Positions 1 to 64,000 of a stretch of 64,000 nucleotides of DNA are shown here, in pieces; positions within the stretch are counted from its first letter, which is position 1, and the number at the start of each line of letters is the position of its first letter. The stretch lies in IMG/VR virus record IMGVR_UViG_3300028534_000021, positions 13,549 to 77,548 of that record; one strand, 5' to 3'. Below the pieces are notes generated by a model. That model was not told where the DNA came from. It was given only the letters and a program-made list of their open reading frames with translations, and did not search any database. The translations under genes were made by a program, and so were the position numbers. The DNA comes from a virus.

Positions 1-288
1 CATAGAATAATTTCCGAATTATGTGATGTAATTGCTAGACCAAATTTAATAAATTTTGAGGATAGTTTATTTAATTCATATTATAAATTTTATATTCCTG
101 GAAATTATATTTTAAGTACTAAATATAATTTAGGTAGTATTAACCAACCATTTAAAAAGAAAACTATACTAGAATTAAAAAAAGAAGAAATAGTATATAA
201 AATAAATTTATTGAAAGAATATCCAAGTCCTATTATAAAGCTTAATAATTTGGTTGTAAACCAAGAAATAATAATAAAAATATTTTAA
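1..288 (+). CDS. 3' end of a hypothetical protein truncated by the window edge
   Basis: Frame 1 is open from base 1 to TAA at 286-288, directly before the AAGGA RBS of the next gene. Confidence 0.6.
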   Translation, partial: HRIISELCDVIARPNLINFEDSLFNSYYKFYIPGNYILSTKYNLGSINQPFKKKTILELKKEEIVYKINLLKEYPSPIIKLNNLVVNQEIIIKIF

Positions 289-297
289 AGGAAAAGT

Positions 298-1548
298 ATG
301 AACGAATTAAATGAAAATATAGAACGAGATGAAAGTATAGAAAATACTTTTAGAAAAAGAATGGTTTCTATAATTTTCGGAGGAAGCGGATTTATAGGAT
401 TTAACTTAGCTAAAAAATTATGTACCTTGGATAATAATAACGAACATAAGATAATTATAATAGATAAAGTAAAAAATCCAAAATTTGACGAATTTAGAGA
501 AACTTTACAAAATAAAAATAATTTACAATTTTTTCAATTTGATATGGTAAAAGATAATTACTCAGAATTAGAATTTTTAGAAACTTTTTACGAAGAGGAA
601 TTTGGAAATAATATAAATCTTTATTTATTGGCAAGTACAGTTGGACCAGAATTAGTAAAACATCATCATTCGATTGAAGATTATTTATTAAATTTTAATA
701 TTTATAACTATTTGGTTAATTTATTAAATCCAGAAAATAATAAAAAATTAAAATTTAATCGTATAATATTTACTAGTTCTTCTGAAGTATATGGGGAACA
801 AGCAAATATGAACGAAGATGATTTAGTATGTTTAGATGTTACTAAAGATGGTTATAGACCACAATATGCATTACAAAAATTAACCGCCGAGAATCTATTT
901 TTAAATTTAGGTAAAACTTTTAATCAGGATATAATAGTTACTCGATTATTTAATATAGTTGGACCTGATCAAAAAGAAGGTTTCGTACTTTCTAATTTTA
1001 ATCAAATATTTAAAGAGAACTTGGATATTATTAAAACAAATCTTGGACTTATAAAAGATAATAACTCGACTATACAAAATTTAAAACCTTTTAATGTTTA
1101 TGGAGATGGTAAACAAAGTAGAGTGTTTACTGATATTTCGGATACTGTTAACACAATGCATTTACTAAGTACCTATAAAGAATCCGAATCTAATTCAAAA
1201 ATAAAAAACAGCAGAATTATAAATTCTATTATTAATATAGCTTGTATTAAAAATGAAACAAGTATTATTAAATTAGTATATAAATATTTGGAATTTTATA
1301 AATACATTATTCAAAATATTTTAACTCAAGAGGATTTAACCGAAGAACAACAAAAATACTTAAAAAATATTTTAGAAGATATATCTACAAAAGACTCATT
1401 TATTAATTTTATCGAACCAACAGAATCTAATAATATTGGTATTGGAGCTTTAAAAAGAATTCCAACTGTATTTAAATTATATAAAGTGCTTGGCTATAAA
1501 CCAGTAAAAAATTTAAATAATATTATTAGCGATTCTTTATTTGGATAA
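298..1548 (+). CDS. NAD-dependent nucleotide-sugar epimerase/dehydratase (extended SDR)
   Basis: GGSGFIG Rossmann motif, TSSSEVYG, catalytic YxxxK (YALQK), RLFNIVGP, VYGDGKQSRVF. Confidence 0.9.
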   Translation: MNELNENIERDESIENTFRKRMVSIIFGGSGFIGFNLAKKLCTLDNNNEHKIIIIDKVKNPKFDEFRETLQNKNNLQFFQFDMVKDNYSELEFLETFYEEEFGNNINLYLLASTVGPELVKHHHSIEDYLLNFNIYNYLVNLLNPENNKKLKFNRIIFTSSSEVYGEQANMNEDDLVCLDVTKDGYRPQYALQKLTAENLFLNLGKTFNQDIIVTRLFNIVGPDQKEGFVLSNFNQIFKENLDIIKTNLGLIKDNNSTIQNLKPFNVYGDGKQSRVFTDISDTVNTMHLLSTYKESESNSKIKNSRIINSIINIACIKNETSIIKLVYKYLEFYKYIIQNILTQEDLTEEQQKYLKNILEDISTKDSFINFIEPTESNNIGIGALKRIPTVFKLYKVLGYKPVKNLNNIISDSLFG

Positions 1549-2218
1549 CATTGGATATCATATGAAAAAATTAAGTATTTTATGTAATCTTGATAAAAAT
1601 TCTTTATATATAGGAATACGAGAAAATGGAAAAATAATTCATGAACCTATTGAAGATTCTAATTATAAATATTTAGGAGCTATTTTTAACAGTATTGGTA
1701 AATTAAATAAAGATTTACCAATTACTGTTATTTTTGATTTTGGAGATAAAAATACACCATTTGCTTTTTTACTATTATTATTAAAAATAAAAGTAAATAC
1801 TGGAATTAATTTAAATGTTTATATTAATGATAAAGATACTTATGATTTTATAAATGAATTTATAAATACCGATCCAATGAAAACAAAAGAATTTTTTTAT
1901 AAAAATAGTTCTGATATAGATACAAATGCTTTAAATAAAGATGTTAAAGATCCAGAAGATGAAACGGATTGCGAGAAAAATTTAAAAGATAAATTTAAAG
2001 ACCTTAAAGAACAATTAGATAAAGATTTGGAAAATATTAAGAGAACGGATTTTTTAAAAGATTTGGATGTTTCCGAAAATGAGGAAATTACGATGCAGAA
2101 TTTAAGAATTCAAAGGGATTTAAATATTATTGAAAATTTGGCAGAAGATAATTTCGCTGATTTAATGGAAAATAATTTTACAGAGGAATTAAAAAAATTA
2201 AATTTAAGTTTATTTTAA
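1541..2218 (+). CDS. hypothetical protein with acidic coiled-coil C-terminus
   Basis: ORF track; the real start may be ATG at 1562; no recognisable motif. Confidence 0.6.
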   Translation: MDNIGYHMKKLSILCNLDKNSLYIGIRENGKIIHEPIEDSNYKYLGAIFNSIGKLNKDLPITVIFDFGDKNTPFAFLLLLLKIKVNTGINLNVYINDKDTYDFINEFINTDPMKTKEFFYKNSSDIDTNALNKDVKDPEDETDCEKNLKDKFKDLKEQLDKDLENIKRTDFLKDLDVSENEEITMQNLRIQRDLNIIENLAEDNFADLMENNFTEELKKLNLSLF

Positions 2219-2287
2219 CCTTGTATCTTTAGCTATAACAAAAGGATAATTAAAATTAAATTAAACCAAATAATTAAGGAATCAAAT

Positions 2288-3136
2288 ATGTTTCAATCTA
2301 TATCAGAAGAAGCTTATACCTCAAATACTCCTATAAAAATTTTAGAAGAATCTATGGTTCCAGGAAGCACTGATTCAAGATTAATTTTTAGAGCAGTACT
2401 TCAAGAAGCTAATGTTATTAATAATAATAAGAGAATGTACCCAAGTGAGACTTTACAAGCTATCGTTTATCAATTAAGAGATAAAGCTAGAACCCGTAAA
2501 TTACTTGGGGAATTGGATCATCCACAACCTCAAGGGGACATGGCTGCTAAAATGAAAAGAAGTAGTACAATTCTTTTACAAAATGTTTGTGTACTTTTCA
2601 GAAAATTGGATTTTATTGATGGTAAAATCTATGCTGAAGTAGAAACTCTTAATACGCCAAGTGGTCGTATCGTTAGGGATCTTTTAAAAGATAATATTAG
2701 TATTGGATTTTCTTTAAGAGCTTTTGGTAGTACTAAAAATGAAAATGGGGTTACTGTAGTTCTTGCCGATGATATTAAAGGTTTAACTTTTGATGTAGTT
2801 GCGAATCCGTCTCACGACAATGCTTTAATTCAAGAATTCTTATCCGAAGGTGAAGAGGCTTCGGCAAAAGATAAACTTAAAGAATTACTTCAAGAAATGA
2901 CCGAGTACAAGAAAGCTCTTCAGGGCGAGGTTCACCCACAACTTATGGAAGAATCGAGAAGTCTTTTTGAAAGTATTCGAGAAGATGGTAAAGCTGTTAT
3001 GGAAGGGATGACTGGACAAGTGTGTATTAATGGTATATGTATGACTAGACCTCTTAACGAAAGTATCGATTACTTAGTAGAACAATCTCTTAAAATGGAT
3101 ATGGCTAAATATCAAAAAAATATTCGTCTTAAATAA
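2288..3136 (+). CDS. prohead core protease (T4 gp21-like)
   Basis: NxNxRxYP, LGELDHP, LNTPSG, GFSLRAFGS (catalytic Ser), FDVVANPS motifs. Confidence 0.92.
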   Translation: MFQSISEEAYTSNTPIKILEESMVPGSTDSRLIFRAVLQEANVINNNKRMYPSETLQAIVYQLRDKARTRKLLGELDHPQPQGDMAAKMKRSSTILLQNVCVLFRKLDFIDGKIYAEVETLNTPSGRIVRDLLKDNISIGFSLRAFGSTKNENGVTVVLADDIKGLTFDVVANPSHDNALIQEFLSEGEEASAKDKLKELLQEMTEYKKALQGEVHPQLMEESRSLFESIREDGKAVMEGMTGQVCINGICMTRPLNESIDYLVEQSLKMDMAKYQKNIRLK

Positions 3137-3170
3137 TTCTAGAAGCTTAAGCTTCTAGAATTTCCTGTCA
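3135..3170 (+). terminator. hairpin + TCCTGTC element (copy 1 of 10)
   Basis: Perfect 28-bp palindrome AATTCTAGAAGCTTAAGCTTCTAGAATT overlapping the stop codon, followed by TCCTGTCA. Confidence 0.6.
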
Positions 3171-3212
3171 CCTATTTATTAATAAATAACTAACATCACT
3201 CCTACTATATAC

Positions 3213-3243
3213 AGTTATCTTATTTTAAACGATTATAGATATT
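3213..3243 (+). promoter_or_regulatory. putative early-type promoter containing TAGATATT
   Basis: 31 bp repeated with one mismatch at 13286-13316; both lie just upstream of a non-structural gene. Confidence 0.5.
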
Positions 3244-3261
3244 TTACTTAAAGGATATAAT

Positions 3262-4980
3262 ATGATACAAGAATTAAAAAAATTAAAATTTTTAAAAGAT
3301 AATTTAATGTTTAATCAAAGTACTATTAAAAATAGAACTGAAGAACAAAATAATTTTTTAAAAGAATTATATGAAAAATATCCATTTTTAGAAGAATATA
3401 AATTATCATATTTAATAAATATTTTAAAAAAATATAATCCAGAAGATTGCAAATGTTTTTTATCTGAATGTAATCATTCTAGAATTTATATACATAATCA
3501 CAAACGTTTAAGAATCAGTTGTAAAGAACATACTAAACATCCAGAAGTAATTAAAGAATCTAAAAAAATTCGTAAAATAAAAACTCAAAAAACAAACTTA
3601 GAAAAATATGGTGTCGAAAATGTGTCGCAATCTAAAGTTATAAAATTAAAAAAAGAAAAAACTTCTTTAAAAAATTTTGGAATTCGCAATCCACAACAAT
3701 TAAATAAAATAAAAGAAAAAAGAAAAATAAAATATTTTGAAAAAACTGGTTATTATAATCCTAGACAAAATCCAGAAGTAATTCAAACTACTAAAGATAA
3801 TAATATAAAAAAATATGGTTATTCTCATTATATGAAAAATCCAGAATTAAAAAAAGAATTTTTTAATAAACAATTAATTAAAAAAGGGTATATGTATTCA
3901 AGACAACAAAATAGAAAAAATTTTAAAGATTTAAATAAAGAATTTATAATTGATAAATTCTTAAATAAAAAAAAGAATTTTTTATTGAATGAATTTAAAA
4001 CATATTTTGGTTTTTTAGATAATACTGAACCATATAAATATCTTAAAAAATTTAATATACCTTATATTAAATTAACTGGAACTTCTAGAGCAGAAGAAGA
4101 AATTACGGAATATATTTTATCTTTAAATCCAAATATAAAAATTATAAAAAATTCAAGAGATATTATTAAACCACTTGAATTAGATATTTATTTACCGGAA
4201 TATAATTTAGCTATAGAATATAATGGTCTATATTGGCACAGTTATGGTTTAAATAATATCAATGAATCTCAATCCGATTATTTATTTCAGCGCTCAAGAC
4301 ATAAAGAAAAAACAGAATTATGCGAAAGTAAAAATATTAACTTATTTCATATTTTTGAAAATGATTGGAAAGATAAAAAAGAAATTATTAAAAGCATGAT
4401 TAAAAATAAATTGAAATTAAATCAAAATAAAATTTATGCTAGAAAATGCCAAATCAGAGAAATTGATTCAAAAACCCCGAATAATTTTTTAAAAGAAAAT
4501 CATATACAAGGTTCGAGTAATTCGCAATTTAGATATGGTTTATTTTATAATGGGGAATTAGTATCCATTATGACTTTTTCAAAAAGTAGATATAATAAAA
4601 ATTATGATTATGAATTAGTAAGATTCTGTTCCAAAAGAAATTATAATATTATTGGAGCAGCCGGAAAATTATTAAAAAATTTTCAAAAGATATTTAATTA
4701 TCCAAGTATAATTTCTTATGGAAATAGAACTTTTTCAAGTACTAAAAATAATGTTTATTTATCATTAGGATTTAAACATATTAAAAATAATAATCCTGAT
4801 TTAAAATTTATTTCCAAAGACTGTACTCAAATTATACCAAGGGAATATTTTATGAAACATAAGTTAAAAAATATACCAGATTTTATATATCATAAAAATT
4901 TATCAGTTAATGATAATATAGTAAAAAATGGTTATAGAATTTTACATGGTCCTGGAACAGCGGTATATGTTCTTAAATAA
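3262..4980 (+). CDS. Hef-like free-standing homing endonuclease (PD-(D/E)xK/Vsr-type nuclease)
   Basis: N-terminal TNLEKYGVENVSQ-type repeats; PLELDIYLPEYNLAIEYNGLYWHS; KIYARKC/NHIQG/YELVRFCS C-terminal domain. Confidence 0.85.
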   Translation: MIQELKKLKFLKDNLMFNQSTIKNRTEEQNNFLKELYEKYPFLEEYKLSYLINILKKYNPEDCKCFLSECNHSRIYIHNHKRLRISCKEHTKHPEVIKESKKIRKIKTQKTNLEKYGVENVSQSKVIKLKKEKTSLKNFGIRNPQQLNKIKEKRKIKYFEKTGYYNPRQNPEVIQTTKDNNIKKYGYSHYMKNPELKKEFFNKQLIKKGYMYSRQQNRKNFKDLNKEFIIDKFLNKKKNFLLNEFKTYFGFLDNTEPYKYLKKFNIPYIKLTGTSRAEEEITEYILSLNPNIKIIKNSRDIIKPLELDIYLPEYNLAIEYNGLYWHSYGLNNINESQSDYLFQRSRHKEKTELCESKNINLFHIFENDWKDKKEIIKSMIKNKLKLNQNKIYARKCQIREIDSKTPNNFLKENHIQGSSNSQFRYGLFYNGELVSIMTFSKSRYNKNYDYELVRFCSKRNYNIIGAAGKLLKNFQKIFNYPSIISYGNRTFSSTKNNVYLSLGFKHIKNNNPDLKFISKDCTQIIPREYFMKHKLKNIPDFIYHKNLSVNDNIVKNGYRILHGPGTAVYVLK

Positions 4981-5014
4981 TTCTAGAAGCTTGCGCTTCT
5001 AGAATTTCCTGTCG
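4979..5014 (+). terminator. hairpin + TCCTGTCG element (copy 2)
   Basis: AATTCTAGAAGC-TTGC-GCTTCTAGAATT followed by TCCTGTCG. Confidence 0.6.
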
Positions 5015-5027
5015 TTAAAATATACAT

Positions 5028-5086
5028 AAATAACTATCATACGACATATAGTTAACTATCAATACATGTACTATGAATAGTTATTT
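5028..5086. repeat. ATAACTAT/ATAGTTAACTAT/ATAGTTAT palindrome array
   Basis: AAATAACTAT-10 nt-ATAGTTAACTAT-17 nt-ATAGTTATTT. Confidence 0.75.
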
Positions 5087-5152
5087 CTAAAAATTATTTA
5101 AAGCGTTTAGATTTATTTCAAACAAAAGTATATTAAGAAAAGTAAAGGGGAA

Positions 5153-5602
5153 TTGATGACTGAAAAAGATGTTAAAACTAAATTAGAAAATTTTAGAGAT
5201 ACGTATATAAAAAGTTATAATTCTCCAAGTACCCAAATGGATTTAAGAGAACATTTTTATTTAGTCAGAGACGAATCTAAAAATATTCATGAACTTATGG
5301 CTTTAATGTATGATGATATACATAAAGTTATGACTGATAATAAAAATCAAATATTAACTTTATTGGATAAAGCTATTCAGGCGGATACAGAATTATATAA
5401 CTATTTATTAACTATAGAAAAAAATAATAGTAAATTTAATAAACCAAAAAAAGAATGGTATGCTTGGACTAATTTATTTAAAATTCCGGTTCTTCTTGGA
5501 AGTATTATGGCATTATTACTAGCTCTTTATGAAATTGATTCAGAAGCATATAATATAATAATAGATCATATTATGACCGGAATAGAAAAATTTAAAAAAT
5601 AA
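5153..5602 (+). CDS. hypothetical protein with a C-terminal transmembrane segment
   Basis: Hydrophobic IPVLLGSIMALLLALY near the C-terminus; first gene of the two-component cluster. Confidence 0.65.
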   Translation: MMTEKDVKTKLENFRDTYIKSYNSPSTQMDLREHFYLVRDESKNIHELMALMYDDIHKVMTDNKNQILTLLDKAIQADTELYNYLLTIEKNNSKFNKPKKEWYAWTNLFKIPVLLGSIMALLLALYEIDSEAYNIIIDHIMTGIEKFKK

Positions 5603-5618
5603 AAAGAATGGAACAATT

Positions 5619-6356
5619 ATGAATTTAAAAAAATTATTTAAAAAAATAACAGAATATACAAATTATTTTAAAACGAATGGACGAGACGAGTACGAAGAAA
5701 TTGATTATTTAAAACCTATGGATTTAGGTTCAAATAATTACGAAATAGTAGTGCCAGAAATTAATTTAAATAAAGACGCTCCATTTAATAAAGATTTTAA
5801 AACTATTTTTATTATGGATGATTTTGATGGAATGGCAGAATTAATAAAAGACGAATTAAAGCAAGCAAAATGCTGTAATTTAAATGAACATTTTAATATT
5901 GTAGTAAGCACTGGTATTTTTGCCGGTTTTAGTATTAGAAATTTATTACAAGAGAATCCAAATTTAGTAATTGATATAGCTTTTCTAGATATTACCTTAG
6001 GTGGTATTATAAATGGAGAAGAAATTGATGGTATAGATATAGCAATTCTTTTAAAAGAACGTAATCCAGATTGTTTAATTAAGTTCGTAACCGGACATAC
6101 TTTAAATAAACATAATCCAGAGATATTTAAATTTATTTATAAATTTGAATCTACCTTTGGAGTAAAGATGGATGAAATCGAAGAAACAAATTGCCAATCA
6201 AATGGGGAAATTAAACTTTATAAACATATTATAAATAAAACTTCTAATCGTAAAGAATTACTAGAAATTACTTTACATAAATATTTTGATGAATTTATTA
6301 TCAAAAGAAAAGATAAAGCATTTGAAAATGCTAAATGCGATTTACCAGAAAATTAA
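5619..6356 (+). CDS. response regulator receiver-domain protein (no obvious output domain)
   Basis: IFIMDD acidic pocket, DIAFLD phospho-acceptor Asp, DGIDIA, IKFVTGH, late HIINK Lys; directly upstream of a histidine kinase. Confidence 0.8.
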   Translation: MNLKKLFKKITEYTNYFKTNGRDEYEEIDYLKPMDLGSNNYEIVVPEINLNKDAPFNKDFKTIFIMDDFDGMAELIKDELKQAKCCNLNEHFNIVVSTGIFAGFSIRNLLQENPNLVIDIAFLDITLGGIINGEEIDGIDIAILLKERNPDCLIKFVTGHTLNKHNPEIFKFIYKFESTFGVKMDEIEETNCQSNGEIKLYKHIINKTSNRKELLEITLHKYFDEFIIKRKDKAFENAKCDLPEN

Positions 6357-6365
6357 GGATTAATT

Positions 6366-7850
6366 ATGGAAAGTAATAAAATGGGAGCGTGGTACAATGC
6401 CTCCAGTTCAATATTCTTTAAATATATAGGACTGTTAATAATATATACTTTATTAATGGGAGCGGTACTTGGGAATAATTTTCATAATATTATTCATTTA
6501 TATAAAGAAAATTTAAAAAATACAGTTATAAAAACGATAGAAGAATATCAGGAAATAGATTTACAGCATATATGTACCATTTCTAATTGTTCACAAATAG
6601 GTTTTATAAATAGAGATAAATCATATATTGTAAAAAATGGAATTCTTATAAAAAATGAAGCCGATAAAATTATAAATAAACTTTGGGATTTGGAAAATAC
6701 TTGTTTAATAAAAGATAGTTTAAATACAGCGTTTAATAAAGCTGTACATAAAAACATTATAATCACTTTACCAAAATATGATTTATATTTATCTAGTAAT
6801 AGTTATAATATGTTAAATGAATTGTTAAAAGGTTATTTTTTTATTTATCTTATTTTTATAATACCGATTACAATTATATTTTTTATTTATGAATTAAAAA
6901 TATCTAAGCAGAAAGCATTAGATGTTATAAATACAAGTAGTATTCTTAGAGAAAAAAATATGCAAATACTTACTGAAAATATACATCATGAATTAAATAC
7001 ACCAGTCGCTATTATTCAAGGAGCCGTTTTAAAATTAGAACAATCCTTAAAAAAACAATACGACTATTCTAAAAGTTGTTCACGAGTATGCACGTTAACA
7101 AAACATTTTGAAAATATTGATTTTGGAATGATTTATTCGAGTATTGATCAAATTGATACTGTACTACAAAGAATGAGTAATTTTAAAAATCTTAAATATA
7201 GTAATGGTAATAAAACAATATTGGATATTTTAAATTATTCTGCTAATTCCATGAGTATATATAAAGCTGCATATTTTGAAATTATTATAGATGATAATTT
7301 TAGTAATTGGAGTTTAAAACATGGGGAAGGTTATCTGAAGAACGAGGATTTATTAAATATAATATCAAATCATTTGCGAAATAGTATAGAAGCTAGCGCT
7401 ACTAAAATAAATTTGCAAATGAAAATTACTAAGAGTAAAAGAAATAATTCATATAAAATGATGCATATTTTTATAACTGATAATGGTACTGGATTAAGAG
7501 ATCCGGAAACTGGATTATTATTATCTCCAAATAAATATCAAAATATTTTTAAAGATTATTATAGTTCTAAAAATAAAAATGGTAAATCTAAAATTAGAAA
7601 TTCGCAAGGAATTATTTCAGATTCTCTTTTTATACTAAGTACCAAAATTAAAAAAATATTACAGAATCTTAAATTAATTCCTGAAGAACAACAAGAAGAA
7701 AATGTAAGAGGAGTTGGATTATATTTAAATAAAGAATTATTAAGAGACAATCATGGGGATTTAAAATTAAGAGAAACCTCGGAAAAAGGAACCGTATTTG
7801 AAATTATAGTTCCAGTTGTTAAAGCAAAAAAAGGTAAACAATTGAGGTGA
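6366..7850 (+). CDS. membrane-bound sensor histidine kinase
   Basis: Two TM helices flanking an extracytoplasmic domain; H-box HHELNTP, N-box NHLRNSIEA, G1 DNGTG, F-box IFKDYYSSK, G2 RGVGLYL, GTVFEIIVP. Confidence 0.92.
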   Translation: MESNKMGAWYNASSSIFFKYIGLLIIYTLLMGAVLGNNFHNIIHLYKENLKNTVIKTIEEYQEIDLQHICTISNCSQIGFINRDKSYIVKNGILIKNEADKIINKLWDLENTCLIKDSLNTAFNKAVHKNIIITLPKYDLYLSSNSYNMLNELLKGYFFIYLIFIIPITIIFFIYELKISKQKALDVINTSSILREKNMQILTENIHHELNTPVAIIQGAVLKLEQSLKKQYDYSKSCSRVCTLTKHFENIDFGMIYSSIDQIDTVLQRMSNFKNLKYSNGNKTILDILNYSANSMSIYKAAYFEIIIDDNFSNWSLKHGEGYLKNEDLLNIISNHLRNSIEASATKINLQMKITKSKRNNSYKMMHIFITDNGTGLRDPETGLLLSPNKYQNIFKDYYSSKNKNGKSKIRNSQGIISDSLFILSTKIKKILQNLKLIPEEQQEENVRGVGLYLNKELLRDNHGDLKLRETSEKGTVFEIIVPVVKAKKGKQLR

Positions 7851-7853
7851 TAA

Positions 7854-8267
7854 ATGAAAAAATATTTCATATATTTTTGTATAGTTGGGCTATTAATATC
7901 TACCAGTTTCGCTAAAAATATATACAAATATGAATTAGACGATTGCGAACATTATAATAATTATGGTACACCTAATTCAAATAATGTTTATGATAACCGT
8001 TCTCGAGAAAGAGACAAACAAACAATTTACAAATCGTGTACTGTATTATTTAAAGAATATGATATTGATCCAGAAGTTAGATCACCGAATGGATGGCTAA
8101 GAATTTATAAAAGTGGGACGCTATATAATTATTTGCGTATACCTCCATTAAATAAAAATAAAACAAAAATATTAATAAATTGTTTAATAAAAAATGCTTT
8201 TAAGATTGAAAATTACCAAAGAAAAATTGGCAATAAAAAAAATAAGAAGTTATTATATGATAAATAA
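7854..8267 (+). CDS. small exported protein with signal peptide
   Basis: MKKYFIYFCIVGLLISTSFA is a typical Sec signal ending in SFA; three Cys in the mature part. Confidence 0.7.
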   Translation: MKKYFIYFCIVGLLISTSFAKNIYKYELDDCEHYNNYGTPNSNNVYDNRSRERDKQTIYKSCTVLFKEYDIDPEVRSPNGWLRIYKSGTLYNYLRIPPLNKNKTKILINCLIKNAFKIENYQRKIGNKKNKKLLYDK

Positions 8268-8550
8268 ATATATAAAAATATTATTTTCGATAACTCCAAT
8301 TTTTAATATTTTGGTACTTGATTGCAAAGCTTTTGAATATAAATTTGAATATAAAAATGTTAATTATTTAGAAGCCGATGATAAATATCAATACCATAAA
8401 AATTATGCGAAACAAAACATTGATATAAATAATTTAAATGATCCAGATATACAAAAATTAAAAGCAGCTATAGCAGCCCTAAATCATTCAAATATAGATA
8501 CTGATACTACTAAACCAGATGATCCAAACTTTACAAAATTTTGGCAATGA
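8194..8550 (+). CDS. small hypothetical protein, possibly exported
   Basis: Likely start ATG 8257 (MINKYIKILFSITPIFNILVLDCKA), signal-peptide-like, overlapping the previous stop. Confidence 0.55.
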   Translation: MLLRLKITKEKLAIKKIRSYYMINKYIKILFSITPIFNILVLDCKAFEYKFEYKNVNYLEADDKYQYHKNYAKQNIDINNLNDPDIQKLKAAIAALNHSNIDTDTTKPDDPNFTKFWQ

Positions 8551-8653
8551 TATTAAAAACATGTACTGATAATAAAGATTTATATGCTGTCGAAGCGGGT
8601 GGTCTGCTTTAGGTTTAGGAGCTGGTAGATATCTTGGTAAAAAATTAGGTTAG
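8547..8653 (+). pseudogene. possible frameshifted remnant of a glycine-rich protein
   Basis: Reads ...LYAVEAGG in one frame, then SALGLGAGRYLGKKLG* in another; resembles the C-terminus of 8712-9200 (RYGLGKVFG). Confidence 0.3.
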
Positions 8654-8711
8654 TTAATTTATATTTAACTAAAAATAAGAAAAATAATTAAAAATTAACT
8701 AAAGGAAATCT

Positions 8712-9200
8712 ATGATTTTAGAAATAAATAAACGAGTTCTTGTAGAAGAAGCTTTAACTCAGAAACAGAAAGAAATTTACGATACTAATTTAGGCGCTGA
8801 AACTGGTGGAGCAGTTGCACAGGTAGTACCAGTATTTGGTCCTCTTGCAAACACCGGTACTCAAATGTATGGTGGTTATAAAGTTGGAGAACAATTAGAT
8901 CACCCAACTGCCGGAACTTTGCTTGGTCGTGAAGGTGCTCTTGGAGCAGCATCATCGGATGGGAAAAATGATAATATTACTTTAGGGGATGCTTATTCCA
9001 AAGGGAATGTTATGAATAGAGCTATTGATGGAGCAATTGCGGGTGGAATCGCCGGGGCAGCGGCTTCAAGTCGTAATATAGCTGATGCTGATCCAGGTAT
9101 GGTTCTAGGTGGAGCAATTCTAGGTGGAGCTACAGTACCTTTAATAACGCCAGCGTTTAGATACGGACTTGGAAAAGTTTTTGGAAGTAAAAATAAATAA
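8712..9200 (+). CDS. glycine-zipper protein, putative internal head/ejection protein
   Basis: GAIAGGIAGAAA and GGAILGGA glycine zippers; MILEINK...LVEE N-terminus shared with 12850 and 22356. Confidence 0.6.
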   Translation: MILEINKRVLVEEALTQKQKEIYDTNLGAETGGAVAQVVPVFGPLANTGTQMYGGYKVGEQLDHPTAGTLLGREGALGAASSDGKNDNITLGDAYSKGNVMNRAIDGAIAGGIAGAAASSRNIADADPGMVLGGAILGGATVPLITPAFRYGLGKVFGSKNK

Positions 9201-9284
9201 ACAATAGAAAAATCTATATATAACTAAATAAATTTATTCCCGAGTTACAAGCTTAATAGATATTATAAAATAAAAGGTTTTTAA

Positions 9285-10190
9285 ATGCCTAAAAAATTAA
9301 CCCAAGAAGAAGTTATAAAAAGATTTAAAGAAGTTCATGGAGATAAATATGATTATTCAAAAGTTATTTATAAAGGAACTTCAACTAAAGTAGAAATCGT
9401 TTGTCCAGAACATGGAAGTTTTTTTCAAAAACCAAATTCGCATTTTCGAAAAGTAGGTTGTCCTAAATGCGCCAAAATAAAATTAGGAAAATTAAAGATA
9501 TCTAAAGTTAAAAATAGTATTGTTATGGAATTTCAAAATGTTCATGGAGATAAATATAATTATTCGAAAGTTAATTATAAAAATTCTAATACTCCAATAG
9601 AAATAATATGTCCCGAACATGGAAGTTTTTTTCAATTATATCATGATCATAAAAATGGTTCTGGTTGCCCTATGTGCGCTAATATTTTAAAATCTTCGAA
9701 AATGAAAAATTCAAAAGAAGATATTATCAGGATTTTTAAAAGTGTCCATGCATCTTATAATTATTCGAAAGTTAATTATAAGAATACTACTACTAAAGTA
9801 GAAATAATATGTTCGAAACATGGTAGTTTTTGGCAAAGTCCAATGTCTCATCGTGCCGGAAATGGCTGTCCCAAATGCTCAGAATCCAAAGGTGAACGAA
9901 GAGTTCGAGAATTTTTAGAATCTAATAATATTAAATATTCCCAAGAAATTAAACTCTTTGAGAATTATAGATTTGATTTTTACTTAGAAGATTTAAATAC
10001 TGTCATTGAGTATGATGGAAAACAACATTACGAACCGGTAAAATATTTTGGTGGTTTAGAAGGATTCTTAAAGACTCAAGAACGAGATAAAATTAAAACA
10101 GAATATTGTTTAAAAAACAATATAAGAATAATTCGAATAGGATATTTTGAAGATATTAAAGAAATTCTGGAAGGTTTTTTAAATGCCTAA
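9285..10190 (+). CDS. homing endonuclease with three Zn-binding DUF723-like repeats and a C-terminal PD-(D/E)xK nuclease
   Basis: Repeats VHGDKYDYSKV..CPEHG.F.Q....H....GCPKC; RFDFYL...IEYDGKQH. Confidence 0.85.
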   Translation: MPKKLTQEEVIKRFKEVHGDKYDYSKVIYKGTSTKVEIVCPEHGSFFQKPNSHFRKVGCPKCAKIKLGKLKISKVKNSIVMEFQNVHGDKYNYSKVNYKNSNTPIEIICPEHGSFFQLYHDHKNGSGCPMCANILKSSKMKNSKEDIIRIFKSVHASYNYSKVNYKNTTTKVEIICSKHGSFWQSPMSHRAGNGCPKCSESKGERRVREFLESNNIKYSQEIKLFENYRFDFYLEDLNTVIEYDGKQHYEPVKYFGGLEGFLKTQERDKIKTEYCLKNNIRIIRIGYFEDIKEILEGFLNA

Positions 10191-11067
10191 AAAATTAACT
10201 CAAGAAGAAGTTCTAGAACGGTTTAAAAAAGTTCATGGTAATAAATATGATTATTCCAAAGTTATTTATAAAGGAACTTCAACTAAAGTAGAAATTATCT
10301 GTCCAGAACATGGGAGTTTTTTTCAAAAACCAAATGATCATTTTAATGGCGCGGGTTGTTCAAATTGCGCTGGTAATAATAAAAAAAATACTTTTCAGAT
10401 AATAAAAGAATTTAAAAAAATTCATTTTAATAAATATAATTACGATTTAATCGATTATATTGGAACTAAAAAGTATGTTTTAATAAAATGTAATAAATGT
10501 TTAAACACTTTTAAACAGACCCCAAATAATCATTTAATGGGTAATGGTTGTCCTAATTGTAATGGTAAATTTAATAAATCTTTAGAAGAAATCATAAAAG
10601 ATTTTAAAAAAATTCATTTGAATAAATACGATTATTCCAAAGTTAATTATAAAAATAATACTACCAAAGTAGAAATTATTTGCTCGGAACATGGTTCCTT
10701 TTGGCAGGAGCCATATAATCATAAAAATGGACATGGCTGTCCCAAATGCTCAGAATCCAAAGGTGAACGAAGAGTTCGAGAATTTTTAGAATCTAATAAT
10801 ATTAAATATTCCCAAGAAATTAAACTCTTTGAGAATTATAGATTTGATTTTTACTTAGAAGATTTAAATACTGTCATTGAGTATGATGGAAAACAACATT
10901 ACGAACCGGTAAAATATTTTGGTGGTTTAGAAGGATTCTTAAAGACTCAAGAACGAGATAAAATTAAAACAGAATATTGTTTAAAAAACAATATAAGAAT
11001 AATTCGAATAGGATATTTTGAAGATATTAAAGAAATTTTAAAACCTTTAATAACTGGTAGTAACTAA
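10183..11067 (+). CDS. second tandem DUF723-like homing endonuclease
   Basis: Same architecture; 10733-11037 appears identical to 9862-10166. Confidence 0.85.
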   Translation: MPKKLTQEEVLERFKKVHGNKYDYSKVIYKGTSTKVEIICPEHGSFFQKPNDHFNGAGCSNCAGNNKKNTFQIIKEFKKIHFNKYNYDLIDYIGTKKYVLIKCNKCLNTFKQTPNNHLMGNGCPNCNGKFNKSLEEIIKDFKKIHLNKYDYSKVNYKNNTTKVEIICSEHGSFWQEPYNHKNGHGCPKCSESKGERRVREFLESNNIKYSQEIKLFENYRFDFYLEDLNTVIEYDGKQHYEPVKYFGGLEGFLKTQERDKIKTEYCLKNNIRIIRIGYFEDIKEILKPLITGSN

Positions 11068-11092
11068 ATAAAGAAATAAATTTATTTAGTTA
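11061..11092 (+). promoter_or_regulatory. putative late promoter AACTAAATA within a 12-bp inverted repeat upstream of the capsid gene
   Basis: TAACTAAATAAA-8 nt-TTTATTTAGTTA; AACTAAATA recurs at 9222, 15783, 32789, 47392 and 55855. Confidence 0.45.
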
Positions 11093-11192
11093 TTCTCTTG
11101 GGTTGTAAGATCCCTTATAAAACTTTCTAAACATGAAAAATGTTTATTTAATTAAATAAATAAAAAATTTTTAAAAAATAAGGAAAAATAAT

Positions 11193-12746
11193 ATGGCTAA
11201 ATTAATTGATAATTTAATCCTAGAAAACTATGATATGTTCACGAAAGATCACTCGAATCTTTTTGAAGAAGCAAAAACACCAGCAGAGATCATTTTTGAT
11301 GACTCGTATTTCGATATGTATGTGTCAAGTCTTACTAAAGGTTTAGAAGAAAGCGTTGTTGCTAAAATTCTTCCAGTACTTGATCGTGAACGTAAAATGT
11401 TCATCGAGGAAAGTTCAGCTCTTTTAACTTCTCCAGAAGCTATCGCATATGCTGTAACTACTATTCCAATGCTTATTAACATCTATGCTGAGCCACAACT
11501 AAGCAAGATCGTTACAACAGTTCCAACTGATATGCCAACTCTTTCTATTTCTAGAATTAAATGGGTATCTAAAGTAATTGATGAAAAAGGTGGAGTTACT
11601 GAGTACATGTTCCCAACTGCTACTTCAATGATTCGTCCAGATTTCAAACAATTCAAAGTTGCTCAATCTGCAAATCTTTATAGCGAACTTGGTATTGCTA
11701 AAGGTGATTTCCGTCTTTCTAAAAGAAATTTCAAAGTTGTAAGTATTGACGTTGTTGTTGATGATGGTAAAACTACTACTGTTGAAAATGTTCCAGTAAC
11801 TGCTATTGCAGGTGCTCGTGGTAACTTCACTGTAGATTCTTTTGTAGTTCCAGGTGTAACTGGTGGTGTTTATAAACTTCAAGGTTCTGTTGATTTCGAA
11901 AGTGGTAGTATTACTTCTTCTGTAATTACTATTGAACCAGGTGACAAAACTGTAACTGAAGATACTATTGAAATTAAATTCAGACTTTTTGGTAATGGTA
12001 ATGGTCGTGGTGTTGTTAAATCAGCTCCAAAACAAGAAATCATTGATGTTAATGCAGATATCGAAGATTCTTTCGAAGTTGAAAATATTGAAGAAGTAAT
12101 TCAAGATTGGTCAGCGATCTATAAACTTGATATCATTTCAGAGCTTAAAAACTTTGTAAAAGGTCAAATCAAGTTAAATAGAGATTTCGAAATTGCTGAA
12201 CTACTTGAATCTAATATTCCATTTGCTCAATCAATTGGTCAATATAAAGAAGTAGACTTCTCAAGATTTGGATCAGCTGATGGTTTCAAACCTTCAAACA
12301 TCCAAGATATCTTCAAAAATATTGTTCCTACAATTATGTCTCTAGTAGAGAAAATGCGTAAAACAAACAATATGGAAGTTCAATATCTTGCTTGTGGTGT
12401 TGATGTTGCTGTAGTACTTAAATCTCTTCAAGAGTTCGCTGTATCTATGGAAAAAATGAATGGTAACTATTCTGTTCAAGGTGGAGTTCAATCAGGTTTC
12501 AATAAACTTGAAATCGTTGAGTCTTATGCAATTGCTGATGATCTAATGCACTTAGTTCTTACTGCACCTGCTACTAACCAAAGTTCACTTGTTGAAGTAC
12601 TATTCAAACCTCTTTATATTATTACTGAGACTACTAATAGTATTAAACGTACATTTATCAAATCAAGAACTTGGATTGGTATTGTTCGTCAAGAAGGTAT
12701 TGGTACAATCCGTATCAAAAACTACGAAGGTTTCGTTAACGTATAA
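11193..12746 (+). CDS. major capsid protein (T4 gp23-like position and size)
   Basis: 517 aa, downstream of the prohead protease, high-expression codon bias (TTC, ATC, CGT, GGT), Glu-rich N-terminal propeptide, IEEVIQDWSAIYKLDIISEL...LNRDFEI spine-helix-like segment. Confidence 0.8.
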   Translation: MAKLIDNLILENYDMFTKDHSNLFEEAKTPAEIIFDDSYFDMYVSSLTKGLEESVVAKILPVLDRERKMFIEESSALLTSPEAIAYAVTTIPMLINIYAEPQLSKIVTTVPTDMPTLSISRIKWVSKVIDEKGGVTEYMFPTATSMIRPDFKQFKVAQSANLYSELGIAKGDFRLSKRNFKVVSIDVVVDDGKTTTVENVPVTAIAGARGNFTVDSFVVPGVTGGVYKLQGSVDFESGSITSSVITIEPGDKTVTEDTIEIKFRLFGNGNGRGVVKSAPKQEIIDVNADIEDSFEVENIEEVIQDWSAIYKLDIISELKNFVKGQIKLNRDFEIAELLESNIPFAQSIGQYKEVDFSRFGSADGFKPSNIQDIFKNIVPTIMSLVEKMRKTNNMEVQYLACGVDVAVVLKSLQEFAVSMEKMNGNYSVQGGVQSGFNKLEIVESYAIADDLMHLVLTAPATNQSSLVEVLFKPLYIITETTNSIKRTFIKSRTWIGIVRQEGIGTIRIKNYEGFVNV

Positions 12747-12769
12747 TCATTGATTATATAACCTTTAAT

Positions 12770-12808
12770 TTATTCTAGAAGCTTAGGCTTCTAGAATTTC
12801 CTGTCGTT
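12770..12808 (+). terminator. hairpin + TCCTGTCG element (copy 3)
   Basis: TTATTCTAGAAGCTTAGGCTTCTAGAATTTCCTGTCGTT, identical to 13145-13183. Confidence 0.6.
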
Positions 12809-12849
12809 TAATTTAAACTAACAAACTTTTAAATAAATAAGGAAAAAAA

Positions 12850-13143
12850 ATGATATTAGAAATAAATAAGCAATTGTTATTAGAAAGTTTAAAATTCGAT
12901 AATATTAGTAAAGCTCATGAATTTAATAAGAGTATGGCTGATAGAACAGTAAGTAGTGAATATAAGGCAGAACCGATGTATACGAGAGGTTTGGCTGAAA
13001 AACGAAAACGAGAAACAAGATCGGAAGATTGGAAAGAAAGAAAAGGACCAAATATGAATAAGGTTCCAAAAAAAGATACCATAAGTAAAAAAGAACGATC
13101 GATGATAAATGATTTCTTAAAAAAGAAAAAGAAATCTAAATAA
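12850..13143 (+). CDS. small basic protein, putative internal head protein
   Basis: MILEINKQLLLES N-terminus; Lys/Arg-rich body; directly after the capsid gene. Confidence 0.6.
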   Translation: MILEINKQLLLESLKFDNISKAHEFNKSMADRTVSSEYKAEPMYTRGLAEKRKRETRSEDWKERKGPNMNKVPKKDTISKKERSMINDFLKKKKKSK

Positions 13144-13144
13144 G

Positions 13145-13183
13145 TTATTCTAGAAGCTTAGGCTTCTAGAATTTCCTGTCGTT
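13145..13183 (+). terminator. hairpin + TCCTGTCG element (copy 4)
   Basis: Exact 39-bp copy of 12770-12808. Confidence 0.6.
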
Positions 13184-13230
13184 AATTTTCGATAATTTCA
13201 AAAATCTATTTTACTTAGCAAAAAAAGAGA

Positions 13231-13291
13231 ATAACTATTAATAGTTAACTATTCATAGTGGGTGTACCGATAGTTAACTATTAATAGTTAT
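13231..13291. repeat. ATAGTTAACTAT palindrome array
   Basis: ATAACTAT-ta-ATAGTTAACTAT-17 nt-ATAGTTAACTAT-ta-ATAGTTAT; the outer 22 bp form an inverted repeat. Confidence 0.8.
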
Positions 13292-13348
13292 CTTATTCTA
13301 AACGATTATAGATATTATTTATATGAAAAATAAAAATAGGAAAAACAA

Positions 13349-14335
13349 ATGAAATTAAAAAACGGAATGTTAAAATCCTTCGTTACTAAGGATATTACCG
13401 AAAATTTTAAAAATATTAATCCGTGGTTATTGGAAAAATTTATAATCTTTAAATACTTTCTATATAATTTATTTTCCTCAAAATATGCCAAAAAAAGAAC
13501 TTTTATTCCTATGGGAGAATATTGGTTTCTTACTGTAGAAGAGCCAATAATAGAAATTATAAAAAATAAGAAAATATTAATTGGTTATAAAAGTAAATTA
13601 ATATTTTTTAATAATGTTCTATATTATAAACGTTTACTTTATTTGGGACTACATCCAATAAGAATATCGTTAAATGGTTTTACTTATAATGTCAATTATG
13701 TTACATATCAATGCGAATATTTTTTTAAAAGCGAAAAAAAAGAAAAAAGTTATAAAGAAATACAAAAAAAATTAAAAAAGTTAAAAGGTACTAAAACTTT
13801 ACAAATAATATTTTTAGATAGTTTTAAAATTGGGGTCGATAAAAGAAGCAGTATTCCAATAATAACTAGTTTAGGTTATAGAATGGAATCAAAATGTTTA
13901 AAAAATTTTTATTTGTATGATAATTCACATATTGTAGAAGCTTATTATAATAACGAGGGTAATTTGGACGAAGCACCAGAAGATACCGAATCATATGAAC
14001 TTACTTATTTAAATCCTTTTACAAATACCTCTTTGGACTATTACACTAAAGCTTGGTTCGTAAATGGGACATTACATAGAAATAATAAACCAGCTTTTAT
14101 TAATGAAGAAGAACATAAGTATTATTACAATGGTTTATTGCATCGATTGGATGGTCCAGCTATTATAAATAAAGACAATTTCGAAAAAAATAGATACTAT
14201 AGAAATGGAAAAGATATTACTAATACAGAGAACGAGATTTATATAAAATTAAAACAGACTGAAACTTTAAAAAATTTTAAAAATAAATATTCCAAGCAAA
14301 TAAAAAATTTACGAGTTAAATTGCGTTTTAATTAA
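13349..14335 (+). CDS. hypothetical protein with LHRxxGPA-type beta repeats
   Basis: WFVNGTLHRNNKPA and YYYNGLLHRLDGPAII repeats, common in large phages. Confidence 0.7.
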   Translation: MKLKNGMLKSFVTKDITENFKNINPWLLEKFIIFKYFLYNLFSSKYAKKRTFIPMGEYWFLTVEEPIIEIIKNKKILIGYKSKLIFFNNVLYYKRLLYLGLHPIRISLNGFTYNVNYVTYQCEYFFKSEKKEKSYKEIQKKLKKLKGTKTLQIIFLDSFKIGVDKRSSIPIITSLGYRMESKCLKNFYLYDNSHIVEAYYNNEGNLDEAPEDTESYELTYLNPFTNTSLDYYTKAWFVNGTLHRNNKPAFINEEEHKYYYNGLLHRLDGPAIINKDNFEKNRYYRNGKDITNTENEIYIKLKQTETLKNFKNKYSKQIKNLRVKLRFN

Positions 14336-14370
14336 TCTAGAGATATTCTTATCTCTAGATTTTCCTGTCG
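14334..14370 (+). terminator. hairpin + TCCTGTCG element (copy 5), between convergent genes
   Basis: AATCTAGAGATA-TTCT-TATCTCTAGATT then TTCCTGTCG. Confidence 0.65.
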
Positions 14371-14391
14371 TTTAAAACACTTTAACTTACT

Positions 14392-15648
14392 TTATCCAAT
14401 GATATCATCTATAACATTTAATTGTATACCATTATTTATAAATGGAGTGACCCGTAGTTTATACGCATTGGATAGATCTGTATTAACCGTAAACATACTT
14501 CTATCAAAGCCATTATCATTATATTCTTGATCAGTTTGCATTCGGTGAAATTTTATTTTTCCAATAATAATTCTATCTGGATAAATAATTCCTTTTGGAC
14601 GAACCTGATAAGAATAAGTACTATTATTACTTCCAGATATCCGAACGATATTATTAGCTAATAATCGTTTGCCTCGTACTACAATAACATTAATAATATC
14701 ATCGTATTCTGCTGGTACTAATTTAAAACCAATTTCTTTTTTAGGAGCTGGTAATACATCTAAGATATCTACTATCCCATCGTGATAAGCATAATGATTT
14801 AATATCTTTTTGTATTCTTCCTCTTCAGACATAGCTCTTAAAAAAGGAAGATTATTAAATTCTTCATAGTACTTTAATTTTTTATATAGGCTTAGATTTT
14901 TAATTCTTCCATGCGTACGTTCACTCATATTTTGACTTAAAGTATAATTACTCAAATATAGCTGTAAGGCTAATTTTTGTCTAGTAATATTAGAAACCAT
15001 TACTCCATCGACTATTTTATATTTAACGAGGTATTTAAAACCTAAAAACTTTTCTAAATATACCCCATTCGAATCTCTATTAGATAAATAATATTTTCCA
15101 ACTTCAAGATTATCTTTATTAACCTCGTTTTCATTATCCTCAACTATTTCTGGAAAATGTATTTTTTTCCAAAGATTATAAAAACCTTCTGAAAAAAGTC
15201 TACGGTGATGATTAACTATAAAACTCCCATCTAACTTATTACCATTTATTTTAAGTTCTTCTAATTCTCCTTCTTCATTAATTAAACCATTTTTCATAAT
15301 ATCTAAAAAAGTTGCATAAGGTACTCGTTGAATTATTGTACCTTCCTCATTTTTTAAAACCATATATCCAGAATATACATCAGCATTGCGATAATCTAAT
15401 TTCCAAGTACTAGATACCGTTGGAGTAATACGAGAATGATTACTAGTAAAAGATTTAAATAAATTAACATCCATTAAATATCTTCCTTGGTATTCATTAA
15501 TTTCTTTTGCTTTTTCTAGTATCTCGTTTAATCCATTTTCTTCATTATTTAAACCAGAGATACCAATACTTTGAAGATAATTTAATACCTCGTTGATACC
15601 AGTTCGCTCTCCATTATTTAATAATAACATCATTCGTTCATTTGTCAT
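14392..15648 (-). CDS. hypothetical protein (only substantial minus-strand gene)
   Basis: 418-aa ORF with AAGGAG RBS and a minus-strand TAGATATT motif at 15721-15728. Confidence 0.8.
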   Translation of the reverse strand: MTNERMMLLLNNGERTGINEVLNYLQSIGISGLNNEENGLNEILEKAKEINEYQGRYLMDVNLFKSFTSNHSRITPTVSSTWKLDYRNADVYSGYMVLKNEEGTIIQRVPYATFLDIMKNGLINEEGELEELKINGNKLDGSFIVNHHRRLFSEGFYNLWKKIHFPEIVEDNENEVNKDNLEVGKYYLSNRDSNGVYLEKFLGFKYLVKYKIVDGVMVSNITRQKLALQLYLSNYTLSQNMSERTHGRIKNLSLYKKLKYYEEFNNLPFLRAMSEEEEYKKILNHYAYHDGIVDILDVLPAPKKEIGFKLVPAEYDDIINVIVVRGKRLLANNIVRISGSNNSTYSYQVRPKGIIYPDRIIIGKIKFHRMQTDQEYNDNGFDRSMFTVNTDLSNAYKLRVTPFINNGIQLNVIDDIIG

Positions 15649-15811
15649 TTAAGGCTCCTTTTTAAATTTATTTTGAAAATAAAAAATACTTACGTATTGT
15701 ATTCTTTATATCGATTATAAAATATCTATGAAAACATTATCTTATTTTAAAGTAATTAATTAATATTGCTATATAAATATAGAACTAAATATTAATAATT
15801 TATTACTAAGG

Positions 15812-16549
15812 TTGAATATGTTTAATCAGTTATTTTTAAAAAATAAATACTGGACTTGGTATTTTAATATAATAAATAATGCTAAACGAAGAGAAATGAA
15901 TTATTATAATTATTCGGAGCGTCATCATATAATTCCATCTTCTTTTAAGGAATATAAATTAAACGAATTTAATTTTAATTTTAAAAATAATTTAGTTTTT
16001 TTAACAGCTAAAGAACATTATATATGTCATCTATTATTAACTAAATTTTGTACTGGTCAAAATAAGTATAAAATGATATACGCTTTTAACTATATGAAAA
16101 GTTCCCCAAATAATAATGGCGAACGAAAAAAAGTAACCGGTGTTATGTTTCAGTATAATAAAATAAAAGTAAATAAATTGCAAAAGAAAAATAAATTATA
16201 TGGTAAAGATAATGGATCATATGGGAGTATTTGGATATATCATTTAGAGAAGGAAGAAAATTTAAAAATACCGAAAGTGTTTCTAAATGATTATTTAGAT
16301 CTAGGATATACTAAAGGTAGATGCATTGATTTTAATAAACGTAAAAAAGATATTGAAAAAAAACTATTAAATAAACAAAAAAAATTAGATAACAAATTAA
16401 GGAAGTACAATCTATTTAAACAGAAGTTTAAATATTATCAACAATATGGTTGGGAAAGTACAAAACAAAAATTCAATATAAAATATTCGCGACAAAATTT
16501 ATTTAGATATTTCGATAATTTTGAACTGAATAAAAACATAAGGAAATAA
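15812..16549 (+). CDS. HNH homing endonuclease (Mob-like)
   Basis: ERHHIIP...NLVFLTAKEHYICHLLL HNH core; YGKDNGSYGSIWI NUMOD-like segment. Confidence 0.8.
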   Translation: MNMFNQLFLKNKYWTWYFNIINNAKRREMNYYNYSERHHIIPSSFKEYKLNEFNFNFKNNLVFLTAKEHYICHLLLTKFCTGQNKYKMIYAFNYMKSSPNNNGERKKVTGVMFQYNKIKVNKLQKKNKLYGKDNGSYGSIWIYHLEKEENLKIPKVFLNDYLDLGYTKGRCIDFNKRKKDIEKKLLNKQKKLDNKLRKYNLFKQKFKYYQQYGWESTKQKFNIKYSRQNLFRYFDNFELNKNIRK

Positions 16550-16550
16550 T

Positions 16551-16949
16551 ATGCAAATATTTGTAACGGATTCGTTTTTAAGCGATCTTAAAAATAGTTT
16601 AAATACTGCTATTGGAGAAGGGGAAGTTCTAATTCAATTTTTTACTGGAGAAAAACCAACTTTAGATGAAAGTATGGAATTTGTAAATGGTAATAGAATT
16701 TCAGATAAACTTGGAGAGGTTACAATACCTTTGGTAGATGGAGAATTTGATAGTAATATAGACGGAGTTGATCCAATTACTTTTACTCCAGACGTTACTG
16801 GTACTTGTGTATGGGGTACGATTGCTCCAAGTGATTCATTAAATGAAATAGTAATAGTCGAAAATATTTTAGATCAGGTAATTGTTCAAGATATTAATTT
16901 TGACAGTACTGTTGAAAATAACGTTCAAAAAATATTAGTAAAAATATAG
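16551..16949 (+). CDS. putative virion structural protein
   Basis: Acidic and beta-rich, IQFFTGEKP motif; coupled to the propeller gene. Confidence 0.5.
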   Translation: MQIFVTDSFLSDLKNSLNTAIGEGEVLIQFFTGEKPTLDESMEFVNGNRISDKLGEVTIPLVDGEFDSNIDGVDPITFTPDVTGTCVWGTIAPSDSLNEIVIVENILDQVIVQDINFDSTVENNVQKILVKI

Positions 16950-16957
16950 GATAAAAT

Positions 16958-18814
16958 ATGCAATTAAATAAAACTATTCAAACAAACGCTTTTTTAAAAA
17001 ATGATCCATTCAGTTCGACATTTCCAGACTCTTTCGTAGGCGCCGGATTAAAAGATATATATTTACCAGATTTCACAAATCAAAGAATTTCTGTAATTGT
17101 TAGTCTTAATGGGACGGAGATGGTAAATATTACTAAAAAATCTAGTGGAGTTATGGCGACTGGTTCTTTAAGATACCTTAATGCTTTGATAATGCCTTCA
17201 GTAACTATTTCCGAAACATCCGAAATAGTTTATAGTATTACTAAAGATTCTTTCGTAAATAATTATAATGTTGATGATCCAATGGATTCAGGGATTATAA
17301 AACAGGGAGATTTAGATATTACTATAGATGGTAGAACAGATGCTCCAGAATTAAATTATTTAGTAACTGGTGTATTTACTGTTATAGGAACTGCTGGAAA
17401 TATGACTTTAGATATAAATAAACCTTTTTCAATAATTCCTATTGATAATAATGAAATATTTTTAAAATTTAGAACTCCTGATACCGGAGATACTTTATCA
17501 GCAATTAAATTCAATAATTATACAAATAATATTAATTTATTTAGTACTAGTAAAAAAGAAGAAAATCCAATTATTAGAAAAACTCAATTCCAAGATTGTT
17601 TAAAAATCCAAGCTAGTGATGTTCAAGCTGGCGATTATTTTGGATATGCAGTCATTAAAGGAGAAAAGTATACTATCGTTGGAGCATATGGTGAAGATAC
17701 GACTACCAATGATGCGGGATCAGTTTATATATACAATACTGAAAAAGATCTTGAAATTAAAATCCAAGCTAGTGATGCTCAAACTAAGGATTATTTTGGA
17801 TATGCTGTTTCAGTATATAATAATACTTTAGTTGTTGGAGCATATGGAGAAGATACGACTGCTAACGATGCTGGATCAGTTTATATATATGATTTAACAA
17901 ATTTTGATGTTGATAGTATTAAAGCATCTGAAATTAAAATCCAAGCTAGTGATGCTCAAACTAAGGATTATTTTGGATATGCTGTTTCAGTATATAATAA
18001 TACTTTAGTTGTTGGAGCATATGGAGAAGATACGACTGCTAACGATGCTGGATCAGTTTATATATATGATTTAACAAATTTTGATGTTGATAGTATTAAA
18101 GCATCTGAAATTAAAATCCAAGCTAGTGATGCTCAAACTAAGGATTATTTTGGATATGCTGTTTCAGTATATAATAATACTTTAGTTGTTGGAGCATATG
18201 GAGAAGATACGACTGCTAACGATGCTGGATCAGTTTATATATATGATTTAACAAATTTTGATGTTGATAGTATTAAAGCATCTGAAATTAAAATCCAAGC
18301 TAGCGATGTTCAATATAAGGATTATTTTGGACATGCTGTTTCAGTATATAATAATACTTTAGTTGTTGGAGCATATGGAGAAGATACGACGGCTAATGAT
18401 GCCGGATCAGTTTATATATATGATTTAACAAATTTTGATGTTGATAGTATTAAAGCATCTGAAATTAAAATCCATGCTAGTGATGCTCAAACTAAGGATT
18501 ATTTTGGATATGCTGTTTCAGTATATAATAATACTTTAGTTGTTGGAGCATATGGAGAAGATGCAGCATCCTCGGATGATGCTGGATCAGTTTATATATA
18601 TGATTTAACAAATTTTGATGTTGATAGTATTAAAGCATCTGAAATTAAAATCCATGCTAGTGATGCTCAAACTAGGGATTATTTTGGATATGCAGTTTCG
18701 GTATATAATAATACTTTAGTTGTTGGAGCATATGGAGAAGATACGACTGCTAACGATGCTGGATCAGTTTATATATATGATTTAGAAGTTCTTAAAAATA
18801 ATTTAAATTTTTAA
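16958..18814 (+). CDS. FG-GAP (integrin-alpha-like) seven-repeat beta-propeller protein, putative adhesin
   Basis: Seven repeats ASD...DYFGYAVSV..NTLVVGAYGED....AGSVYIY. Confidence 0.85.
   Translation: MQLNKTIQTNAFLKNDPFSSTFPDSFVGAGLKDIYLPDFTNQRISVIVSLNGTEMVNITKKSSGVMATGSLRYLNALIMPSVTISETSEIVYSITKDSFVNNYNVDDPMDSGIIKQGDLDITIDGRTDAPELNYLVTGVFTVIGTAGNMTLDINKPFSIIPIDNNEIFLKFRTPDTGDTLSAIKFNNYTNNINLFSTSKKEENPIIRKTQFQDCLKIQASDVQAGDYFGYAVIKGEKYTIVGAYGEDTTTNDAGSVYIYNTEKDLEIKIQASDAQTKDYFGYAVSVYNNTLVVGAYGEDTTANDAGSVYIYDLTNFDVDSIKASEIKIQASDAQTKDYFGYAVSVYNNTLVVGAYGEDTTANDAGSVYIYDLTNFDVDSIKASEIKIQASDAQTKDYFGYAVSVYNNTLVVGAYGEDTTANDAGSVYIYDLTNFDVDSIKASEIKIQASDVQYKDYFGHAVSVYNNTLVVGAYGEDTTANDAGSVYIYDLTNFDVDSIKASEIKIHASDAQTKDYFGYAVSVYNNTLVVGAYGEDAASSDDAGSVYIYDLTNFDVDSIKASEIKIHASDAQTRDYFGYAVSVYNNTLVVGAYGEDTTANDAGSVYIYDLEVLKNNLNF
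17602..18784 (+). repeat. intragenic 177-bp tandem repeat
   Basis: 59-codon units; units 2-4 appear nucleotide-identical, unit 6 has an extra codon. Confidence 0.9.
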
Positions 18815-18829
18815 GATAAAGGATAGTAT

Positions 18830-19231
18830 ATGTATTACTTAATTAACGATACTGGGACTACTATACAAGTCCCAGATTGGCAAAGAATATATTATAAAGA
18901 TTTAACTTTAATAGGTAAAAAAACTACTGATTGGAATGCACCAATCCAAGAGAACTTCTTAAAGATAGTTGATCGATTAACAAAAATAGAACAACTTTTA
19001 GCGGTACCAGAGGTTAATAAAACTTCTTATTTGGGCTTATTAAATCTTGATAATAGTCCAGAAATTATAGCATTTGTTGATACTCCTTCGGAAATTAATA
19101 AAACTTCTTATTTAGGTTTATTAAATCTTGATAATAGTCCAGAAATTATATCATTTGATGATATTCCTTTAGAAATTAACAAAACTTCTTATTTAGGTTT
19201 ATTAAATCTCTATATAGAGGAAGCCACTTAA
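18830..19231 (+). CDS. small virion-associated protein with 27-aa C-terminal repeats
   Basis: LTLIGK...W...QENF motif (paralogue of 32367); ExNKTSYLGLLNL three times at an 81-bp period. Confidence 0.65.
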   Translation: MYYLINDTGTTIQVPDWQRIYYKDLTLIGKKTTDWNAPIQENFLKIVDRLTKIEQLLAVPEVNKTSYLGLLNLDNSPEIIAFVDTPSEINKTSYLGLLNLDNSPEIISFDDIPLEINKTSYLGLLNLYIEEAT

Positions 19232-19294
19232 CTTATTATAGACCCTTAGATATAATAGATATAATATGTATTAAATTATATCAAAGGGTTTAAA

Positions 19295-19951
19295 ATGTCA
19301 AAAAAAATACAAACTATTACGATTACCGAAGCTCTAAGTACTCTAAAATTATTAGATAAAAAAATATCTAAAAAATTAAGATTACTTGGAAGATCATCAA
19401 ACTTCGTTATGGATTATAAAGTTGGTTCTGAAAAAGGACAATATACTTTATTAAACGAAGATGAATTAAAAAAACAAGCTGAAAGTACCTTAGATAGTAT
19501 TACTAATATTATAAAAAATAGACGTGCTCTTAAAGCTAAAATTGCTCTTAGCAATGCTGTTACTGAAGTAACGATTGCTGAACAAGTAATGACTATTGTA
19601 GAATGCATCGAATATAAAAATAGTATTCAACAAGATAAAGAATTATTAAGTTCATTGGAAAGAATTTATAGTTCGGTTCAAAATGGTTATCAAGAAGAAT
19701 TGGAAGATGCGAGAGAAAAAATTACAGAACTTCTTAATGCTAAACTTTCTTCTGATAGTAATAAAAATAGTAATTCCGAAGTACTAGCTAAAGAACTTCA
19801 ATGTATTTATAATCCTGCGCTAATGGATCCTATTAATTTAGGTAAGTACATAGAAAATCTTCGCGAAAGTATAGAACGTTTTGAAACGGATGTTGATGTA
19901 GTACTTAGTATATCTAATGCTCATACATTTATAGAATTACAGTCTCTATAA
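19295..19951 (+). CDS. two-repeat coiled-coil protein (recalled as DIP1984/DUF6847-like; unverified)
   Basis: Internal duplication: ITITEAL...IALSNAVTEVTI and MTIVECI...LSISNAHTFIEL, each enclosing a long helical segment. Confidence 0.65.
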   Translation: MSKKIQTITITEALSTLKLLDKKISKKLRLLGRSSNFVMDYKVGSEKGQYTLLNEDELKKQAESTLDSITNIIKNRRALKAKIALSNAVTEVTIAEQVMTIVECIEYKNSIQQDKELLSSLERIYSSVQNGYQEELEDAREKITELLNAKLSSDSNKNSNSEVLAKELQCIYNPALMDPINLGKYIENLRESIERFETDVDVVLSISNAHTFIELQSL

Positions 19952-19958
19952 ATAAACC

Positions 19959-20251
19959 GTCCTAAAATATCGAAAAAGATAAATATTAATTGGCCGGTGG
20001 TCCATAACCACCAACTTAAATTATTTTAAATTTTATTAAAATTTGGAGAAAATTACATTAATTTGATCGCTATAAGCACTGCGTTTAAAACGTAACAAAG
20101 CTTAACTAATAAAGAATAAAATTTAACCAATAAAATTTAATTAATAACTTTTAAGATTTAATAACTAAATAGTAAAAAATATTAAATCCTAGAGAAGTTT
20201 TGGAATATTGATATCCTTTCTTTTGTACTAGGCTGATATTTTAGGACACCA
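19959..20251 (+). ncRNA. putative ~290-nt structured ncRNA with heptamer array and ACCA 3' end
   Basis: GTCCTAAAATATC (19959-71) pairs perfectly with GATATTTTAGGAC (20235-47), then ACCA; internal GGTGGT/ACCACC and CCTAG/CTAGG helices; 12 x AANNNNT at 20097-20180. Confidence 0.7.
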
Positions 20252-20262
20252 TACATAAATAT

Positions 20263-20339
20263 GGGCATGTAACTCAGTTGGTTAGAGTCCTCCGCTCATA
20301 ACGGAGTGGTCATAAGTTCGAATCTTATCTTGCCCACCA
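20263..20339 (+). tRNA. tRNA with CAT anticodon (Ile2 or elongator Met)
   Basis: GGGCATG/CTTGCCC acceptor (one T-T), CTCCG-CTCATAA-CGGAG, ATAAG-TTCGAAT-CTTAT, ACCA. Confidence 0.9.
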
Positions 20340-20342
20340 AAC

Positions 20343-20425
20343 GGATCTTTGCCTGAGTGGTTAAAGGAGCGGGTTGCTAACTCGTCTAGGTAAAACTAGC
20401 GTCGGTTCGAATCCGACAGGATCCA
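20343..20425 (+). tRNA. tRNA-Ser(GCT)
   Basis: GGATCTT/AGGATCC acceptor, GCGGG-TTGCTAA-CTCGT, long variable arm CTAG-GTAAAA-CTAG, GTCGG-TTCGAAT-CCGAC; no encoded CCA. Confidence 0.85.
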
Positions 20426-20444
20426 AATTAAAGAAATAAATAAT

Positions 20445-20520
20445 GCCGTTTTAGCTCAGTTGTTAGAGCACTTCATTGGTAGTGAAGAGGTCATTGGTTA
20501 GATTCCAATAATCGGCACCA
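20445..20520 (+). tRNA. tRNA-Thr(GGT), atypical
   Basis: Cloverleaf with CTTCA-TTGGTAG-TGAAG and ACCA, but D-loop lacks GG and T-loop is TTAGATT. Confidence 0.75.
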
Positions 20521-20588
20521 AAATATCTATTTATAAAAGTATAGATATTCTTAATATAATCATAGGAGAAATTCTTTGATTTAAACAT

Positions 20589-20663
20589 TCCGGATTAGCT
20601 CAGCGGTAGAGTAGGTGACTGTTAATCACTTGGTCACTGGTTCGAATCCAGTATCCGGAGCCA
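20589..20663 (+). tRNA. tRNA-Asn(GTT)
   Basis: Canonical cloverleaf TCCGGAT/ATCCGGA, GGTGA-CTGTTAA-TCACT, ACTGG-TTCGAAT-CCAGT, GCCA. Confidence 0.95.
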
Positions 20664-20684
20664 CTTTTTACACTTTTTACACAT

Positions 20685-20760
20685 TGTCCTTTAGCTCAGT
20701 TGGTTAGAGTACATCCCTGATAACGGTGAAACGAAAGTTCAAGTTCTGGAAGGACAACCA
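20685..20760 (+). pseudogene. degenerate tRNA-Ile(GAT)
   Basis: Perfect acceptor TGTCCTT/AAGGACA + ACCA, intact D-arm and CTGATAA loop, but the T-stem (GAAAG/TCTGG) does not pair. Confidence 0.7.
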
Positions 20761-20952
20761 AATATGCCTAATTTTAGGCACCAACGAGAATAAGTCTTAT
20801 TTTTATGTAACTTCGGGAGACTTAAAAATCCGTAAGACCGCAGTTGGGCATCTGAGGAAAAAGCCAACGAAACTAAGAAGCCTACTATAACACGCCTTTA
20901 GAAATAAAGCACGAAGTTAGAGGAAATTAAAATTCTTAGGAGTAGGCATGTT
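20761..20952 (+). ncRNA. putative pseudoknotted RNA with group I intron-like topology
   Basis: Crossing helices TAACTTCG(20808)/CGAAGTTA(20912) and GCCTACT(20880)/AGTAGGC(20941); nested GTTGG/CCAAC and CTTTA/TAAAG hairpins; no ORF. Confidence 0.5.
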
Positions 20953-20958
20953 AATTAT

Positions 20959-21040
20959 GGAAATATCGTTTATGTTAGTAAGACCTTAAAGAATACTCTC
21001 TCACTTCTTTAAGAATTTGGTGCGGATCCAAATATTTCCT
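20959..21040 (+). ncRNA. tRNA-like element with an elongated anticodon arm
   Basis: GGAAATA/TATTTCC acceptor, GTTT/AGAC D-stem, 9-bp CTTAAAGAA/TTCTTTAAG stem with 11-nt loop, TTTGG-TGCGGAT-CCAAA T-arm. Confidence 0.55.
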
Positions 21041-21216
21041 CCTTTCTTTAAAAATTGTTATATTATCATCTTAGATGTTTTGTTCGTACGCTCATGTTAA
21101 ACACTCCGTTTATATAAGTTGAGTCACCTCCTTTAAATAAATAATAAACCTATATAACATTTTTAACCTTTGATTAAATTGCTTTAAGTTCGCGCGAAAA
21201 GCTCTCACAACTCTCT

Positions 21217-21276
21217 TGGGATACTATTTTAGTACTTTTACTCTGAAGTACTTTCTTAGTATCCCACCTCCTGTCG
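21217..21276 (+). terminator. long hairpin + TCCTGTCG element (copy 6), ending the RNA island
   Basis: TGGGATACTA...AGTACTT/AAGTACT...TAGTATCCCA then CCTCCTGTCG. Confidence 0.6.
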
Positions 21277-21321
21277 TTAAATTTACAAATTATATCAATT
21301 AAATTATTTATTTAAAACGTA

Positions 21322-21404
21322 ATAACTATCAATAGTTAACTATTGGTACCACCAGTTGATAGATAACTATACAACTATAGATACCACGTACTATCGATAG
21401 TTAT
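21322..21404. repeat. ATAGTTAACTAT palindrome array
   Basis: ATAACTAT-ca-ATAGTTAACTAT-15 nt-ATAGATAACTAT-ac-AACTAT-18 nt-ATAGTTAT. Confidence 0.75.
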
Positions 21405-21463
21405 TCAGCAATTATCTAACCAGCTATATAGATATTCTAATTAATCCTAAATAAGGAAAAATT

Positions 21464-22051
21464 TTGGAATTAAAAAAACATATTATAATTAACTTATTTG
21501 CTGGACCAGGTTCTGGGAAAAGTACCACGGCATCAAATATATTCAAATATTTTAAAAAGAATGGGTACAATTGTGAACTAGCTTCAGAAGTGGCAAAAGA
21601 TTTGACCTATTCTAAATCAAGGGCTATTAATAATCAATTTTTTGTAAGTGCTTCGCAGTATCAGGAAATATTTAAAGTACTTGATTACTGGGATAGTATT
21701 GGAAAAAAAGGAATTCTAATAATGGATAGTCCAATTATAATTGGATTAGCTTTTTATGAATTCTATACAGGTATTTTTGATAAATCTTTAAAAGATATAT
21801 TATTCTCTAAATTCTTACCAGAATTAAACAAAGATTTTATATTTAAAAATATAAATATATTTTTAAATAATTCTAATATAAATTATGATCCTGTTGGTAG
21901 AAATGAAACAGAATTAGAAGCGTCTAATATAAATTTTATGATTAAAAATTTACTTAAGAATAATAAAATACCTTATAAAAATATAGATAGTACTCATTCG
22001 AAAAGTATTAATAAATACTGTCTTAAAAAAGTAAAAAAGCTTTTAAAATGA
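21464..22051 (+). CDS. P-loop NTPase/kinase (AAA_28/NadR-kinase-like)
   Basis: INLFAGPGSGKST Walker A, EVAKDL, ILIMDSP Walker B, YDPVGRNE; TTG start after AAGGA. Confidence 0.8.
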   Translation: MELKKHIIINLFAGPGSGKSTTASNIFKYFKKNGYNCELASEVAKDLTYSKSRAINNQFFVSASQYQEIFKVLDYWDSIGKKGILIMDSPIIIGLAFYEFYTGIFDKSLKDILFSKFLPELNKDFIFKNINIFLNNSNINYDPVGRNETELEASNINFMIKNLLKNNKIPYKNIDSTHSKSINKYCLKKVKKLLK

Positions 22052-22314
22052 TGGAATTAATTTTAAATTATATTACGAGTAATATAATTACTCTTGGAGG
22101 ATTACTTTTAATACTTGGTGCTTTATTTATGTTCTTAGGAAAGATTTATTATAGTTCTTGGACTTACGTATTGGCGGATTTATGTTGGAGTACTAATTCA
22201 TACTTGCATGGGGATATATTGGGAATGGTTATGGTTAATACTGGATTAGTATTAGGTATTGGTGCTATGTATAAAATGCATATTGGAGTATTTACAAAAG
22301 ACCTTAAAAAGTAA
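22048..22314 (+). CDS. small three-helix membrane protein
   Basis: Three hydrophobic segments in 88 aa; ATGA overlap with the NTPase gene. Confidence 0.7.
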   Translation: MMELILNYITSNIITLGGLLLILGALFMFLGKIYYSSWTYVLADLCWSTNSYLHGDILGMVMVNTGLVLGIGAMYKMHIGVFTKDLKK

Positions 22315-22355
22315 AGATAACCAATCTATATGAATAAAAATTTTGGAGGATTGCT

Positions 22356-22685
22356 TTGAATCTTGAAATAAATAAAGAAGTTATATTAACAGAAGTATTC
22401 GACTTGGTTGGTAAAGCAGCTGGGAAAGTTACAGATGGTATTAAAAATACCGATTTAAATGGTATTAGAGATAAAATTTTATCGAATGGTGGTTTACTTA
22501 CTGGGGCTGCTCTTGGTGGAGGTTCTATGTTATATAGTATGCTTCACGATGGGGAAAATTTAGGTGCTAGTATTATTGGTGCTGGTGTTATAGGTACCGC
22601 AGGTGCCGGGGTTGGTCATGTAATACATAATCAATTTAAAAAGAAAGATAATACCCCAGATTTTGGAAATTATCCAAAATATTAA
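22356..22685 (+). CDS. glycine-zipper protein, putative internal head/ejection protein
   Basis: MNLEINKEVILTE N-terminus; GLLTGAALGGG and GAGVIGTAGAGVG. Confidence 0.6.
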   Translation: MNLEINKEVILTEVFDLVGKAAGKVTDGIKNTDLNGIRDKILSNGGLLTGAALGGGSMLYSMLHDGENLGASIIGAGVIGTAGAGVGHVIHNQFKKKDNTPDFGNYPKY

Positions 22686-22716
22686 AAATAAAAATTAAAT
22701 TAAAGGAAATCAAATA

Positions 22717-23649
22717 ATGGCAACTACAGAAGAAATAGTTCAACCAATGACTACAGAAGACGAAGTCCCACACTATTTAAAAGCTTTGGAATTAATAAAT
22801 AGTAATAATAATATTAATTCTCAAGAAACTGATTTAGTAATTTTAAAAGAAAAAGTAATTGTATCCCCTATTACGGGATATGAAGAACAAACTTTAAAAA
22901 CACAGAATGTAACTATCAATACATTTATTAAAAATTTTAATAAATTATTATATGATAAATGCGAATTCAGTAAAAAAAGTAAAATTAAATCATACGAGGA
23001 TTTTCTTAAATATTTAACTCCACAGGATAAAGCTTTATTAATATTTGCCTTAAGTGTAAGTACTTTTGAAAATCTTGGTACCATTGGGCATATATGTGAA
23101 CACTGTGAAGAAAAATTTCCAGTAGATATAAAAACGGAAGAATTATGGCAGGATGATTCTGCTCCAGCTCCTTGGGATTTAACCGGACCAAAAGAAAGTC
23201 CTTTTGATTATATTAATACACAAGAATTGTTGGGTGGTGGTTTAATATTTAATTTAAAATTACCTACTGAAGAAGATCGTATTAAATTAATGGATTTTTT
23301 AGAAGGAAAAATTGAGCAAAATATGGCGGAAAATAATGGTATTTTTAGCATTGTCGAAACTATTTCATTTTTAACTAAAAGTATTATTGTTAAAGGTAAA
23401 GCTAAAGATGGATCAGAAGATGAAATTATGGAAGACTTAGAAAGAGAAATTATTCCATTTTTACAAAATTTACCATTAAAAATTAAAGATATGATTCTTA
23501 ATGAAATCGATTTAACTATTTTTGATAAGTACATGCCAAATCTTTATCAAACTGCTAATTGTACAAGATGTCATAAAATTAATAAAATACCTGTGAATAT
23601 CGAAACATCATTTTTTCGTAAATCCCTTCTACTCCTCGCAGAGGTATGA
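22717..23649 (+). CDS. baseplate hub / tail assembly chaperone (T4 gp26-like)
   Basis: LTPQDKALLIFAL, two CxxC motifs (CEHC, CTRC), KLPT segment, ends ...SFFR. Confidence 0.7.
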   Translation: MATTEEIVQPMTTEDEVPHYLKALELINSNNNINSQETDLVILKEKVIVSPITGYEEQTLKTQNVTINTFIKNFNKLLYDKCEFSKKSKIKSYEDFLKYLTPQDKALLIFALSVSTFENLGTIGHICEHCEEKFPVDIKTEELWQDDSAPAPWDLTGPKESPFDYINTQELLGGGLIFNLKLPTEEDRIKLMDFLEGKIEQNMAENNGIFSIVETISFLTKSIIVKGKAKDGSEDEIMEDLEREIIPFLQNLPLKIKDMILNEIDLTIFDKYMPNLYQTANCTRCHKINKIPVNIETSFFRKSLLLLAEV

Positions 23650-23818
23650 TAGAAGGGTTACTTGGATCCAAAATTTAGAAAGTTTTATTGTATTTAAAAG
23701 TACGACTAATTTACCTTTTTCATATACAGAATTAATGAATTTGCCAGTCTTTATGATAGAGGAAATTTATAAATTATGTGAAAAAGAATTTGAAAGAAAA
23801 TCAAAACTTACTAAATAA
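23612..23818 (+). CDS. unannotated +1-frame extension of the chaperone (gp51-like / gpGT-like)
   Basis: +1 frame open 23597-23818 with no early start codon; encodes ...FSYTELMNLPVFMIEEIYKLCEKEFERKSKLTK. Confidence 0.65.
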   Translation, partial: FFVNPFYSSQRYDRRVTWIQNLESFIVFKSTTNLPFSYTELMNLPVFMIEEIYKLCEKEFERKSKLTK

Positions 23819-23857
23819 ATAATTACGGAAATAATTTTATTTCTATACACCTTTATT

Positions 23858-23891
23858 AAATTCCATCCATTTTGGATGGAATTTCCTGTCG
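23858..23891 (+). terminator. hairpin + CCTGTCG element (copy 7)
   Basis: AAATTCCATCCA-TTT-TGGATGGAATTT then CCTGTCG. Confidence 0.6.
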
Positions 23892-23960
23892 TTAAATTTT
23901 TAAACTGATTTAAAATAAGTTAACAAAAGTAAATAAAGCAAATATCAAAAAGGAGGGCAA

Positions 23961-24779
23961 ATGACTAATCCATATTTAACTATAGATAAAAAATATTTTA
24001 AAACGTCTTTTGAAGGACAATTTATTATAACATTAGAAGATTTAGTAAATATGCCAGAACTAAAAAATTACGTTAATGTTTCGTATTTAATAGATTCTAA
24101 AATAAATTTTGACGAATTTTCTATAGATGAAAAAATAACAATAGGTAAAATTTTTTTTAACTATTATCATTATATAAAATGGATTGGAGATAAACAATAT
24201 TTGGATTTTAATTTAATTTTTGATAAATTCGAAACCTCCGAAAATCTAATATACGAAATAGCAAAATTAAATCCAAATTATTATTATAAGAGTGATCCAG
24301 AAACTAAATTATATCTAATGGATTACGTATCAAATACTTTTTTATTATTATTAATTACTCTTTATTTTTATTCCAGATATAGTATTACAGAGGAATCCCA
24401 AAAATATATTCAATATTCGGAAACATTAACTGATATTGATTATAATTTATATCAATATAATAAATTAGATCAAGATTTAAATTTTGTATTAAAAATATTT
24501 GGAAATTGGATTAGAACAAGTGCCAATACCATACCATTTGCTCCAGGTTATGGAAATTTTTTAAAAGAACTCGTTCAGGAAAAAAATATAATAGTAAAAC
24601 TTAATCAGGTACGTGCCAACGTTATTAATTTTTTCGAAGAATTTTCACAAACATATCCAGATTTAGTACAACTGAATGATGTTAGTGTAAATATTATAAG
24701 TCAATATGGTATTGAAATAAATATTTCATTAACTATTAATGAAGCACAGAATACATTTAATGTTTTGGTAGAGGAGTAA
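23961..24779 (+). CDS. baseplate protein with a C-terminal gp25-like domain
   Basis: TIPFAPGYGNFLKELVQE matches the gp25 P..P.YG..L pattern. Confidence 0.6.
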   Translation: MTNPYLTIDKKYFKTSFEGQFIITLEDLVNMPELKNYVNVSYLIDSKINFDEFSIDEKITIGKIFFNYYHYIKWIGDKQYLDFNLIFDKFETSENLIYEIAKLNPNYYYKSDPETKLYLMDYVSNTFLLLLITLYFYSRYSITEESQKYIQYSETLTDIDYNLYQYNKLDQDLNFVLKIFGNWIRTSANTIPFAPGYGNFLKELVQEKNIIVKLNQVRANVINFFEEFSQTYPDLVQLNDVSVNIISQYGIEINISLTINEAQNTFNVLVEE

Positions 24780-24781
24780 TT

Positions 24782-26614
24782 ATGTTAAGTTTAAATAGAA
24801 CTAACCAAAATGAATACCAATACCAATTATACCAAGAACAATTACAACATATTAAAAAAAATACATTATTGTATGCGAATAATCCAGAACTGGTTATCAA
24901 ATATTTTAGTATTAATATAAATCTTAGTAATAATATTGATCAAGTCGATATTTTATTTCCACAGAATGTTCCAACTGATGGAGAACTTGGAGACGATCCA
25001 GCTAACCAAACAGATTATACGGCAAGTGCTCAATCTGCTATTCATGGTACTGGTATGTTTGACAAATTTGAAAATTTTACTTATGATATTTTTGAATTTA
25101 CTCCAGTAATTGAAATGAGTCCATTTCAATATGCACCAAATAGTGATAACAATGAAGGTACTTCTGGTACAATGAGTATTATAGCAATTGATAAACCTAA
25201 AGTTGGCGATTTATTTATGTACTATAATAAAGTAAGCGATGATGGTTTTAATGTAGTAGATCAAACAGAAATTTTTCAAGTTACTAGTGTACAAATGCAA
25301 AGAACAAGTAATGATATTTTACCAATTTATTTATTAGAATTTAAAACAGCTAATATTTTATATGAGAATCTTAAAAAATTTAGTATTCATAATATATATT
25401 TTTATGATAATCTTCAAAATAATTTTATAAGTTCTGAATGTTGGGACGAGTATCAATACATTACTAAGGATAGAGATAATTTTAATTTAATAAATAAAAA
25501 TTACAATAAAGATAAAGCATATTATGAATTTAATACTTTGGAATATTTTAGTGAACTCGGAAATACTTCCACAGAACCATATATAAGTAAAAAAGTACCT
25601 TTAATATTTAATAATTTAATTAAACGTATTCAAAACAGTTCTTATAATCAATCCAGATTAAAAACCATTCGAAATATAAGTACTAATTTAAGTATAGAAG
25701 AATTTCTTAATATATCTAATAATTGGGATACTTTGTTATTAAAACCTATTCAATTAGATAATACCACTGCTCCAATTAATGTAGAAGATCTGACTGACGA
25801 ACAAAAAGAATTATTAACCAAAGATGACAAAATATTAATAAATTTAAAAAAGATTTTTATTTATGAGACTGGAGAAAGAACTGGAAATAGTACTTTTTTA
25901 ATTAAAAATATTTTATATCTTTATCTTTTTTATTATTTTTTATATAAAAATTGTGAAGGAACTATATACTCAAAAATAAAAAATTATATAGTACCAGAGG
26001 ATTTAGAAAAATTTTTAGATCCTAATACAACTTCGGAAGAATTTGAATTAGTTTTTGATAAATATCAAACCGAAGATATTGTAGCATTTGTTGATAAAGA
26101 TTTAAGAAGTAACACTTTTATAATTATCGATAATTTAGAGTACTTAATGAATCTTCCAAAATATGATGAAACTTTACCTGGATATATTCCAGATGAAATC
26201 TCATTAAGTAAAGTTCAAATTATTATTCAAAATAACTTTACTATTTATACGATTCTTTATAAATATTTAAGTACTATTTATAAATTAGCATTTTGTGAAA
26301 AAGAATATATTAAACTCCCAAATGATTTAAAAAAGGAACAAAATATTTTTAAAAATACTGATAAAATAAAAGGTACTAAATTTTACAGTTTGTTTAATTG
26401 CAGTATTAATTCAATCGTAATACCAGAGGATTTACCAAATGGTACCGATACATCAGGAAACTTCTATTGGAATAACAATGGTATTATTATTGATTATACT
26501 AATGATATTGTTTTACCTATTGGTGATTTAGGTTTACCAATCGCTTTATCATATCAGTACGGTATTCAGTATCGGGATATATATAACCCGGAAGACAACT
26601 CGCGGTGGTATTAA
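24782..26614 (+). CDS. virion structural protein, possibly neck (gp14-like N-terminal half)
   Basis: KPKVGDLFMY...IFQVTSV motif; structural context. Confidence 0.45.
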   Translation: MLSLNRTNQNEYQYQLYQEQLQHIKKNTLLYANNPELVIKYFSININLSNNIDQVDILFPQNVPTDGELGDDPANQTDYTASAQSAIHGTGMFDKFENFTYDIFEFTPVIEMSPFQYAPNSDNNEGTSGTMSIIAIDKPKVGDLFMYYNKVSDDGFNVVDQTEIFQVTSVQMQRTSNDILPIYLLEFKTANILYENLKKFSIHNIYFYDNLQNNFISSECWDEYQYITKDRDNFNLINKNYNKDKAYYEFNTLEYFSELGNTSTEPYISKKVPLIFNNLIKRIQNSSYNQSRLKTIRNISTNLSIEEFLNISNNWDTLLLKPIQLDNTTAPINVEDLTDEQKELLTKDDKILINLKKIFIYETGERTGNSTFLIKNILYLYLFYYFLYKNCEGTIYSKIKNYIVPEDLEKFLDPNTTSEEFELVFDKYQTEDIVAFVDKDLRSNTFIIIDNLEYLMNLPKYDETLPGYIPDEISLSKVQIIIQNNFTIYTILYKYLSTIYKLAFCEKEYIKLPNDLKKEQNIFKNTDKIKGTKFYSLFNCSINSIVIPEDLPNGTDTSGNFYWNNNGIIIDYTNDIVLPIGDLGLPIALSYQYGIQYRDIYNPEDNSRWY

Positions 26615-26636
26615 ATAATTTAAAGGAAAAGAATAA

Positions 26637-28649
26637 ATGTTAGAAATTACAAAAAATGATATTAGTGATGGCTTAGATTTATTAATGAATGTTCCTCAAT
26701 TAAGAGACTTAAATACAAATAAAGAATTCAAAAATATATTTAGTTCTTTAATGGAGGATATTTATTTAGATCAACCTTCCGAAATATTAGAAAATTTTAG
26801 AAATAATCCAAGTGAAAAAATAGTACAAAGTACTTTCTTAAATTATGGAATACTTCCCGAGTACTACGAAAAACTTAACCCAATTATTAAAAGAAAACTT
26901 ATTTATTATCTCGAACTTCTTTTTCAACAAAAAGGTTCTACAGATAATTTAAAAATTATCTCGGAACTATTTGTAGATTTTTTTAAAGATATAAATTATT
27001 ATGGAATATCTGTAAATAAATTACCATATAAATTAAATGGTGTTGCTATACCTCCAGGAGAATTGGATCCATTAGATCCAGAAAATACTCAACGACAATA
27101 CATACTTAGTTATTTTCTTAAACCTATTATTATATCGAAACCTGAACTACTTAAATACTTTCCAAATTTTAAAATAGATTTAACTGGTAAATATTTAATG
27201 AAATTAGAACAATTTAAAAGATTTGACGTATTTCCAATGGATACAAATCTTTTATATATTGATTTTATAGATTCGAGTTATTTATTGCATTCTGATAATT
27301 ATTTTATTAACGGTGCCTTAGCTTATACATATACTAAGTATCAAAAATTAAATATTAATTTTGATAACGATACTTATTTAAAAATGTTGGATACTTTACA
27401 ATTTATTGATTTGGATACTATTCTTCAATATTTTAATTTAAGATTTATAAGATATTCTCAATTAGGGAGAATGCAATTAGATCCAAATTATACAGAGAAC
27501 TTAATGGAAATAGATTATAAATTAAGTTCAGAAATAGCTACCTCTTTAATTTTTAACGAGGATTTATTGGATACTTTAGAAATTCTTTTATTAGAATATA
27601 AAAATCTTGGAGGAATAGATCCAAAAAAAGTAAAAGATTTATCGAGAAGATGGCAATTTATTTTACAGAGTAATTATAATGATAATAAGGTATTTAAAAA
27701 TTTTGAAGATTTAGAAAGTTTTATGATATCTAAATATCCATCATTTAAAAATTTATTTGATGAGTTTGAAAATCGACCAGGACTATATAGTGGTATAGAT
27801 GTTAAAAATTTATTACCAGAAGAAATAATAGAAGTTTCAAAAACAGATTATATAAATTTTTTAATGAATTTTTATATAAATATTTTGAATAATTTATCGG
27901 GTGGAAATGAATTTGTAGAATTATCCATCAATGGTATTTTTCAAAATATATTGAATTCAAATATATTTATTAATTACTTTTTTACTCCGGTTTTTAAATT
28001 ATTTGTAAATTATTTTATGCCTGGAAATATGGATTATATAGTTGCGTCAAGTGCTAAAGTAATAGTTAAAGATAAATTTGAAGCAATATTCGTAGAAAGT
28101 ACAAATACCATTGATATATTAAGTTGTTTTATGGATGCTAGATATTTACCTTGCAATAAAATAAATATAAAAATTAATACTAAATATTCTCAACCAAGAT
28201 ATAATATACTAACCAATAACAATATTTGGTTAAATACTATTGAAAATAATAATATTAATTATAATAATAAAATAAATTTAACCTTAAATAACCAAACTTC
28301 AGATAGGTATAATTATAATGAAAAAAATGATAATTTTAATACCAATATTATTTTAAATAAACAAAATAATGATAATATAGATAGAATGGTTAAAGGTGAA
28401 TCAGATAATCAAAAACATTATATAAATAAATATAACTTTTTGCAAGATATTTTTAATCCAAAACATATCGAAAACTATATTTGGAAATTAGAAAGAAATA
28501 CTGGTATTACCAAACAGATTGATATAAATAAAGAAATTTATGGACATTTTGGAAATAGAGATATAACACCATTAGAAGATTATGAGTATTTATTAAAAGA
28601 AAAATTATCAAATATTGATAATTATTTATTTTTTAAATATTATAACTAA
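26637..28649 (+). CDS. putative baseplate wedge protein
   Basis: LFQQKGSTDNLKII resembles the KGT motif of wedge/tail-I-type proteins; context. Confidence 0.5.
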   Translation: MLEITKNDISDGLDLLMNVPQLRDLNTNKEFKNIFSSLMEDIYLDQPSEILENFRNNPSEKIVQSTFLNYGILPEYYEKLNPIIKRKLIYYLELLFQQKGSTDNLKIISELFVDFFKDINYYGISVNKLPYKLNGVAIPPGELDPLDPENTQRQYILSYFLKPIIISKPELLKYFPNFKIDLTGKYLMKLEQFKRFDVFPMDTNLLYIDFIDSSYLLHSDNYFINGALAYTYTKYQKLNINFDNDTYLKMLDTLQFIDLDTILQYFNLRFIRYSQLGRMQLDPNYTENLMEIDYKLSSEIATSLIFNEDLLDTLEILLLEYKNLGGIDPKKVKDLSRRWQFILQSNYNDNKVFKNFEDLESFMISKYPSFKNLFDEFENRPGLYSGIDVKNLLPEEIIEVSKTDYINFLMNFYINILNNLSGGNEFVELSINGIFQNILNSNIFINYFFTPVFKLFVNYFMPGNMDYIVASSAKVIVKDKFEAIFVESTNTIDILSCFMDARYLPCNKINIKINTKYSQPRYNILTNNNIWLNTIENNNINYNNKINLTLNNQTSDRYNYNEKNDNFNTNIILNKQNNDNIDRMVKGESDNQKHYINKYNFLQDIFNPKHIENYIWKLERNTGITKQIDINKEIYGHFGNRDITPLEDYEYLLKEKLSNIDNYLFFKYYN

Positions 28650-28670
28650 TACAATATAAGGAAATTATTA

Positions 28671-29411
28671 ATGAAAAACGAAAATTTAGGCGAAATGAAA
28701 AAAATACATGTGCTTGATAGTAGTACTCTTGAACCAGAAGATAGAGTAAGTGTTATCGAAGAAACTAGTATTGTAACCGAAGGTAATTTAGGAAATAAAG
28801 AAAAACGTATTATAGGTCGTCCAAAAGTTTACGATCTCGATGGAAATCTTTTAGCAGAAGAAGAAAATTTAGTAGTTATGGGTGGACGTGAAATCGTGGC
28901 GGCTTTAATTTCGGGAATGTCTCCAGAATTAAGTAATTATAAAATTAATTATGTTGGTATTGGAACTGGTGGAACGGATAGTAATAATGGGGTACCAAGT
29001 ACAGTTGGACCATTTGATAATGATACTAATTTAGCAAATATTGTTCGTATTGCTCCAACAGAACTTAGCGATACATCAACAAATGATTATAAATATGTAA
29101 ATGATGGTTATTTAAAACGTATTCAATCCGATGGAAGTATTGTGGTATCTAGTGAGGATCATATTATTAATGGACCAACTGGCCAGATAACAGTATCAGC
29201 AAATACGGTTATTACTTACAATATTATTATTCAAAAAGATGAACCAGTAGATAAACCGGTTAAATTTAACGAGGCTGGATTATACGCTGTAGAATATATA
29301 AATGATATTCCAAGTAAAACTAATCATATTTTATTTGCAAGATTTACTACACTTGATAAATATTTAGATATTCATGATGGTATAGTAATCGAGTGGAATA
29401 TTTTAGTTTAA
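28671..29411 (+). CDS. baseplate / fibre-attachment protein
   Basis: ENLVVxxGRE, IGTGG, NEAGLY, LFARFT, IEWNI motifs typical of tail-collar/baseplate proteins. Confidence 0.65.
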   Translation: MKNENLGEMKKIHVLDSSTLEPEDRVSVIEETSIVTEGNLGNKEKRIIGRPKVYDLDGNLLAEEENLVVMGGREIVAALISGMSPELSNYKINYVGIGTGGTDSNNGVPSTVGPFDNDTNLANIVRIAPTELSDTSTNDYKYVNDGYLKRIQSDGSIVVSSEDHIINGPTGQITVSANTVITYNIIIQKDEPVDKPVKFNEAGLYAVEYINDIPSKTNHILFARFTTLDKYLDIHDGIVIEWNILV

Positions 29412-29469
29412 TACATAAAATAAAAAGAAAAAACAATAATAATAAAATAAAAAAATAAGGAAAGACAAT

Positions 29470-31512
29470 ATGGCAACATATAATATTCCCGGAATTACAA
29501 CTAGTTTAATTGATAATTCATACTTAGTTCAAAATACTGCTTCTGGACGTTGCGTATTAATAGCAGGTTTTAGTAAATACGGTACGGAAGATATATATGA
29601 ATTTAATGATCCTACTCAAGTAGATGTTAAATTAGGTTTAGAAAATATTCCTAAATTTGGATTAGGAGCTAAATTTATTAAAGGTGCTTTAACTCGTACT
29701 AATAAAGTTCTATGGAAGCGTTTAGTAGCAAACGATGCCACATATGCAAATATAGTACTTATGGAAGATTATAATTTTTATAGTACTACTACTACAGATA
29801 AAGACATTCTTACCGATGATAATTTAAAAATTAATAATCTTAAAAATTATATTAAAATTTTAGCTAAAGACCGTGGTCTTGGTTATAATGATTTAAGTAT
29901 TGTTTTTTCTCCAGCTGTAAATTTTGAAAAACTTTATTCAAATGACGAGGGAGATTTAGATTATAAATTTAACTTTTTAAATGCGAGTATTTATGAAAAT
30001 ACTTCTAAAGGTCCAGTACTTAGAGTAGCGGATATTTTAGTTTCATTAATCGATAGAGATCCAGATACTGGAGTACCTATTCTTAATATGAATACTGGTA
30101 AAGAATTATTCATAGATAAAAAATTTACAATGAATAACGAACTAATCGAAATCAGTACAAATTCCATGAAACTTTCAGAATTATATGAAAATTTAAGTTT
30201 ATCTCATGTTATTGCTGAACAAGGACGCAAAATAATTCTTACCGATCAAAGTACGGGTACTAACTTCGAAGTGTATGTTAATGAAAACGATGCTCTTAGT
30301 ATTAAAGCAACTAATACTGTTGGTCAACCGGAAGAAATTCTTAAACTTATTCAAACGGATGACAATGGTACAGTTATTACTAAAAAATATAGTATTACTA
30401 TAAATGATTCCCAAATTAATACTGCCGCTTATTATGGTAATACAGAGGGAAAATTAGTTTTAAAAATTAATGGAGAAAATGGTTTCTATAATTTATATAT
30501 AGACGAAAATGAAACTTTAACAACTTCAGTAATTCATTTTCCAAGATATGATATTTACGAAGCTCTTATTAAAAATCCTATTCAACTTACTAATGGTTCC
30601 GATGGAGAAAATGTTATTATCGATAATGTTCTTAATATGCGAGGTCCTGGTTCTGTAAAAGCTCCAAACGCTAAACAATTATTATTACAATTCTTTGATC
30701 AAGATCCATTAATTAGAGAAGTCATGTATCCTAAATACGATTTTGATTATATTCCAGATTGGACAAATGATTTTGATGTTATGACAAGTATTGTTAATCT
30801 TGCCGATGAAATTGGATTTACTATTCCAATTACTTCTCTTGGTTATAGCAAAAGCGTAGATGAAGATGCTACAAAACGTACTCAAGATTACTATGTTAAT
30901 TCATTTAATACTTTAATTTATAGTGGTCAATGTAATGAAGAACATTTTGATGAAGGTTCTGGATCTTATATTACTATTCCACATAGTTATATGGCTATGT
31001 TAATTAATCTTAAAATAGATTCTGAATATAGTATCACTGAACCACCGGCTAATATTAATAAAGGTGCTTTATTAGAAAGTTCTGTAAAATTATCTTATAC
31101 TATTACTTCGGCAGGTATTGAAAAACTTAGAAATATGCAAATTAATACCATTATTGAAGAAACTGATGGTACTTATGAAATTGATCAACTTAGCGCTTAT
31201 AAAAAAGCTTCTAAATTATCAAGAATTAATATCATTAAACCTATTCATAGGATGAGAAAAGATATTCCAAAACTTCTTAAAGATTTTATTCAAGTTAAAG
31301 CACTTGGGTCAAATATTAATGAAATTACAAATATTGTTTCTAGATATATGGATCGTTATAGAATTTCTGCTGATAACCTTAAAGATGGTATCTTCCAAGA
31401 TATTAAAATTAAAGTATATTTTATAGAAGAAGAAAATCATTTAGTAGTAAGTATTACTATTAACCCAGTTGGAACAATTGAGACAATCAGTATCCCAATT
31501 CAAGTTCAATAA
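29470..31512 (+). CDS. tail sheath protein
   Basis: N-terminal PGITTSLID, LTNGSDG, PPANINKG, QINTII, LSRINI, C-terminal ITINPVGTIETI. Confidence 0.9.
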   Translation: MATYNIPGITTSLIDNSYLVQNTASGRCVLIAGFSKYGTEDIYEFNDPTQVDVKLGLENIPKFGLGAKFIKGALTRTNKVLWKRLVANDATYANIVLMEDYNFYSTTTTDKDILTDDNLKINNLKNYIKILAKDRGLGYNDLSIVFSPAVNFEKLYSNDEGDLDYKFNFLNASIYENTSKGPVLRVADILVSLIDRDPDTGVPILNMNTGKELFIDKKFTMNNELIEISTNSMKLSELYENLSLSHVIAEQGRKIILTDQSTGTNFEVYVNENDALSIKATNTVGQPEEILKLIQTDDNGTVITKKYSITINDSQINTAAYYGNTEGKLVLKINGENGFYNLYIDENETLTTSVIHFPRYDIYEALIKNPIQLTNGSDGENVIIDNVLNMRGPGSVKAPNAKQLLLQFFDQDPLIREVMYPKYDFDYIPDWTNDFDVMTSIVNLADEIGFTIPITSLGYSKSVDEDATKRTQDYYVNSFNTLIYSGQCNEEHFDEGSGSYITIPHSYMAMLINLKIDSEYSITEPPANINKGALLESSVKLSYTITSAGIEKLRNMQINTIIEETDGTYEIDQLSAYKKASKLSRINIIKPIHRMRKDIPKLLKDFIQVKALGSNINEITNIVSRYMDRYRISADNLKDGIFQDIKIKVYFIEEENHLVVSITINPVGTIETISIPIQVQ

Positions 31513-31556
31513 TCCTCTTGGATTATTGATTCAATAAATCAAATTAAGGAATTATT

Positions 31557-32318
31557 ATGGCATTTAACGCAATTAGCTTTAGTAACGTTAGCTCTGCTGT
31601 CTATGGAAATAGATATCAAGGTGGTTCAAATTTAGAAAAAAATGCACATCCGTTTATTAAAGGATACTTTTACGTACTTTTCGAATTTCCGGATATTTTT
31701 GAACAAGGTGATAAAACAAATTTATCAAATCTTCTATTATCTTCAGCCGAGTCTTATACACCACCAGGAGATAGACAATTAAAAACCGAAGATATTATGG
31801 GTATGGGTGGAGTTGATGCTACATTCGTAACTGGTCAGCAAATCGATCGTAACTTTAGTATCCAATATAAAGAATATTGGGGAGCACCAATATTTAGAAT
31901 TCATCGCCAATGGACTTCAATTATTGATCCGTATAGTGGTGGAGCAATTAAGAAATCTGCTACTGATTCAGTATCTAATTTTGAGGTGGGTTCTTATAAA
32001 GGTAAAGTATGGATTATTCAAACTAAACCAGTTCTAGGAAATACTGCAAATAAATTCGTTATCGATGATATTATTAAAGTTGATTATATGGATGGTGTTT
32101 TCCCTAAAACCGATCTTAAATCAATTTACGATTCTAATATTACAGATAACTCTTTAGTTCGTCCAAATATTCAATATTCATTCGATGGTTTTCCATTAGA
32201 TGAAACTAACGATTTAGTTAAAAAGGAAGCACTTGATAAACTTAATGAAGTTCTAGTAATTGATGATACTTTATCTAAACATTCTTATAATGTTTTTGAT
32301 CAATTAACAGAAGGTTGA
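31557..32318 (+). CDS. tail tube protein
   Basis: Directly follows the sheath; FSIQYKE...HRQW, DGVFP, IQYSFD pattern of T4 gp19-like tubes. Confidence 0.75.
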   Translation: MAFNAISFSNVSSAVYGNRYQGGSNLEKNAHPFIKGYFYVLFEFPDIFEQGDKTNLSNLLLSSAESYTPPGDRQLKTEDIMGMGGVDATFVTGQQIDRNFSIQYKEYWGAPIFRIHRQWTSIIDPYSGGAIKKSATDSVSNFEVGSYKGKVWIIQTKPVLGNTANKFVIDDIIKVDYMDGVFPKTDLKSIYDSNITDNSLVRPNIQYSFDGFPLDETNDLVKKEALDKLNEVLVIDDTLSKHSYNVFDQLTEG

Positions 32319-32366
32319 GTTTAACTAATTAGTGACACAAAAGTTATTATAATGTAAGGAGTCGAT

Positions 32367-32558
32367 ATGACTTACGAATTTACAGATATCGATGGTAATC
32401 CAATTGCCATCCCACCAATTACTTTAATAGATTATAAAGGTATTACCTTGGTTGGGAGGGATACTCCAAATTGGAATTTACCTTTTCAACAAAACTTTGT
32501 TAAATTAATTGATCGTATTGCAGCTCTTGAAGCTCAATTAGGAATATCTAAATCATAG
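32367..32558 (+). CDS. small virion protein, paralogue of the 18830 N-terminus
   Basis: YKGITLVGRDTPNWNLPFQQNFVKLIDRI; AAGGAG RBS. Confidence 0.7.
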   Translation: MTYEFTDIDGNPIAIPPITLIDYKGITLVGRDTPNWNLPFQQNFVKLIDRIAALEAQLGISKS

Positions 32559-32588
32559 AAGCCTTTTGGCTTCTATGATTTCCTGTCG
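32550..32588 (+). terminator. hairpin + CCTGTCG element (copy 8)
   Basis: AAATCATAGAAGCC-TTTT-GGCTTCTATGATTT then CCTGTCG. Confidence 0.6.
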
Positions 32589-32600
32589 CCGTATTCGTAT

Positions 32601-32764
32601 AAAATACGCGAGTTTTTATCTATAGTTAACTATTCGTACACGCACTATAGATAGTTAACTATCAGTACCATCAACTAAAGAGACAAACGTATATAGATAA
32701 CTATACTTACTATTAATACCACGTGGTATCAATAGTTAACTATAGATAAAAACTCGAATATTTT
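32601..32764. repeat. 164-bp element with 34-bp terminal inverted repeats and ATAGTTAACTAT units
   Basis: 32601-34 vs 32731-64 match 32/34 as inverted repeats; 32601-32743 matches the reverse complement of 55689-55831 at 138/143. Confidence 0.85.
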
Positions 32765-32819
32765 AAAAAGCTTCTATAAGATATAAAGAACTAAATAATA
32801 ATTAAATTAAAGGAAAAAC

Positions 32820-34217
32820 ATGTCTGGAAAATTAGTAGGAAAAAAATTTGTTGGTATTATAGCGGATTATTTTGATGAAAAATACCCAACAAAATATTTT
32901 GTACATATACCATCAATTGTTACAGAAGATAAATTAGTACTTGTAGAAAATAAATTGAATAATTACAGCGCTGTAAAATTAAAAAATACGACTACTTCTG
33001 TTTTTTCTGGTTCGTATGCTCCATTAATACCAGGTACTAAAGTAATAATAGAATTTCGTACTAATAAAATAAGTACTGGGATGATAACAGAATTGCATTA
33101 TGATTCCCAAGCAGTTCCTCCTGGACAGGCAGTAGATAGTTATTATTTAATTACTGAAACTCCAAATGGTTCTAGAATATATTTTGATGATTCTAAAAAT
33201 AGATTTCATATAAGTAATTCAAACAAAACTGATTTTTTTATGGATGATAATAGTATTATTATGCAAACTAGCGATGACGCAAATGAACCAACATCATCTT
33301 TCGAATTATCTAAAAATGGATTAATAATAAGTTTTGGTGAAAGAAGTATTGTATTTAGTGAAGCAGGTTTTAGTATCAATAGTGGAGATAAAGCAAACAC
33401 ATTTATAAATATAACCGATAAAGGTATAGCTATAAAAGGTGAGGAATTTTTATCATTCGATACTCAAAAATTAGATATACGTGGAGAAAGCGTAAATTTT
33501 CAAAGTATGGGTCAAATGCACGTTAGAGCGAATACTTTAAATTTGACAGGTACTCAAAAAGCGGCTTTAAATTCTAGTGTCGTACATGTTGAAGGATGGT
33601 TAAGTACTTATTTAAAAGCTGGATTAACGTTAAATTTAGAATCAAAAGTATTTTATAGAACACAAAGTTTAATAAATGATGAGACAAACTTAGCTTATAA
33701 ACACGTCTATTCTGCTATGGAAAGTAAAGAAAGTACTATGTCTGCAGAGACAAGTACTTTTAAAGCAAATGCTATAGGTACTATGGCAAACGATGGGGTT
33801 ATTTTAAATAATCTTGGTGTAGCAGCTTCCGTTGCGCCATCGTTGGCGGCTAGTATTATCGCGGCTAGTACTTCTATACACCTTGGATTTATGGCGTTTG
33901 GTACATTTATGAGTCTTGATAATATTGCTTCAAGTGTTGTTGGTTCGGTATTATCAGACGCAATGATTGCAGATACCGCTTCAATCGCTTCACCAACAGA
34001 TAAAAGTATTTCTGGTGTATTTTTTAAAAAAGATAATATAACGAAAACTTTCTTAAATGAATTACACGAAAATCAACACAGAAATAAATTACAATATTCA
34101 GAAGGCGTAAGAGATTATTATAAAACAGGTGATAATAATCTTACATATACTTATGATAATTTTACTGATTTAAATGTTGATTTAAGTATTCTTTCTAGTA
34201 ATTTTTTAAAAGGATAA
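32820..34217 (+). CDS. baseplate hub / central spike protein (gp5/VgrG-like)
   Basis: N-terminal OB-fold-like PLIPGTKVIIEF, ETPNGSRIYFDDS, then beta-helix-like repeats. Confidence 0.7.
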   Translation: MSGKLVGKKFVGIIADYFDEKYPTKYFVHIPSIVTEDKLVLVENKLNNYSAVKLKNTTTSVFSGSYAPLIPGTKVIIEFRTNKISTGMITELHYDSQAVPPGQAVDSYYLITETPNGSRIYFDDSKNRFHISNSNKTDFFMDDNSIIMQTSDDANEPTSSFELSKNGLIISFGERSIVFSEAGFSINSGDKANTFINITDKGIAIKGEEFLSFDTQKLDIRGESVNFQSMGQMHVRANTLNLTGTQKAALNSSVVHVEGWLSTYLKAGLTLNLESKVFYRTQSLINDETNLAYKHVYSAMESKESTMSAETSTFKANAIGTMANDGVILNNLGVAASVAPSLAASIIAASTSIHLGFMAFGTFMSLDNIASSVVGSVLSDAMIADTASIASPTDKSISGVFFKKDNITKTFLNELHENQHRNKLQYSEGVRDYYKTGDNNLTYTYDNFTDLNVDLSILSSNFLKG

Positions 34218-34220
34218 TGA

Positions 34221-37200
34221 ATGATTTATACAGAACGTGATAGTTCTTTTGAATTAAATTTAGAAGGTTATTCCGAAATAGCTTTCGTTGATTTAATTCA
34301 GAAGGATACGGAATCACCCACCGACCTATATTTCGATACTATCGATATAACAGCTGGAAGTACTAGTACCGGTACACCAACATACGATAATAATACATTT
34401 AATTTTTATTGTAATATTAATTTTAATGTTACGATGGATTTCGCTTTACCAAATTTTTTATCTAAACCAAGACCTAACTTAACTTTATTTACAAAAGCCG
34501 ACGAATTTAGTTATGAAATATCAAGATTAAACGATACTTTAATTCAGGTGTTCCAACAGATGGGTTGTTGTAATATATCGGACGAATATAATAAAACAGT
34601 AGTACCAATTTTTAGATATTTGGCTAGTTCAAAAGAACATACCGATTGTGGTTTATCTCCAAATTTAGCTCCAGATAGTTGTGGAGGAGATTCTAATTTC
34701 ATGAAAGAAATTTTAGGAATTGTTAGGGATATTACTAAAGTTTATACCGCTATAGAACCTTTATTTTGTCTTATATCTCCTATTCCGGGTAATCCTTGGC
34801 TCCCGGTAGATTTTAACTGGATGGCTCCAATACTACCGTATATCCAATCCTTTCAGCAAATGATGGATAAAATTATGTCTGGATCACTATTTGATATAAT
34901 TATTAAACCTATTAAAGAATTAAATAATAAGATAATAAATTGTACCCAGGTAAAATCACAAAGAAGTATTAGCGTATCTTCAAGGGAGACTAGTCAAAAA
35001 GATTCAGAAGAATTAATTAAAATTATGAAAGATTTAAAAGACCAAGAAATTTTAAGTAATTCTTTGGTATTAACGAATTCTAATAATCAACCGGCCGTAT
35101 TAACATTAAAGGAAAAAATAGAATCAGAAACTCAAAATTTTGTGGCTAAACAAGAATTACAACAATCGCTTTATGAAACTTTACAAAAATATGCTCCTAT
35201 AAATAATATACCAAAAGCTAACGATGTCGAAGCAAATAAATTAGCCGAAATAAGAAATCCTGGTCAAGGTATATGTAGATGTTTGTTAAGAATGGCCAAT
35301 TTAGAAATAAAACTTCCAAAATTTCCAAAAGCCGAAATAAGAATATTACCAACCTCTTTAAAGTTAATAGATAATATTTATAATAATGATTTATTAAAAT
35401 ATACCGATGAAACGGCATATGATATAACATTAGGCGAAGTATTGGATACTACATCAAGTACCGAAAATTTAACATTTAGTAAAAATTTAATAACTGATTT
35501 TAATTTTATAGAAAAATTTAAAGGATATATGGATAAAACTGGAAGTAGATCTTTTTATATAGATACTGAGGTTTTAACTCAACTTGATAATACCATTTCC
35601 CCAACAACTATTGAAATAACAACGGAAAAATTTATAGAAATTTATAGAGGTTTATTACCAGATTTTCAATTTGCTTATACAGATAAATCCGAATATATAA
35701 AGGAAACTATTAATACTATTAACACATGTATTACTCCAACGTGGAATGGAATTAATTTAAATATACCAGAAACTGGATCAGGTTTACCATCTACTATATT
35801 AAATACGAATAAAATCTTAATAGCTAAAATAAATGAAATACAAAGATATGAAAATCAATATATAGGGCAATTAGATGCTATTAAAAAAAATGATTATGTA
35901 AATTGGAAAACATATAAAGAACAAGCTGATAATATAATGAAGCGATTAAATACTAATTTGGATTTAACTGATTATTTTGATTTGACCGAATACGATTTAG
36001 GTTTAGATAGACTTAGACAACAGCAGATGTATTTGGATTTCTTTGGTACTTATTTAGATATTGATATTAATACGGATTTTTTTGATAATCGGTTATATGA
36101 AAAATTAATGTTTTATAGCGATATAGCACAAACCAGTATTTATAATATATGTTTGGAATATGTTGCGGCTAGAAAAGAAGTAACTTATTTTGACGAAATA
36201 TCTGGAGATAATTATAAAGCGTATGCAAGTACTCAAATAGAATTAGTAGCTTCTAAAATTAAAACATTAATACAGCGATATAATCTTACATATGAATTTG
36301 CTATTAATACGGATTATTCTAATGAGGGGGAGTTAGCAAATATTTTATTAACTTTCGAATCGTTAGAAGATTTTGAAAATTATTTAAATGATTTAAAAGA
36401 TATTACAAATAATCCATTTGGACAATATTTTTTAAATACATTATTAGATAATTACAAGTACTTAATTTATAAAAGTATAAAAGGTACTTATATTTTCGAT
36501 GTATCTTACAATACATTAATAGAAGATACTAAAAATAAATTAATTACTAATTTGCCTACTATTACTATTTCTGGACAACAATATAATTATATTTATTATA
36601 GTATTAAAATACTTCAATGCGAATCATATAAATTAACATTATTTGAGGTTCTTAATAAAAATATCGCTTTTGATTTTTACTTAACCGATTATCCAGAAAT
36701 TGATTGTGGTTGTGATACAATAGTTTGTCAATTAATTCGGATGGTTATGGATTTTATATTGTATTATGTAAATATGTTTTTAGGATGGTTATTGCAATTA
36801 ATGTTGGATTGGCTTATTCCAAAATGGCTACGAGCATTAATAGATTTAATTATTTATAAATTAAAATGCGTTATGGAAATTGTTTATATGAAGGATACTA
36901 TGTCGCTTATAGATAGAGTATATGAAAATTTTTTAAATAATTTAAAAACTAGGGTTAATAATTATCCTTATGAAAACTGTGCGAATAATGCTATCGAAGC
37001 AGCCTTACATCAAATTACCGATAATTATAATGAAGAGAATGGTACTGACGTTACCCTCACTTATAATGATACCGAGAAAGAATTAAAAAATCATATAGTA
37101 AATGTAGATTTCGTGGATATTAATAAAAGACCAATTACTAATACCACTATGGATCAATGGGTTACCGTAAATATTAAAGTAACTTATGATATTGGGGCGA

Positions 37201-38108
37201 AAATACAAAGTATTTTATTAAGTGATAAAACTATTCTTGGGGATAGTTCGAGCACCGAATTAGTTAATCAAAATACTAATGTTTACAGAGACCAAAATAT
37301 TTATGTAGTCGATATACCGTTAGATAAAATAATATCGGGAAAATTACAAGTACTTGTAAAAAGTTATAAAAGTTTCGCAGATGAGACTATAAAATACGAT
37401 ACTGCGGAAATAACAATTTTAAATTACATCGATAATAATACAATGCGGTTTTTATTAAGTGATTATCAAACTTCAGATTATGAAATATTTTTAGAGAAAA
37501 ATAAAGAGACTTTATTAGTATCTTTTAGTATTTTAAATGTAGATGCTTTAGGAGACCCAACCCAAAATTTATTTTTAATAAAAAATTATATTGATAATAT
37601 AATTTTATATGATAAGGCTCCAGAGGGAATTACTCCATTGCCAAGTATTATTTTACAAGATGATGATTTGGTTACAAGTACTCATTATTCCGAAGAAAGT
37701 GGTTTATTTAATATTATAATAGATTGTAGTAATTTTTTTCCTAGTTTTAGAAATATTTATGGAGTAATTAATACTAAACCAGTTTATAGTAGTATATCTT
37801 TAAATGCAAAAGATCAGATATATTGCCAAGCCGAAGATAGTACTATGGATCCAACCACAGGAACTATAATTGATTCTGGTCCAACCGGGGGAACATTTAA
37901 TGATACCATTATTTATTCTAATTTGGTAAAAATTCCAAATTCTATAAATCAAACAGAAGAAGACATACTTCAAAATAATATTCAAGTACGACAAAATACA
38001 CCATTAATCTTTGATTGTACTTTAACCAATGGTGAAGGAACCTCATTAAATATAATATCTTTAAATAATGAACTTCATGACGTTTGGGTAAATCTTGGAT
38101 TAATTTAA
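34221..38108 (+). CDS. large putative virion/baseplate protein
   Basis: 1295 aa, coupled to the spike gene, Cys clusters; no recognised family. Confidence 0.55.
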   Translation: MIYTERDSSFELNLEGYSEIAFVDLIQKDTESPTDLYFDTIDITAGSTSTGTPTYDNNTFNFYCNINFNVTMDFALPNFLSKPRPNLTLFTKADEFSYEISRLNDTLIQVFQQMGCCNISDEYNKTVVPIFRYLASSKEHTDCGLSPNLAPDSCGGDSNFMKEILGIVRDITKVYTAIEPLFCLISPIPGNPWLPVDFNWMAPILPYIQSFQQMMDKIMSGSLFDIIIKPIKELNNKIINCTQVKSQRSISVSSRETSQKDSEELIKIMKDLKDQEILSNSLVLTNSNNQPAVLTLKEKIESETQNFVAKQELQQSLYETLQKYAPINNIPKANDVEANKLAEIRNPGQGICRCLLRMANLEIKLPKFPKAEIRILPTSLKLIDNIYNNDLLKYTDETAYDITLGEVLDTTSSTENLTFSKNLITDFNFIEKFKGYMDKTGSRSFYIDTEVLTQLDNTISPTTIEITTEKFIEIYRGLLPDFQFAYTDKSEYIKETINTINTCITPTWNGINLNIPETGSGLPSTILNTNKILIAKINEIQRYENQYIGQLDAIKKNDYVNWKTYKEQADNIMKRLNTNLDLTDYFDLTEYDLGLDRLRQQQMYLDFFGTYLDIDINTDFFDNRLYEKLMFYSDIAQTSIYNICLEYVAARKEVTYFDEISGDNYKAYASTQIELVASKIKTLIQRYNLTYEFAINTDYSNEGELANILLTFESLEDFENYLNDLKDITNNPFGQYFLNTLLDNYKYLIYKSIKGTYIFDVSYNTLIEDTKNKLITNLPTITISGQQYNYIYYSIKILQCESYKLTLFEVLNKNIAFDFYLTDYPEIDCGCDTIVCQLIRMVMDFILYYVNMFLGWLLQLMLDWLIPKWLRALIDLIIYKLKCVMEIVYMKDTMSLIDRVYENFLNNLKTRVNNYPYENCANNAIEAALHQITDNYNEENGTDVTLTYNDTEKELKNHIVNVDFVDINKRPITNTTMDQWVTVNIKVTYDIGAKIQSILLSDKTILGDSSSTELVNQNTNVYRDQNIYVVDIPLDKIISGKLQVLVKSYKSFADETIKYDTAEITILNYIDNNTMRFLLSDYQTSDYEIFLEKNKETLLVSFSILNVDALGDPTQNLFLIKNYIDNIILYDKAPEGITPLPSIILQDDDLVTSTHYSEESGLFNIIIDCSNFFPSFRNIYGVINTKPVYSSISLNAKDQIYCQAEDSTMDPTTGTIIDSGPTGGTFNDTIIYSNLVKIPNSINQTEEDILQNNIQVRQNTPLIFDCTLTNGEGTSLNIISLNNELHDVWVNLGLI

Positions 38109-38118
38109 AGGAAATAAT

Positions 38119-39855
38119 ATGACAAATAAAAAATATGGAATTATACCGATAATAAATATAAATTCCCGAAATCTCAATACTGGAGATTTCGGAGAATATT
38201 TGACTTTATTAAGTTATTCCGAAATTGATCGAGGTGGAATCGATTTAAAAATTAATACCGAATTAAAAGATTATGATAATGAAGTACTAAGTACTACTTT
38301 TAAATCTAATAAAATGAATCCAAATTTAGGAACTATAGATACTAGTAGTTTACAAGTACCTAATCAAAGTCTAGCTAAAAACAAAGTAAAATATATTACA
38401 AGTATTCCTATAAATAAAGAACTGGTAATGCCAATTCCAGAACAATTTACTAATCCAAATCCAACAACTTTACAGATTATTAAAGAACCAGTTGATAATG
38501 GATCTTGGTTTTTAAATAGTTGTATTTTTCAAAATACAAGTATTATTATGTCGGAAGATAGTACTACAATAAATAATTCTGGATCGCAAATTAATAATGA
38601 ATTAAAATTTAAAATGTTTTTTAATTCAGATATTACGTTTGAATATTTAGATTTAGAATCAAACCAAATTATTACAAAACAATTTAGATTTACTTTTAAA
38701 TTTATATTTAGTACTTATTTTTTAAGTTCTTTTATAACTACTTTTGAGTATTTTAATTACTATAAAGATGATTTATTAAATTTTTTAATACAAAATAAAA
38801 ATATAATATTAAATATTGATAGTCGAGATAGTCAAAATGAAGAAACTGTAAGTATGAGTTATCTGTTAAATTCTTTAACTGAGGATAATAATTTAAAAAT
38901 AATTAATATCAAATTGTACGATTTTAAGATTATAAAAGATACTGAATTTTATTTTAATTTTGAAACTTTTAAAAAATCGGAAAAAGTTTATAATTGTACT
39001 TTTAAATTAATTCCTCAAGATTATATAAGTTTAATTTCGGAAGATGAAATTGATAAGGAAGCTATTCAAAAAAATATGAATAATTTTTATCAAAGTTTTA
39101 CTAACGAAAATATTAATTTATTTGATAATTTTATTAATACTGATTTAATAAATATTTCCGAAGAAGTAAATATAATTGATATTAGTACCAGTATAACCAA
39201 AGATACTCCTATCGAAGATCCAGATTATATAAAATTAAAAAATTTTATATCTAATAATTTAATTAATTTTATAAATGATTATAATAATTTTCCAAACGAT
39301 TTTAATTTATTAACTTCCATTCCAACTGAAATAAGTTATAACACTTATTCTAATAAAAAATTAATAAATATAGGAAAAAGACAAATCGTATTAAAATTTA
39401 CAAATAAAATTATATTAAATTCTTCTGGAATTTATTCAGATACTTATGTAATACAATATGATATATTAGAAAATCGTTTAGAATTAATACCAATGCTAAA
39501 TAATTCCAATAATTTTATGGATAATCCAGATATAATAAAAAGTATTAATTATAATTTAGATAATTTTTTAAAAAGTATTAAAATATTTAAATCGGTTTCA
39601 ATTACGAATGATAATATTTTAGATAGTACTTATAATAATTTTATTATTTATAATAATACCATTACTTTAAATAATTCTCCGGTTTCTGATCAAAATACAT
39701 TAAATACAAATAAAGAAACAAATAAATACCGATTAAAAATTATAAAAAATTATAATTTAACTCAAAATCAAATAAATGAATTAAGCGAAAATAATATAAG
39801 TGTTTCTGGATTAACATATTCAAGTTATGCATTAAGTACTATTTATGTTTCGTAA
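38119..39855 (+). CDS. hypothetical Asn/Ile-rich protein in the baseplate region
   Basis: ORF track, AAGGA RBS. Confidence 0.6.
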   Translation: MTNKKYGIIPIININSRNLNTGDFGEYLTLLSYSEIDRGGIDLKINTELKDYDNEVLSTTFKSNKMNPNLGTIDTSSLQVPNQSLAKNKVKYITSIPINKELVMPIPEQFTNPNPTTLQIIKEPVDNGSWFLNSCIFQNTSIIMSEDSTTINNSGSQINNELKFKMFFNSDITFEYLDLESNQIITKQFRFTFKFIFSTYFLSSFITTFEYFNYYKDDLLNFLIQNKNIILNIDSRDSQNEETVSMSYLLNSLTEDNNLKIINIKLYDFKIIKDTEFYFNFETFKKSEKVYNCTFKLIPQDYISLISEDEIDKEAIQKNMNNFYQSFTNENINLFDNFINTDLINISEEVNIIDISTSITKDTPIEDPDYIKLKNFISNNLINFINDYNNFPNDFNLLTSIPTEISYNTYSNKKLINIGKRQIVLKFTNKIILNSSGIYSDTYVIQYDILENRLELIPMLNNSNNFMDNPDIIKSINYNLDNFLKSIKIFKSVSITNDNILDSTYNNFIIYNNTITLNNSPVSDQNTLNTNKETNKYRLKIIKNYNLTQNQINELSENNISVSGLTYSSYALSTIYVS

Positions 39856-39864
39856 AGGATTGAT

Positions 39865-40416
39865 ATGGCAAATTTACAAACCATTATTTTAAATTCTGGT
39901 AAAACGGAATTATTATTATCGGATACAATAACTTTTCCAAAATATTTTAAATTAAGTTCTCAAGAAATTCCTCTTCTTGAGACAACGGATGCTAATAATT
40001 ACGAGTACTGGTATCAAAAAGATATAGATGTTTACCAAATAATAGATCAAGATACTGTAGAATTTACATGTATTTTAGAAATGGACCAAAATATAAATAT
40101 TACGAAAAGTATATGTTTATATTTTGATACTGATTTAGAAAAAGATATTCCATTTTTATTAGGAGTACTTATAAATGAAATTCAACCAGGTTCTAGATTA
40201 GTACTAAGTATTCAATTTAAATTAACCAACGCGAGTACTTTACTAAATTTTAGTTTTATAACCACTGATAAAATGGAAGAAGGAATTTTATCATTAAATA
40301 ATTTAATAACTTTAGGTAATCAAATTACTAAAAATACTACTTTATTAAATAAAATTTATTTACCGGATGTTTTAGATACTCCAACTATAACATCAGAAAC
40401 ATTTTCATTAACATAA
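39865..40416 (+). CDS. tail-collar / fibre-attachment-like protein
   Basis: TIILNSGKxLL N-terminus, VEFTCIL...ITKSICLY pattern; precedes the fibre genes. Confidence 0.5.
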   Translation: MANLQTIILNSGKTELLLSDTITFPKYFKLSSQEIPLLETTDANNYEYWYQKDIDVYQIIDQDTVEFTCILEMDQNINITKSICLYFDTDLEKDIPFLLGVLINEIQPGSRLVLSIQFKLTNASTLLNFSFITTDKMEEGILSLNNLITLGNQITKNTTLLNKIYLPDVLDTPTITSETFSLT

Positions 40417-40428
40417 TAAGGATTAAGA

Positions 40429-41520
40429 ATGAATTTACAAGAATTGAATAATAATGTTAGAACGTTATTATCAAACGGTTGGAATATCTTAGAATTTTTA
40501 AAAAAATTTACGACCGCCGATGCAACTACAGATGTAGATATAGTATTTATTCAAGAAGATACTACAACGGTATCCGAAACATATCCATCTTTAAATAAAT
40601 TAATAGCAACTTTTGATAATTTAGAAGCCTTTGTTGGACCAGAAGGGCCACAGGGTCCACAGGGTCCACAAGGTCCTCAAGGTCTACAAGGACCACGGGG
40701 ACCTCAAGGTATTGATGGAGCAGATGGTCTTGAAGGTCCAACAGGTCCTCAAGGTCCGATGGGTCCTCAAGGTCCTCAAGGTCTATCAGGAAAAGATGGT
40801 GAATCTGGTCCAATAGGACCAGTAGGTCCAGAAGGTCCACGTGGTCCGGCAGGCGCTGATGGTATAGCTGGTAAAGATGGGGAAATTGGTCCACAAGGGC
40901 CGGCTGGTCCTCAGGGGTTAACTGGACCTACTGGTCCTCAAGGCCCAGAAGGTCCACAGGGTCCTCAAGGTCCAGATGGTCCACAAGGGGAAAAGGGGAA
41001 TATAGGGGAACCTGGCCCACAAGGTCCAGAAGGATCTCAAGGCCCAGAAGGTCAACAGGGTCCTCAAGGTCCAGATGGTCCACAGGGTCCGCAAGGTCCG
41101 CAAGGTCCCGAAGGTCCACAGGGTCCGCAAGGTCTTCCGGGAAAATCGTCATACGATGCTGGAACATTGGGTGGATACTCTCTATCTTATTTTGTAATGA
41201 ATCAAAATATAGATGCTACCTTAGATGATGATGATTCTGTTTTTTATAATGATTTTACTAGATTTTCAGAAATACAAACTGGTTTGGTATCAATTCCAAG
41301 TTTTAACAGTACTACTAAATTTTTTAACTTGGAATCAATAGAAGAAGATATTTTAGAATTAAAATATGTACAGGATAATGGAGATGATACAGTTACTGAT
41401 TTAGGTACAATAGTTAATATGGACACAGTTAATGAAACTATAGAATTTTTTGGAAAATCTATTTCTGATGTAACGGATTACTCTGATTTTACAACAGCTT
41501 ATGAGGCTGAATTAGCATAA
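40429..41520 (+). CDS. collagen-like fibre protein
   Basis: About 57 uninterrupted Gly-X-Y triplets (40636-41148); DAGTLGG motif afterwards. Confidence 0.9.
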
Positions 41521-41532
41521 CAAGGATAAAAA

Positions 41533-44500
41533 ATGGCTGAATTAAGCACTGATTTTTATATAGATGAAAATAATTATTTCTATGGGTGGTTACAAAATTC
41601 CCAAAAAGGCTATGCAGGTCTTTATTGGGAAAGTAAGGAAGATGAAACTGGAAGTATTCTTTATCCAAAAAATAGAAAGGATAGATTTCTAAGATCTTTA
41701 GACGAATCTTGGGTAACTAGAGAATATGTTAGATGGACTTTAGAAGATGAAATTGGTTTTGTAAATGCCGATGGAACTTGGTCATTTAAAACAGATAAGA
41801 ATAAAAACGCTTACGTTTATAATAATTTAAATATTACTAGAAATGTTACTGCAGAAGCTCTTTATGGAGATGGTTTTAATTTATCGAATTTAGATGCTTC
41901 TAAAATTAAACAAGGTACTCTTAATAAAGATAGATTACCTAATTTAATTAATGCTAGTACAACTGGAAATGCTAGAACTGCCACAAGTCTTGCTAAAGAA
42001 ATTAAGTTAAGCCTTAGTGGTGATATTTCTGGGGAAATTTCATTGGATGGAAGTACTGATAAAAATATAGAAGTAATCGTTTATGATGATAGCCACTTAC
42101 ATGAAGAAAGTTATTATAATAAAACAATTTCCGATAATAGATTCTTAGGTATTAACGCTACTGCAGTAAATGCGGATTTATTGGATGGTAAAGATAGTAC
42201 TTATTTTGCTACTGACAAAGCTCTTTTAGAACAAAAGGCTCGTATAGACGATATAATGGAATTAAGTACAACCGACTTAGATTCATTTAGAGAAATAGTA
42301 GATTTAATTAATAGTATCGATACTGAAAATGATGAAGCTCTTGCTACATTTTCTAAAAATATTATTGATAGTTTAAATACCGAAATTCAAAGAGCTGAAA
42401 CCGTTGAAAATGAAATAGTTGATTCTCTTAACGAAGAAATTCAAAGAGCTGAAATAACCGAAAATGAAATAGAATTAAATCTTAATAATAGAATTGATGA
42501 AGAAACTTCTAGGGCTAAAGAAAAAGAAAATGAAATAGTTAATTCTCTTAACAAGGAAATCTTTAGAGCGCAAGATTCGGAAAACACCTTAACTGATAAT
42601 TTAAATACTGAAATAGAAAGAGCTAAAGGTGAAGAACAATATCTTCAGGATCAAATAGACAATAATAATTCTAAACTTACAAATGATATTAAAATATTAG
42701 ATGATAAGATAAGCACAGAAACTTTAAGAGCGACAACAGCAGAAGGCGAATTAAATAATAAAATTCTTGCCGAAAATGCTAGGGCGGTTAAAGCAGAAAA
42801 AGATATTATTGAATTATTAGAAGACGAAACGGCTAGAGCTTTAGAATCGGAAAAAACAAATGATCAAAATTTAACAGAAGAAATTTTAAGAGCTTCTCAA
42901 GAAGAGAAAAGAGTACTAGATTATTTAAATGCGAGAATAGATACACAACGAGCAAGAATAGACGATATTCTAAATTTGAGTACAACTGACGCAGATTCAT
43001 TTAAAGAAATAGTAGATTTAATTAATAGTATCGATACTGAAAATGATGAAGCATTTGCTTCTTTTGCGGTAAGTACCAATACTAAAATAGAGGATTTAAA
43101 TACTAAAATAGAAGATGAAACTTCTAGAGCTACAGATACCGAAAATAATTTATCAGATGATATTGTTAACGAAACTATTAGAGCTAAACAAGTTGAACAA
43201 GATCTCCAAGATCAAATTAATGAAAATAATCAAAATTCCAACGATAAAGATGTTATTTTAGATGCTCGTTTAACAGACGAAGTTCAAAGAGCAGTAGTAG
43301 TTGAAAAAGATTTGTTATTAAAAATAAATGATGAAATTGATAGAGCTACTAAAGCAGAATTAGATTTAGATACTAAATTTACCGATAGTATTAATACAAC
43401 TAATAATAGTATTTCTGTACTAGAAGCTAAAACAATTTTAGCTATTAATGAGGAAACCGATAGAGCAAAAACTGCAGAAAATCAGGTATTTGATGATCTC
43501 AGCGGCAGAATTAAGGCAGAGGAACAATTAGCAAGAATTAATGAAAATAATCTTGGTATTAGAATAGATGATACTGGTACTAAAATAGAAGATGAAATAT
43601 CTAGAGCTATTCTAAGAGAAGATGATCTTCAAGAACAGATTAATGAAAATAATAACCATGCTACAACAGTAGAAAATGATTTACTTACTAAATTAAATGA
43701 TTTAATTTCTAGTAATAAAGAAGAACATGATGATATAAATCTTAGATTAAATAATGAAACATTAAGAAGTATTGAGAAAGACAATAATTTAAATGATGCT
43801 ATAAATATTGAAGTTCAAAGAGCTAGTACTAAAGAAAAAGATTTGGAAAAAGCTATAGAAGCAGAAAAAGTTCGCATAAACGATATTCTAAATTTGAGTA
43901 CAACTGACGCAGATTCATTTAAAGAAATAGTTGATTTAATTAATAATGTCGATATAATAAATGATCAGGCATTTGGTAATTTTGTATCTAGTACTAATCA
44001 AGAATTAGATACCATTAGAAATGATTTAGATAATGAAATTCAGCGAGCGACTGCGATAGAGGACGAATTGGATACTAGACTGACTAATGAAACTTTAATC
44101 GCTAGAACTGCAGAAGATGATTTAAATACTAAACTTAATACAACTATTAATTTATTAAATGATGAAGTTCAAAGAGCTATAGCGGCGAAAAATGATCGTT
44201 ACACTAAAGCAGAATCTGATGAAAAATTCTTAGGTATTAATGATAAGGCTCAAGATTCATATAGACTTAATGGACAAACGGCCGAAGATTTTAAAGAAGC
44301 TTATTTAGCTGCAGTTGGTGATCCAACGGCTAACTCAGGTACAACCACTTCATCTTATGTAATTCAAAAAGATGATTGTACTGTTTATTGGGATGAAGAT
44401 AAAACAATTAATTTTATAACTTTAACTAATAGTCCAGTTGGAGATATTATAGATTTAACTATTACCACGACAACGGGAGAAAATATAACGATTAATGATA

Positions 44501-44592
44501 AGGTTAATCAAATTGATAAACGTATCGAATTCTTAGACGATACTAATTTAAATAACAGTACTGCTTATTGTACTTATTTAAGATATATTTAA
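41533..44592 (+). CDS. tail fibre protein with a long coiled coil
   Basis: TTGNARTATSL, LSGDISG, DDSHLH, NADLLDGKDS fibre motifs; ExxRAxxxE repeats; three RIxDIxxLSTTDxDSFxEIVDLIN knots. Confidence 0.8.
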   Translation: MAELSTDFYIDENNYFYGWLQNSQKGYAGLYWESKEDETGSILYPKNRKDRFLRSLDESWVTREYVRWTLEDEIGFVNADGTWSFKTDKNKNAYVYNNLNITRNVTAEALYGDGFNLSNLDASKIKQGTLNKDRLPNLINASTTGNARTATSLAKEIKLSLSGDISGEISLDGSTDKNIEVIVYDDSHLHEESYYNKTISDNRFLGINATAVNADLLDGKDSTYFATDKALLEQKARIDDIMELSTTDLDSFREIVDLINSIDTENDEALATFSKNIIDSLNTEIQRAETVENEIVDSLNEEIQRAEITENEIELNLNNRIDEETSRAKEKENEIVNSLNKEIFRAQDSENTLTDNLNTEIERAKGEEQYLQDQIDNNNSKLTNDIKILDDKISTETLRATTAEGELNNKILAENARAVKAEKDIIELLEDETARALESEKTNDQNLTEEILRASQEEKRVLDYLNARIDTQRARIDDILNLSTTDADSFKEIVDLINSIDTENDEAFASFAVSTNTKIEDLNTKIEDETSRATDTENNLSDDIVNETIRAKQVEQDLQDQINENNQNSNDKDVILDARLTDEVQRAVVVEKDLLLKINDEIDRATKAELDLDTKFTDSINTTNNSISVLEAKTILAINEETDRAKTAENQVFDDLSGRIKAEEQLARINENNLGIRIDDTGTKIEDEISRAILREDDLQEQINENNNHATTVENDLLTKLNDLISSNKEEHDDINLRLNNETLRSIEKDNNLNDAINIEVQRASTKEKDLEKAIEAEKVRINDILNLSTTDADSFKEIVDLINNVDIINDQAFGNFVSSTNQELDTIRNDLDNEIQRATAIEDELDTRLTNETLIARTAEDDLNTKLNTTINLLNDEVQRAIAAKNDRYTKAESDEKFLGINDKAQDSYRLNGQTAEDFKEAYLAAVGDPTANSGTTTSSYVIQKDDCTVYWDEDKTINFITLTNSPVGDIIDLTITTTTGENITINDKVNQIDKRIEFLDDTNLNNSTAYCTYLRYI

Positions 44593-44607
44593 TTAAAAGG
44601 ATATAAT

Positions 44608-45003
44608 ATGAGTTTACCTAGACGATATTTTAGTATTTCCAAATACGAAGATGGTGACGAAAATGGGGATTTAACTTATGCTAGAAGTACCTCGACGGAA
44701 GAATCCTTCCATATAAAACATACAAAAGATATTCCTACAAAGGAATATCATCGGAACAGAAAAAGAAAAAAAAGAAAAAAAAGAAAAGAGTTGGACTCTT
44801 ATCAAAATAGGAAAGATTTCTATAAAGATAATCAAGACATAAAAAAATGTCTTGATTTTAATCTAGTTCCAAAATATTTAACAAAAGAAGAACAGTTAAA
44901 AAAAGTTTACGAAACAATTGATGATTTAAATAAACGTAATGCAAAAAAAGATAAAATTACTAGAAAAACAACGATTAGGAATAATTTCAGAACTATAAAA
45001 TAA
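44608..45003 (+). CDS. small basic hypothetical protein
   Basis: RNRKRKKRKKRK tract; AAGGA RBS. Confidence 0.6.
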   Translation: MSLPRRYFSISKYEDGDENGDLTYARSTSTEESFHIKHTKDIPTKEYHRNRKRKKRKKRKELDSYQNRKDFYKDNQDIKKCLDFNLVPKYLTKEEQLKKVYETIDDLNKRNAKKDKITRKTTIRNNFRTIK

Positions 45004-45125
45004 TTTATTGAAATTCTTTTGTTTTAATCTTACCGTTTCTTAGATAACTAATATATATGGATAATAAATGGGCGAAATTATCCTTATAATAAAGTCCAAA
45101 AATTTTTAAAAAATAAGGAATACTT

Positions 45126-47288
45126 ATGGCTATAACTAAAATTAGACAATATGGTACTCGTACTGTACCTCTTCTTAAAGATCGTGTATCTTATGGAGAT
45201 ATAGTTAATGATACTAGTATTGGTGGTACAGCTGTACCAGCATCTGCTGAATCTGTAAAGAGTTTACAAACTAGTTTAAATATCGAAATTGCTGATCGCG
45301 TACAACAAGGTCTCGATCTTGTAGATGGAGCAAGTACCAATGGTAATACATTTGGTAAACTTGAGACGTTAGTTGGTGCAAGTTCTAAAGCAACTACTGA
45401 AGCTCTTGCTCAGGAAGTTGCTGATAGAAATACTGCTATCCAAGTTGAAACTGATAGAGCAGTGGCTGCTGAAGCAGTTATTCAAACAAACGTAGATAAA
45501 GAAATTTCTGCCCGTACTACTGCTATTGAAGCACTTAATACTTCTTTAACTGCTGCTATCGATGCAGAAGCTGCAAGAGCAATCGCTGCTGAAACAGTTA
45601 ACTCAGACAAGCTTACGACACTTAATGGTGGTACCGACGTAGTTGGTTCCGTAGATTCTAAAATCTTAGTAGAAACTAACCGTGCTATTACTGAAGAGCA
45701 AAGAATTGAAGCTGAACTTATGGAAGAAATTAATATTCGTACCGAAGGCGTAGCTCTTAAATCATATATTGATGATGCAGTAGCTGTTGAAAATGCTCGT
45801 GCAAAAGCAGCAGAAGCCGCTAACACAACTGCTATTAATAATGAAGTAACTACTAGAGTTGCTGAAATTTCTCGAGTAGATGTTCGTGTTGATGATCTTG
45901 GTACCTTAGTTGCTGATAATAAAACTGCTACTGATTCTGCTATCGCTACTGAAGCTAGTACTCGTAGTACTGCCGATACAGCTCTTTCAGATCGTCTTAA
46001 CGCTGTAGAAAGTTCAATTGTTGGTGGAGTTGCTTGGAAAGGTTCTGTTGATGTTGTTTCTAATCCAGAAGATGGTCAAACATCTATCGATGGTTTAGTA
46101 GAAGATGATCTTATTGCTGGTCAAGCTTATTTTGTAACGGCTGCAAAAGACGTTTACGTGGTTCTTGATGGAACATCAGGTGATTATAAACCAGAAGCAT
46201 TTGAAAGCAAATCATTTCTTAAGATAGCTGACTTTACCGAACTTAGTGGTTTAGTAACTGCTGAACAAGGTCGTGCAACAGCTGCTGAAGCTGCACTACA
46301 AGCGGCTATTGATGCTGAAATCGCTAACAGAATTTCTGAAATCTCTAGAGTCGAAGGTTTAGTAACTTCTGAAACTAATCGTGCTCTCGCTGCAGAACAC
46401 GTTAATGCTGACGCTATTGCTCAAACCATAACTGATTACACTACTGCTGATGATGCAGTAAGAGCTGAATTTGCCACTGCTGATAAAGCTATTCAAAATA
46501 CTATGGAAACTGAATTAGCTTCTGTATATTCTAGAATGGATTCTGCAAGTGAATCATTTAATACTGCTCTTCAAGTTGAAACCGATAGAGCTATCGCTGC
46601 AGAAACTGCTAATAAAACATCTATCGATATTCTTAATGGTAACGATACTGTTGCTGGTTCTGTTGCTTCAAGTATTAAAGTAGAAACTGATAGAGCACTT
46701 GCTGCTGAATTAGTTAATGCTAATGCTATTGTGCAAGAAGTATCTGATCGTACAGCTGATGTTGATGCTGAAGAAGCTCGTGCAAAAGCAGCGGAAGCTG
46801 TTATTGCAGATAACCTAGTTCAAGAAGTTATTGATCGTACAGCTGATGTTGATGCTGAAGAAGCTCGTGCAAAAGCAGCAGAAGATGCAATTAATACTTC
46901 TTTAGATGTTATTAATGCCGATAAAACAGTTGTTGGTTCTATTGCTAATGCACGATACGAAGCTCAGGTTTACGCTGACCATTGGATTCCAATGATGAAA
47001 CTTGAAGGTATGGATGGTTCTTTAACTGTTTCTGGAGACGATGTAACAGTTACATATGTTCCAATGACCGATGGTATTATCTATGGAGAAGTTATTGTTT
47101 ACGATCCAAGTAATGGCGATGCGATTGCAGTAAATGTTAAATCTGTTGCAAATAATGTTATTACTCTTGATACAGTAACTGCGGGAGAATTCAATGGATT
47201 TGCTTGTAAAGTACAATACCTGTTCAAAGAAGGTGACCAAGATGGTGCTGGAATGGGTGTAGCTGGTGAAGGTGGAGCTGGAGTATAA
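45126..47288 (+). CDS. highly expressed Ala-rich coiled-coil fibre (whisker/head-fibre-like)
   Basis: Many ExxRAxAAE repeats, WKGSV insert, capsid-like codon bias, 29-aa direct repeat near 46733-46885. Confidence 0.75.
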   Translation: MAITKIRQYGTRTVPLLKDRVSYGDIVNDTSIGGTAVPASAESVKSLQTSLNIEIADRVQQGLDLVDGASTNGNTFGKLETLVGASSKATTEALAQEVADRNTAIQVETDRAVAAEAVIQTNVDKEISARTTAIEALNTSLTAAIDAEAARAIAAETVNSDKLTTLNGGTDVVGSVDSKILVETNRAITEEQRIEAELMEEINIRTEGVALKSYIDDAVAVENARAKAAEAANTTAINNEVTTRVAEISRVDVRVDDLGTLVADNKTATDSAIATEASTRSTADTALSDRLNAVESSIVGGVAWKGSVDVVSNPEDGQTSIDGLVEDDLIAGQAYFVTAAKDVYVVLDGTSGDYKPEAFESKSFLKIADFTELSGLVTAEQGRATAAEAALQAAIDAEIANRISEISRVEGLVTSETNRALAAEHVNADAIAQTITDYTTADDAVRAEFATADKAIQNTMETELASVYSRMDSASESFNTALQVETDRAIAAETANKTSIDILNGNDTVAGSVASSIKVETDRALAAELVNANAIVQEVSDRTADVDAEEARAKAAEAVIADNLVQEVIDRTADVDAEEARAKAAEDAINTSLDVINADKTVVGSIANARYEAQVYADHWIPMMKLEGMDGSLTVSGDDVTVTYVPMTDGIIYGEVIVYDPSNGDAIAVNVKSVANNVITLDTVTAGEFNGFACKVQYLFKEGDQDGAGMGVAGEGGAGV

Positions 47289-47320
47289 TCTCCAATTTCA
47301 CGAAACTTTTTATTACTTTA

Positions 47321-47360
47321 AAAATACTTCTGAGATATTCTCAGAAGTATTTTCCTGTCG
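47321..47360 (+). terminator. hairpin + CCTGTCG element (copy 9)
   Basis: AAAATACTTCTGAGA-TAT-TCTCAGAAGTATTTT then CCTGTCG. Confidence 0.6.
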
Positions 47361-47426
47361 TCGAAATTTATCGCCTCGAGAACTTAACTTAAACTAAATA
47401 GTAATAAATTCAAATAAGGATAAAAT

Positions 47427-49613
47427 ATGTTAGATCCAATAAGTTCTAAATTAATATGTGATAAATTTCAATGTATTGATAATAAATTAGCAAATATTAA
47501 TCTAGGGGATAATAATTATATAAGTCAATATGATGGAAGCGATATACCATTAGACAAATTAGGTAAAGATGGTGATCATTATTTTAAAAACGAAAGAATA
47601 GAAGTAAATTATAAAATAGATCTCGATATAAGTTTTAGTAATGGTGATAAAACTGAAGGTTGGACGAAAGAATTTATAGACATTTTTTCAGAATATTTAG
47701 ATGTTCACTATATCGAAGATATGAACTCGTTCTCATTCTGTACTTCCAAAACTGGGATACCCCAAAATCAAGATCAAGACATAAAATTAGAAAATAATTT
47801 TATAGCATTTTGGTTTTATGCATCTACCGAAGAGGATTACGAAAAAATTTCAGATTTCGTAAATACTTATTTAAATAAAATTTTAATAAATGATATGGAA
47901 ATAGCATTAACTTTTCAGTATAAATCTAGTATCGATAATGTTGTTGAAAAAGAGGATAGTTTTTGTATAGCCGTATATGAAAGCGATTTATTAAATAAAT
48001 ATTCTATTGATGATTTTTATCCAGCAACGGCCGATAATTTCATAAATTTAAAAGCTCTTGATTATAAAAAAATTTACCCGATGGAAGAATATAAAAAATT
48101 AGAATCTAAATGGTGGTCAGTAAAAGATTTAGCTTTTAAAATGATCAACGACTATGTAAAAGATTCTATAATTAAAATTTCAAATTATTTGAAAAAAATT
48201 GAATTTATAAATAAAATAAATTCTTTTATTAAAATAGATGCCGAAATAATTAACTATTTTATGGATGGGGATGATTATAAAATAATTACTACTATAAATA
48301 TTGATCCAAGCTCTCCAGATAACTCTATTTTATTTTATGATAAGGATTTTACTTTAATACAAAGGTATTCTGGAATTGGTTCAGATAGTATGGTAAATAT
48401 CCGATTTTTAAAATTTAAAAATACGGAAGTAATATGCGTACCATTCAAAAATACAAATAATAATATTACTGAATATACATGTAAATTAATGGATAAACTT
48501 GGAAATATCGTATTGGATATTATTTCTCCATCTCAGGAACGTGTTATTTTTCAACATGGTGACCAATTAATTATGGATAATTTTTTTGGGGGAGTACATG
48601 CTATTTTAAATGATAAAATATTTATAACTGGTTTTGATACCGAGGCTAAAAGATTATGTGTGTATGTATACGATAGTAATGGACAGTTAATAAATAAATT
48701 GGTTAATCCTGATCAAGTAAGCGATTCAGTGAGTTATTTTGGGTTAAATATATTTAATTATAATAATAATATATATATAATAGAATCTGGAGTTTTGTTA
48801 ATAGATGGTACTGAAAAATATGGTGGTATATATAAATACGATTCCGATCTTAATTTAATCGGAGTTAGTTATAATTCTAAAGTTTTCCCAAATAATAATT
48901 ATGAAAAAAAATCAATATTTGGTAATGTAATAGCAAATTCAAATTTAAGTCAATACGAAAATCGAATATTAATACCGATGAATTATAATTTAAAATATGG
49001 TAATGGGGAATGCTTTGTATACGATTTAGATTTACCAATAACCGATATTGAACAAAATAAATTAATTTTGAACAATTCTACTCAAAATGATACTGATTAT
49101 GGTACTGTATATGGTTTGGAATTGAGTTGTTGTATAAATAAAAATGGAATATATATTTCAGATATTTGTAAAAATACTACGGATATATATTCTGTTACTG
49201 GAGATTTATTAAAAACTTTATCCGGAGATGAGGGCGGTGGTATATATATAATAGGTGGAGGTAACGAATATATTTGTGGAACTTCGGCATATAAATATAA
49301 TACTATCGGAATGTATATTTTAGATAAAGAAGGAAATTTGATAAGAAATGACGAAGACGAGAATAAATTATTTTTTTATTGTGGTGGACAAAATTTTAAA
49401 AGCGACGAAACCGATTATATTTTAATTAATAAAAGTATTCGTAAAGAAGAATTGGATTTAGGTTATTATAAACTAAATAAACTTCCAGATAGTGAATATA
49501 AACAAGAATTGGGAAATGTTTTATTAAGCGAAGGTCGCGAAGTTCCTAACGAAATAGTTACAAAAATAAATGAATTGAGAATAGATGGAGGAACCTATGG
49601 TATATCTAAATAA
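47427..49613 (+). CDS. putative receptor-binding protein with beta-propeller-like repeats
   Basis: P...LGKDGDHY fibre motif; repeated VYVYDSNGQLI / IYKYDSDLNLI / YILDKEGNLI blades. Confidence 0.55.
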   Translation: MLDPISSKLICDKFQCIDNKLANINLGDNNYISQYDGSDIPLDKLGKDGDHYFKNERIEVNYKIDLDISFSNGDKTEGWTKEFIDIFSEYLDVHYIEDMNSFSFCTSKTGIPQNQDQDIKLENNFIAFWFYASTEEDYEKISDFVNTYLNKILINDMEIALTFQYKSSIDNVVEKEDSFCIAVYESDLLNKYSIDDFYPATADNFINLKALDYKKIYPMEEYKKLESKWWSVKDLAFKMINDYVKDSIIKISNYLKKIEFINKINSFIKIDAEIINYFMDGDDYKIITTINIDPSSPDNSILFYDKDFTLIQRYSGIGSDSMVNIRFLKFKNTEVICVPFKNTNNNITEYTCKLMDKLGNIVLDIISPSQERVIFQHGDQLIMDNFFGGVHAILNDKIFITGFDTEAKRLCVYVYDSNGQLINKLVNPDQVSDSVSYFGLNIFNYNNNIYIIESGVLLIDGTEKYGGIYKYDSDLNLIGVSYNSKVFPNNNYEKKSIFGNVIANSNLSQYENRILIPMNYNLKYGNGECFVYDLDLPITDIEQNKLILNNSTQNDTDYGTVYGLELSCCINKNGIYISDICKNTTDIYSVTGDLLKTLSGDEGGGIYIIGGGNEYICGTSAYKYNTIGMYILDKEGNLIRNDEDENKLFFYCGGQNFKSDETDYILINKSIRKEELDLGYYKLNKLPDSEYKQELGNVLLSEGREVPNEIVTKINELRIDGGTYGISK

Positions 49614-52062
49614 ATTTCCTTTTAATGCAATATTGGAAAAAAATAAGTTAAAAGGCTCAGATGATCAAAAGCAAATGGACGATACGACATTAAAAACAAT
49701 AATTCCAGAAAAAGATGCGCCTATTGTGGGTGGAGTATTACCAGATCCAATAGATGAAAGAGATTATATTTACAAAACCGATCCATTAAAAACTTATCAA
49801 ACCAGTGTTGATTTAAGAGAATATGCTGGAGAAATAGAAGACCAGAGTACTATTGGTTCATGTGTTGGTAATGCTACTGCATCGTGTTTGGAATTATTCT
49901 GTGCAGTAGAATATGGAAAAGATATTGATTATTCCAGATTATTTATTTATTGGAATGCTCGAGCCCTTGGTAATGTATCTGGAGATAATGGAGCTTATTT
50001 AAGAGATGGTTTAAAATCATGTAATACTTATGGAGTACCCGAATCCGAATATTGGCCATATAATGTTTCTAAAGTAAATACCAAACCTGATGAAACGGCA
50101 TTTAAAGAGGCTGAAAAAAATAAAGTTATAGAATACAATCGTATAGAAGTATCCGATATCGATAGTTTTAAAGATGCTTTATCAAATAAAAGAAGTGTTA
50201 TTATTGGAATGGATATAACGGAATCTTTTTATGATATGGCTCATGAATTAATAAATCAAGATTACAATGGGATAGATAAAGCTAATCCAAGTATTGGTGG
50301 ACATGCCTTAAATATAGTTGGATATGATGATAATTTAAACGGTGGTTCTTTTATAGTTGAAAATTCTTGGGGAGTCTCTTGGGGCGATAAAGGTTATTTT
50401 GCTTTAAAATATGATGTCTGGTTATCCGATGGTACCGATGCTTGGGTATGTACTAAATTTGATATAGATTTAATAGAAACCAATACTACTTTATTACGTA
50501 ATAAAATAGTTCAACATCGTCGATCAAATATTTCTGGAGAAGTACCATTACCAAAGGAATTGGCAACTGGAGAAATCGCTGTAAATGTACCAGATGGAAA
50601 ATTATTTATAAAATATGATAATATTATATACACATTTGATCATAATGGAAACGGTTCTTCAACTGGTTTAGAAGCGGTTGATCAGGGCAATGGTACCGGA
50701 TGGGTATTGACAAATCGGGATAATTCGGTTTATGGCCCAGTTGGTAAACACGCAATAGATTTTAGTTTTTCAGATAAGGATACTCTACAAAATGGGGCAC
50801 TTGGTGAATTATCTTTAGCTGCTGGTTATAATAACCAAGGTATTGGAAAATATACTTTGATTTCTGGTAGTAATAATTATGCTGGTGGTGATGGAAGTGT
50901 AGTTGTTGGAGAAAATAATAGAACTGATGGTGATAATGCGTTTGCTAGAGGTACCGGAAATTATGCTAGTGGTTTTAGTTCGCATGCTGAAGGAGTTTTA
51001 ACTAGAGCAGATGGTACTACTTCTCATTCAGAAGGAACCGAAACCATAGCAGGAGGCGATTATTCACATGCCGAAGGTATTGGTAATGTTTCGAGTGGAG
51101 TGGCTTCTCATACGGAAGGTGGTTATAACCCGGGAAATTCTGGTTCTGATTCTGGTTCATATTCTGGATCGTACTCGGCCTCATCTTCTAACTCATCTTC
51201 AGGTTCATCTTCAGGTTCATCTTCAGGTTCATCTTCGGGTTCATCTTCAGGTTCATCTTCAGGTTCATCTTCAGGTAGTCAAGATACAACTACTGGTTCC
51301 ATAGATAAAAATTTATCCGAAGGTGCCTCGGCACATACAGAAGGTGCCGGAAATCTGGCAAAAGGAAATTTTTCACATGCTGAAGGTTTTGGAAATTCCT
51401 CTATAGGATTAATGACTCATACCGAAGGGGGCAATAATAAAAACGAAGGAGAATTTTCACATGCCGAAGGATATGGAAATTATATTTTACCAACTGCGGT
51501 TTATTCACATGTCGAAGGATATATGAATAAAATTACTAGCGCTTATTCGCATGTTGGTGGTCAATATTCTGAAGCAACTGGAAGTTTTTCTTTCGCTCAT
51601 GGTTATTATAGTATTTCTCGTGGTAACACTTCGACCGCTTTTGGTTCTTATGTTACAGCAGAAGGAAATTTTTCTACTGCTATGGGTTATAATATTACTA
51701 CTAATAACGAATGGGGGAATATATGCGTTGGAAGTTACAATGATACCAAACGTAATACTATGTTCGAAATTGGGATTGGTTCAGATTCTCTTGGAAAAAG
51801 AAATGGATTTGAAGTATATAAAGATGGCAATATAGTTGCTCCTTATTTATCCATTAATGATAGTTCGGATGATAAAACTTTAATAAATAAAGAATATTTT
51901 GATAATTTTGGTAAAATAGATATTGTTAAAACTTTACCAGAACCAACATTAGAACAAATAAAAGATATTATTTATGAATTAGATTCTGGTTCATTATTTA
52001 TATGTGTGCCTAAATCAGATTCCTCAGAAACTAATGACGATTGTTTCTGGCGGGAAATTTAA
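49585..52062 (+). CDS. papain-family (C1A) cysteine protease fused to a trimeric beta-roll fibre
   Basis: SVDLR, DQSTIGSC, SRLFIYWNAR, GGHALNIVGYDD, VENSWG; then LATGEIAVN..DGKLFIK, many SHAEG repeats, FEIGIG...RNGFEV; likely start ATG 49597 after GGAGG. Confidence 0.88.
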   Translation: MEEPMVYLNKFPFNAILEKNKLKGSDDQKQMDDTTLKTIIPEKDAPIVGGVLPDPIDERDYIYKTDPLKTYQTSVDLREYAGEIEDQSTIGSCVGNATASCLELFCAVEYGKDIDYSRLFIYWNARALGNVSGDNGAYLRDGLKSCNTYGVPESEYWPYNVSKVNTKPDETAFKEAEKNKVIEYNRIEVSDIDSFKDALSNKRSVIIGMDITESFYDMAHELINQDYNGIDKANPSIGGHALNIVGYDDNLNGGSFIVENSWGVSWGDKGYFALKYDVWLSDGTDAWVCTKFDIDLIETNTTLLRNKIVQHRRSNISGEVPLPKELATGEIAVNVPDGKLFIKYDNIIYTFDHNGNGSSTGLEAVDQGNGTGWVLTNRDNSVYGPVGKHAIDFSFSDKDTLQNGALGELSLAAGYNNQGIGKYTLISGSNNYAGGDGSVVVGENNRTDGDNAFARGTGNYASGFSSHAEGVLTRADGTTSHSEGTETIAGGDYSHAEGIGNVSSGVASHTEGGYNPGNSGSDSGSYSGSYSASSSNSSSGSSSGSSSGSSSGSSSGSSSGSSSGSQDTTTGSIDKNLSEGASAHTEGAGNLAKGNFSHAEGFGNSSIGLMTHTEGGNNKNEGEFSHAEGYGNYILPTAVYSHVEGYMNKITSAYSHVGGQYSEATGSFSFAHGYYSISRGNTSTAFGSYVTAEGNFSTAMGYNITTNNEWGNICVGSYNDTKRNTMFEIGIGSDSLGKRNGFEVYKDGNIVAPYLSINDSSDDKTLINKEYFDNFGKIDIVKTLPEPTLEQIKDIIYELDSGSLFICVPKSDSSETNDDCFWREI
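51193..51276 (+). repeat. 12-bp tandem repeat x7 encoding (SSSG)7
   Basis: TCATCTTCAGGT seven times with one substitution. Confidence 0.95.
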
Positions 52063-52082
52063 TATAATTAAAAGGAAACTAA

Positions 52083-52805
52083 ATGTATATAACAAACGAT
52101 AAAATATTCATACATGTTATTAAATGTGGAGGATCTACTTTTAGGAGATTATTATATTCGCAAAAACCAAATATTGTTAAATTTGGAGTACACCATTTTC
52201 CAATAGAAATGGTACCAAAAAGATATGAAAAATACGAAAAAATTTTATTAATACGAGAACCAATAAGCTGGTATAAATCCTTTTATAATTATACAATTCA
52301 GCTTAAAGAAAAAGGCGAAAAATTTAATTTTTTCGCCGATTTATTAGTATATAAAGATTATGAAAATAATTTACATTATAGAGAAAATATAAGATCGGAA
52401 GAAGAATTTTTAAAATATGCTTTAGATTTTCAATTATTTGTAAAAGATTTTGAATTTTCAATATTAAATATATTTAATAAAATCAAACGAAAATCTCTCG
52501 GAAATGCTGATTATTTTACGTTACTCTTTATGAATTACGATTTTAATAATTTTGTAAATGAATTTAAAGATGTGAAAACGATATATGAATTTTTTATTAA
52601 AGTTACCGGTGGATTTGAAGCAGATAAGGTATTTTTCACACACGAAGATAAAATTTTTGATTATTTTGGATTAAGATATGATAATAAAAATTATAATATT
52701 ACTAAAAAACAAACTATATCAGAGTTTTCAGAAAAAAGTAAAAAAGATATAATAACCAAAGATAAAAAAATTATAGATTTTTTTAATATTCCTATGGAAA
52801 ATTAA
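52083..52805 (+). CDS. sulfotransferase-family protein
   Basis: FIHVIKCGGST resembles the 5'-PAPS-binding loop; IREPISWYKSFYNY resembles the 3'-phosphate-binding motif. Confidence 0.7.
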   Translation: MYITNDKIFIHVIKCGGSTFRRLLYSQKPNIVKFGVHHFPIEMVPKRYEKYEKILLIREPISWYKSFYNYTIQLKEKGEKFNFFADLLVYKDYENNLHYRENIRSEEEFLKYALDFQLFVKDFEFSILNIFNKIKRKSLGNADYFTLLFMNYDFNNFVNEFKDVKTIYEFFIKVTGGFEADKVFFTHEDKIFDYFGLRYDNKNYNITKKQTISEFSEKSKKDIITKDKKIIDFFNIPMEN

Positions 52806-52806
52806 T

Positions 52807-53496
52807 ATGAAAAATATAAGTATTTTAATAACATATCATAATATGGATTTAAAAATTTTTAAAGAAACTTTACAATCATGTATTAAATTTAAAGTACCTA
52901 TTATAATAGTAAATGATTTTTCAACTAAAAAAAATACGAGTGCCTTAAAAAAGTATTTAAAAAATTTAGATTTGGATAATATAACTTTAGCGAATACTTC
53001 AAAAAATTTATATATTACGGACGCTATTCTTTTTGGTTTAAATTATATAAAAACTGATTACACGGTACGTGTTGATCAAGATGATTTACTTTTAGATATA
53101 TATGAAAATTTTTCTAATTATGATATAGTATTTAGAAAATCTAATTGTACATCATATAATGAATGGTTGCTTAAAAGAAACGGTATTCCATTAACCGGTG
53201 TGATAATGAAAACTAAAATATTAAAACAAATTTATGAAAACAGTCCTTTTATGAAAACGATTGAAAAAATTATACCAGAGGATTTATATCATTTTTTAAA
53301 ATTACTAATATTTAAAGAAACTGAGTCATTAACTAGTATTATCGCGCCTTCACAAGTATATTTATATAGACCAAATTTGGGAAATATGAATAAAACAAAA
53401 AGATTAAAAAAAGAATGCCGTCAACAATTAGTACAGGAACTTTTAATACTTGATAAGTTATTAGACGAAAATTATAATATAATTAAAAAGGAATAA
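52807..53496 (+). CDS. glycosyltransferase family 2
   Basis: ISILITYHN, IIIVNDFST, RVDQDD (DxD), late ED motif. Confidence 0.85.
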   Translation: MKNISILITYHNMDLKIFKETLQSCIKFKVPIIIVNDFSTKKNTSALKKYLKNLDLDNITLANTSKNLYITDAILFGLNYIKTDYTVRVDQDDLLLDIYENFSNYDIVFRKSNCTSYNEWLLKRNGIPLTGVIMKTKILKQIYENSPFMKTIEKIIPEDLYHFLKLLIFKETESLTSIIAPSQVYLYRPNLGNMNKTKRLKKECRQQLVQELLILDKLLDENYNIIKKE

Positions 53497-53498
53497 AA

Positions 53499-53945
53499 AT
53501 GGCGGAAACTTTAACATCTATTGGATCGATGGTAGGAGCCGATATAAAAGATTTAAGATCGAATACGATACGAACCGATACGACGGAAGATCAAACAATT
53601 AATTCTAATTTGGAAGTAACTGGAGATTTTTCAGCTAATACTGTAACAGAAACATCGGCTTTAAAATTTAAAAAAGATATAAAATTGTTAGAAAATGGTT
53701 TAGATATAATAAATAAATTTAAACCAGTAAGATATACTTGGAAAAAATCAGATATCCCGGATATTGGTTTTATAGCAGACGAAGTTTACAAATTTTTACC
53801 AGAATTAGTAAAAATTAAACAAGATGAAATAACTGGATTAAATTACAGTAAAATAACAGCAATTTTAGTAAAAGCAGTACAAGAACAACAAATACTATTA
53901 AATAATTTACAAAACGAAATAAATACGTTAAAGGAGCAAAATTGA
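53499..53945 (+). CDS. short fibre protein with intramolecular chaperone (peptidase S74-like) domain
   Basis: TSALKFKKDI, KPVRYTWK, IGFIADEV, LNYSKITAILVKAVQE. Confidence 0.85.
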   Translation: MAETLTSIGSMVGADIKDLRSNTIRTDTTEDQTINSNLEVTGDFSANTVTETSALKFKKDIKLLENGLDIINKFKPVRYTWKKSDIPDIGFIADEVYKFLPELVKIKQDEITGLNYSKITAILVKAVQEQQILLNNLQNEINTLKEQN

Positions 53946-54211
53946 ATAAACTAGAAGATAATTTAACACAAAAAGACAAGTACCGACAACGAACGAATGA
54001 TATAATTTTATTAATGGTAGTTGGTTTGGCCATTTCTGCTGTCGGATTAACAATTTTTGGAAAATTAAGTCCTGAATTTAATTTAGCTCTTGGAGCCTTA
54101 CTTGGATATGCTGGTAATCATACTTATCAAAATATGAGAACATCTCCAAAAGTCGAAACTACCCAAAGAAATAAAAATAATTCTCCATATGAAGATGATA
54201 TTAAGGAATAA
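53942..54211 (+). CDS. two-helix membrane protein, possible holin
   Basis: Two hydrophobic helices and a charged C-terminal tail. Confidence 0.5.
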   Translation: MNKLEDNLTQKDKYRQRTNDIILLMVVGLAISAVGLTIFGKLSPEFNLALGALLGYAGNHTYQNMRTSPKVETTQRNKNNSPYEDDIKE

Positions 54212-54214
54212 ATT

Positions 54215-55582
54215 GTGGTAGAAACATTAAGCACGCTTGGAACAATGATAGGTACGGATATAAAAGATTTAAGATTAATAAAACAAGATATTTCTGCAGC
54301 CGACGCTAAATATATTAGAAATGATTTAACAACTGGTGAACAGATTATTAAAACAGATTTAGAAATAAATGGAAAACTTACTAATGATGGTATAGAATTA
54401 TCAAATGTAGAACATAACCATAATAATATTTATCCAATGTTAATTCGTACTAATGTAGCTACTTCTATCGATATAGATACCCGTTTAGCGGATGGTGGTC
54501 AATCACAGCTAGAGGTTTTTGAAAATTGGTATAGATTTTCTCATGATAAATCTGGAAAATTTCCAGCAAACTCGGATGAATTAGATCAATGGGAATATGA
54601 TCCAGAAAATGATCTTATCAAAAGTACCATTAATTCGCTTACATTTATTGGATTTATTAGCGAATTTAAATATGCTGATTATACATTATATTCTAAATTA
54701 ACTTCTGAAGTTTCAGATGATGATAGAATGGGTGTTGTAATAGCTTTTTATAAAGATCCCGTAACAAGAAGAGAATATACCTTATCAGCATTAAGAGATA
54801 ACGAAAGTTTTAATTGGCGCGTTGTTTATAATTATTGCCAGGGATCGAATTATGGAGAAAGAATAATTGAAGATAAATCGGAAGAAATTACCGATGGTGG
54901 GACTTGGAATAATTACGAAGATGGTTCAACTATTAAAGTACAACGTTCTGGAAATATTATTAAATGTTGGACTACTCAAAATGATAGTACTACATTAGTT
55001 GATGAATCATTAATAGAATTTAATTTAGAAGACTTGGATGATTTAGGAATATTTAAAGGTCCACAAGCATACGGTTTTGCATGTATGTCTCAAAAGGGAA
55101 GTACTTTTAAAAATGTATTTATTCCAGAAGGAATAAATTTATTAGAAAATTATTTATTTAATTTAGATACTAACGATACTTATAAACTTCAAACAGATGG
55201 AAATTATTTAAAATTAACAGATGATTTATTTAATTATATTCCAGATAATACTATTTTAAATGATATAAAAACTTTGAATAATTATTATAAAAATGGCTCT
55301 ATAAATAAACTAACTTTAAATAAAAGATCTTATAGTGATATTACAACTATAAAAGCTAGTACTAATTTTACAGTAGATTTAGCAAGCATTGGTATAAATG
55401 GATTAAAAGCTTCCTATGATATAAAATTATTAGATCAGGTAACAGACTCAGACACATACGATACTTATATTAATTCAGAAACTAGTTATACAATTAGTAT
55501 AGCTAAAGATGGGACAGCTTGCAAAATTATAAATTACGATGACAATGATCAAACTTTTTTAATTAACATTGCTGAAATATAA
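54215..55582 (+). CDS. fibre-associated protein with a lectin-like domain
   Basis: N-terminus shared with 53499; HNH metal motif; DDDRMGVVIAF within a beta-sandwich-like region. Confidence 0.55.
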   Translation: MVETLSTLGTMIGTDIKDLRLIKQDISAADAKYIRNDLTTGEQIIKTDLEINGKLTNDGIELSNVEHNHNNIYPMLIRTNVATSIDIDTRLADGGQSQLEVFENWYRFSHDKSGKFPANSDELDQWEYDPENDLIKSTINSLTFIGFISEFKYADYTLYSKLTSEVSDDDRMGVVIAFYKDPVTRREYTLSALRDNESFNWRVVYNYCQGSNYGERIIEDKSEEITDGGTWNNYEDGSTIKVQRSGNIIKCWTTQNDSTTLVDESLIEFNLEDLDDLGIFKGPQAYGFACMSQKGSTFKNVFIPEGINLLENYLFNLDTNDTYKLQTDGNYLKLTDDLFNYIPDNTILNDIKTLNNYYKNGSINKLTLNKRSYSDITTIKASTNFTVDLASIGINGLKASYDIKLLDQVTDSDTYDTYINSETSYTISIAKDGTACKIINYDDNDQTFLINIAEI

Positions 55583-55618
55583 AGAAACTTTATATAACCT
55601 CAAAAATACTATATATAT

Positions 55619-55657
55619 GGAAATCTAGAAGCCAAAAGGCTTCTAGATTTCCTGTCG
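55619..55657 (+). terminator. hairpin + CCTGTCG element (copy 10)
   Basis: GGAAATCTAGAAGCC-AAAA-GGCTTCTAGATTTCC then TGTCG. Confidence 0.6.
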
Positions 55658-55678
55658 TTAAAATTATTTAAAAACGTG

Positions 55679-55831
55679 ATAACTATTAATAGTTAACTAT
55701 TGATACCACGTGGTATCAATAGTAAGTATAGTTATCTATATACGTTTGTCTCTTTAGTTGATGGTACCGATAGTTAACTATTTATAGTGTGTGTACGAAT
55801 AGTTAACTATAGATAAAAACTCGTGTATTTT
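55679..55831. repeat. ATAGTTAACTAT array; inverted copy of the 32601 element
   Basis: Reverse complement of 55689-55831 matches 32601-32743 with 5 mismatches. Confidence 0.85.
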
Positions 55832-55886
55832 CAAAGTCTAATTCTATATTAAAGAACTAAATATTAATTAAATTAAAGGAAATTAA

Positions 55887-58025
55887 ATGCTAGTACCAGA
55901 AAATATTTTTGATATTTCTCCAGAGATTAAAAACATATTGGAATTTAATGGTCTTGGAGCTCAATTTAAGGCATATCAAAATAAAAGTAAATTTAGTATA
56001 AGTATTACTTTTGAAATTTCCAACCAAGCTTATTATAACGATGAAAGATTAATTATTAATAATAAAACGTTAGATATTAATAATCTTGGTTCGATGTTAT
56101 TAACTGATTATGGTTATGATGGAACGTTAGAGGATTTGGTAATTTTAGATTCTTTTCGAAAAGATGTTTCTGTTGAAACTTTAGATGCCGCTGAAACAGA
56201 TATAAATAAGGCAATGCAAACTATTAATGATGGTTTGGTAGATCCAACCTCATTTCCAGATTGTCCAGAAATGACGGAAGACGAAAAAGAAGAATTATCT
56301 GTAAAAAATACTGCAGTAATAGATATAGTAAATAAAGATAATGAAGTTATAGAAACAGTTACTATGGATTTATCAGATAATACTAAAATTTGTAAAACGA
56401 GTACTGGATTAGAGGAATCATTAAAAGCAACTTATTTAAATTCTTTACCAAAAATAGATCCAGGAAATAATATAGAACCAACTATAACTTCTCCACTTTG
56501 CAAATTACCAGATAATTCTGAATTAAAAACTAACGTTCAGGTAGAATTAGCTAAATTAGATATTGGTGAATCATCTATAGATGAATATAATAAAAAAATA
56601 ATGGATGATGGTATTTCAAAAACGGTCCAAGAACAATTAAATTTAATTGAGACAAATACTGGGGTTAGTTTAGAAGATACTACTTCGGAAAATATATCAG
56701 TGCAAGTAAATGATTTATTAAGCAATACTTTACCAAGTTATGGTATTCCATTATTACAAATAAATTTAGATAGAAATTTAATTATTCAGATAAATAATGG
56801 TCAATTAGAAGTACTGAACTTTGATAAGTACATAGATGGTCAAAGTATAATAGATGATACTACCGCTTATCTCGGAACAGCATCTGATAAAAATTTAGCA
56901 AATGCTGTACCAGATATTGGAAAGAAAAAATTAGAAATAAATATAATAGATAACCCAGATGCTAAAATAATTCCAGAAACTATTTATACTATGGTATATA
57001 CTAGAAATTATAATTATCATACATTGGAATTAAAAAAATTTTATGGAGAAGATATTTTTTCAGATGAAGAAAGTTCAAGTACTGAAACTGGATTATATTA
57101 TTTAGGTACCGATAAAAGTGGTTTAAAACAATTTTGTGGAATTATTTATGATGTACATCTACAAGAAGATCAAATAGATATTAATAATATAACGTTTGGT
57201 CAAAATTATTTACCAGATATTTATGGAGCCTTAGCTTATTATGATTTTTTTAATAAAAGCGAAGAAGAAACTCGAGTAGTTTATAATAAAGTTTATCCTT
57301 ATAAATCATTAGGTAAACCTTTATCTTTACGTGGTCCAAATTGGTATTTAGAAACTAGAAAATCCGGTAATTATACTTTTCCAAATCATACTTATATAGA
57401 CGATATGTTCTGTAAGAATAAGTTCACGAATAAAAGTTTTAGTATAGTTTTATTTTTTAAAAGAAATTCATTTATGAATTTTACTAATTGGAATAGTGAA
57501 TATGATATATCTAGACAAGTGATATTATCAGATCCTATAAATAATAATATTATTTATTATGATGAACGAGATATGTTATTAAAAATAGATTTTCATGGAT
57601 ATCGATCAGAAATCTTTGTTAATTTTGTTCCAGGTATGTGGTATCAATTAACATTAAGATATGATTATGATAATCAAAAATTTATTACTGATATACATTA
57701 TAAAAATTTGATTGCTACTTCACAATACGAATTTCTTAGTCCAACAAGTACTAGAAAAATCACAGATACTTTTAAGTTAGACGAAGATCAATTAATGGCC
57801 TTAGATAAAAGATTTCAATTAAATAGTTTATATGCTGAGTATTCATTCAGTCAAAAAGGTTATATTAAACCTTTCGATACATTATGTGGTCCAATAGTCC
57901 TTTACGATAAGTTAGTGGATACTATAGTAATAGATGGTATATTTGAATCTTTTTATCCAGTACTTGATTATTATAAAGATGTTGGTGGAATATATAGTGA
58001 AAATGGAATACTCTTAAATTATTAA
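55887..58025 (+). CDS. putative virion protein with LamG/concanavalin-like C-terminal domain(s)
   Basis: SFSIVLFFKR, PGMWYQLTLRYD, FCGIIYDVHL patterns. Confidence 0.5.
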   Translation: MLVPENIFDISPEIKNILEFNGLGAQFKAYQNKSKFSISITFEISNQAYYNDERLIINNKTLDINNLGSMLLTDYGYDGTLEDLVILDSFRKDVSVETLDAAETDINKAMQTINDGLVDPTSFPDCPEMTEDEKEELSVKNTAVIDIVNKDNEVIETVTMDLSDNTKICKTSTGLEESLKATYLNSLPKIDPGNNIEPTITSPLCKLPDNSELKTNVQVELAKLDIGESSIDEYNKKIMDDGISKTVQEQLNLIETNTGVSLEDTTSENISVQVNDLLSNTLPSYGIPLLQINLDRNLIIQINNGQLEVLNFDKYIDGQSIIDDTTAYLGTASDKNLANAVPDIGKKKLEINIIDNPDAKIIPETIYTMVYTRNYNYHTLELKKFYGEDIFSDEESSSTETGLYYLGTDKSGLKQFCGIIYDVHLQEDQIDINNITFGQNYLPDIYGALAYYDFFNKSEEETRVVYNKVYPYKSLGKPLSLRGPNWYLETRKSGNYTFPNHTYIDDMFCKNKFTNKSFSIVLFFKRNSFMNFTNWNSEYDISRQVILSDPINNNIIYYDERDMLLKIDFHGYRSEIFVNFVPGMWYQLTLRYDYDNQKFITDIHYKNLIATSQYEFLSPTSTRKITDTFKLDEDQLMALDKRFQLNSLYAEYSFSQKGYIKPFDTLCGPIVLYDKLVDTIVIDGIFESFYPVLDYYKDVGGIYSENGILLNY

Positions 58026-58049
58026 AATAAAAATATTAAAGGAAACGTT

Positions 58050-58349
58050 ATGATAGTTACCAGAATTGGAGATACTGCTATTGGTATATGTTTTTGGCCA
58101 CTACCTATTGGACCACAGCCAGCAACCGGTATAGTAGTTTCTGGAGATCCTATGAATTTAAATGGTGGTGTGCCTACTAGCGGTTTAGGAGACACTGTAG
58201 TATTTCCATGTGGAACTGCTATAATAATGAGCGGAATACCAAAAGACTTAACAAGGGGCTTACCAACAAGTTCTTTAGGTGCAAATGTAGTTGGGCCAAT
58301 AGTACAAGCTACGATTGTATCTGGAGATCCAATGAATTTAAGCCAATAA
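58050..58349 (+). CDS. PAAR-like spike tip protein
   Basis: TRIGD start and three IxSGxP...GxPTSxLG repeats in 99 aa. Confidence 0.7.
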   Translation: MIVTRIGDTAIGICFWPLPIGPQPATGIVVSGDPMNLNGGVPTSGLGDTVVFPCGTAIIMSGIPKDLTRGLPTSSLGANVVGPIVQATIVSGDPMNLSQ

Positions 58350-58366
58350 AAATTTAAAGGAAAATA

Positions 58367-59500
58367 ATGATAAATTTTATGAGTCCAGATTATAAAGATG
58401 ATAAATTATATTTTAGTGAAAATGACGATTGGATAGTTATTCAACATTTTAAAAGATATACGGAATTTTTAAAAAATGTAGATAGTTATATGTTAAATAA
58501 AATAAATGCATATGATAATATAAGTCCAGATGATTGTGAATATGGTGAAACTTTTTGGACTATTTTAAAGGATAATTTTAAAAATAATCCACTTGGCCCA
58601 CTAGTAGAAAATTTAACCGAAGAAATTTTAAGATGTGATTTATGTTATAATGGTGAAGAAAATCCACGAGGGGTTTATGATCCAACCATTGGAAAAGTAG
58701 ATGGAGTATTTGCTAAATTAGTAGCCTCTTTAGATAAAGGAGTTGGTAATTTTTTACAAAATTACACAATGGCTAAACAAGTATCAAAGTACGAATGCGA
58801 TTTTATGAATATATTTAAGCAAGTACGAGAAATTCAGGAAGCTATTAAGTACGGGGATATCATGGCATATTTCGATAGTATTTATAAAGAATTTTATAAA
58901 TCTTTTTCAAATTATCAAATTTATATAAGTTATTATAATTACTTAGATGCTGAAAATCTAGATTGTAATTCCAAAATTAATATGTCCTATGGTTATTATA
59001 ATCAAATGGATATTCCAAATGTTGGGCAAATCGATTATCGGGCAACGGAAGAACCTTTTATCAATAGTATTATTAATTATAAAACTAAATTAGAAATGGG
59101 GTTAAGGGATTTAAATACTTTGTTAGACGCTATGGATGGATTTATGGATGAATTATATATAGCTGTTAAAACATTAGGGGCTTTAAATATAGTATTTTAT
59201 GCGGATCCAAATGATCATGAGATGCTTCAGCGAGAAAGTCAAAGCACTTTTGAAAGTATGACCAGTCCGGTTGGTCAGGATACGGATACAGAAGCTGTAA
59301 AACGTTCATTACAAGCTAGAACTGTTTGGGCAATGAGTACTTCGGTACCAATAGCTATAAAAGCTCAAGAATATTTAGATGACAAACGATCTAATCAATC
59401 GACTGTATTTGGTTCAGCAGTTCAAAGTACATTTTATAATATTGGATTAACTGAAGATTTGAACGTACTTCGAGAAGTACTTAACCAACAACATAATTAA
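58367..59500 (+). CDS. hypothetical protein
   Basis: ORF track, AAGGA RBS. Confidence 0.65.
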   Translation: MINFMSPDYKDDKLYFSENDDWIVIQHFKRYTEFLKNVDSYMLNKINAYDNISPDDCEYGETFWTILKDNFKNNPLGPLVENLTEEILRCDLCYNGEENPRGVYDPTIGKVDGVFAKLVASLDKGVGNFLQNYTMAKQVSKYECDFMNIFKQVREIQEAIKYGDIMAYFDSIYKEFYKSFSNYQIYISYYNYLDAENLDCNSKINMSYGYYNQMDIPNVGQIDYRATEEPFINSIINYKTKLEMGLRDLNTLLDAMDGFMDELYIAVKTLGALNIVFYADPNDHEMLQRESQSTFESMTSPVGQDTDTEAVKRSLQARTVWAMSTSVPIAIKAQEYLDDKRSNQSTVFGSAVQSTFYNIGLTEDLNVLREVLNQQHN

Positions 59501-59511
59501 AAGGAAATTAT

Positions 59512-60045
59512 ATGACAAGGGAAGAAATCGATCGCGGTTCGAAAAATTACCATTACGAGAATTATGTGGAAAATTCATTTAAACATAATAGTATGAATAT
59601 TACCCATCCAAAAGGATGGGTAATAATGGATACTTGGAATAATCCTTTCTGGAAAATGGAATTATTCCAAGTAGATACAATGAGTTTTAATACTAGCAAA
59701 TTATCCGATTATTTTCATGAGATGTATGGTGGATCAAAAAGAGACTTATTTTTACCGTGGCATTATGTAATTGATATAGTAGATGGAAAACCTTATATTA
59801 TAAATACTCGACCCTTTATGTACCGATCATTAGTTCCAGGATATAAAGATTATTTAAGTATTTTAATAATTGGTAATTCTAACTTAGACGTATATCCAGG
59901 AAAATTATATAAGCAAATTGCACATGGAATAATGAATCAATTCAGATACGTTCGTGGGTATAGAATAGATCCAACTCCGGAAAATATTACTTATTTTACT
60001 GGTACTAATTTTAAACCAATAGAATTAGAAAAAGAATTACATTAA
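59512..60045 (+). CDS. amidase_2 / T7-lysozyme-fold-like protein, probably non-catalytic
   Basis: WHYVID..DGK....TRP...SILIIGN resembles the YHFxI..DG....GR...SIGI..xG core. Confidence 0.4.
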   Translation: MTREEIDRGSKNYHYENYVENSFKHNSMNITHPKGWVIMDTWNNPFWKMELFQVDTMSFNTSKLSDYFHEMYGGSKRDLFLPWHYVIDIVDGKPYIINTRPFMYRSLVPGYKDYLSILIIGNSNLDVYPGKLYKQIAHGIMNQFRYVRGYRIDPTPENITYFTGTNFKPIELEKELH

Positions 60046-60064
60046 AAAGTTTAAAGGAAATATA

Positions 60065-60508
60065 ATGGCAACTTTTACATCACCACAAATAACTGTAAAT
60101 AATCCGTATGGATTCAGTTCAGCTGATGCCGGAGATAACGTATCAACCTATGGTCGTTCAAGATTCGAAGATTATCTTAATGCAAATAAATGGAGAGTTC
60201 CAGATATTCCAGATAATGGATTAACATTTGTCGAAGCAAATCCAAATGAATTGATATTTAAAGATTCCAGAGGAATCGAACATAGAATAAATACCAATAA
60301 TTATGGTTCTGATATTTCTCCTATTTCTCCAGAAGTAGCAGATTTACAATCAAGAGTAATTTCTTTAGATGATAGGGTACTGATACTAGAAGGTGACAAT
60401 GCTATGTTAATAGATAAATTAGAAAAACTTGGAGATATTGTTTTAGATTTAAAAAATCAGATTCAAGCTCAAGCCAAGCAAAAACTTACAGTTAATTTTG
60501 GAAATTAA
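60065..60508 (+). CDS. hypothetical protein with C-terminal coiled coil
   Basis: ORF track; heptad pattern in the last 50 aa. Confidence 0.65.
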   Translation: MATFTSPQITVNNPYGFSSADAGDNVSTYGRSRFEDYLNANKWRVPDIPDNGLTFVEANPNELIFKDSRGIEHRINTNNYGSDISPISPEVADLQSRVISLDDRVLILEGDNAMLIDKLEKLGDIVLDLKNQIQAQAKQKLTVNFGN

Positions 60509-60535
60509 CAAAAACCTATAAATAAAGGATTTTAA

Positions 60536-61099
60536 ATGGCAACAAATGTACAAAATATCCCAGAACTTGATGAAGCCCCAAATATTAATTATAATATTTA
60601 TTCTCAAGATTTAAATACTCAAAAAGCAGCCATACAATCTAAGATTGAGGCACATGAGAGAAAATTAGTAGATTTAGAAATTAAAGAAACTATGTTAAAT
60701 AATATAATTACTAGAACAAATGCTACTCTTGAAAGTATTGACCCAGGAAATTTTAAATGGATTGGACAAACTCAAGCTAATCTTATGAAACAAATAGAAA
60801 ATCTAGGATTACTTAAAGATATCATTATTAAATATGAAGATATGATTTTTAAGTACAGAAAAGTTCTTTTGGAAATAAATGAAAAAGATCTTGGAAATAG
60901 AATTAGAATTAGTACTGTTCTTCAGGAAGAGAAAAAAGAAGAGGAAAATATTAACACAGTTCTTGCAGATATTCAGGAAATGTTAAAAGGTGGTGTTACG
61001 GATACTACTATAACTTCCGATAATCAGGATACTCAATCCGATTCTGGACAATTATTATTACAGAGTATAGAAAAAGAATTACTAGAAAATGATTATTAA
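60536..61099 (+). CDS. coiled-coil hypothetical protein
   Basis: ORF track, AAGGA RBS. Confidence 0.65.
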   Translation: MATNVQNIPELDEAPNINYNIYSQDLNTQKAAIQSKIEAHERKLVDLEIKETMLNNIITRTNATLESIDPGNFKWIGQTQANLMKQIENLGLLKDIIIKYEDMIFKYRKVLLEINEKDLGNRIRISTVLQEEKKEEENINTVLADIQEMLKGGVTDTTITSDNQDTQSDSGQLLLQSIEKELLENDY

Positions 61100-61138
61100 A
61101 AGATTGATAAACAATAAAATTTAAAATAAGGTAAACAG

Positions 61139-62713
61139 ATGGCTTACGAACATAAAGGATTCTTTAATAAAGGAACCGAAGATAAATTCAAATCTATCGT
61201 TAATTACGAATACGGTAAATTATTAAAAAACGACGAATTAATATTTGAAACTACAATGGGATCATATAATATAGATGCGGATAAACTTTTCGAAGAATTT
61301 TATTATGATAAAAAAAATGGTTATGGTAAATTAATTAATATACCAAATGATCAAAAAACTCAGTTTATAAAAAATTATCTATTCGAAAATACCATTTTAC
61401 CAGCTTTTCAAAAATTCGAAGAAAGTCTTACTCTTAAGAAATTTGAAATGATCGAAGAAGGTACTCAATTTGATTTAGATTTTAGTTCTCAAATTAAATA
61501 TGAAAATACTGCTCATTATCTTATAGAAAATTTTATTTTTAATGATTTTCCAAAAGATAAAAGAACCGAATTAACAGAAAGTATTATTTTCGCCAGCAAA
61601 TTACAATTGGAAGAAAGCTTAGACTCTTTTAAGAATGGTTATAAAAACCTTGGTGCTGTATATGATAAAGTTGAAGATGCTATTAGTAATTTCTTCATTG
61701 GTAGTACCGTTGGATTAGCTAGAAGTATTAAAGAAGCTCTTTTATTTGGAGTAGTCGCTTTATATAGTCCTTATCAACTTATCGGGTCAAGTAATATCAA
61801 ATATAAAATGCTTGGTAGAAGTGGTACTTCAAGACCAGGAAAAGCTTTAGAATTAATTTCACCAACGAGAGCAATAGCAGAAATGTTATTAAAACCATAT
61901 GGTAAAGTTGGGGAAATATTAAAGAAAACGAATGAATTAGATAAAGATGAAATTAAAGATTTTATTAAAGATATTCAGGAAAAAGAAAATACCAGAGAAA
62001 CAATTATTAACGATTGTTGGACTAAACATGCTCAGGTAATGGATAGTACTGAACGTCAAGGTTTTAAATTTAGTTTTAATGCTTTTGCTAATTGGATAAA
62101 AACTGGTAGAATGCAGTGGATAGGTAACCCTCAAGATACGGACAAAAGTATGTTAGGGTTCTTATTTAATATCGATGCTGATGATCCAAGCTTTCAAAAA
62201 AGTTTTTTTGAATTTCGTAAATGCACATATGATCATTTATTTGATTTACTTTTAGGATATGCTAAAATTGCTATGTCACAAGATATTACAACAACCGAAA
62301 TTCTTGAAAAAGTTAAAGTAGCTTCTCGCAGAAAAGATTATAATATTTTTGAACATATTAAAACGGATGGAAGAGATGTTAATGATTTAATGTATAAAGT
62401 TGGTAAAGTTCTTTTAAGTGTTGATGAAATTGCGGAAAAACTAAAAGAAAATAAACAGGAATTATTTCAAGATAAATATCTTGACCAATTTTACATGTAT
62501 CTAAAGCAAAAAATTAAACAAGCTTATTTAGATCTTGATGAAGCGGCTGAAAAACAAAGAGCTATTATCGATGATAATAAACTTAAAGATAGTATTGCTA
62601 GAGGCGGAGAACCAAAATACGAAGAATCTTGGAAAGATCATAAACTTAAAAATGTAAGAGATTATGAAAAAGGTAAATCACCTCGAAAAAAAATTAAAAG
62701 CATATACGATTAA
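61139..62713 (+). CDS. hypothetical protein, possibly a head component
   Basis: 524 aa; N-terminal third rich in (L/F/I)xE and EES sites like protease-processed head proteins. Confidence 0.6.
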   Translation: MAYEHKGFFNKGTEDKFKSIVNYEYGKLLKNDELIFETTMGSYNIDADKLFEEFYYDKKNGYGKLINIPNDQKTQFIKNYLFENTILPAFQKFEESLTLKKFEMIEEGTQFDLDFSSQIKYENTAHYLIENFIFNDFPKDKRTELTESIIFASKLQLEESLDSFKNGYKNLGAVYDKVEDAISNFFIGSTVGLARSIKEALLFGVVALYSPYQLIGSSNIKYKMLGRSGTSRPGKALELISPTRAIAEMLLKPYGKVGEILKKTNELDKDEIKDFIKDIQEKENTRETIINDCWTKHAQVMDSTERQGFKFSFNAFANWIKTGRMQWIGNPQDTDKSMLGFLFNIDADDPSFQKSFFEFRKCTYDHLFDLLLGYAKIAMSQDITTTEILEKVKVASRRKDYNIFEHIKTDGRDVNDLMYKVGKVLLSVDEIAEKLKENKQELFQDKYLDQFYMYLKQKIKQAYLDLDEAAEKQRAIIDDNKLKDSIARGGEPKYEESWKDHKLKNVRDYEKGKSPRKKIKSIYD

Positions 62714-62736
62714 ATATTATATTAAAAAGGAAAACT

Positions 62737-63096
62737 ATGTCAACTAATAAAATTTTAGAAGATGTTAAAAAAGAACTTAGTACTGCTGAAAAGGTTGAGG
62801 AAGTTTTACAGGAATCTGAAGTAAACGACGATTTACAAGATACTTTAAAAATTTTAGAAACTATTGATGGTATACTTGAAGAAGCTACAGTCGCAGGTAT
62901 GCAAATGCGTTCTTATGAAAGTAAGAAAAATGCAGCTATTGGAGCTATCGCCGTTTCTTTAGCTAAGAAAAATCGTGATCCACTTTACGAAAGATTAAAA
63001 CACTTTCGTGGAGCTTGGAAACATACGAAGAATGAAATTCTTCAGAGATATTATTCTCAAGCTACCCAACAATGGCAAGCTGGACAAAATAGATAA
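62737..63096 (+). CDS. small protein with acidic N-half and basic C-half, possibly prohead core
   Basis: ILED, LQES, ILET, ILEEA sites followed by a basic helical domain. Confidence 0.6.
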   Translation: MSTNKILEDVKKELSTAEKVEEVLQESEVNDDLQDTLKILETIDGILEEATVAGMQMRSYESKKNAAIGAIAVSLAKKNRDPLYERLKHFRGAWKHTKNEILQRYYSQATQQWQAGQNR

Positions 63097-63108
63097 AAAG
63101 GAACCTAT

Positions 63109-64000
63109 ATGAAATTAATCAGGTTTGGTTCTTTTCCTCTTGTCCAAATTAGAAAAGAGGAACATGAATGTTTGGATAAGTACTTACTTAAACATTTTTC
63201 AGATAGTATATCATTTTCAAATGCCGTTACTAATCTAAGTATTATGAAAAATACTTTCTATATTACTCCGGAAAAAGTTATCGCCAGTATGGCGAATAAT
63301 AAGATGAATGCTCCAAAAGCTAATAAAACTGCTGGAAGATTAGACGATTCTAAAATTGGAAAACATTCTGGAGATTATGAAAATTATGTAAAAGCTACCC
63401 AAAGAGCTTTTAAAATACTTAGAACATTTTATATTCAATTATCAGAAGCTCCTTTTTATAAAGGAATAGTATATTATCCAATATATATGGAAAAATATAT
63501 GCGGGATAATTCTTCTGGTGGAAAAATTAGCTCTCAATATAAATTTAATTTTGTTTTATTGACTAATAATTTAATTAATGATAGAACTAAAGAATTGGTA
63601 ATTGATGAAGCTGCTGTAATAAATGTACTTTATATATTTATTCACCTTTTTAAAAGCGATGTACTTTTTAATGACGTTTCTAGATCTAGGGATCCAATAG
63701 CTTTTTCAGATTTTAAAAGAAAACATTTGGTACAAGTTATGAGATTTTACAAACTTATTCAAAAGTTTGATTTAAATCCAGTTACTGTATTTTTAGCGAT
63801 ATATGATTTAGTATCTTTTGCCAAACAGGAATTCGATGAAAATAAAACTGCTAATTTTAATAACTTTGCTTCTAGATTAAGTTCTAGATCAGTTAGTAAA
63901 TTTAATCCAGACGATACTAAATTTAGAGGACTTGTAAAAATTATAAGTAATCAGATAACTATAGAATTAAATAGACTTAAAGCAAGTAATGAATTCCAAA
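63109..64000 (+). CDS. 5' part of a hypothetical protein truncated by the window edge
   Basis: AAGGA RBS, ATG at 63109 (MKLIRFGSFPLV...), frame appears open to the end. Confidence 0.65.
   Translation, partial: MKLIRFGSFPLVQIRKEEHECLDKYLLKHFSDSISFSNAVTNLSIMKNTFYITPEKVIASMANNKMNAPKANKTAGRLDDSKIGKHSGDYENYVKATQRAFKILRTFYIQLSEAPFYKGIVYYPIYMEKYMRDNSSGGKISSQYKFNFVLLTNNLINDRTKELVIDEAAVINVLYIFIHLFKSDVLFNDVSRSRDPIAFSDFKRKHLVQVMRFYKLIQKFDLNPVTVFLAIYDLVSFAKQEFDENKTANFNNFASRLSSRSVSKFNPDDTKFRGLVKIISNQITIELNRLKASNEFQ

Follow-up and report, generated by a model that had tools for sequence, protein, structure and literature searches.

A structured RNA with a heptamer array recurs downstream of PHROG_1491 genes in phages, giant-virus-like contigs, and bacteria

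Between a gene for a 218-aa protein and a cluster of tRNA genes, the viral DNA analyzed here carries a noncoding stretch whose two ends can pair with each other. We asked whether this stretch encodes an RNA, whether that RNA belongs with the protein encoded upstream, and what the pair might do. The window (the whole 64,000-nt stretch that was analyzed) belongs to a viral record of 80,844 nt that is 29% complete and encodes major head and tail sheath genes. Its best DNA matches were to runs labeled as epibiont and hydrothermal vent metagenomes, and the assembly was confirmed by DNA contigs from four runs. The source virus is most likely a jumbo myovirus. The features of the locus are as follows.

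19228..19256, + strand: weak sigma-70-like promoter match (10 of 12 positions)
19295..19951, + strand: open reading frame (ORF) of the 218-aa PHROG_1491 protein (profile E value, 4.1e-51)
19959..20247, + strand: candidate structured noncoding RNA of 289 nt, closed by P1
19959-71/20235-47, + strand: P1 terminal stem, perfect over 13 bp, starting 7 nt past the stop codon and enclosing 263 nt
19972..19990, + strand: GAA junction and the 5' strands of P2 (19974-79/20219-24) and P3 (19984-90/20207-13)
19991..20012, + strand: H-type pseudoknot, with stem 1 TGG 19991-93/CCA 20002-04 and stem 2 GGTGGT/ACCACC
20013..20094, + strand: variable region, which in other members differs widely in length and may hold a whole tRNA
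20095..20178, + strand: array of 12 in-phase heptamers, pyrimidine-A-A at positions 2 to 4 in all; likely protein-binding tract
20184..20234, + strand: 3' core with AAAT, P6 (20188-92/20228-32), P7 (20202-04/20214-16), the 3' strand of P2, and the CT junction
20248..20251, + strand: ACCA past P1, present in the window and in 3 of 53 RNAs of the family
20263..20760, + strand: five tRNA genes (Met, Ser, Thr, Asn, and Ile), with tRNA-Met starting at 20263

The initial annotation had described an ORF followed by a 13-bp stem 7 nt past its stop codon, an ACCA, and then tRNA-Met, and all of these were located where it had placed them. Its CGAAAA and CCTAG/CTAGG landmarks were found, as was the heptamer array, with 12 in-phase units. 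The GGTGGT/ACCACC pairing is also present, but it forms stem 2 of an H-type pseudoknot and not the simple hairpin described at first. Two long-range pairings, P2 and P3, were absent from that description, and P3 runs into a hairpin loop (that of P7). Folding of the window region was better than that of 100 of 100 shuffles (z = -4.28). Perfect 13-bp inverted repeats with 200- to 400-nt spacers occur three times in the window, so the 13-bp stem alone is within chance, and conservation in homologues is needed to establish it. The two other repeats lie at 1909/2296 and 57885/58105. Rfam gave no gathering-score match to the element and no RNase P/MRP or other meaningful match at E values up to 10, and neither ARAGORN nor Rfam called a tmRNA or tRNA on it. 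The 12 indels that were listed for a variant all spare the stem arms and the array, and one lies beside the pseudoknot, at 20012.

No plus-strand terminator was found across 18700-21500, the gap between the gene and the element included. The tRNA cluster is probably cotranscribed. The promoter match may drive the 218-aa gene, the RNA, and the tRNAs together; it counts as a lead only, because sigma-70-like matches are rarer in the region (6) than in shuffles (15.6). A search for RNA sequencing runs containing the element found none, and four RNA runs that were mapped gave it no coverage, a result that does not speak for its absence. The surroundings hold several further elements. The gene at 16958-18814 encodes a 618-aa protein whose seven FG-GAP repeats include several that are near identical in DNA. 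A 133-aa ORF with three copies of a INKTSYLGLLNL motif lies just 5' of the 218-aa gene (18830-19231); it has no family match and occurs in a longer version in the relative L188. Past the last tRNA, a 700-nt noncoding stretch (20760-21460) contains several hairpins and was matched by no Rfam model at gathering score. At 3262-4980 and 9285-11067 lie several HNH/homing endonuclease genes, which belong to related families and include a tandem pair. No RVT_1 reverse transcriptase (retron, DRT, or telomerase-like) was found in the 29%-complete record or among the neighbors scanned or annotated.

Searching viral contigs with the single protein returned no homologues, which were found with an alignment-based search. 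In all, 99 homologous loci were gathered, and the 95 with at least 450 nt downstream were counted; four shorter ones were left out. RNAs were recognized by a parser based on the two closing stems and the junction motifs and by R1, a covariance model of the 3' core. An RNA core was present downstream of the homologue in 92 of the 95 loci, near-duplicates included, with 82 identified by the parser and 10 more by R1. Among the loci added by R1, L062 has only a partial core, L203 was matched at an E value of 0.023, and the RNA of L191 is approximately 1.4 kb away. Three loci lack the core: L029 and L064, which are near identical to each other and retain only heptamers, and L193, where the gene is present with no RNA within the 2.5-kb flanks. 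In control runs, the parser accepted 0 of 101 reverse strands and 0 to 1 of 101 shuffles. In the direction from RNA to protein, 6 of 119 loose DNA-pattern matches were real and 113 were due to chance; the gene was upstream in five of the six real matches, and the sixth had 300 nt of flank only. R1 applied to 151 Bacillota genomes gave a sole match, the copy beside the gene, and a looser DNA pattern across whole genomes was uninformative.

The gap between the stop codon and the element was 5 to 38 nt in 75 of the 82 parsed loci. One or two ORFs stand between the gene and the RNA in L006/L188, L190, and L191, with the linkage kept. The inserted small ORFs of L006/L188 and L190 (78 aa and 69 aa, respectively) are unrelated by eye. 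The homologues followed by the RNA include those of T5-like, Bacillus, Clostridium, Ralstonia, Pseudomonas, and vent phages. In T5, it occupies an unannotated gap behind T5.085. An annotated 719-nt stable RNA of T5, rnaX (L005:1-567, T5 40848-41566), is located 2 kb from T5.085, and in a Clostridium-type prophage locus a drum RNA (RF02958; L015:3907-4014) lies about 430 nt 3' of the element. Rfam searches of further loci returned nothing of RNase P/MRP at E values up to 10 (7 loci) or at gathering score (20 loci). The co-varying terminal stem and the heptamer tract thus recur behind homologues in other large phages, as the initial annotation had anticipated, and neither the window element nor the elements at the other loci searched belong to a known Rfam family. 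On the strength of this co-occurrence, the co-varying stems, the pseudoknot, the 7-nt period, the near-constant array span, and the spread over phages, giant-virus-like contigs, and bacteria, the element is almost certainly a real conserved RNA.

The anatomy of the RNA was derived from 53 nonredundant members, from which L018 and L034 had been removed beforehand because P6 was misregistered. The RNAs are 246 to 429 nt long, and P1 has 11 to 25 bp. From the 5' end, P1 is followed by GAA, the 5' strands of P2 and P3, the H-type pseudoknot, the variable region, the heptamer array, and AAAT. The 3' part consists of P6, a linker, P7 (the loop of which pairs with P3), the 3' strand of P2, the 3' strand of P6, CT (sometimes CA), and P1. 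The GAA junction was found in 51 of the 53 RNAs and the pseudoknot in 44, compared to 3 to 6 in shuffles; the nearest relative (L006/L188, 75% identical) has a compensatory A-U pair in pseudoknot stem 2. Cognate strands paired more stably than noncognate strands in P2 (-4.9 versus -1.3 kcal/mol) and P3 (-7.1 versus -4.4 kcal/mol), while a control region gave -4.2 versus -4.0 kcal/mol. None of 20,000 permutations beat the cognate pairing for P2 or P3, compared to 3,946 of 20,000 for the control segment, in tests that ignore relatedness. The covariation of P1 and P6 is partly circular, since both served as selection criteria; P2, P3, and the pseudoknot did not. An additional pair of columns alternates between G-C (21) and U-G (17) in 41 rows and may represent a tertiary contact.

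The variable region contains an entire tRNA-Ile in L191 (2437-2510) and a tRNA-Val in L039 (3197-3270), and some GOLLD RNAs likewise hold embedded tRNAs. Excision of the tRNA would leave a two-piece RNA held together by P1 to P3. L028 has a tRNA-like fragment in the same region. A frameshift or read-through signal was considered and rejected, as the pseudoknot is 40 nt beyond the stop codon and shifts away from the gene in some members.

The 7-nt period of the array was evident as identity peaks at lags of 7, 14, and 21 nt (0.096, 0.077, and 0.054 above background), and no such peaks were found in the variable region of 28 RNAs. The core motif occurred at a spacing of 7 in 164 instances, compared to 13.6 in shuffles, and position 3 of the heptamer is A in 97% of units. 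When the RNAs were anchored at P6, the peaks began at 17 nt and continued to about 90 nt, the signal stopping approximately 90 to 97 nt before P6. The motif that starts the array could be located in 20 of the 53 RNAs and was 94 to 97 nt from P6 in 17 of these. The array span is therefore near 94 to 97 nt while RNA length varies from 246 to 429 nt. With one path-count setting, 28 of the 53 RNAs had 11 to 13 units; across four settings, the medians ranged from 8 to 15. Hairpins interrupt the array in some members, leaving the pattern on both sides unchanged. Folded alone, the array was no better than shuffles (median z, -0.16), and the mean pairing probability in whole-RNA folding was 0.55 for the array versus 0.66 for the core. 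Because whole-RNA models still pair about half of the array, these values suggest, but do not establish, that it is single stranded. The constancy of the repeat number is more in keeping with a closed ring than with an open filament or a ruler of variable length.

The initial annotation had also read the ACCA past P1 as a tRNA-like 3' end matured by tRNA-processing enzymes, and this does not hold for the family. CCA occurs within 2 nt of P1 in the same 3 of 53 RNAs, which is about chance level, and is missing from L006/L188. A tRNA starts within 200 nt downstream in just 14 of 50 loci, and a crude scan found a terminator-like hairpin in 11 of 50. As the ACCA is not conserved, tRNA-like 3' maturation is no general feature. 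The ends of the RNA are more likely formed by whatever means are available (RNase P cleavage at a tRNA that follows, a terminator, or trimming to P1) than by a CCA pathway. Within 2.5 kb, tRNA genes were present in 21 of the 50 loci; the 29 loci with no tRNA gene nearby include all giant-virus-like ones of the set.

The protein, by its full-length profile match (E value, 4.1e-51; query 6-215, profile 3-209 of 211), is a member of PHROG_1491. Relatives occur in 716 phage records, T5 among them, and form 1,858 clusters at 50% identity. PHROG_1491 and RefSeq label the family, which includes T5.085 (YP_006913.1), "tail fiber protein." Neither fold nor context bears this label out: fold searches recovered no tail fiber fold, and the gene settings are tRNA or metabolic regions and not tail modules. 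Pfam, NCBIfam, and PADLOC contained no family for the 218-aa protein, enzyme and defense families included, and the best PADLOC match among 17 members was no better than an E value of 0.026. In the structure predicted with AlphaFold2 from 17 sequences (pLDDT, 80; pTM, 0.58), a strand-helix-loop-helix-strand unit occurs twice. The internal duplication proposed at the outset therefore stands in predicted secondary structure; in sequence it does not extend beyond the SNAxT motif, the only part recovered when the halves were aligned (15 columns; E value, 0.001), and BLAST of the two halves detected no similarity. N87 and N208 are invariant across 148 sequences, and positions K18, R23, R76, K80, and K108, near strand ends in both halves, hold a basic residue in 95% or more of the sequences. 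A BFVD structure search at E values below 0.001 returned only uncharacterized phage proteins. In one giant-virus-like contig (L197:1949-3103), the domain is at the end of a 385-aa open frame, possibly as an N-terminal fusion.

A distant link to DIP1984/DUF6847, which had been suggested in the initial annotation, is probable from several weak signals taken together. The best solved relative by profile was 3KDQ (E value, 0.029), a Corynebacterium protein which we take to be DIP1984. It was also the best fold match (Z, 9.7; rmsd, 7.6; 151 of 152 residues), with the next match at a Z of 9.2, although helical bundles reach such Z scores by chance. Alignment with a profile of DUF6847 proteins using hhalign covered 110 columns (E value, 6e-4; probability, 29%). 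At the 27-bit cutoff of PF20935 (DUF6847), the query had no match, and 1 of 32 homologues scored 19 bits, below the cutoff. DUF6847/DIP1984 proteins are about 150 aa long, compared to 200 to 220 aa for PHROG_1491 proteins.

DUF6847 genes, present in 15 of 201 Bacillota genomes, resemble PHROG_1491 genes in being followed by a conserved structured element with a 7-nt period. In the Bacillota, this element is about 200 nt long, has other landmarks, and matches neither Rfam nor R1. Its 7-nt period, before the 3' stem, is weaker (11 sequences; 0 of 2,000 shuffles as strong). The landmarks that had been described 3' of similar proteins thus hold for the phage PHROG_1491 homologues but not for true DUF6847 genes, which carry another RNA. 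The DUF6847-linked elements (L219-L230 and L234) end in a G-rich motif, and in some of them a T-arm-like hairpin and a short run of heptamers occur. Two genomes have tandem DUF6847 gene copies, with the element truncated behind the second copy.

The carriers of the cassette include siphoviruses, myoviruses, giant-virus-like contigs, and nonphage bacterial loci. In five contigs, it adjoins genes for poly(A) polymerase, Rpb2, Rpb3/11, type II topoisomerase, MutS, and DUF5771; by these genes, the contigs read as Nucleocytoviricota, and L027 is named GVMAG. Twelve giant-virus-like proteins clustered in a quick tree (SH-aLRT, 91), with neighbors checked for some of the twelve; L236 dropped out of the tree. 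On bacterial chromosomes (L059, L066, and L067), the cassette lies among signaling genes. No third gene common to the loci was found among the neighbors examined.

We propose that the gene and the downstream element are a two-part cassette that would form a ribonucleoprotein of fixed composition. The twelve heptamers would be wrapped by an oligomer with about 12 RNA-binding sites, likely built from six chains, each with two pseudo-repeats, or from twelve chains. If both pseudo-repeats carry their conserved basic residues at the hub end, a hexamer would give twelve sites. In the TRAP-trp leader complex and in Sm/Hfq rings, a fixed number of short RNA repeats matches a ring of protein sites, and a constant number of short units constrained at positions 2 to 4 only is what a closed ring of identical sites would read. 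Judging from these sequence features, binding of the array by the protein as a closed oligomer is likely. The wrapped array would stabilize and present the compact RNA core, which is predicted to contain multiple pseudoknots. The P1/P2/P6 junction of the knotted ends brings the few invariant bases together, suggesting an active or binding surface there. The core would act in trans, as is likely from the tolerance of the RNA for ORFs between itself and the gene, and would keep translation running, for example as a decoy against host defenses that cleave RNA or tRNA. The frequent location among tRNA genes hints at a link to translation, and use by both phages and giant-virus-like elements hints at a target common to bacterial and eukaryotic hosts. 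A role in guarding translation is possible but tentative. For the proposal as a whole, a ribonucleoprotein of fixed makeup serving as a protected decoy or guard in virus-host conflict over translation, we consider the chances about even.

Four other explanations were weighed. The cassette could be a type III toxin-antitoxin or sensor module, in which the free protein is harmful or active on membranes or filaments and is restrained by the RNA until the RNA is cut or lost. A protein and a repeat- and pseudoknot-bearing RNA do share a single operon here, the spread in bacteria is patchy (as for DUF6847, above), and PMC10889530 places a DIP1984-family gene beside a toxin-antitoxin pair on a resistance plasmid. 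We nevertheless regard this as unlikely, because the protein has no nuclease or toxin family or fold (PADLOC gave nothing below an E value of 0.026), the 7-nt repeats are distinct from the pseudoknot, and the RNA is downstream of the gene. L193 moreover has the gene without an RNA nearby, and the family occurs in hundreds of lytic phage records.

Alternatively, the RNA could be a minimal RNase P/MRP-like ribozyme that cuts viral pre-tRNAs or other RNAs, with the protein ring replacing the specificity domain and the protein subunit. The strands run P1a, P2a, P6a, P2b, P6b, P1b, an order of P1, P2, and P6 that may correspond to that of P1, P2, and P4 in RNase P, and conserved unpaired bases cluster at the junction. 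The U that precedes P6 in 50 of the 53 RNAs would fit as well, but it is replaced by C in the other 3, T5-likes included, and the P2-P6 junctions, at just 2 to 4 nt, are too short for conserved regions IV and V. The tRNA clusters near 21 of the 50 loci could supply substrates, and giant viruses transcribing in the cytoplasm might need an enzyme of their own; hosts, however, own RNase P, the DUF6847-linked RNAs lack the motif, and no RNase P/MRP model matched the window or the further loci searched. This explanation seems rather improbable.

As a cis-acting 3' untranslated region, the element would let the protein control its own mRNA or the processing of the tRNA operon. Whole ORFs intervene in L006/L188, L190, and L191, and the conserved tertiary structure far exceeds the needs of a binding site, which makes this decidedly unlikely in spite of the short gap in 75 of the 82 loci and the continuous path without a terminator in the window; the element is also kept in giant-virus-like contigs despite their different expression system. 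That the protein is a virion part and the RNA an assembly scaffold or length ruler, like phi29 pRNA, would agree with the database label, the long helices, and the fixed repeat number but is very improbable given the lack of a tail fiber fold, the tRNA and metabolic settings, and carriers that have no tail in common.

The ribonucleoprotein of fixed composition remains our preferred reading. In its most far-reaching form, it would belong to an ancient class common to phages, eukaryotic giant viruses, and bacteria, with a 12-site ring on twelve heptamers and a catalytic, stripped-down RNase P-like core, and DIP1984/DUF6847 with its approximately 200-nt RNA would be a sister branch; we think this version unlikely to be correct. 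The findings offer a testable role for a large family labeled tail fiber and a lead for DIP1984/DUF6847. The RNA is unannotated even in the model phage T5, and T5 with E. coli K-12 makes the cassette directly testable. Contigs with giant-virus marker genes keep this architecture, so the function of the RNA probably involves something that bacterial and eukaryotic hosts share.

In literature searches covering mostly nonsubscription journals, no description of the protein-RNA system was found, nor was there a match in the searchable part of the supplements of PMC10690425; parts of the RNA may be among the 10,006 unnamed candidates of that study. PMC10914365 reports PAK_P3 ncRNA1, a Northern-verified RNA of about 210 nt. 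It was rejected as a member, as no homologous gene and no R1 match were found in 54.6 of 88 kb, the ncRNA1 region included. GOLLD and ROOL are described in PMC10383478 as phage noncoding RNAs of unknown role near tRNA genes. Unlike these, the RNA described here has no Rfam match, is half the size, is tied to one protein gene, and has a fixed heptamer array. It may resemble RNase P/MRP RNA in the order of its core helices and in the U next to the pseudoknot helix but differs in having no model match, no specificity domain, no evident regions II to V, and an unrelated protein. The type III systems ToxIN, CptIN, and TenpIN likewise pair a single protein gene with an RNA that contains repeats and a pseudoknot. 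Here, in contrast, the protein is no RNase (Pfam, NCBIfam, and PADLOC gave no match to a ToxN, CptN, TenpN, or AbiF-type RNase toxin), the 7-nt repeats do not form the pseudoknot, and long-range stems close the RNA, which is located downstream of the gene. Compared to the TRAP-trp leader and Sm/Hfq, the protein has a different fold and the RNA is free-standing and structured, not a leader. A terminal stem, a long-range helix, an H-type pseudoknot, and an open tract occur in that order in tmRNA as well, but the RNA has no T-arm, a CCA only rarely (3 of 53), and no ARAGORN or Rfam match. The cassette is a real, widespread, and apparently undescribed protein-RNA system outside RNase P, tmRNA, type III toxin-antitoxin systems, and every Rfam family. 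Structured RNAs as large and complex as this one seldom have a dedicated protein partner, and those known to have one (RNase P, signal recognition particle, tmRNA, retron, and CRISPR RNAs) serve as central machines.
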